A stretch of DNA of 20,517 nucleotides, from the IMG/VR virus record IMGVR_UViG_3300029309_000011, positions 62,001 to 82,517 of that record. One strand, 5' to 3'. Under the pieces are notes generated by a model, which saw nothing but the letters and a program-made list of their open reading frames with translations, ran no database searches and was not told the DNA's origin. The position numbers were made by a program, and so were the translations under genes. Below are positions 1 to 20,517 of the stretch, piece by piece (positions within the stretch are counted from its first letter, which is position 1; each line of letters begins with the position of its first letter). Origin of the DNA: an uncultured virus (IMG/VR IMGVR_UViG_3300029309_000011) (Duplodnaviria; Heunggongvirae; Uroviricota; Caudoviricetes).

Positions 1-692
1 ACATCTGGGTCTGTCAAGATCTGTTCATAAGCTTTATGCTCTTGAGACATTTCTTGTAGAAGACTTACAGCTTCAGTTAATTGCTGATTTGTAAGTATTA
101 ATGAATCTTCAATCTGACAAGCATAGTTATTTAAAACTGCTGGAGCATCAGCACCAAAATGATTGATGACTTCAAGGCTGGCTTCACTTACTCCGTTTGC
201 CCTTAGCTGCTGGTCTGTTATCTCCGAAGAAGCTTGGGAAGAGTTGTTGGAGTACGCCTGGCTGTTGTTGTTCGAAGGCGTATAGGTCTGCTGAGCCGGA
301 TTGCTGTACTGGGTTGTTTGTGGGTATCCGTAATTGGCCTGGTCTGCTGCTGGTGTCGTTTGAGATTGTTGACCCTGGAACGGGAATTGGACTGGAGAAC
401 TCAGGAGCCCCACTACCCTGTTGAATGCGTCCTTGTATGGGTTCTCCGCTTGTGGAGTTGCCTGCTGTGGCTGGGAGTTGTACGCTGTAGGGGCTGATGG
501 GTAACCCTGAACCCCCATCTGGGCTTGCACTTGTGGTGCTGGTGCCATCTGTGTTGTCTGTGGTGCCACCCATTGTGGGGAAGTCGCCACGGAAGGTGCT
601 TGGGCTGCTGTTTGAGGAGCCACGTAGCTGGTCTGTGGGGTCTGGGATACTTGGGGTGCCGATTGGGTCTGAGCTGCGGTAGCGTCCTGCAT
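1..692 (-). CDS. Putative capsid scaffolding/head assembly protein (3'-truncated by window; absent from ORF track)
   Basis: ATG at 692-690 with AAAGAGGT SD 5 nt upstream. The frame opens just after a TAA (698-696) and has no stop to position 1. Reads MQDATAAQTQSAPQVSQTPQ... (Q/P/A/T-rich), then helical ...SEASLEVINHFGADAPAVLNNYACQIEDSLILTNQQLTEAVSLLQEMSQEHKAYEQILTDPD. Function inferred from position after the portal. Confidence 0.8.
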   Translation of the reverse strand, partial: MQDATAAQTQSAPQVSQTPQTSYVAPQTAAQAPSVATSPQWVAPQTTQMAPAPQVQAQMGVQGYPSAPTAYNSQPQQATPQAENPYKDAFNRVVGLLSSPVQFPFQGQQSQTTPAADQANYGYPQTTQYSNPAQQTYTPSNNNSQAYSNNSSQASSEITDQQLRANGVSEASLEVINHFGADAPAVLNNYACQIEDSLILTNQQLTEAVSLLQEMSQEHKAYEQILTDPD

Positions 693-2427
693 AAGTTACC
701 TCTTTTTGTAAGCTTTCTAGTGTTCGGTATAAAAATGGAGTGAGATCAAGACGAGGATCTGCTGCCATTGGTAGATTAGGCTGCTGAGGGTGTGGAGTCC
801 TCATCTCTTGATTTATTAAATCAATAAATGAAGAATATGCCCTCTGTACTTCTCCAACCATTCTGAATGGAAAGCCGGAAAGCATTCCCGCAATTTCGTC
901 ATCAGTTTTGGAAGGAAATAAATACTTCAGTGCTTCTATACTATCAACCCCCAATTCTTGAAGGTTTCTAGTAAAGATAGATTGGTTTAATTTATCCTGT
1001 GCCGTATCTTCGTACACAGGACCCATCCATCTCCAAAGTACCGTTCTATCACCGTCTGGTGCAAGTCCTACAACTCCTTGCGGAATCTCTTGTGTTTCTA
1101 TTGCGGTATTAATAGAATCTTGTAATTTTTGTTCGTATTTTGCTTTTTGTTTTCTAAATTTGTCTACTTGTTTTTGATCTTCTATGTCTTCTGGTGGAAC
1201 TGGTAATTTTAAACCTGAAGCAAAAGCAAGTGATTTTCTGAAAATTTGTTCTTCATGAAAAATCATTAATTCGAAACATCTACAAATTCCATAAGTATAA
1301 ATTTGTAAGCATTTCTTTTTAGCTGTTGCACTAACTCGACCATATGCAGATTTAATTTCAGTAGCTGTTACATTAGTAATACTTAAATCATCAATACCAC
1401 CGAGAGCTAATCTAATTTCACTTCTTAATTGTTCTGTATATCTTGCTTGATCTGATCCAACTGGATTAGGAGTTATAAATCCTACACGATCTGATGGTTC
1501 CAAATTAGCAATTACTCTTGGAACTCTCATACCACTGCCAGGTTTTCCTGTATACCCAGCTGGAGATCTTGTTACAGGATCTGATTTGTATGTTGAGCTA
1601 AATAGATTTACATCAGAAGCAAATCCAGACTGACTGGATATACTTGGCCTCTGAACTGTATCAGCATCGCTTTCTACAATGTCTTGTTTGGGTCTAGATG
1701 AAAGAAGAGTTGGATTACCAAAGAATGATAAATTAGCTCTAATATTTTTAACCATTTCATCATGAGCAACAATCTGATTTGATAAGAAATCAAATTCACC
1801 TGCCCCATCTGTTCCAAACGCATCTGGATTATTAAATACTTCTACACATGGAATAAACTCCATTGTATTTTCGACAACCTTTTTATCAAAAGTGGCAAAA
1901 TTTATATTTTCTTGTTCAAATGTTATTTCTTGTTCGCTATGAAATTCTTCTACTTCTTTTGCAGTTATTCTTAATCTCATATATCTTTTGTCTGTATTTA
2001 AACCAACTCCAGAAAAACCTTTGGATGATCTTACCTTGTAAGGATAAATAATAATTACTTCTTCAAGCTCTCCCTCTGGAGAATAATATGTTCTATAAGA
2101 ATCTTTGTTAAACCAATAAAGCCTGTAAGATTTTTCTGTTGGTCTTATATAAAATAATCCTTTCCCGTAAACTAAAAATCTATCCCATATTGCATCTAAC
2201 CTTGCATCTAATTGATTAAATTTAATTACTTGTTGAATAAAATCAAATCTTTGAGTTCCGAGATTATCTTGCAACGGGTAATATTCAACACCTTGTCTAA
2301 TCCCAAACATCTTCATTTGAGATAAATGAGAACTAATTAGCATGGTGTCTGCAGTTCCTTTACCGTCCCTTGTAATGACGGATTTGATCATATCCTCCAG
2401 AACTGATTTGCTATTACTTTCACTCAT
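184..2427 (-). CDS. Putative portal protein with long disordered C-terminal extension
   Basis: 747-aa ORF downstream of terL; portal-like segments (FIPCVEVFNNP..G.GEF, ATEIKSAYG, GVDSIEALKYL); last ~170 aa are S/T/P/G-rich and overlap the next gene. Confidence 0.8.
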   Translation of the reverse strand: MSESNSKSVLEDMIKSVITRDGKGTADTMLISSHLSQMKMFGIRQGVEYYPLQDNLGTQRFDFIQQVIKFNQLDARLDAIWDRFLVYGKGLFYIRPTEKSYRLYWFNKDSYRTYYSPEGELEEVIIIYPYKVRSSKGFSGVGLNTDKRYMRLRITAKEVEEFHSEQEITFEQENINFATFDKKVVENTMEFIPCVEVFNNPDAFGTDGAGEFDFLSNQIVAHDEMVKNIRANLSFFGNPTLLSSRPKQDIVESDADTVQRPSISSQSGFASDVNLFSSTYKSDPVTRSPAGYTGKPGSGMRVPRVIANLEPSDRVGFITPNPVGSDQARYTEQLRSEIRLALGGIDDLSITNVTATEIKSAYGRVSATAKKKCLQIYTYGICRCFELMIFHEEQIFRKSLAFASGLKLPVPPEDIEDQKQVDKFRKQKAKYEQKLQDSINTAIETQEIPQGVVGLAPDGDRTVLWRWMGPVYEDTAQDKLNQSIFTRNLQELGVDSIEALKYLFPSKTDDEIAGMLSGFPFRMVGEVQRAYSSFIDLINQEMRTPHPQQPNLPMAADPRLDLTPFLYRTLESLQKEVTYAGRYRSSDPIGTPSIPDPTDQLRGSSNSSPSTFRGDFPTMGGTTDNTDGTSTTSASPDGGSGLPISPYSVQLPATAGNSTSGEPIQGRIQQGSGAPEFSSPIPVPGSTISNDTSSRPGQLRIPTNNPVQQSGSADLYAFEQQQPGVLQQLFPSFFGDNRPAAKGKRSK

Positions 2428-2444
2428 TAGATTAAGAACCTAGT

Positions 2445-2627
2445 TTATTGATCAATGGTGTATCCAGCGTGAAGACGTTTAAATGTCAATACATCCCCCT
2501 CACATTCTACTTCAAACCTTTCATTAGGCTCAAGTGCCAAATCATGACATAGCTCATCAGGAAGAGGAATTACAGCAGATCCATATGCATCTTGCTCTAA
2601 TTCAATTTTGTAATACGTTGGTGCCAT
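2445..2627 (-). CDS. AbrB/MazE/SpoVT-like small DNA-binding protein
   Basis: GSAVIPLPDELCHDLALEPNERFEVECEGDVLTFKR fits the swapped-hairpin pattern (IPLP..L...L.L..G/N..v.+.....+.+). Confidence 0.7.
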   Translation of the reverse strand: MAPTYYKIELEQDAYGSAVIPLPDELCHDLALEPNERFEVECEGDVLTFKRLHAGYTIDQ

Positions 2628-2655
2628 TGTTTGTTAATACTAATAGTTTAAGTGG

Positions 2656-4179
2656 TCAATACTCTAACTCAAGTTTGCCACGGGTCATTAACCCATTACA
2701 TAGCCATACTAAGGCATCAACACAATCGTCATGTGAGCTAACCCCAAAATTTATAATCTCATCTGTTAAATAACCCATCTTTCGATACTTATTAAAAATG
2801 ATTTTTCTTTGTTCAAAAAGCCCCATGATCCCACGGAATCTTGCAACCTTATCCCCACGAAATCCTTTTACAGGATGCCATATCAAATTATATAATCCTT
2901 GCTCTTGTAAACATATTCTTTTGAAATCTGCCTCTAATGAAGCTTGATAGGCAACCGCCTCTGACCATACATCAATAGAACTACCTGTAGGAAAATAATT
3001 TTTTCCGTCTTTATGAATAATTCCCCATTCTTCCATCATTTCCATCAAAATTTCTAATTTTTCTAAATTTCCCATTACTCGAACTCTTTTACAATCTATG
3101 ATGTGAATTTTATCTTTTACCCTGCCACCCATGACAAAAACTGTATAATCATTTTGTTCTCTAATACCAGCGGATAAATCAACCCCAACTCCTAACGTGT
3201 CAAACTCTGTAGATATAGTTCCTTTAACAATTAAATCTGGAGAAAGAGATAATTCACTAGTTTGCACAATTTGATTTTGATATTGAAAACTAAATGCAAT
3301 TGGGGCTGTTCTTCTCCTTTCACTCAAATATTCGAGTGACCACATATCCGGCCAATAAGATATTTCTTCACCCTCTTCATCAACAGTAATTGCAGATTGA
3401 ACTATTTGTTTCCAGCCACCTGATGGTAAAAAAGTTGTATTGTGAATATCATCATGTCTAAATCTAGTTCCTAAACAAATAGCTCTTGCACCTTCGAACA
3501 TAGTTGGAACAATAACTGCATTCCAGTTATCTTCCATAGCTTGTCGAATATCTTTATTTTTAATATCGTCAGAACTTTTTATTGCGTCATCTATTATGCA
3601 AAGATGTGATCTTTTTGAAGTAACAGCACCTTTTAATCCAGCACAACATACACTAAATTCTTCTTCACCTGTAGATTTTATTCCTGCAAATTTCCAATCA
3701 ATACTCCAGTATTCATTAGAATTTATTCCTTTCGCAATCTTTACCATTGGAAAAATTTCTTTATAAATTTTACTCTCTTCAATAATTCTTTTTATTGCTG
3801 CACTTTTAGGTCTAGCTACATCAACTGTATAAGAAATATATAAAATTTTTAGAGGCATTTTATTTAAGGCATGTATACCAATAGCCCAAGCTGTGTATAG
3901 TCCTAAAACTGTTGATTTGGCAGAACCTCTAGGGGCAAGAATATCGATATTTGGACCGGCAATACCTTTTAAACAAACACTATCAGTATCAGTACAAAGA
4001 TATTTATGCCATTCAAGATGGTGTTTTGCTGGAGGTTTTCCCCCTACAACATCACAAAAATATGCAAAATTTTTCCTAGCCTTTTCAACATCTACATTAG
4101 AAGTTTTTTTTACTACTTGTTGTTTTGCAGCTGCTCTAGCTGTGCGTCTATAAACGCTATAAAGACTTGTACCTGCCAT
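2656..4179 (-). CDS. terL: Terminase large subunit
   Basis: Walker A APRGSAKST, Walker B LCIIDD, coupling motif GTRF, RNase H-like nuclease GVDLS / NDYT / HDDCVDA. Confidence 0.95.
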   Translation of the reverse strand: MAGTSLYSVYRRTARAAAKQQVVKKTSNVDVEKARKNFAYFCDVVGGKPPAKHHLEWHKYLCTDTDSVCLKGIAGPNIDILAPRGSAKSTVLGLYTAWAIGIHALNKMPLKILYISYTVDVARPKSAAIKRIIEESKIYKEIFPMVKIAKGINSNEYWSIDWKFAGIKSTGEEEFSVCCAGLKGAVTSKRSHLCIIDDAIKSSDDIKNKDIRQAMEDNWNAVIVPTMFEGARAICLGTRFRHDDIHNTTFLPSGGWKQIVQSAITVDEEGEEISYWPDMWSLEYLSERRRTAPIAFSFQYQNQIVQTSELSLSPDLIVKGTISTEFDTLGVGVDLSAGIREQNDYTVFVMGGRVKDKIHIIDCKRVRVMGNLEKLEILMEMMEEWGIIHKDGKNYFPTGSSIDVWSEAVAYQASLEADFKRICLQEQGLYNLIWHPVKGFRGDKVARFRGIMGLFEQRKIIFNKYRKMGYLTDEIINFGVSSHDDCVDALVWLCNGLMTRGKLELEY

Positions 4180-4203
4180 GTCTAAAGCATAGCGTATTTT
4201 CTA

Positions 4204-4689
4204 TTAAGATTCTTCCTGAAGTATTTTTGTCCATACTCCCATAGATGCTTCTTGTAAAGGACCCTCGATAGGATCATCTCGAAAAATAGATAACATTTCT
4301 CTTAATGCTCTATCAGCTCCAGCAAGAATTAATCCTTGTTTATCCATAAGAACTTTTTTATCATCTAATTGTTTTATTGCTCCACGTAATTCTTTTTGTA
4401 ACATTGCAATTCTTGCAGCACCCATATCTTGCTTTACTAAACCCATGTCAATAGCTTGCCTAAGTTTTGAAATGTCATCCTGCATATTATCTATCTCTCT
4501 TTCTAAAACTATGTTGAAATTTCGTTTTTTAAATTCTTTTTCTGTCCATTCGTTACACTCCACTATCGTCCCTTGAAATCCTAAAAATCGGGAAAATAAA
4601 TATATCTGTACTGGAGAAGCTGTCTTTTTACAAAATTCAAGAAAGGATTCACGATCTTTGTTATTTAAAGACTGAATCCATTTCTTCAT
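4204..4689 (-). CDS. Putative terminase small subunit
   Basis: 161-aa helical/coiled-coil ORF immediately upstream of terL; positional inference only. Confidence 0.5.
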   Translation of the reverse strand: MKKWIQSLNNKDRESFLEFCKKTASPVQIYLFSRFLGFQGTIVECNEWTEKEFKKRNFNIVLEREIDNMQDDISKLRQAIDMGLVKQDMGAARIAMLQKELRGAIKQLDDKKVLMDKQGLILAGADRALREMLSIFRDDPIEGPLQEASMGVWTKILQEES

Positions 4690-5537
4690 ACTCTATAAGA
4701 ACCTCTTGCTTGTTGAAAATCTCTATTCTCTTTATAGCGTCTAAACATCTCTCTTTGCAACTCTGTAGATCTTTGTTCTGCTGCTGTTCTGCTAACAGTT
4801 GATCTTTGTTCTTGCCCAGTAGTTCTGATGCCAGCTCTCTGTTCCTCCCCAGTAACCCTTGTAGTAGCTCTTGTTTCCTGTCCAGAGGTTCTTCTTAAAG
4901 CTCTATCTTGTTCCCCTGTTGTTCTAATTCCAGCTCTCTGTTCCTCCCCAGTAACCCTAGTAGTCGCTCTAGTTTCTTGTCCAGTAGTTCTTATACCTGC
5001 TCTTTGTTCTTGCCCTGTAGTTCTTATCCCTGCCCTTTGCTGTCTACCAGTCTCTGCTGTTCCAAGACGATCTTGTAGTCCGGTTTCTCTGATGCCGGCT
5101 CTTTGTTCTAAACCTCTTCTCTGTTCAGTTAAACGTGTCTGTGATCCTTCTATTCTTCTTAAATCTCTTTGTTCAGTTCCTTGTGTTCGTAGAATAGACC
5201 TTTCCTGCTCTCCTCTTAGTCCTATTTGCCTTTCTTGTTGATTTGCTAATTGAGCTTGAGTTGCTCTTTCTTGTAAAGCTCTATTTGTTTCTGTAAGCCT
5301 AGTTTCCTGTCCGGCAACTTGTGTAGATAATCTATTTTCTGCCGCAGTTGCTTGAGTTCTTCTTATGTCTTGAGTAGCAAAGGCTTCTGCGTTTATCCGA
5401 TCTAATTCTGCTCCTAATTCTTGATTCAATCTTTGTTGTTTTTGTGCAGCTTCATTAAGAGCTATTTGTGTGTCTAAACTTTGTGATGGTACCTGAACAA
5501 CTATGTTCCCTAAATCCGATAATGTTTCTTCTTCCAT
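4686..5537 (-). CDS. 11-residue-repeat coiled-coil protein, putative virion/DNA-ejection protein
   Basis: Tandem hendecads such as EQRAGIRTTGQ, ETRATTRVTGE, QDRALRRTSGQ; 4-nt overlap with the next gene. Confidence 0.75.
   Translation of the reverse strand: MEEETLSDLGNIVVQVPSQSLDTQIALNEAAQKQQRLNQELGAELDRINAEAFATQDIRRTQATAAENRLSTQVAGQETRLTETNRALQERATQAQLANQQERQIGLRGEQERSILRTQGTEQRDLRRIEGSQTRLTEQRRGLEQRAGIRETGLQDRLGTAETGRQQRAGIRTTGQEQRAGIRTTGQETRATTRVTGEEQRAGIRTTGEQDRALRRTSGQETRATTRVTGEEQRAGIRTTGQEQRSTVSRTAAEQRSTELQREMFRRYKENRDFQQARGSYRV
4760..5330 (-). repeat. 33-nt-period coding tandem repeat with a 99-nt higher-order duplication
   Basis: Exact 29-mer ccagctctctgttcctccccagtaaccct at 4831 and 4930 (offset 99). 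Boundaries approximate. Confidence 0.9.
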
Positions 5538-5578
5538 TTTTTTTCTAATCTAATATTTTAATTTTAACTTAGACTATT

Positions 5579-6499
5579 TTATGCACTGAAACTTACGTTT
5601 CTTGGATTCACTCCAATAGCAGCCATTCTTGTAGCTGCGTCCTGTGCAGCTGCAATTGCAGCAGCTTGTTGAGCAAATCCTGTATCACCTGCCAACAAAC
5701 GTGTCTGTACAGCATTAGGCATTCCTTGTTTAATTGCCTCTGCATCTAAAAGCTGCTGTTGTTTAAATGATGTTATATCTTTCAGCGTATTTGTGACAAA
5801 AGGCATATTAGCTCTCATAACTGCTGATTCTAAAGCTGTATCTATTAATTTATTTTTTCTATTAATTCCAGCCATTTTTGTATTAAAATCTATTATTGCT
5901 TCGGCAGCTTCTTTGGTACTCTCTACTGGATTTTTGCTCACCTCCTCAATTTCAGTCTTTAATTGATCTTTAATTGTTTTACTTAATTTAAAATCAGTAG
6001 GTTGTCCACCAAAACCTCTAAGGGATTTTGCACTTCCAAATAATCCACCACCTTGCTGATCAAAATCGGTAAGACCAAATGTTGAGGCATCAAGAATTTG
6101 TGCTAAAGCTCCTTGTAGACCTGTAGGTCTATTTTTACCTACAAGTCTTTTTAATTTAGGATCATATTCCTGTTCGTAAAATTCTGCACCCCCAATTTGA
6201 GCAGGTGTAGGAAAGAAACGTAAACCACTTTTTTTCATTTTTTCTACGAAAGTATCAGCTTTTTTTGCAACCGGTACTACAGGAATTAAATTTCTACCGC
6301 CTCCAAGCTCTCTTAGAGCTGCTTCCATAGGAATTTCTTTAAATTCTGCAAGCTCAGAAACAGTTAGAGGTATTTTTTGATTAATTTTTTTATTTTCTTC
6401 TTTTAAATCAACATCTCTTTTTCCAGAACCAAGATCAAGACCCTTGAAATTGAATAAGTCTGAGTCGATGTCTGAGAAGTCTAAAAGGTAATCATTCAT
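5579..6499 (-). CDS. Hypothetical protein, putative internal virion protein
   Basis: 306-aa ORF in late operon; Ala/Gln-rich helical C-terminus. Confidence 0.7.
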   Translation of the reverse strand: MNDYLLDFSDIDSDLFNFKGLDLGSGKRDVDLKEENKKINQKIPLTVSELAEFKEIPMEAALRELGGGRNLIPVVPVAKKADTFVEKMKKSGLRFFPTPAQIGGAEFYEQEYDPKLKRLVGKNRPTGLQGALAQILDASTFGLTDFDQQGGGLFGSAKSLRGFGGQPTDFKLSKTIKDQLKTEIEEVSKNPVESTKEAAEAIIDFNTKMAGINRKNKLIDTALESAVMRANMPFVTNTLKDITSFKQQQLLDAEAIKQGMPNAVQTRLLAGDTGFAQQAAAIAAAQDAATRMAAIGVNPRNVSFSA

Positions 6500-6500
6500 C

Positions 6501-7274
6501 TTAGTAGTTGTACTGTTGAGTTAAAGCTTGACCAGCTTGCTGGGCAGCTGTAGTTCCCAAGTTTCTTGTAGCATCAGCCATCCCTAGAGTCAATGCTGCA
6601 TTAGTTGCAATATTTTGAGCAATACCTCTTGAAGCCATGCTTCTAGCAAAGTCATCTTTCTTAGCCTGCTCAGAAAACTTACGTAATGTAGGTAGAACAA
6701 TGTTTGTTGCATCTCTTAAAGATTGAGCATCTTTTTGAGTTCTTAATCTTCTACCAGCATCTAAACCAAGTGGGCTAACAACATCAAGAGGATAACCAGT
6801 TGGACCTACATTTCCATATGGTCCCATCCCTGGTGGTAAAGGAACTCCTCCCATACCTTCATTACCAATCGTTCCATATCCTGCTAATCCAAGAGCTCCA
6901 CTAGCAACATTCTTAGTTGGTCCACCTAAAACATTAGCTGCTGATCCTCCAGCAAGGGCACCTAATCCTAATGGAATTCCAGCTTGAGCCACACCCTGTA
7001 ATGCTGCTATATTTCCTGGAGTTAAACCTGCTTTTGTTCCTGCAGAAAATATTCCTTTAAGTGCTGGTTTTGTTGCCATTCCAGCTGCAGAGCCTAAACC
7101 TAAAGTACCTATAGCTCCTAATCCGCCACCAACTACAGCTCCTCCTAAATCTCCTCTCATTAATGAAGGGAGTGCACCTGAAGTAATACCAGCTGCTCTA
7201 AGAAGGAAAGGTAATTTAGCTGCACCTACTTTAGCCAATGGTGCCAGAAACATACCTGCTAACGGAATTCCCAT
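6501..7274 (-). CDS. Gly/Ala-rich hydrophobic protein, putative membrane-penetrating ejection/pilot protein
   Basis: Glycine-zipper segments (GDLGGAVVGGGLGAIGTLGLG, GIPLGLGALAGG) followed by an A/Q-rich helix. Function inferred. Confidence 0.65.
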   Translation of the reverse strand: MGIPLAGMFLAPLAKVGAAKLPFLLRAAGITSGALPSLMRGDLGGAVVGGGLGAIGTLGLGSAAGMATKPALKGIFSAGTKAGLTPGNIAALQGVAQAGIPLGLGALAGGSAANVLGGPTKNVASGALGLAGYGTIGNEGMGGVPLPPGMGPYGNVGPTGYPLDVVSPLGLDAGRRLRTQKDAQSLRDATNIVLPTLRKFSEQAKKDDFARSMASRGIAQNIATNAALTLGMADATRNLGTTAAQQAGQALTQQYNY

Positions 7275-7312
7275 TTTCTCTTTTATAAAATTCTTATTAG
7301 CAATATTCTAAA

Positions 7313-7537
7313 TTAACTATTCTTTGCCTTTAGTTCTTTTTTTGCTTCTCTCATATATTCATATAAAACGTCCATATTTAACATCAAAATACCATCGATT
7401 TCTACAACAGCCTCTGGAATAATTTCTTGTACCTGTTGAGCAGAAAAACCTGCCCTTAACTTTTGTTCTGGATCAAGTTCTTTTTTATATCTAAACTGTA
7501 TAGGTTGTAATTTTTTTAATTTCTCAAGAGCACTCAT
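7313..7537 (-). CDS. Stand-alone C-terminal part of a Peptidase_S74 (intramolecular chaperone) domain
   Basis: ALEKLKKLQPIQFRYK...RAGFSAQQVQEIIPEAV plus terminal coiled coil match the S74 consensus; the S-D-x-R-L-K start is absent. Confidence 0.85.
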   Translation of the reverse strand: MSALEKLKKLQPIQFRYKKELDPEQKLRAGFSAQQVQEIIPEAVVEIDGILMLNMDVLYEYMREAKKELKAKNS

Positions 7538-8153
7538 TTAAATCTTTTACAAAGAAAGCACATTCTGATAATACGTCATTTACCTCTGATTTTTGTAAGA
7601 GAGTAATATCCTCTTTTAATCTGATATCACAGAGAAATCCGCCTAACACTCCTCCAACTATTCCTCCTACTCCTGGGAAAAGTGCATTACCAAGTACTGA
7701 ACCAGCCATTCTGCCAACACTACTCTTAGCTTGTCTTGCTTCGGCTGCTTTTTGTATTTCTTGTTGATTTTTTAGGGCTATTGCTTCATTCACAGCATTA
7801 TTATTTCCTCTCCGAATAGAAAGGTTAGGTCCAACTTGAGAAAATCCAGAATCACCTCCTTTTCCCAAACCAGAAACAAAATCAAAAAATCTTTCTTGCG
7901 AACTTTTTTCTACTGGTCTGTATGTTTTGTAGGGATCTTCATCTGTAAACATTTTTTTAAGTGCTTCGTTTTGTGTAAATCCTCTATCTATAAATTTATC
8001 TAAAAATGATTTCTCTTTTCCTGGAGGAGAATAAATATCACCAAAATCTGGCATATTTTCAACATAATCTTTTGCTTTTGGACCGGTAAAAAATGGTGAA
8101 GGACTTTTTCTCTCCTGTAATAGTCCAAAAAAGCTAGGCATCGAATCTGTCAT
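7524..8153 (-). CDS. Putative virion/ejection protein ending in a glycine zipper plus S74-like CDIRLKEDI motif
   Basis: C-terminus GRMAGSVLGNALFPGVGGIVGGVLGGFL-CDIRLKEDI; AAAGGA SD-like sequence upstream. Confidence 0.75.
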   Translation of the reverse strand: MTDSMPSFFGLLQERKSPSPFFTGPKAKDYVENMPDFGDIYSPPGKEKSFLDKFIDRGFTQNEALKKMFTDEDPYKTYRPVEKSSQERFFDFVSGLGKGGDSGFSQVGPNLSIRRGNNNAVNEAIALKNQQEIQKAAEARQAKSSVGRMAGSVLGNALFPGVGGIVGGVLGGFLCDIRLKEDITLLQKSEVNDVLSECAFFVKDLNECS

Positions 8154-8185
8154 AAAATTATCCTTTTTTATAAATTATAAAATCC

Positions 8186-8731
8186 CTACGCACGAAGTCC
8201 TGTTCCATATAACCCTCTTCCAAATATACCTACCTCATCTAAAATACTTTTTTCAAAGGCTCTATCTCCCATACCACCATATAAAGATCCCGGATATTGT
8301 GCTCCTGGAACTCTAGACTCAGCTCTTGCTTGTACCAGCATCATGTCATGCATAAACTTCTGATTCTGTAATTGCTGCTGCTGTAAAAGAGCCTGCATTT
8401 CAGCATTTCCTAGTCCAGAAGTCATGGGTTGACTATATTCAGATTGTTGATCCATCATATTAGCTGCTGCAAAACCTGTTCCTATCACTGCTGCTTGACC
8501 AGCTAATTTGCCTACCTGCGGAACTACAGAACTAGGATTATTTCTAAGTAATCTTGGAACTTCTTTTCCAACTTTTCCTGCTAATTCTGGAGCAAACCTT
8601 TGGACTCCATAATTCAAAGCAGCTGTTGCAGCATCCTGTCCTACCTTTCCACCAATATCTAAAGCTTTATCTAAATATCCACCAAGCTGACTTCCAGCAG
8701 TTCTTAAAAAACTTTTTGCTATTTGATTCAT
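8186..8731 (-). CDS. Hypothetical Gly/Ala/Gln-rich protein (putative virion protein)
   Basis: 181-aa ORF, co-oriented, 2-nt gap to upstream gene. Confidence 0.7.
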   Translation of the reverse strand: MNQIAKSFLRTAGSQLGGYLDKALDIGGKVGQDAATAALNYGVQRFAPELAGKVGKEVPRLLRNNPSSVVPQVGKLAGQAAVIGTGFAAANMMDQQSEYSQPMTSGLGNAEMQALLQQQQLQNQKFMHDMMLVQARAESRVPGAQYPGSLYGGMGDRAFEKSILDEVGIFGRGLYGTGLRA

Positions 8732-8733
8732 AA

Positions 8734-9213
8734 TTACACTGCCACCGAGTTGCTTGGGAATTTACCAGCTACATTTGGATCTGAGTACCCATTTCCACTT
8801 GCTGCTGGAGAGGATACTAAACCAGTTGGAGCCATACTATCCTGTGTTATTAGTCTATCAGCCTCAACTAATCCTCGACCTCCAGCTGTGTCAGCTCCAA
8901 AGTAAGGATCATATTTAGACATCCATACATCAACTCTTTGGGAAATACTAGGATCTTGGAAGGTGTTACCACCAAATTGTGCTTTAAAATTATAATCTGC
9001 ATTCGCAGTTTCAGCTGAAGTATCTGGAAACTCCTGATAAAATTGATCACTTCTAACATTTTCGTTAAATTTTCCACGAAATGGATCAGGGTCATTAACA
9101 TTATATCTTGGCTTTGATGGACCTGTAAAGAATTGAGCAACAGGTTTATTCTCTCTATAAGCCTTATCTTGCGGTGAAGTTAATCTTCTATTTAGGTTAG
9201 TAACAACGACCAT
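8734..9213 (-). CDS. Hypothetical protein
   Basis: 159-aa ORF tightly packed in the late operon. Confidence 0.7.
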   Translation of the reverse strand: MVVVTNLNRRLTSPQDKAYRENKPVAQFFTGPSKPRYNVNDPDPFRGKFNENVRSDQFYQEFPDTSAETANADYNFKAQFGGNTFQDPSISQRVDVWMSKYDPYFGADTAGGRGLVEADRLITQDSMAPTGLVSSPAASGNGYSDPNVAGKFPSNSVAV

Positions 9214-9216
9214 AGT

Positions 9217-9405
9217 TTAAGATTTAAATAGTGCTTTCTCTAATTGTGCAACAAGTAAATCATCAACCTCATTTCCAGTTTTAGCTGCAGCCTTTTTTAA
9301 AATAGAAACTACAAACTTTTTTATCACTTCATCAAGGTCTTCAGGTATGTTATCAACAGCTTTGTTGATAATGTTAATTGCAATTGGGAGTAAAAATTTA
9401 GTCAT
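9217..9405 (-). CDS. Small amphipathic helical protein
   Basis: 62 aa with KTGNEVDD motif, resembling small T.N..DD proteins I associate with cyanophages; function unknown. Confidence 0.7.
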   Translation of the reverse strand: MTKFLLPIAINIINKAVDNIPEDLDEVIKKFVVSILKKAAAKTGNEVDDLLVAQLEKALFKS

Positions 9406-9439
9406 AATTGTTTGTTCGTTAAGTCTAATTTAGCAAAGG

Positions 9440-10921
9440 TCACATTATGATATCACCGAGATCAGCCTGACCTTGCACTATTCTTGCTTTTGGAGAAAGA
9501 AATTCGAAAATTTCGCCTGCTTTTCTTTTTTTACCTGGTTTTGCTTCCTCCATTCCTCTATCCATATATGTATCAAAAGTGCTCGCATCTAATGACCCTT
9601 GAATGATATCTTCTGCTCTGGGAGCTACACCAAAACCATAAGTGGTGGCTTTTGTTGGTGACTGATCAATTGGTCTATTTGCCAAAACAAAACCTACTTG
9701 AGAATCACCATTGGTTGCTGGAATTCGTGTAATACCTAATGACTGATTACCTCTTTGACCTCTGACTATATCTGATCTAGCTCCCTCTACAAATTGAGCC
9801 ATAAAATTATCTCTTGCCATTCTTTTTTTAGCAGTTTTCTCTTTAAGTCTCATACGTGCAGCATCTCTTTCTTCTTGTGGTATTCCTGCTTGTATAGCTT
9901 CAAATGTTGATTGATCTTTTCCTGCTAATACATTAGGACTCCTTCCAACTTGCATTTCACTTGGTGTAGGAGCTTCATTGACAATTTGATCAATAACATT
10001 TTTATTTCTTTCCATAGCATCTAACTTTCGCATCTCTCGATGAAAATTATTTATATCTCTAGTTTGTTTATTTACAATTCCAGGAAGATTATTATCATCT
10101 TCGCCACCAACAATATCAGGATGATCTAATAATGGTGAGCTATCTCCAATACGTGGTTCAGCACTTATTCTTTCCCCTATTGCCCCTAGTAATGCTTGAT
10201 CAAGTCCTTTTTGTGACATAAATTTGTTTAAATCATTTTTACCTAATGCTGAGCCCTCCATGCCAGATCTCATTTGACTTTCTACCTGTACTGGGTCGGT
10301 AAATCCACTGGGTCTGCTATCTTGAAACTCACTGAGAACCTCTGCAACATTTGGATTTTCATCTACTACCTGTGATCCCTGTTCAATCTTTCTGTTAACA
10401 ATATTTGATGAAGTTTGATTTGGTACAAAATCTTGACCATAATAGTCCGCAGTCGTTCCATCTATTAAAGATTGGTAATAATCAGGCAAAGCTTGACTTA
10501 AGTCAATTTTTTGTACCCCAGAATTTGCCATTCTTGCTAAATCTTTTCTGCCCTCCATCTCTATAGACTTTCTTTTTGTTTTTTCCTGTTCTATCTGTAA
10601 TTCTTCAGAAGCTTGAACTGGATCACTAGTGGTAGCAGCCTCAGACTTAGTTTTATCCGACTGATTTCTTAATTGTTCTTGTATTCTTGCTTGTTCTGCC
10701 ATACTTTCAGCAACCATTGGTGCTCCTATAGCCATAACAGCACTTTTCCCAATATTTTTTACTAAATTTCCTGTTTTTTCTAATAAATTTGGTTTTCTTG
10801 CAAAATTTTTGGTAAATTCAAATACTTCAGGAGCCATTTGCATGCGAGACATAGCATCAGAAGGCATTGGAGTACCAGTCATCCGGGAATATAGTTCAAA
10901 ATCTCGTGGCGAAACAGGCAT
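9440..10921 (-). CDS. Hypothetical protein, first gene of leftward operon (putative virion protein)
   Basis: 493-aa ORF; largely low-complexity/disordered centre; no recognised motif. Confidence 0.75.
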   Translation of the reverse strand: MPVSPRDFELYSRMTGTPMPSDAMSRMQMAPEVFEFTKNFARKPNLLEKTGNLVKNIGKSAVMAIGAPMVAESMAEQARIQEQLRNQSDKTKSEAATTSDPVQASEELQIEQEKTKRKSIEMEGRKDLARMANSGVQKIDLSQALPDYYQSLIDGTTADYYGQDFVPNQTSSNIVNRKIEQGSQVVDENPNVAEVLSEFQDSRPSGFTDPVQVESQMRSGMEGSALGKNDLNKFMSQKGLDQALLGAIGERISAEPRIGDSSPLLDHPDIVGGEDDNNLPGIVNKQTRDINNFHREMRKLDAMERNKNVIDQIVNEAPTPSEMQVGRSPNVLAGKDQSTFEAIQAGIPQEERDAARMRLKEKTAKKRMARDNFMAQFVEGARSDIVRGQRGNQSLGITRIPATNGDSQVGFVLANRPIDQSPTKATTYGFGVAPRAEDIIQGSLDASTFDTYMDRGMEEAKPGKKRKAGEIFEFLSPKARIVQGQADLGDIIM

Positions 10922-11532
10922 TATTAAAAATCAAAGCATTTATAGACATAATTTTAAGTTCTATACATTCGCCCCCTAGAACGCCTTAAAAACCCTTAAA
11001 TTTGGGAAAAAAAAATTGGGGGTGTCAGGCCCGCCCTTAACAAAATGTTGCATTGTAACAAAAAAAAGAATATATAGGGGGCATTGTTACAGTATGTGAC
11101 TAGGTATTGACAGGTCCGATGGAGATTATTACAGGATTATTACATTTATCGAGCTAAATATTACAAAATAGAGCAACTTTGTAAACTTTTTGCAATTTTA
11201 AAATTTTATTTAAGTTACATTCTGTAATTTTCCCCACAAAGAAGCGAATTTCTAACAAAATGTAAAGTTTTTCCTGGTTTTGTAACGATTTTGCCCAAAA
11301 TATTGACATTTTACCCTCTTTTTATCCCTTTTTTATGAAAAATTGTAAAGAATCTCGGCCTTGCGGCCTTATATTCTGTGGAAAACTTTTGTGCAAAACT
11401 AAATTTATTCTCTTTTTTATTAGATTTATTACACTTATTAATTTTAGTTGCACTTAAATAAGTGATCGTTTATTATATTTATATAGAGTTTTTAAAACTC
11501 AATTCATCCTATTTATTAGAGGACTTTAAACA
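10922..11532. promoter_or_regulatory. Divergent non-coding control region with clustered TTACA/TGTAA motifs
   Basis: Largest ORF-free gap, at the strand switch; 12 TTACA/TGTAA pentamers between 11054 and 11433. Confidence 0.7.
11448..11476 (+). promoter_or_regulatory. sigma70-type early promoter
   Basis: TTGCAC (11448-53) - 17 nt - TATTAT (11471-76), AT-rich upstream; GAGGA SD before ATG 11533. Confidence 0.65.
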
Positions 11533-12411
11533 ATGGCTACAAAGCATACTGAAAGCATGAAAGCTTTTCAAAACAAATATAATTTAAGTTTTCAAAACTT
11601 CTTTACTTTCACTAATCCAAAAATCGAGAAAAATAACAAGATTGAAGAAATCCCAACCGCTTGCTTAATGCTAATGAATACGCCAAAAGCCTGTCCAGCA
11701 GCAGGATCTTGCCGATCTGTCTGCTTGATTACATCGGGGAATCCTATTTACAAGGATGGGAAAATGAAATGCAGATTAAGGAGAAATAATGCATTTATGC
11801 AGGATTATCAAATGTTTTTAAGATACTTAGTTATTAATTGTTTTAAACATTATTTCAAAAATAAGAATGCTTCAAAAGTGGCTTTCAGAATGAATGGGGT
11901 TTCAGATTATCCTTTCGAGTCAATTAGTGTTCAATTGACTCAAGAAGATACAGATTACATTCAAAAAGCTTTTAACATCTACATAGAGCCTATTAGGTAT
12001 GGTTCAGTGATTGAAGCGGTTCAAAAGGGTTTAGATTTAGATAATAATCAAGTACTTAGAAACTTTGTTCAATTCTATGATTATACGAAAAGGATTGATA
12101 GAGACTTTAAAAAAGCTAATGAATTAAATTATCATTTAACTTTGTCTCATGGTTCAAAGTTTGATACATTCTCAAAAGCTGTTGAAGAGGGTTTAAATTA
12201 TGCAGCAGCTTTTAATCTTAAGAAGTCTCAACCATTACCAAAGACTTTTAACTATCAAGGTAAGGAGCTAATAGTCGTCGATGGCGATGTCAGTGATTGC
12301 AGATTCCTAGATTTAAATAATGATACTCATATCATAGGTTTAAGATTTAAAATTGTAGAGAATAAAGACAACGCTAAAAAATTAGAATTCTGCATTGATA
12401 CACGCTCTTAA
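11533..12411 (+). CDS. GP88-like phage protein with Cys cluster
   Basis: CPAAGSCRSVCL, FRMNGVSD, QFYDYTK, YHLTLS, DGDVSDCRFLD, IIGLRFK motifs as in the GP88 family. Confidence 0.8.
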   Translation: MATKHTESMKAFQNKYNLSFQNFFTFTNPKIEKNNKIEEIPTACLMLMNTPKACPAAGSCRSVCLITSGNPIYKDGKMKCRLRRNNAFMQDYQMFLRYLVINCFKHYFKNKNASKVAFRMNGVSDYPFESISVQLTQEDTDYIQKAFNIYIEPIRYGSVIEAVQKGLDLDNNQVLRNFVQFYDYTKRIDRDFKKANELNYHLTLSHGSKFDTFSKAVEEGLNYAAAFNLKKSQPLPKTFNYQGKELIVVDGDVSDCRFLDLNNDTHIIGLRFKIVENKDNAKKLEFCIDTRS

Positions 12412-12423
12412 AACTTTAATAAA

Positions 12424-12474
12424 CCTCGCTTAATGCCTTTATACCTTTACTAGTATTTAAGGCATTCTGAGAGG
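12424..12474 (+). other. Long imperfect stem-loop downstream of GP88-like gene
   Basis: aatgcctt (12432-39) pairs with aaggcatt (12459-66); inner atac/gtat, outer cctc/gagg. Confidence 0.6.
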
Positions 12475-12492
12475 CTTTTAAAGCTATCTCAA

Positions 12493-12693
12493 TTAAAATT
12501 ATTTTTTATTTATTATGGAAACTAAAACAACTAAAGAATTAATCTTTGAATATGTTCATGATCATTACAAACATTTTAATTTTTATCCTAATGACGTTGA
12601 AATAAATAATATTGTTTACTCATATAAGGAATATTGGAAAATATTAGATCAAGATTAAACTTTAAAATTTAAAATTATTTTTTATTTATTATG
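12493..12693 (+). repeat. Exact 25-nt direct repeat ending in the ATG of two consecutive genes
   Basis: ttaaaattattttttatttattatg at 12493-12517 and 12669-12693. Confidence 0.9.
12515..12658 (+). CDS. Small hypothetical protein (47 aa; not in ORF track)
   Basis: METKTTKELIFEYVHDHYKHFNFYPNDVEINNIVYSYKEYWKILDQD*; same leader as the next gene. Confidence 0.75.
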   Translation: METKTTKELIFEYVHDHYKHFNFYPNDVEINNIVYSYKEYWKILDQD

Positions 12694-13101
12694 ACTACAC
12701 TTACTGACTATGGGGAATGTTTTTTAACTACTTTTCCCCACGTTCATATTAAAACCGTCTCACAAAGATATTTTAATAAAGAGCATTTATACAATATTGA
12801 TGGCTCTTTAAAGGAGCATATAAACAACATTCAAGAAGAAAATTACAATCATGGTGGCACTGGTTATAAATGCTTTTGCCCTACTCTATTCGTTACCTTA
12901 GAGTACAAAATGGATGGGGTCGCCTACATGATCAATTATGAATATGTTTTATATGAGGATGTAGAGAGCTTAAAAGAACTTGAACAGATAAAAGATAATA
13001 TCTGGAATCAAGACCCTAGCGAGAAGATCGTAGGAGAAACCTTAAACTTAATAAATTCTTTTCATGGTGGTATGGGGTGCCAATTACTTGACTATGAATA
13101 A
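12691..13101 (+). CDS. Hypothetical protein
   Basis: 136-aa ORF in early operon. Confidence 0.75.
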   Translation: MTTLTDYGECFLTTFPHVHIKTVSQRYFNKEHLYNIDGSLKEHINNIQEENYNHGGTGYKCFCPTLFVTLEYKMDGVAYMINYEYVLYEDVESLKELEQIKDNIWNQDPSEKIVGETLNLINSFHGGMGCQLLDYE

Positions 13102-13291
13102 GAAAGCTAACAAGATCCGCTTAAAAATTACTGCGGGTTGGGAAGATTTAAACTCTTTTCTCTCCACTGTTGAAAGTTACGCTCACTTTAAAAATTTTGA
13201 AATTACTTTCAATAAGACTAAGCAATGGAGAGACACCCCTATTTTTGAGGCCAAGTTGGAATTAACAAAACTTGAGGATAGAAAAAATTAA
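13094..13291 (+). CDS. Hypothetical protein
   Basis: Start moved to ATG 13094 (MNKKANK), 8-nt overlap with the previous gene. Confidence 0.65.
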   Translation: MNKKANKIRLKITAGWEDLNSFLSTVESYAHFKNFEITFNKTKQWRDTPIFEAKLELTKLEDRKN

Positions 13292-13295
13292 GTAA

Positions 13296-13324
13296 TGGAC
13301 AAGTACTACATTACGTGGTACATT
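13296..13324 (+). promoter_or_regulatory. sigma70-type promoter containing palindromic operator (copy 1)
   Basis: TGGACA -17- TACATT with extended -10 TG; GTACTAC-N5-GTGGTAC at 13303-13321. Confidence 0.75.
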
Positions 13325-13382
13325 AATTATCAAAGGTTACACCGCCTTATTTTTTAAATCACTTTATTAGGAGATTACACAC

Positions 13383-13694
13383 ATGATGGAAAGAGGATTA
13401 TTTTATTTACCATGCGGTAATAATGTTGATGACCTACCCCCCTCATTTGAGGGGTGGTATAACCCCTCTCAAAGATGGAACGGATGGTATGCCCCTTTAT
13501 TTAATGAGGAGACATACGACAAGATTTGTGCCTATTACAGCAATAAAAAGACTAATACAAAAGAGTCTATAAAAGAATTAAAAGAATACATGAATAAGGA
13601 GACTAGCAAGTCTGCATATTCAGTATCAATGGAAGGTCAGCTTTATGATTTTGGCTCTTGCATATTATGTTGGGGAAATGAGAATGATGACTAA
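13383..13694 (+). CDS. Hypothetical phage early protein (WNGW..P.F motif)
   Basis: AGGAG SD; FEGWYNPSQRWNGWYAPLF. Confidence 0.8.
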   Translation: MMERGLFYLPCGNNVDDLPPSFEGWYNPSQRWNGWYAPLFNEETYDKICAYYSNKKTNTKESIKELKEYMNKETSKSAYSVSMEGQLYDFGSCILCWGNENDD

Positions 13695-13848
13695 AAAATA
13701 TATTCATAGATACAAACTTTCCTACACTCAAATTTATAACCTTGTAGGACATCAAATTATGAATGCTTATAACAATGGCAAAATAACCTTTGATGAATTC
13801 GACCAACACTTAATTACCGCAATACAGGAGCATAACAAAAATGGATGA
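13684..13848 (+). CDS. Small hypothetical protein
   Basis: Likely start at ATG 13684/13687 (MMTKKY), overlapping both neighbours. Confidence 0.6.
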   Translation: MMTKKYIHRYKLSYTQIYNLVGHQIMNAYNNGKITFDEFDQHLITAIQEHNKNG

Positions 13849-14077
13849 ACAAACAGCATTTTATATCAGCACTCTTTTAGATGAAAAGGAAAGAGAAGTT
13901 GAGAAGGAGCAACATGCATACAATGAAATTTATAGATCAAATCCTAGTGAAGGATGTAGTATTGACCCCGAAAGAATGGTTGCATGGGGGCAAGAATTAT
14001 CTTGGGAAAGGCATATGATCTACAAAGCTCAAAAGTCTATGGATTCACTTATTAAAGAAAAGGAGATTATTAAATGA
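13841..14077 (+). CDS. Small helical protein, paralog A
   Basis: AGGAG SD; similar to the next ORF (IYKAQKSMD). Confidence 0.8.
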   Translation: MDEQTAFYISTLLDEKEREVEKEQHAYNEIYRSNPSEGCSIDPERMVAWGQELSWERHMIYKAQKSMDSLIKEKEIIK

Positions 14078-14295
14078 ATAAAGAAATCGCAGAGTATTTA
14101 AATATTCTTTTAGCTGATAGACAACGTGAATTAAAAGAAAGAGAAAAAGAATTTTTACTTATGAGTAAGGATTTACAAGATGAAAAATCAAAAGAGCTAA
14201 ACATTATTTACAAAGCACACAAAGCAATGGATTATTTTATTGAGGAAGAGGAAGAAGATCCTCTATCTGAATTTGATGCAGCCAGTTATACATAG
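14074..14295 (+). CDS. Small helical protein, paralog B
   Basis: AAGGAG SD, ATGA overlap; IYKAHKAMD; acidic tail. Confidence 0.8.
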   Translation: MNKEIAEYLNILLADRQRELKEREKEFLLMSKDLQDEKSKELNIIYKAHKAMDYFIEEEEEDPLSEFDAASYT

Positions 14296-14306
14296 GAGGA
14301 CAACTA

Positions 14307-14477
14307 ATGAAAAGAAGATACATTGATGCTTATTACAATCTCAGATCTAACACCAGTATAGATCGCTTCAATAGACAAGAATGGAACAATGCATTTAAAG
14401 CTATAGATGATCTAGCAAAAGCGGATCTGGAGGAGCTACAACAACCTAATCAAATCATCAAGGGAGATCTATTATGA
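14307..14477 (+). CDS. Small hypothetical protein (56 aa; not in ORF track)
   Basis: AGGAGG SD; MKRRYIDAYYNLRS...IIKGDLL*; ATGA overlap with the methyltransferase. Confidence 0.75.
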   Translation: MKRRYIDAYYNLRSNTSIDRFNRQEWNNAFKAIDDLAKADLEELQQPNQIIKGDLL

Positions 14478-15589
14478 ATCACCCAGAATTAAAAATCCTA
14501 GATTTATTCTCAGGTATTGGTGGCTTTTCATATGCTGCCGAAAATTTCTTTCAAGGACAATTCAAAACTACTCAATTTGTAGAAATCAATCCTTACTGCC
14601 AAAAAGTCTTATCTAAAAATTTTACAGGAGTACCAATCCATGACAACATCAAAACATTTAAAGCAACAGAGGGACAATTTGACATCATTACAGGAGGATT
14701 TCCCTGTCAGGATATCTCAGTTGCAGGACAACAAAAAGGAATCGGAGAAGGAACTAGGTCAGGATTATTTTACGAGTGCATACGGTTACTTAGGGAAATT
14801 CGACCAAAGTTCGCCATCTTTGAAAATGTTAGAAATTTACTCTCCATTGAAGAAGGGAAAGTATTCCAAGAAGTCCTCTTTCAAATTGCCCAAGCAGGGT
14901 ATGATGCTGAATGGTCAGTTGTTTCAGCAAGAGATGTGGGTGGCTGCCACCTTCGAGAGCGTGTCTGGATCTTATGCTACCCTAGCGACTCCGAATTGCA
15001 TGGACGCACTTCCCCAGAGAGGTTACGATTCGATGCTAAAACAAACTCAGGTACACAGAAAAGGAAGAACAAAACTAAGCAATCTGAGAGAGCAAGTAGA
15101 CCCCAAAGCGAGACAATTATTCGAGGAGTTACAACAGATGAAACTTCCAACTCCAACCAGTCAGGAAGCAGGGAAGGGGGATTTTTTAAAGACACTAGTA
15201 ACCAAAGATGGGAAGCCTGCAAAACTCGGACAGAGAGCATACAATCCGAAGACAGGGAAACACGTTCAGATAACTCTAGACAGAGCAGTAAAAATGAATC
15301 TACCAACACCAACATCAAGGGATTGGAAGGACTCAGGGGAGAACATGAACTACAAGAAAGCTGCGGAGAAGAAAAGGCTCGTTGGCGTACTCAACCATAC
15401 ACACTCAGACCTGACTGGAGAAGATACGACTCTGAACCCTGCCTTCGTAGAAGAAATGATGGGGTTCCCAATAGGATGGACGCAAATTGGAGAAACAGAA
15501 AAGAAAGAATAATCTGTTTAGGTAATGCTGTAACACCTCAGCAAGCTGCCATCCCACTAGGGAGAATCATTGACCTTATCAAGTCATAA
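14474..15589 (+). CDS. DNA (cytosine-5) methyltransferase, alpha polypeptide
   Basis: Motif I LDLFSGIGG, IV GGFPCQD, VI ENV, VIII RERVW, X RIICLGNAV; no recognisable motif IX, and the variable region is low-complexity. Confidence 0.93.
   Translation: MNHPELKILDLFSGIGGFSYAAENFFQGQFKTTQFVEINPYCQKVLSKNFTGVPIHDNIKTFKATEGQFDIITGGFPCQDISVAGQQKGIGEGTRSGLFYECIRLLREIRPKFAIFENVRNLLSIEEGKVFQEVLFQIAQAGYDAEWSVVSARDVGGCHLRERVWILCYPSDSELHGRTSPERLRFDAKTNSGTQKRKNKTKQSERASRPQSETIIRGVTTDETSNSNQSGSREGGFFKDTSNQRWEACKTRTESIQSEDRETRSDNSRQSSKNESTNTNIKGLEGLRGEHELQESCGEEKARWRTQPYTLRPDWRRYDSEPCLRRRNDGVPNRMDANWRNRKERIICLGNAVTPQQAAIPLGRIIDLIKS
14640..15512 (+). CDS. Nested +1-frame ORF, putative methyltransferase beta polypeptide (motif IX-like)
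   Basis: 290 codons open wholly inside the MTase; AGGAG at 14626-30, 9 nt before ATG; L(A/P)TP modules; LNPAFVEEMMGFPIGWT at C-terminus. Confidence 0.75.
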   Translation: MTTSKHLKQQRDNLTSLQEDFPVRISQLQDNKKESEKELGQDYFTSAYGYLGKFDQSSPSLKMLEIYSPLKKGKYSKKSSFKLPKQGMMLNGQLFQQEMWVAATFESVSGSYATLATPNCMDALPQRGYDSMLKQTQVHRKGRTKLSNLREQVDPKARQLFEELQQMKLPTPTSQEAGKGDFLKTLVTKDGKPAKLGQRAYNPKTGKHVQITLDRAVKMNLPTPTSRDWKDSGENMNYKKAAEKKRLVGVLNHTHSDLTGEDTTLNPAFVEEMMGFPIGWTQIGETEKKE

Positions 15590-15626
15590 AACTGATCTTT
15601 GCACACTTTTATTTACACCAAAACTA

Positions 15627-15836
15627 ATGAAACAAGATGTATTACAGGACATTGCCTGCCTATCTTTAATGAGATCAGGAGGTCAAAAGTGGAAAGATGA
15701 TTGTCTCAAAGCTATTGAATTAATTAAACAAGGTAATTTTGATACTGATATTGATGAATTTAATCAAGATAATGCTGACATTGAAACCGTATCAGATTAC
15801 ATACTTCAAAAAATTAGGAGAACTAGCAATGCATGA
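15627..15836 (+). CDS. Hypothetical protein
   Basis: Start moved to ATG 15627 (MKQDVLQ), after a CACTTTTATT leader. Confidence 0.7.
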   Translation: MKQDVLQDIACLSLMRSGGQKWKDDCLKAIELIKQGNFDTDIDEFNQDNADIETVSDYILQKIRRTSNA

Positions 15837-16014
15837 TTTTTTACAAGAGATTTACTTTGACTATTGTCAGAAGCACGATCTACCAAAAATAGGTGCGATT
15901 GGTAAAGAAGTTTATTTATCCGCAGATGATTATTTAGCTAGTGACCTTCTTCTCACTGAGGATGTAACTTCATGGCTAAAAAACTTTATAACTTTATGGG
16001 AAAAGGAGGTATAA
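15829..16014 (+). CDS. Hypothetical protein
   Basis: Start moved to ATG 15829 (MHDFLQ), with AGGAG SD. Confidence 0.7.
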   Translation: MHDFLQEIYFDYCQKHDLPKIGAIGKEVYLSADDYLASDLLLTEDVTSWLKNFITLWEKEV

Positions 16015-16017
16015 GAA

Positions 16018-16272
16018 ATGCAAATTAAATCTAAAAACGATTGCATGATTATTGACTATTACCCAATCATGACTCCTACCAAAAAATTATTAGCTAATTA
16101 TCGTTTGAGAGTTTTAACTTTTATTGGACAGACTCAAAACAAAGAAATAATTTCTGAAAAAGAAATGATGGCTGATAGAGAATTATTACTTAAAGATGGT
16201 TCTTTCAAAATTAGTTGTCAAACTAACCGCCCACCACAACTTATGACATTTACGGAGGTTACTAATGCCTAA
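16018..16272 (+). CDS. Hypothetical protein
   Basis: AAGGAGGT SD; 84 aa. Confidence 0.8.
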   Translation: MQIKSKNDCMIIDYYPIMTPTKKLLANYRLRVLTFIGQTQNKEIISEKEMMADRELLLKDGSFKISCQTNRPPQLMTFTEVTNA

Positions 16273-16741
16273 AACAATTACAAAAAAACCAAAAACAATT
16301 ACAGTTTCAAAACTATCTCATAGACAGTCCAGAAAGGGTTGGATCTCATATAACTGTGAGCTAAGAGTAGGAAGGACTTGTTATGCTGCTGTAGACCAAG
16401 AGGGATGCGGAGGTGATGAGCGAGTCGATTGGGTTAATGTTGATCATTACTTATTTATTCACCATTGGATTTTAGATACTCAAAAAGATTTTCTAAGAAA
16501 GAATGATGTTGAATGGATTGATACTTATGTTCAATTAGGCTACAAAAAACTTGAAGATTCTTACAAAGAAAAACAAGAATTAATTAAAAAATATAATTTA
16601 TGGGATAAGTTAGCTAAGAAACAACCTAAGACATGGCCTGAAGCTAGAGAAATCCAAGAGAAGTTAGGTTTCTTTGATGACATGGTTGGCTCTTGGACAA
16701 CTATATATGTAGAAAACAAAGTAGGGGATAAATATAACTAA
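16265..16741 (+). CDS. Hypothetical phage early protein
   Basis: GGAGGT SD; 158 aa, VDQEGCGG motif. Confidence 0.8.
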   Translation: MPKTITKKPKTITVSKLSHRQSRKGWISYNCELRVGRTCYAAVDQEGCGGDERVDWVNVDHYLFIHHWILDTQKDFLRKNDVEWIDTYVQLGYKKLEDSYKEKQELIKKYNLWDKLAKKQPKTWPEAREIQEKLGFFDDMVGSWTTIYVENKVGDKYN

Positions 16742-16869
16742 TGGGGGAATCTTTTATACATGAAGTATTCAAAGCTCTTTATGGAGATGAGTATGAACAT
16801 GAGGGATGGTCTTATGATGATGCCCTTAAAAAAATTAAAACTTTAGTAAAACAATCGGAGCAAAACTAA
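16741..16869 (+). CDS. Small hypothetical protein (42 aa; not in ORF track)
   Basis: MGESFIHEVFKALYGDEYEHEGWSYDDALKKIKTLVKQSEQN*; TAATG coupling at both ends. Confidence 0.75.
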   Translation: MGESFIHEVFKALYGDEYEHEGWSYDDALKKIKTLVKQSEQN

Positions 16870-17078
16870 TGGATTCCAAAACAAGAGAAAAGATTTTACA
16901 CAGATGTGAGATCCTTCAATACATGGGGGATGACGGTATCTCCTCCATTTATGATCAACTACCTGATGATGAGCTGATGGAGGATTGTGGATGGGTCTTA
17001 AATAAGGAACATGATGATCTAGATGAGTACAGTTTGGTGTTACAAGAGAAGCTGGTGTCTAAAGATATGTGGAGCTAA
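16869..17078 (+). CDS. Small acidic hypothetical protein
   Basis: GGAG SD, TAATG coupling; D/E-rich. Confidence 0.75.
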   Translation: MDSKTREKILHRCEILQYMGDDGISSIYDQLPDDELMEDCGWVLNKEHDDLDEYSLVLQEKLVSKDMWS

Positions 17079-17080
17079 CT

Positions 17081-17257
17081 ATGAACAAAATGAAACAAGA
17101 CAAAAACTTTGAGCCATTAAATGCAACAGAAATGAATTGGCTTGCTCAACATAGATTTGATCTTTACTACAGCCTTAACGTAGAAGAGATGTATCCCAAG
17201 GATCAGGAGATCTTTAGATCAATTAGTGAAAAATTACAAAAATCAGATAAAGAATGA
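17081..17257 (+). CDS. Small hypothetical protein
   Basis: Start moved to ATG 17081, with GGAG SD. Confidence 0.7.
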   Translation: MNKMKQDKNFEPLNATEMNWLAQHRFDLYYSLNVEEMYPKDQEIFRSISEKLQKSDKE

Positions 17258-17380
17258 AAATTTCTAATCACACAAGAGCCTGTAACAGCTTTGAAAAAAG
17301 TCTCAGGTATGTTTATACCCCTCAGCCTGGGTATCAATTGATACATCAACCTTTTGCCCTCCACCACTCTAATTAATTAA

Positions 17381-17641
17381 ATGGAACAACCTAATATCAA
17401 GTTTTTAGAAGCACTAGTATCAGAAGCTTTCAAATCTTTTCGGAGAGGAGACAATGAAACTGGGAAACAATTACTTAATTCTTTTTTCGATAAAATGCAT
17501 CCTGATTTAATTAAAGATGCAATGAGTGATCCAAGATTAATTCTGGAGCTGCAACTCGCTTCGCAATCAGAAGACAAAGTTGATGCCTTCTCTGCAAAAG
17601 CTATGCTTAATTATTTAAAAGATAAGGGTATAGAGATGTAG
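17381..17641 (+). CDS. Hypothetical protein
   Basis: 86-aa co-oriented ORF. Confidence 0.7.
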   Translation: MEQPNIKFLEALVSEAFKSFRRGDNETGKQLLNSFFDKMHPDLIKDAMSDPRLILELQLASQSEDKVDAFSAKAMLNYLKDKGIEM

Positions 17642-17667
17642 ACAAGTACCACACTACGAGGTACACT
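17639..17667 (+). promoter_or_regulatory. sigma70-type promoter containing palindromic operator (copy 2)
   Basis: TAGACA -17- TACACT; GTACCAC-N5-GAGGTAC at 17646-17664; 22/25 nt identical to copy 1. Confidence 0.75.
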
Positions 17668-17729
17668 TCGATAACAGTGACCTGAGAAGTCCTTAAACTC
17701 ATCAATTGCACACTTTATTCATTACTAAA

Positions 17730-18188
17730 ATGACCATCAGCAATCAAACAAACACTGACAACGACACAGTAAACCAACTCTTTGATAAACCTCAAAGAAG
17801 AAACGTAGCTAGTTCTAAAAAATCAGTTATTCATGATCCATTAGTCTCAATTAATGAAAGATTAGAAAAGTTAACCGAGCTCACTGCATTGGTTAAAGAT
17901 ACTAAAAATGAAATTGATGCTATCAAAAATACTTTTGAATCAGATTTAAAATCTTTCTTAGATAATGATGACGATAAAGTCAGACCTATGATCACTCATA
18001 CCACTGATAAGAATAAGAAAGTCTATCTTCAAATAAGAAAGACATACAAATACTCTGACAAACTAGTAGAGAAAAGAACAAGAATCGAAAATCTTAAAGC
18101 TGATTTAAAAGCGGCAGAAGAGAAAGCTGTTAGAGAAAACAAAGCTGTCCTAGTTAAAGAAGATTTTACAGTAGTTTTTAAAAGTTAA
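17730..18188 (+). CDS. Coiled-coil hypothetical protein
   Basis: Start moved to ATG 17730 (MTISNQ), after a CACTTTATT leader; two coiled-coil stretches. Confidence 0.75.
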   Translation: MTISNQTNTDNDTVNQLFDKPQRRNVASSKKSVIHDPLVSINERLEKLTELTALVKDTKNEIDAIKNTFESDLKSFLDNDDDKVRPMITHTTDKNKKVYLQIRKTYKYSDKLVEKRTRIENLKADLKAAEEKAVRENKAVLVKEDFTVVFKS

Positions 18189-18190
18189 TT

Positions 18191-18529
18191 ATGTTATTTA
18201 GAATTTCTACACCTCCTACCAAATTTGGAGCTACTGCTATCACAGAGGGCATTAGAGAAGTTCCCCAAGAGATTTGGGAGCGTTGCCTAGAACGTCATAT
18301 GAATGGCGATTGGGGCGATTTAGATGAAGACAGTAGGGCAACTAATGATAGAGCCTTTAAAGAAGGTAAATCACATTGGATGTATTCCGTTTACAAGAAT
18401 GTCTATAAAGGTAAAGACATTTGTATCGAAACACAAGGTTACGGATTAACTAAGAAACAAATGGATCTTTTCAACTACAGAGTAGATGATTACAACTACA
18501 CAGTAGTCATGTTTCCATCAGAACGCTAG
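18191..18529 (+). CDS. RHxxGDWG-family plasmid/phage-associated protein of unknown function
   Basis: CLERHMNGDWGDLDEDSRATNDRAF...SVY...ICIET...TVVMFPSE matches a small family common on mobile elements. Confidence 0.75.
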   Translation: MLFRISTPPTKFGATAITEGIREVPQEIWERCLERHMNGDWGDLDEDSRATNDRAFKEGKSHWMYSVYKNVYKGKDICIETQGYGLTKKQMDLFNYRVDDYNYTVVMFPSER

Positions 18530-18538
18530 TCATTCCAG

Positions 18539-18570
18539 GGGGTTTGGAGTTTTCCAAATCCCTTTCTATT
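18539..18570 (+). terminator. Probable intrinsic terminator
   Basis: ggggtttgga-gttt-tccaaatccc stem (one G.U) followed by tttctatt. Confidence 0.65.
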
Positions 18571-18595
18571 ATTCACTTTATTTTTACAAAACACA

Positions 18596-19228
18596 ATGGA
18601 CATTAAAGAAACAATTTTTTCCTTAAGATATAGAAAAGGAGATTCAATTGAATTAGTTTCAGAAAGAACTGGTGTATCAATTGAAAAGGTCAAACAGATT
18701 CTTAAAGATCAAAACAACATCATAAGAGAGACAGAAGATGAACTTACAGTTGATGAAGTCTCAGAATTAACTGGGTTTTCTCCAATGTGGATTAAAAGAA
18801 ATATTCGAAAATATAATCACTTTATTTCGCCAGTAAGAACTTATCTTTTTAAAACATCAGAAAACCCAATAGGTTTCGCTGTTCATGTATTTAATAAAGA
18901 TGAAGTTTATAAATATTGCGAAGTTAAATTAAAAATGCTTTTAAAATCAGCGGATAATTATTTACAAACGGAATTAAATCCTACTTATTATGATGGGTAT
19001 CCATATGGATATAAGAGATCATTTAACACACCTAAAATTCAACAAGTGTATACACGTTTTAAGACTCTATCTTCTAAGCCTTTTAGTTCTAATCATTGGG
19101 TAGGAAAATTAAATTATAACAACAGACTTAGTCATAAAAAGGTTATGGCTGAGTACAGAATGCCTACAAGTATAACTAAGGAGTTTAAATTAAATGAGTA
19201 CAAACATTATGAAAAGGAGATAAACTAA
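18596..19228 (+). CDS. Putative DNA-binding protein with two helix-turn-helix-like motifs
   Basis: SIELVSERTGVSIEKVKQIL and LTVDEVSELTGFSPMWIKRNI. Confidence 0.7.
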   Translation: MDIKETIFSLRYRKGDSIELVSERTGVSIEKVKQILKDQNNIIRETEDELTVDEVSELTGFSPMWIKRNIRKYNHFISPVRTYLFKTSENPIGFAVHVFNKDEVYKYCEVKLKMLLKSADNYLQTELNPTYYDGYPYGYKRSFNTPKIQQVYTRFKTLSSKPFSSNHWVGKLNYNNRLSHKKVMAEYRMPTSITKEFKLNEYKHYEKEIN

Positions 19229-19557
19229 TGACTCAATTAACAAATGATCTTATCAACTTAAATACAAAACAAATTCATTACTTGATAGATTTACTTCAAC
19301 AAAAGATTGAATGGGAAAAAACTAATTTTGAATGTGGTTTAGGTAAATATATGAGAGAACCTGAAAATAAACCAACAGTAAAACAGTTTCAAGATCATAA
19401 TGCAATCTCTATGTGGCAGCACTCATTAATGAAACAACTATATGTTATTTCTCAATATACTATCTTAGAAACTGCAAAACTATATCCAGAACAATTTGGT
19501 AAAGAAGATAGTGAAGCAATATCTGTAAGTATTAATCAATCTTCAATCAACAATTAA
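19228..19557 (+). CDS. Hypothetical protein
   Basis: AAGGAG SD, TAATG coupling. Confidence 0.8.
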   Translation: MTQLTNDLINLNTKQIHYLIDLLQQKIEWEKTNFECGLGKYMREPENKPTVKQFQDHNAISMWQHSLMKQLYVISQYTILETAKLYPEQFGKEDSEAISVSINQSSINN

Positions 19558-19569
19558 AGGAGAAAAGAA

Positions 19570-19734
19570 ATGGCTGCTACTTATTTAAATCAAGATGAAC
19601 GTGATCTTCTATATGATTTAACAAAAGAACATCTTGAGAAGATAGAAGAAGGAGATTGGGATACAGTTAAAGAAGATGTATCAAAAATCTATTTAATTTT
19701 ATACAAACTCACTAAAAAGGAGGACAATTCGTAA
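19570..19734 (+). CDS. Small hypothetical protein (54 aa; not in ORF track)
   Basis: AAGGAG SD; MAATYLNQDERDLLYDLTKEHLEK...KKEDNS*. Confidence 0.75.
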   Translation: MAATYLNQDERDLLYDLTKEHLEKIEEGDWDTVKEDVSKIYLILYKLTKKEDNS

Positions 19735-19856
19735 TGCATTTACTAATAGGCATAGCTTGCGGAGCTTCAATTTTTTATTACTTTTATTTGATGGCAAATT
19801 TTTTAGATTTAAAATCAATTAAAAAACGTAAAAGAAAACTAAGGAGGAAGAGATAA
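19734..19856 (+). CDS. Small single-pass membrane protein with polybasic tail (40 aa; not in ORF track)
   Basis: AAGGAGG SD; MHLLIGIACGASIFYYFYLMANFLDLKSIKKRKRKLRRKR*; TAATG coupling at both ends. Confidence 0.7.
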   Translation: MHLLIGIACGASIFYYFYLMANFLDLKSIKKRKRKLRRKR

Positions 19857-20278
19857 TGACAGAACAACTTGAATTAGTTTTCCGTAAATATGATTTAGAA
19901 CTAACACCTGATGAACAGGTAACTATATGGGATGAAGTAGCGTTCTACCATGAAATTAATCAAGAATATTTTGATCAAGATGAGGTGGAGGATCTTCTTG
20001 GTGAAGCAAAGAAAGAAGAAAGATTAATTTATGAAATTGAAGATCTTGTAGATTCAGTGATTACAAAAGAATCTAAAACCAGAACAATTACATTTTTCGA
20101 TGATCAATTATGGATTATCCATCGTGTTTTAAAGGAAAAAGAAGAATTATACTCAAGTACTTATCATAGACATCACAACGAAGATGATCTTAAAGTCATA
20201 AACAAAGAAGGAAACCTTATAGGAATATGGGGAGACATTTACAAAAAAATCAAAGAGGCACTCAATGAATCAATCTAA
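19856..20278 (+). CDS. Acidic hypothetical protein
   Basis: AAGGAGG SD; 140 aa. Confidence 0.8.
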   Translation: MTEQLELVFRKYDLELTPDEQVTIWDEVAFYHEINQEYFDQDEVEDLLGEAKKEERLIYEIEDLVDSVITKESKTRTITFFDDQLWIIHRVLKEKEELYSSTYHRHHNEDDLKVINKEGNLIGIWGDIYKKIKEALNESI

Positions 20279-20517
20279 ATACTTAGACATAGCTATAGAG
20301 CTCTATGACATCTATTCAGCAAATGATATACACCATAAGAAATGGTTATCAGCTAGAGATTTAGCCAAACTCAAGGGTGGCCCTGGATTGATCGCAAAGG
20401 TGAAGAGGAGCAATGGACTATTGTCTGAACTAAAACCTGTATTTGCTGATTATGTGAATACCAAGACTCAATATCAATCATGTAACACTCCGCAGCAATG
20501 GACTTGCAAATTTGATA
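20265..20517 (+). CDS. Hypothetical protein (3'-truncated; not in ORF track)
   Basis: GAGG SD, ATG 20265, MNQSKYLDIAIELYDIYS..., open to window end. Confidence 0.7.
   Translation, partial: MNQSKYLDIAIELYDIYSANDIHHKKWLSARDLAKLKGGPGLIAKVKRSNGLLSELKPVFADYVNTKTQYQSCNTPQQWTCKFD

What the first reader, a model, noticed from the sequence alone, without database searches (positions are those of the whole stretch)
7313..7720. Peptidase_S74 autocleavage domain split over two genes, with Cys at the catalytic Ser position
Seen: ORF 7524-8153 ends with a glycine zipper, then CDIRLKEDI (Cys codon 7631-7629) and a ~25-aa tail. The overlapping +1-frame ORF 7313-7537 begins MSALEKLKKLQP, the sequence that normally follows SDxRLKxxI. 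A TAA lies directly before its ATG, and the extra tail has no counterpart in a contiguous domain, which argues against a simple one-base indel. Known: S74 intramolecular chaperones self-cleave in cis through a Ser-Lys dyad in SDxRxK. Inference: a bipartite, trans-complementing chaperone/protease with a Cys-Lys dyad that matures an ejection protein by exposing its glycine-zipper C-terminus. I know of no description of this arrangement.
Basis: partly seen in the sequence, partly recalled or inferred. Interest (0 to 1): 0.8.

Follow-up and report, generated by a model that had tools for sequence, protein, structure and literature searches.

The report
Two-gene split self-cleaving chaperone module
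Uncultured marine phages related to cyanophage S-EIV1 encode a normally one-piece self-cleaving folding helper (Peptidase_S74) as two overlapping genes, with cysteine in place of the usual catalytic serine; this conserved arrangement was not found in the literature searched.

Summary
ORF A (7524-8153, minus) ends with a glycine zipper, CDIRLKEDI and a 26-residue tail. ORF B (7313-7537, minus) is the body of a Peptidase_S74 domain (Pfam positions 16-57, E 9.6e-11).

It is not an indel or artefact. Of 49 related phage loci, 46 have the same split, with Cys exactly 94 nt before the ORF B start and a 14-nt overlap. Contigs from three other sequencing runs bridge the junction without indels.

ORF B keeps its own ATG/GTG start. 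The tail evolves as protein in ORF A's frame (pN/pS 0.32). One locus joins the genes in a different frame as ATGA. These results reject frameshifting and bypassing.

Profile comparison puts the split between canonical columns 12 and 14. The 23-residue extension has no counterpart.

Natural variants end ORF A at or next to the Cys position, with or without ORF B. This fits removal of the tail.

Cleavage, trans-complementation and the "ejection protein" role remain inferences. I rate it a new variant of a known kind.

The parts
7524..8153 (-). ORF A, 209 aa. It has a low-complexity N-terminal part, a C-terminal glycine zipper, and a 35-aa Cys tail.
   Evidence: 635 database clusters match its last 50 aa. 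It has no Pfam or PHROG family apart from weak glycine-zipper-type hits.
7632..7706 (-). Glycine-zipper segment, residues about 150-174 (...MAGSVLGNALFPGVGGIVGGVLGGFL). It ends at the presumed P1 residue, Leu174.
   Evidence: Read directly from the sequence. Weak hits to the membrane families C19orf12 and DUF456. Predicted helical at low confidence. Tail-less homologues end here: GGLF*, GGFM*, GGLFG*.
7596..7631 (-). S74 'cable' motif CDIRLKEDITLL, residues 175-186. Cys175 sits at the catalytic Ser position and Lys180 at the dyad Lys position.
   Evidence: hhalign aligns these 12 columns to canonical S74 columns 1-12 (E 3.2e-4, probability 39%). C, D and K are invariant and R is at least 90% conserved in 38 sequences. 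pN/pS is 0.27.
7527..7595 (-). Family-specific 23-aa extension QKSEVNDVLSECAFFVKDLNECS, residues 187-209, with no counterpart in contiguous S74 domains.
   Evidence: No alignment to canonical S74 or to ORF B (probability 0.8%). pN/pS is 0.32 in frame A, against 1.0 and 1.6 in the other two frames. Residues 52-69 of the 70-aa model are predicted helical at pLDDT about 62. D, L and A are invariant; F, V and K are nearly so.
7524..7537 (-). 14-nt overlap ATGAGTGCTCTTGA, running from the ORF B start codon to the ORF A stop codon.
   Evidence: Same geometry in 46 of 49 loci. Start codon is GTG in 37 and ATG in 12. The T and G of the start codon are invariant. Contigs of runs X3, X4 and X12 bridge it with no indels.
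7313..7537 (-). ORF B, 74 aa. This is the stand-alone body of the S74 chaperone domain (canonical columns 14-90).
   Evidence: Pfam PF13884 positions 16-57, E 9.6e-11. hhalign to canonical domains gives probability 98.8% and E 5e-17. AlphaFold2 pLDDT is 94.4. The top Foldseek match is the MyRF ICA domain 7dc3, TM 0.80. PDB profile hit to 7dc3 at E 6.8e-5.
7288..7315 (-). Conserved intergenic element TAATTTAGAATATTGCTAATAAGAATTT, starting at the ORF B stop codon and lying upstream of the next gene.
   Evidence: Kept almost letter for letter in the window, L008-L016 and L076-L082, including loci that lack ORF B; the first hit listed for L014, L016 and L083 lies elsewhere, and their hits at the expected place were not printed. 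Single copy in the genome at 7 or fewer mismatches. Function unknown.
6501..7274 (-). Downstream 257-aa glycine-rich protein, the conserved neighbour of the module.
   Evidence: Its homologues follow ORF B in L004-L006. They follow ORF A directly in the eight loci that lack the module.

Best explanation
ORF A and ORF B are two separately translated, translationally overlapping genes. Together they make up one Peptidase_S74-type chaperone and autocleavage module.

ORF A carries at its C-terminus only the 12-residue 'cable' that holds the nucleophile and general base (Cys175 and Lys180, in the spacing S/C-D-x-R-x-K). A 23-residue family-specific, probably helical, extension follows it. ORF B is the folded body of the domain.

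Proposed mechanism (inferred):
1. ORF B, made in step with ORF A through the 14-nt overlap, trimerises as S74 bodies do.
2. It captures the tails of ORF A chains. The extension replaces the missing covalent link as a docking element.
3. It positions the cable so that Cys175, activated by Lys180, attacks the Leu174-Cys175 peptide bond.
4. This releases mature ORF A ending in the glycine zipper ...GGFL. The 35-aa peptide leaves with ORF B.

Shown here: the split, its conservation, separate initiation, translation of the tail in ORF A's frame, the exact partition of the domain, the S74 fold of ORF B, and the existence of 'pre-cleaved' natural variants. Inferred: binding, trimerisation, cleavage and its chemistry.
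For: - Conserved architecture. 46 of 49 loci have Cys at -94 nt, a 35-aa tail and a 14-nt overlap. All 120 listed tail homologues, of 635 hits, have the same 35-aa Cys tail, and none is fused.
- Separate initiation of ORF B. The start codon stays ATG or GTG in 49 of 49 loci, while the frame-A residues encoded there vary (NE, RE, RG, HD). An SD-like 4-mer lies upstream in 28 of 37 GTG-start loci. L045 joins the two genes in a different frame as ATGA.
- The tail is translated in frame A. pN/pS is 0.32 for the extension, 0.27 for the cable and 0.33 for ORF B. The extension read in the other two frames gives 1.0 and 1.6. Pooled over 41 unique of 45 sequences.
- Exact partition of the domain. The tail aligns to canonical columns 1-12 and ORF B to columns 14-90 (probability 98.8%).
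- Fold. The ORF B model has pLDDT 94.4 and TM 0.80 to the MyRF ICA domain 7dc3.
- Structural sense. In T5 pb1 the residues after the catalytic Ser form a loop before the first helix of the chaperone. In MyRF the 'cable' threads a 'donut' of six strands. So the split lies at a natural boundary (passages read in PMC4690869 and PMC8326128).
- Catalytic residues. C, D and K are invariant and R is at least 90% conserved in 38 sequences.
- Natural variants ending at the cleavage position. L010 ends ...GGLF* and L015 ...GGLFG*, both with ORF B intact. 8 of 9 homologues of the L010 protein are tail-less. In 8 of 8 loci (L076-L083) both tail and ORF B are absent, and two of them keep a remnant of the ORF B 3' end.
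- Cys also occurs in a contiguous full S74 domain, P0197.
- Independent DNA assemblies bridge the junction without indels.
Against:
- ORF A alone does not reach any Pfam S74 score. The tail-to-S74 profile match covers only 12 columns at 39% probability.
- No biochemical evidence for a Cys nucleophile in this family was found. The papers read describe Ser-Lys only.
- In T5 pb1, and in endoNF as described in the MyRF paper, an Arg of the upstream triple beta-helix takes part in catalysis. ORF A has no such beta-helix; a glycine zipper precedes the site.
- L010 and L015 keep an ORF B under purifying selection (pN/pS 0.08-0.28) without any catalytic tail. ORF B must therefore have a role that does not need cleavage, or the loss is recent.
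- Eight related loci do without the module altogether, so it is dispensable for the mature protein in those lineages.
Confidence: 0.6

Rival explanations
1. The split is real, but the Cys tail is not cleaved. The tail is a permanent docking peptide that recruits ORF B as a stable partner, such as a trimerisation cap on the glycine-zipper end of ORF A. The S74-like motif is then a structural relic or serves another chemistry.
For: Cleavage was not shown. Cys replaces the described Ser, and no upstream beta-helix 'sensor' is present. ORF B persists under purifying selection in L010 and L015, which have no catalytic motif. The extension is conserved as protein, as expected of a binding element.
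Against: C, D and K are invariant and R nearly so, in the exact S74 spacing, across sequences whose synonymous sites are saturated. Homologues stop at or one residue after the Cys position, which is what a removable propeptide predicts. A full contiguous S74 domain with Cys exists.
Confidence: 0.2
2. ORF B is a free-standing chaperone whose main client is not ORF A. Candidates are the neighbouring glycine-rich proteins or other virion proteins. The adjacency with the Cys tail would then be historical.
For: L010 and L015 keep ORF B without the tail. In L045 the module sits on a different, Arg-rich protein elsewhere in a genome whose ORF A homologue is tail-less.
Against: ORF B and the tail co-occur at fixed geometry in 46 of 49 loci. 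They were lost together in 8 of 8 loci L076-L083. In L045 ORF B again follows directly on a Cys tail. The window's genome has exactly one Cys tail and one ORF B.
Confidence: 0.1
3. The two frames are joined during translation, by +1 programmed frameshifting at UCU_UGA_G or by ribosomal bypassing of a roughly 55-nt gap. This would give one contiguous S74-bearing polypeptide.
For: Removing 55 nt would restore a canonical 15-residue spacing (read from the sequence). The site UCU UGA G resembles known +1 shift sites in form (recalled, not tested).
Against: The stop codon and its context vary: TGA, TAA and TAG, preceded by TCT, GCT, CCT, TCG or AAT. Third codon positions across the tail are saturated, so there is no conserved RNA element. 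The tail is under purifying selection as frame-A protein. ORF B keeps a start codon in 49 of 49 loci. L045 has the opposite frame relation with an ATGA overlap. L010 and L015 have no tail to shift from.
Confidence: 0.03
4. Sequencing or assembly error, or a recently broken pseudogene of a contiguous S74 domain.
For: None beyond the a priori frequency of indel errors.
Against: 43 distinct junction sequences in 49 loci from many samples share the architecture. 635 protein clusters match the tail. Contigs from three other runs bridge the junction with no indels. Both parts are under purifying selection. No close relative of ORF B is contiguous: among the 150 representatives listed, those above about 70 bits are short stand-alone proteins or fragments, except the 169-aa chimera-like P0135 and the 7652-aa repetitive P0147. 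The first contiguous Ser-type hit scores 68.7 bits.
Confidence: 0.01

Closest known systems
Peptidase_S74 / C-terminal intramolecular chaperone domain (CIMCD) of phage endosialidases, the T5 L-shaped tail fibre pb1 and phi29-type appendages (Pfam PF13884; PDB 3gw6, 3gud)
   Same: ORF B has the family's sequence profile and fold. The tail has the x-D-x-R-x-K-x-x-I motif in the right place relative to the end of the mature protein. Two ordinary one-piece copies sit on tail-fibre genes of the same genome.
   Different: The domain is divided between two genes at canonical column 13. Cys replaces the catalytic Ser. A 23-aa extension has no counterpart. The client is a small (about 200 aa) low-complexity glycine-zipper protein, not a long beta-helical fibre or spike. 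The module is optional among close relatives.
MyRF ICA domain (PDB 7dc3)
   Same: It is the best structural and PDB-sequence match of ORF B (TM 0.80; E 6.8e-5). According to the MyRF structure paper, cleavage there depends on trimerisation of the ICA body rather than on the upstream stalk (passages read). That is the situation a split form would need.
   Different: MyRF is a one-piece eukaryotic membrane transcription factor with a Ser-Lys dyad. It has no second gene, no Cys and no extension.
Contiguous Cys-type S74 domain (P0197, 901 aa, Laminin_G_3 + YadA-head repeats + PF13884 positions 1-58)
   Same: It has Cys at the nucleophile position followed by D-x-R-x-K (LL|CDARLKE), preceded by a Gly-rich hydrophobic stretch.
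   Different: It is one polypeptide with a canonical fibre or adhesin architecture and no extension. It is not a closer relative of ORF B than Ser-type domains are (E 1.4e-7).
Separately encoded tail-fibre chaperones (such as T4 gp38/gp57A and Tfa-type assembly proteins) and S74 genes 'adjacent' to fibre genes in polinton-like viruses
   Same: A folding helper is encoded as its own gene next to its client. [quoted passage not shown]
   Different: The T4 and Tfa chaperones are unrelated in sequence and are not autoproteolytic (recalled, not tested here). The polinton-like virus cases are described as whole S74 domains next to a fibre gene, not as a domain cut in two with the catalytic motif left on the client.
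Naturally split inteins (such as DnaE) - analogy only
   Same: A self-processing domain is divided between two genes and reassembles non-covalently, with a Cys nucleophile acting on the adjacent peptide bond (recalled).
   Different: There is no homology. Inteins splice, whereas this module would only cleave. Not tested here.

Membership tests
Peptidase_S74 (PF13884) intramolecular chaperone/autocleavage domain | Sequence match to the Pfam profile above the gathering score | tested here: met
   ORF B scores 42.3 bits against a cut-off of 22, but only over profile positions 16-57 of 58. A genome-wide scan gives positions 15-57. ORF A alone has no hit at E<=1.
Peptidase_S74 (PF13884) intramolecular chaperone/autocleavage domain | Catalytic Ser at the first position of the domain | tested here: not met
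   Cys in 38 of 38 aligned tails and in all 120 listed database tails. Ser is the described nucleophile.
Peptidase_S74 (PF13884) intramolecular chaperone/autocleavage domain | Dyad Lys five residues after the nucleophile, within x-D-x-R-x-K | tested here: met
   D and K are invariant and R is at least 90% conserved in A1. These columns align to canonical columns 1-12.
Peptidase_S74 (PF13884) intramolecular chaperone/autocleavage domain | One polypeptide: the domain lies in cis at the C-terminus of its client | tested here: not met
   Two ORFs with separate starts in 49 of 49 loci. No fused form among the 120 listed tail homologues or among the closest relatives of ORF B.
Peptidase_S74 (PF13884) intramolecular chaperone/autocleavage domain | CIMCD/ICA fold of the body | tested here: met
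   AlphaFold2 pLDDT 94.4. Foldseek gives 7dc3 at TM 0.80 and E 1.6e-4, then 3gud and 3gw6.
Peptidase_S74 (PF13884) intramolecular chaperone/autocleavage domain | Trimerisation and autoproteolytic release | not testable with these tools
The only indirect evidence is homologues ending at the predicted P1 residue.
Programmed +1 frameshift / translational bypass gene | Conserved shift or take-off site and stimulatory element; no independent start for the downstream frame | tested here: not met
   The stop context is variable and third codon positions are saturated. A start codon is conserved in 49 of 49 loci. L045 has a different frame relation.
   No informative Pfam, PHROG or Atlas match. Context only: a block of low-complexity proteins upstream of the terminase and portal-like genes. 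The paper on the nearest cultured phage, S-EIV1, was not held.

The most novel reading that the evidence does not exclude
ORF B is a trans-acting, possibly multi-turnover chaperone-protease. It recognises a portable 35-residue C-terminal tag (a 12-aa Cys-Lys cable plus a 23-aa docking helix) and removes it. The result would be a natural two-component 'tag and trim' maturation system that phages move between unrelated small virion proteins. In L045 it sits on an Arg-rich protein, elsewhere on glycine-zipper proteins. It may also hold hydrophobic, membrane-active C-termini in a soluble trimer until assembly.
Probability: 0.35. Interest if true: 0.8.

Novelty: new variant of a known kind. Interest (0 to 1): 0.66.

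Why it matters
S74 domains are the textbook case of an intramolecular chaperone that works only as part of its client and then cuts itself off.

A widespread natural form (at least 635 protein clusters at 90% identity) separates the catalytic motif from the chaperone body. If it works as proposed, the fold can act between chains. A thiol could then replace the serine. And the client need not be a beta-helical fibre.

Three natural states make this directly testable with a few constructs: tail plus ORF B, ORF B only, and neither.

If cleavage is confirmed, the 35-aa tag with a 74-aa partner would also be a compact candidate tool for trimerisation and traceless C-terminal processing. It would also annotate hundreds of 'hypothetical' genes in an abundant marine cyanophage lineage.

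Tried and rejected
- Complex prediction. Binding is therefore untested.
- Bypassing or a conserved RNA element in the 55-nt 'gap'. Rejected because third codon positions are saturated and frame-A pN/pS is 0.32.
- +1 frameshift. Rejected.
- The extension as a duplicated copy of the ORF B N-terminus, an idea of mine from reading by eye. hhalign of A1 against A2 gives probability 0.8%, so it is not supported.
- One ORF B serving several tailed clients. Only one Cys tail and one ORF B were found in the 82.5-kb genome.
- Cultured relatives:
  - tblastn of ORF A against the phage collection found no match at E<=1.
  - ORF B hits only canonical tail-fibre S74 domains there, at 44% identity or less.
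  - The nearest cultured phage by the portal-like protein is Synechococcus phage S-EIV1, at 52% identity. The region of it that I examined lacks the module.
- ESM Atlas for ORF A returned only unnamed viral clusters.
- Earlier scan notes held nothing relevant.
- RNA evidence. One metatranscriptome contig covers only 7759-7918 inside ORF A. This gives no evidence on transcription or on the junction.
- Low-confidence fold of the ORF A C-terminus (pLDDT 55.8). I used it only for the secondary-structure hint.
- Literature. Searches were poorly constructed and returned unrelated papers. The K1F deep-mutational-scan preprint had no passage on the catalytic Ser. The S-EIV1 paper is not held, so any virion proteomics in it could not be checked.
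- The 'pre-Cys' 20-codon segment gave pN/pS of about 1. That region is not alignable between subfamilies, so the number is meaningless and is not used.
Full report
**1. Observation**

The window is the last 20.5 kb of an 82.5-kb IMG/VR virus record with 35% GC.

- ORF A lies on the minus strand at 7524-8153 and is 209 aa. It ends ...GNALFPGVGGIVGGVLGGFL|CDIRLKEDITLLQKSEVNDVLSECAFFVKDLNECS*.
- ORF B lies on the minus strand at 7313-7537 and is 74 aa. It starts MSALEKLKKLQP.
- The Cys codon is 7631-7629.
- The two ORFs overlap by 14 nt. ORF B is in the +1 frame. A TAA directly precedes its ATG, and more stops lie upstream in that frame.
- Pfam PF13884 matches ORF B residues 3-44 to profile positions 16-57 of 58 (E 9.6e-11, 42.3 bits against a cut-off of 22). 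ORF A has no S74 hit at E<=1.
- The same genome has two ordinary one-piece S74 domains (SSD-x-RDK...) at the ends of 425-aa and 609-aa fibre-like ORFs.

**2. The split is not an error or a pseudogene**

A search of viral contigs with ORF B returned 67 loci.

- L056-L074 are canonical Ser-type domains at the ends of long ORFs.
- L008-L055 plus the window make 49 loci, of which 43 are distinct in junction DNA. These form the split family.
- In 46 of the 49, a C-D-x-R/K-x-K motif begins exactly 94 nt before the ORF B start. The tail is 35 aa, and the ORF A stop lies 11-13 nt inside ORF B.
- A search of the 5.8-billion-protein collection with the last 50 residues of ORF A gave 635 clusters at E<=0.01. 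All 120 that were listed are 114-219 aa and carry no Pfam domain. Each ends with a 35-aa Cys tail, and none is fused. The other 515 were not shown to me.
- Contigs of three other public runs, from samples other than the probable source, bridge 7524-7537. No insertions or deletions were reported.

**3. Two genes, not one recoded gene**

- ORF B's first codon is GTG in 37 loci and ATG in 12. Its T and G are invariant, although the frame-A residues encoded over it vary: N-E, R-E, R-G, H-D.
- 28 of 37 GTG-start loci have a Shine-Dalgarno-like 4-mer at -16 to -4. None of the 12 ATG-start loci does.
- I computed pooled Nei-Gojobori estimates over 41 unique of 45 sequences. L010, L015 and L045 were dropped as non-standard, and L032 for lack of upstream DNA.

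| Segment | pN/pS |
|---|---|
| 13-codon cable | 0.27 |
| 18-codon extension, frame A | 0.32 |
| ORF B | 0.33 |
| Extension, other two frames | 1.0 and 1.6 |

- Third codon positions through the tail are close to saturation. No nucleotide-level element is conserved there, such as a frameshift stimulator or a bypass signal.
- ORF A's stop is TGA, TAA or TAG, in varying context.
- In L045 the same two parts are joined in the other frame relation, with the classic ATGA stop-start overlap.

Together these results exclude a conserved +1 frameshift or a hop.

**4. Where the domain is cut**

I built three alignments: 38 ORF A C-termini (A1), 39 ORF B proteins (A2) and 16 canonical domains (A3).

- hhalign places CD-x-RLK-x-DI-x-PL on canonical columns 1-12 (E 3.2e-4, probability 39%, 12 columns).
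- It places ORF B residues 2-73 on canonical columns 14-90 of 104 (probability 98.8%, E 5e-17).
- The remaining 23 residues of the tail match nothing in the canonical domain or in ORF B (probability 0.8%).
- In A1 the residues C, D, K (the dyad position), L47, D54, L56 and A60 are invariant. R39, D43, F61, V63 and K64 are at least 90% conserved.
- ORF B alone folds with pLDDT 94.4. Its best structural matches are the MyRF ICA domain 7dc3 (TM 0.80, E 1.6e-4), then 3gud and 3gw6. The PDB profile search agrees.
- The 70-aa ORF A C-terminus folds poorly (pLDDT 55.8). The glycine zipper and the extension (model residues 52-69) are predicted helical and the cable is predicted as coil.

The published structures help interpret the cut. 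I read passages of each paper.

- In T5 pb1, the residues after Ser1264 form a loop (1265-1276) before the first helices of the chaperone. Cleavage is between Thr1263 and Ser1264, with Lys1269 as the base (PMC4690869).
- In MyRF, the 'cable' carrying the site threads a 'donut' of six beta-strands. Cleavage needs the trimer (PMC8326128).

The gene boundary thus falls exactly between the cable and the body.

**5. Natural variants that bear on function**

- L010 ends ORF A at ...GGLIGGLF*, exactly where Cys would be. L015 ends it at ...GGIGGLFG*. In both, ORF B is intact. Compared with tail-bearing relatives, ORF B there shows pN/pS of 0.08-0.28 at pS of about 0.45-0.6.
- A protein search with the L010 ORF A gave 9 hits. 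Eight are tail-less and end in GG[FIL][FM](G) or similar. One has the Cys tail.
- Eight further viral loci (L076-L083) have tail-less ORF A homologues followed directly by the 257-aa glycine-rich gene, with no ORF B. L078 and L079 still carry the last codons of ORF B (KAKNS*). This indicates loss of the whole module, from Cys to near the end of ORF B, as a unit.
- L045 and L081 lie on the same contig. That phage has a tail-less ORF A homologue, and its split module sits on a different, Arg-rich protein.
- The window's genome has exactly one Cys tail and one ORF B.

**6. Interpretation**

The simplest reading is a two-chain S74 module. ORF A keeps the catalytic cable plus a docking extension. 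ORF B supplies the chaperone body. After assembly, the Leu174-Cys175 bond is cut. This leaves the same glycine-zipper C-terminus that tail-less homologues encode directly.

What is shown: the split, its conservation, separate translation, the exact partition of the domain, the fold of ORF B, and the optional nature of the module.

What is inferred: binding of the tail to ORF B, trimerisation, cleavage, and thiol chemistry.

Points against, or left open:
- No complex model could be made.
- In T5 pb1, and in endoNF as described in the MyRF paper, an Arg of the upstream beta-helix contributes to catalysis. ORF A has no such helix.
- In L010 and L015, ORF B persists without any catalytic tail. It may therefore have a cleavage-independent role.

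The 'ejection protein' label for ORF A has no support beyond its position. It sits in a block of low-complexity proteins upstream of the terminase (2656-4179) and the portal-like gene (184-2427).

**7. Relation to what is known**

- The papers I read describe S74 as a Ser-Lys, one-polypeptide domain. These were passages of PMC4690869, PMC8326128 and PMC7824862.
- A paper on polinton-like viruses mentions S74 domains fused to, or adjacent to, fibre modules. It does not describe a domain cut in two (passages read).
- Full-text searches gave no paper whose listing or read passages describe a within-domain split or a Cys nucleophile. Searches were uninformative.
- The profile search of 1.84 billion representatives with A2 found 1854 proteins at E<=0.001. 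I classified the best 150:
  - 100 are contiguous with S-D-x-[RK]-x-K.
  - 24 have more than 12 upstream residues but not that strict motif. By eye, most of these have relaxed Ser motifs such as SSARFK.
  - 25 are stand-alone proteins or fragments.
  - 1 is contiguous with Cys: P0197, which carries Laminin_G_3, YadA-head repeats and PF13884 positions 1-58.
- The representatives above about 70 bits are short stand-alone proteins or fragments, with two exceptions: P0135 (169 aa, a likely chimera with a hydrolase fragment) and the 7652-aa repetitive P0147.

Cys-type S74 therefore exists outside the split family but is rare, and the split family has no close contiguous relative.

**8. Host and lineage**

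The portal-like protein is 52% identical to that of Synechococcus phage S-EIV1. The region of S-EIV1 that I examined lacks the module. A small neighbouring ORF (9217-9405) resembles genes of Prochlorococcus myophages. The runs holding the sequence are marine metagenomes.

**9. Verdict**

I rate it a new variant of a known kind: an intermolecular, Cys-type S74 module on small glycine-zipper and low-complexity proteins. It is abundant in an uncultured marine phage clade, and experimental proof of cleavage is outstanding.

Noticed in passing
window 7288-7315 (- strand): The 28-nt intergenic element TAATTTAGAATATTGCTAATAAGAATTT begins at the ORF B stop, about 14 nt upstream of the 257-aa gene. It is kept almost letter for letter in the low-GC subclade, including loci that lack ORF B, while neighbouring coding DNA is saturated at synonymous sites. 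It is single copy in the genome. It could be a promoter or an RNA element; its function is unknown.
   Followed up: partly
window 4686-5537 (- strand): A 283-aa ORF is built largely of Q/R/T/G-rich tandem peptide repeats (TGQEQRAGIRT, TGQETRATTRV and similar) and has no family match.
   Followed up: no
L045 and L081 (same contig, IMGVR_UViG_3300030331_005458): In this phage the split Cys-S74 module sits on a different, strongly Arg-rich protein (...NRARMRRRARNRSRGRGRSM|CDLRFK...) with an ATGA overlap. Its ORF A homologue elsewhere in the genome is tail-less. This suggests the two-gene module moves between client proteins.
   Followed up: partly
P0197 (protein): This 901-aa Laminin_G_3 and YadA-head fibre-like protein has a complete contiguous PF13884 domain with Cys instead of Ser at position 1.
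   Followed up: partly
G000:C1:39576-44650 (loci L001, L002; outside the window): Two adjacent fibre-like genes (425 and 609 aa open frames) share near-identical canonical Ser-type S74 ends (SSDQRDKTDI and SSDSRDKTDV). The phage therefore uses both the one-piece and the split form.
   Followed up: partly
window 9217-9405 (- strand): A 62-aa ORF (phrog_402) is about 72% identical in DNA to hypothetical genes of the Prochlorococcus myophages P-HM1, P-HM2, MED4-213 and P-SSM7. It was the only stretch of window 6500-9500 with a DNA match in the phage collection.
   Followed up: no
P0131 and P0135 (proteins): These are variant ORF B forms. P0131 is 108 aa with a 31-aa N-terminal extension and no catalytic motif. 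P0135 is 169 aa, with the ORF B N-terminal half followed by an alpha/beta-hydrolase fragment, and may be a chimeric contig.
   Followed up: no
window 14474-15589 (+ strand): A DNA methyltransferase gene (phrog_363, E 1.7e-67) lies on the opposite strand block. A 290-aa ORF (14640-15512) lies within it in another frame.
   Followed up: no

Follow-up and report, generated by a model that had tools for sequence, protein, structure and literature searches.

A two-frame, probably two-chain C5 methyltransferase gene in an uncultured phage with tandem LPTP modules as putative recognition units

A C5 DNA methyltransferase gene of an uncultured phage is open in two overlapping frames and very probably codes for two chains, an organization that we consider real and well supported. 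Our preferred reading, to which we give a probability of roughly 0.6, is that the nested chain (beta) completes the catalytic fold of the main chain (alpha) by supplying motif IX and carries tandem LPTP modules as alternative recognition units, which would serve the evasion of host restriction. An earlier note on this DNA had proposed a heterodimeric phage methyltransferase with motif IX and target recognition residing in the nested chain, and this proposal is backed by selection, stop avoidance and conservation of layout as well as by a predicted complex and a likeness of the modules to known recognition motifs.

The locus and its two chains

The window (the whole stretch of 20,517 nucleotides that was analysed) covers positions 62,001 to 82,517 of an 82.5-kb virus record (IMGVR_UViG_3300029309_000011). 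Judging by sequence, the source genome is related to cyanophage S-EIVl, a Synechococcus phage with whose terminase that of the record is 67.5% identical. The methyltransferase gene is the sole PF00145 gene of the whole record, while S-EIVl itself gave no match to this family, and it is found in marine metagenomes. Contigs of RNA runs that cover parts of the gene were left unused, as neither strand nor expression can be read from them. The scan of the flanking ORFs, which took in all but a few short ones and gave no family match for most, detected no endonuclease, and the gene appears to be an orphan without a cognate restriction endonuclease alongside. The plus-strand cluster that contains it starts with a gene of the GP88 family. 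The features of the window discussed here are as follows:

4686..5537, minus strand: 283-aa ORF near the terminase with imperfect 11-residue repeats (EQRAGIRTTGQ) and no match in Pfam
7313..7537, minus strand: short Peptidase_S74 (endosialidase chaperone) ORF
11533..12411, plus strand: GP88-family protein (PF17338, E 3e-17)
14474..15589, plus strand: alpha, 371 aa, C5 DNA methyltransferase (Pfam PF00145, E 3e-51)
14626..14630, plus strand: AGGAG, Shine-Dalgarno-like, 9 nt ahead of the beta ATG
14640..15512, plus strand: beta, 290 aa, nested in alpha in the +1 frame, 873 nt including the stop (phrog_1008, E 7e-18)
14640..14981, plus strand: N-terminal arm of beta, overlapping alpha motifs IV to VIII
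14982..15143, plus strand: beta module 1, type A, LATPN..LREQV, 54 aa
14987..15403, plus strand: variable region of alpha, kept stop-free with unconserved protein sequence, as judged from dN/dS, stop randomisation and pLDDT
15144..15299, plus strand: beta module 2, type C, beginning LPTPTSQ (LPTPT..LDRAV), 52 aa
15300..15431, plus strand: beta module 3, type B, terminal, beginning LPTPTSRDWKD (LPTPT..LVGVL), 44 aa
15432..15482, plus strand: motif IX in the beta frame, LNPAFVEEMMGFPIGWT
15500..15586, plus strand: alpha motif X and C-terminal helix

Alpha resembles M.HhaI both in a profile search against solved structures (E 1e-46) and in its predicted fold (Foldseek E 5e-16, with M.HhaI T250G present in the fold comparison). 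The earlier note had assigned motifs I to VIII and X to the main frame, which is borne out by the PF00145 match and by the positions of the motifs: I (FxGxG; FSGIGG at 14507), IV (PC; PCQ at 14702), VI (ENV at 14822), VIII (RxR; RERV at 14954) and X (GN; GNAV at 15521) are all intact. Motif IX is absent from the alpha frame. Alpha residues 181 to 300 are predicted to be disordered (pLDDT about 31 to 45) and are not selected as protein, in agreement with the junk-like variable region described before.

The +1 frame is open from 14640 to 15512, as had been noted, and holds the three modules and motif IX at the positions given above. Beta has no significant family match in Pfam or NCBIfam, and the PHROG that it matches is labelled DNA methyltransferase. 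Among 46 non-redundant loci, 39 have a methionine where beta begins. The Shine-Dalgarno site credited to beta is present in this window but is not a feature of the family, since a similar site precedes only 6 of the 39 non-redundant homologs that keep the beta ATG. Because this site is rarely present and the first 60 codons look neutral (dN/dS 0.98, compared with 0.64 for the rest of the overlap with motifs IV to VIII), beta may start at a site other than 14640, with Met codons near 14900-14936 as further candidates.

Selection, layout and the predicted complex

The two frames are free of stops, and selection acts on each of them in a separate zone. Synonymous-codon randomisation, with 500 draws per frame test, led us to expect 14.5 stops in the alpha frame across the modules and 5.8 in the beta frame across motifs IV to VIII; neither stretch holds a single one, and in both tests none of the 500 draws was stop-free. 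The frame-specific dN/dS comparison across homologs that the earlier note had suggested places selection on beta over the modules and motif IX and on alpha over motifs IV to VIII, with values that are approximate, simple counting estimates from non-independent pairs in which each frame distorts the other. Beta dN/dS lies between 0.07 and 0.20 in 6 of the 8 module types shared between relatives (A 0.12, B 0.15, C 0.08, H 0.07, O 0.15, T 0.20; type P reaches 0.50 on few changes and type E is saturated) and at 0.18 in motif IX, while alpha dN/dS across the same module types ranges from 1.1 to 13.8. Over motifs IV to VIII the values are 0.25 for alpha and 0.81 for beta. The closest relative shows the same switch, with 0.08 for beta over the modules and 0.11 for alpha over the catalytic part.

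This organization is widely shared among viral relatives. Searching with beta yielded 80 viral loci, among which 70 show the +1 nesting, 9 run off the end of their contig and 1 is an exception (L041, 2153-3591, where alpha ends after motif VIII and motif X comes in the frame of beta), so that the nested layout is found in 70 of the 71 complete loci. Another 80 viral loci were found with alpha patterns alone, ranked by likeness to this alpha and using a family-derived motif X pattern, and thus form no random sample of C5 genes; both frames are open in 72 of them, 4 are cut and 4 are frameshifted. The +1 frame, which the earlier note expected to be uninterrupted in close homologs, is therefore intact and nested in 72 of 76 complete loci of this set. 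Eighteen of 80 loci from bacterial genomes were also classed as nested. The distance from motif IX to motif X is most often 47 nt (45 of 57 scored loci). In a tree of alpha cores, the LPTP enzymes fall together on one side of a branch with an SH-aLRT value of 95 (69 rows that remained after removal of 43 unclassified sequences and near-duplicates, picked for their resemblance to this gene and rooted only at the midpoint). With the beta profile, 32,917 protein clusters are hit at E<=1e-10, which is a loose upper limit because fragments and members of other nested classes are counted as well. In L041, L100, P0138, P0142 and P0176, motif IX is followed by motif X within the beta frame, a layout like that of M.AquI, and these sequences may be real intermediates or frameshift errors.

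These last sequences bear on the idea that the gene makes one polypeptide by two programmed frameshifts, from alpha motifs I to VIII into the +1 frame for the modules and motif IX and back for motif X, with no separate beta. The beta-to-motif-X joins, the rare database proteins that connect the start of alpha to the end of beta (P0021, P0089, P0131, P0159, P0174) and the unconserved Shine-Dalgarno site would all fit such a route. However, it leaves unexplained why alpha stays stop-free across the modules and beta across 114 codons of motifs IV to VIII, the beta methionine is conserved, fused proteins are rare and may be explained by misassembly or by broken genes, and the passages of PMC2836561 on M.EcoHK31I have that enzyme made as two chains. 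We consider a frameshifted single polypeptide very unlikely.

Beta folded alone gives a low-confidence model (pLDDT 60, pTM 0.26) without a Foldseek match among solved folds at E<=0.001, and its comparison with PDB sequences returned ferritin noise only. Modelling of the complex, a check proposed along with the original idea, gave a score of 0.86 for alpha, beta and SAH together versus 0.12 for the best of 3 controls, a mark that 116 of 157 solved complexes attain, as do 2 of 215 mismatched pairs; the complex runs share at least 38% of contacts, with a partner pLDDT of at least 48. Alpha and beta are thus predicted to bind. This score may stem from the resemblance of the pair to one-chain enzymes with solved structures, since halves of split genes tend to pass, and the model speaks for halves that fit a known fold rather than for binding in the cell. 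In the model, beta residues 262 to 284 with motif IX contact alpha residues 340 to 356 with motif X as well as alpha residues 15 to 49, and beta residues 46 to 105 pack against alpha residues 123 to 164. Module 3, the last, is the only module to dock confidently, and beta residues 106 to 218 are without confident contacts. The N-terminal arm of beta would accordingly be seated on the edge of the alpha sheet, and motif IX and the last module beside alpha motif X, with the alpha linker possibly serving as a merely stop-free tether to that motif.

Beta could instead be an independent overprinted protein, or the pair could do something else than methylate specific sites, for example methylate cytosines broadly and with low specificity. 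The missing family matches of beta and the missing structural match of beta alone leave room for this, but alpha lacks both motif IX and a selected recognition region, and the motif IX of beta is found at a fixed offset from motif X and docks there in the model. We regard an unrelated role of beta or of the pair as quite unlikely and return to the two-chain methyltransferase for what follows.

LPTP modules as cassettes and candidate recognition units

Cutting 248 beta sequences at their modules gave 772 segments that group into 111 clusters, including one spurious N-terminal class. The modules repeat with a period of 44 to 54 aa, and 96 of 109 module types are net basic. Between 1 and 6 modules are present in 69 of 70 alpha-found nested loci, and the string of the window reads A-C-B. 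These strings vary in length and order between near-identical enzymes: six loci with alpha cores that are more than 90% identical carry four different strings of 2 to 4 modules, and protein P0005, which is identical to the beta of the window at 211 of 238 positions (89%), lacks exactly the 52 residues of the type C module 2. Contigs of runs X4 and X9 point to an in-frame loss of module 2 (net 156 nt) whose junctions fall within the LPTPT repeat or at its edge, though with a short side of 30 letters, one below the bridging mark, they give a hint only and the P0005 pair is the firmer evidence. Modules have been added, removed and rearranged without loss of the frame, and their exchange may proceed by recombination within the LPTPT-coding repeats. 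They are not freely interchangeable, because types B, F, L, P and Q occur exclusively at the end of the string, a place where type C is never found. Another module, about 150 aa long and with a stretch that resembles a helix-turn-helix by eye (IKKTTIEHWFR), occurs in L010, L030, P0126, P0139 and P0146 and is placed past motif IX in some betas.

A conserved TL dipeptide marks the recognition region of C5 enzymes. Recognition is placed by the relevant passages of PMC3404938 in the variable region, which forms a small domain together with motif IX. Beta carries its tandem units between motifs VIII and IX, and their likeness to TL motifs is moderate. A profile built from 109 module cores, with the P/L column left out, was run against 15 one-chain enzymes; by eye, its best hit fell on a site of T[LI] type in 10 of them, 7 with p<=0.055, and failed to do so in the other 5, including one M.HhaI-like enzyme. 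The comparison is partly circular, as a T was required when the modules were cut. In the multispecific enzyme of phage phi3T (a 453-aa open frame), the same profile picks SPTLTT (p 0.006), and a second unit follows 47 aa further on, much like the module period, with a weak score (p 0.46). No selected alternative recognition region is seen in alpha. It is likely that recognition resides on beta, where the LPTPT core would correspond to the TL motif of C5 recognition domains, and we lean slightly towards one specificity per module. One module at a time may then engage the DNA, as in the multispecific enzymes of Bacillus phages, so that several sequences would be methylated and several host restriction enzymes evaded; we infer both this multispecificity and the anti-restriction role.

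The position of the modules allows another account, in which the two-chain enzyme takes a single specificity from its terminal module and the internal modules provide DNA affinity or a reserve for recombination. The confident docking of module 3 alone is what this account would predict, as are the distinct terminal types (B is terminal in 110 of 110 cases and C in 0 of 70) and the 15 of 70 loci with a single module. Yet the internal types A, C and H experience purifying selection as strong as that on terminal ones (0.12, 0.08 and 0.07), unlike a silent reserve, and type A occurs in both places (terminal in 9 of 166). Specificity from the terminal module alone is thus possible but rather doubtful, and we prefer to see all modules of a string as alternative recognition units.

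Restriction pressure on this phage is suggested by its genome. Six palindromes are missing from the 82.5-kb record (0 occurrences each) at expected counts on both strands of about 48 for GCGC, 20 for CGCG, 34 for GGATCC, 12 for TGGCCA, 19 for CCATGG and 17 for GCTAGC, a strong restriction-site avoidance that fits such pressure. We rejected naming the targets of the methyltransferase from this k-mer depletion, as the absent sites may be the ones that the enzyme leaves unprotected.

Relation to known two-chain and multispecific enzymes

The earlier note had likened the gene to that of M.EcoHK31I (recognition sequence YGGCCR), whose beta chain is encoded in another frame inside alpha, with motifs I to VIII and X and the recognition domain on alpha and motif IX on beta (described in passages of PMC2836561), and which is called an exception among C5 methyltransferases in a passage of PMC3404938. 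This parallel holds for the nesting in the +1 frame and for the split of the motifs between the chains but not for the design of recognition. Using a primer from the supplement of PMC2836561, which found nothing in plasmids, we located an EcoHK31I-like E. coli locus (L252, 2014-2943) with chains of 309 and 176 aa that aligns to both alpha and beta. Systems of this kind occur in 81 of 5426 E. coli genomes, with beta unannotated in the record examined, and P1-like plasmid dmt methyltransferase genes match the EcoHK31I beta as well. L252 does not group with the LPTP enzymes in the tree of alpha cores, has 53 nt between motifs IX and X rather than the 47-nt mode of the LPTP family, and adjoins a NotI-family restriction endonuclease gene, whereas the gene studied here appears to be an orphan.

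Selection in the EcoHK31I family was read from 35 distinct loci (38 sequences aligned well, drawn from the 38 metagenome loci L271-L308 and L252). Its TL zone is under selection in the alpha frame (pN/pS 0.08, compared with 1.83 in beta) and its motif IX in the beta frame (0.21), so the published assignment of recognition to alpha holds for EcoHK31I. This alpha-frame selection also overrules a PTLLT site in the EcoHK31I beta, which shares its bases with YTLDS of alpha and scores higher with the module profile, as a candidate recognition site. The family has no LPTP array in beta, while in the gene of the window the modules are selected in beta and multiplied. The profile match of the EcoHK31I beta to the beta described here (E 6e-8) is weak, because it is partly forced by alpha homology, and covers only the overlap with alpha motifs VI to VIII.

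In function, the closest parallel is probably found in the orphan enzymes of the temperate Bacillus phages phi3T, SPbeta, SPR and H2, which direct tandem recognition domains against several restriction systems (as reported in passages of PMC12707154 and PMC8936443). Tandem units are common to both, and the TL unit of phi3T matches the module profile. The Bacillus enzymes are single chains with array and motif IX in the main frame, whereas here the array is on an overlapping chain that is kept stop-free in the other frame too, and multispecificity is proven for the former and inferred for the latter. M.AquI (CYCGRG) is another two-chain enzyme, whose small chain supplies motif IX together with the distal variable region (described in a passage of PMC3404938); in contrast to the gene of the window, with motif X in the alpha frame, that chain also carries motif X and alpha does not span it, a layout shared with a few relatives (L041, L100, P0142) and there possibly due to errors. 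Streptococcus prophage enzymes (L184, L188 and kin) resemble our gene in a +1 frame that is open across motifs IV to VIII but differ in having motif IX and the TL motifs in the main frame. Such one-chain C5 enzymes with a stop-free +1 frame in Streptococcus and Gemella genomes (L184, L188-L205 and kin) make up a second nested class. The putative methyltransferases of the pneumococcal phages MM1 and VO1 appear in PMC8637289, in passages that leave nesting unmentioned. The literature searched, with subscription papers outside its range, returned no paper describing the LPTP-module family. The enzyme of the window thus combines an M.EcoHK31I-like layout with a function that is probably similar to that of the Bacillus multispecific enzymes and is a strict member of neither group.

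A nested design related to that of M.EcoHK31I is common in phages. In three cultured phages checked, annotation covers alpha only, and an unannotated beta means that the chain likely to bear specificity is invisible to motif prediction. Synechococcus phage S-H1 is an example of a cultured carrier. The wider picture, about which we are evenly divided, would be a very large and mostly unannotated phage family of multispecific cytosine methylases in which more than 100 module types on an overprinted chain recombine in frame at LPTPT repeats, each with one target, so that the module string records the restriction systems of the hosts. If the modules are recognition units, they would amount to a naturally occurring collection of short C5 specificity cassettes that can be swapped, allow a direct test of how TL-type domains encode sequence and provide a marker of the conflict between phages and host restriction. 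The locus further provides a clear example of long overlapping genes whose evolution proceeds by in-frame exchange of cassettes.
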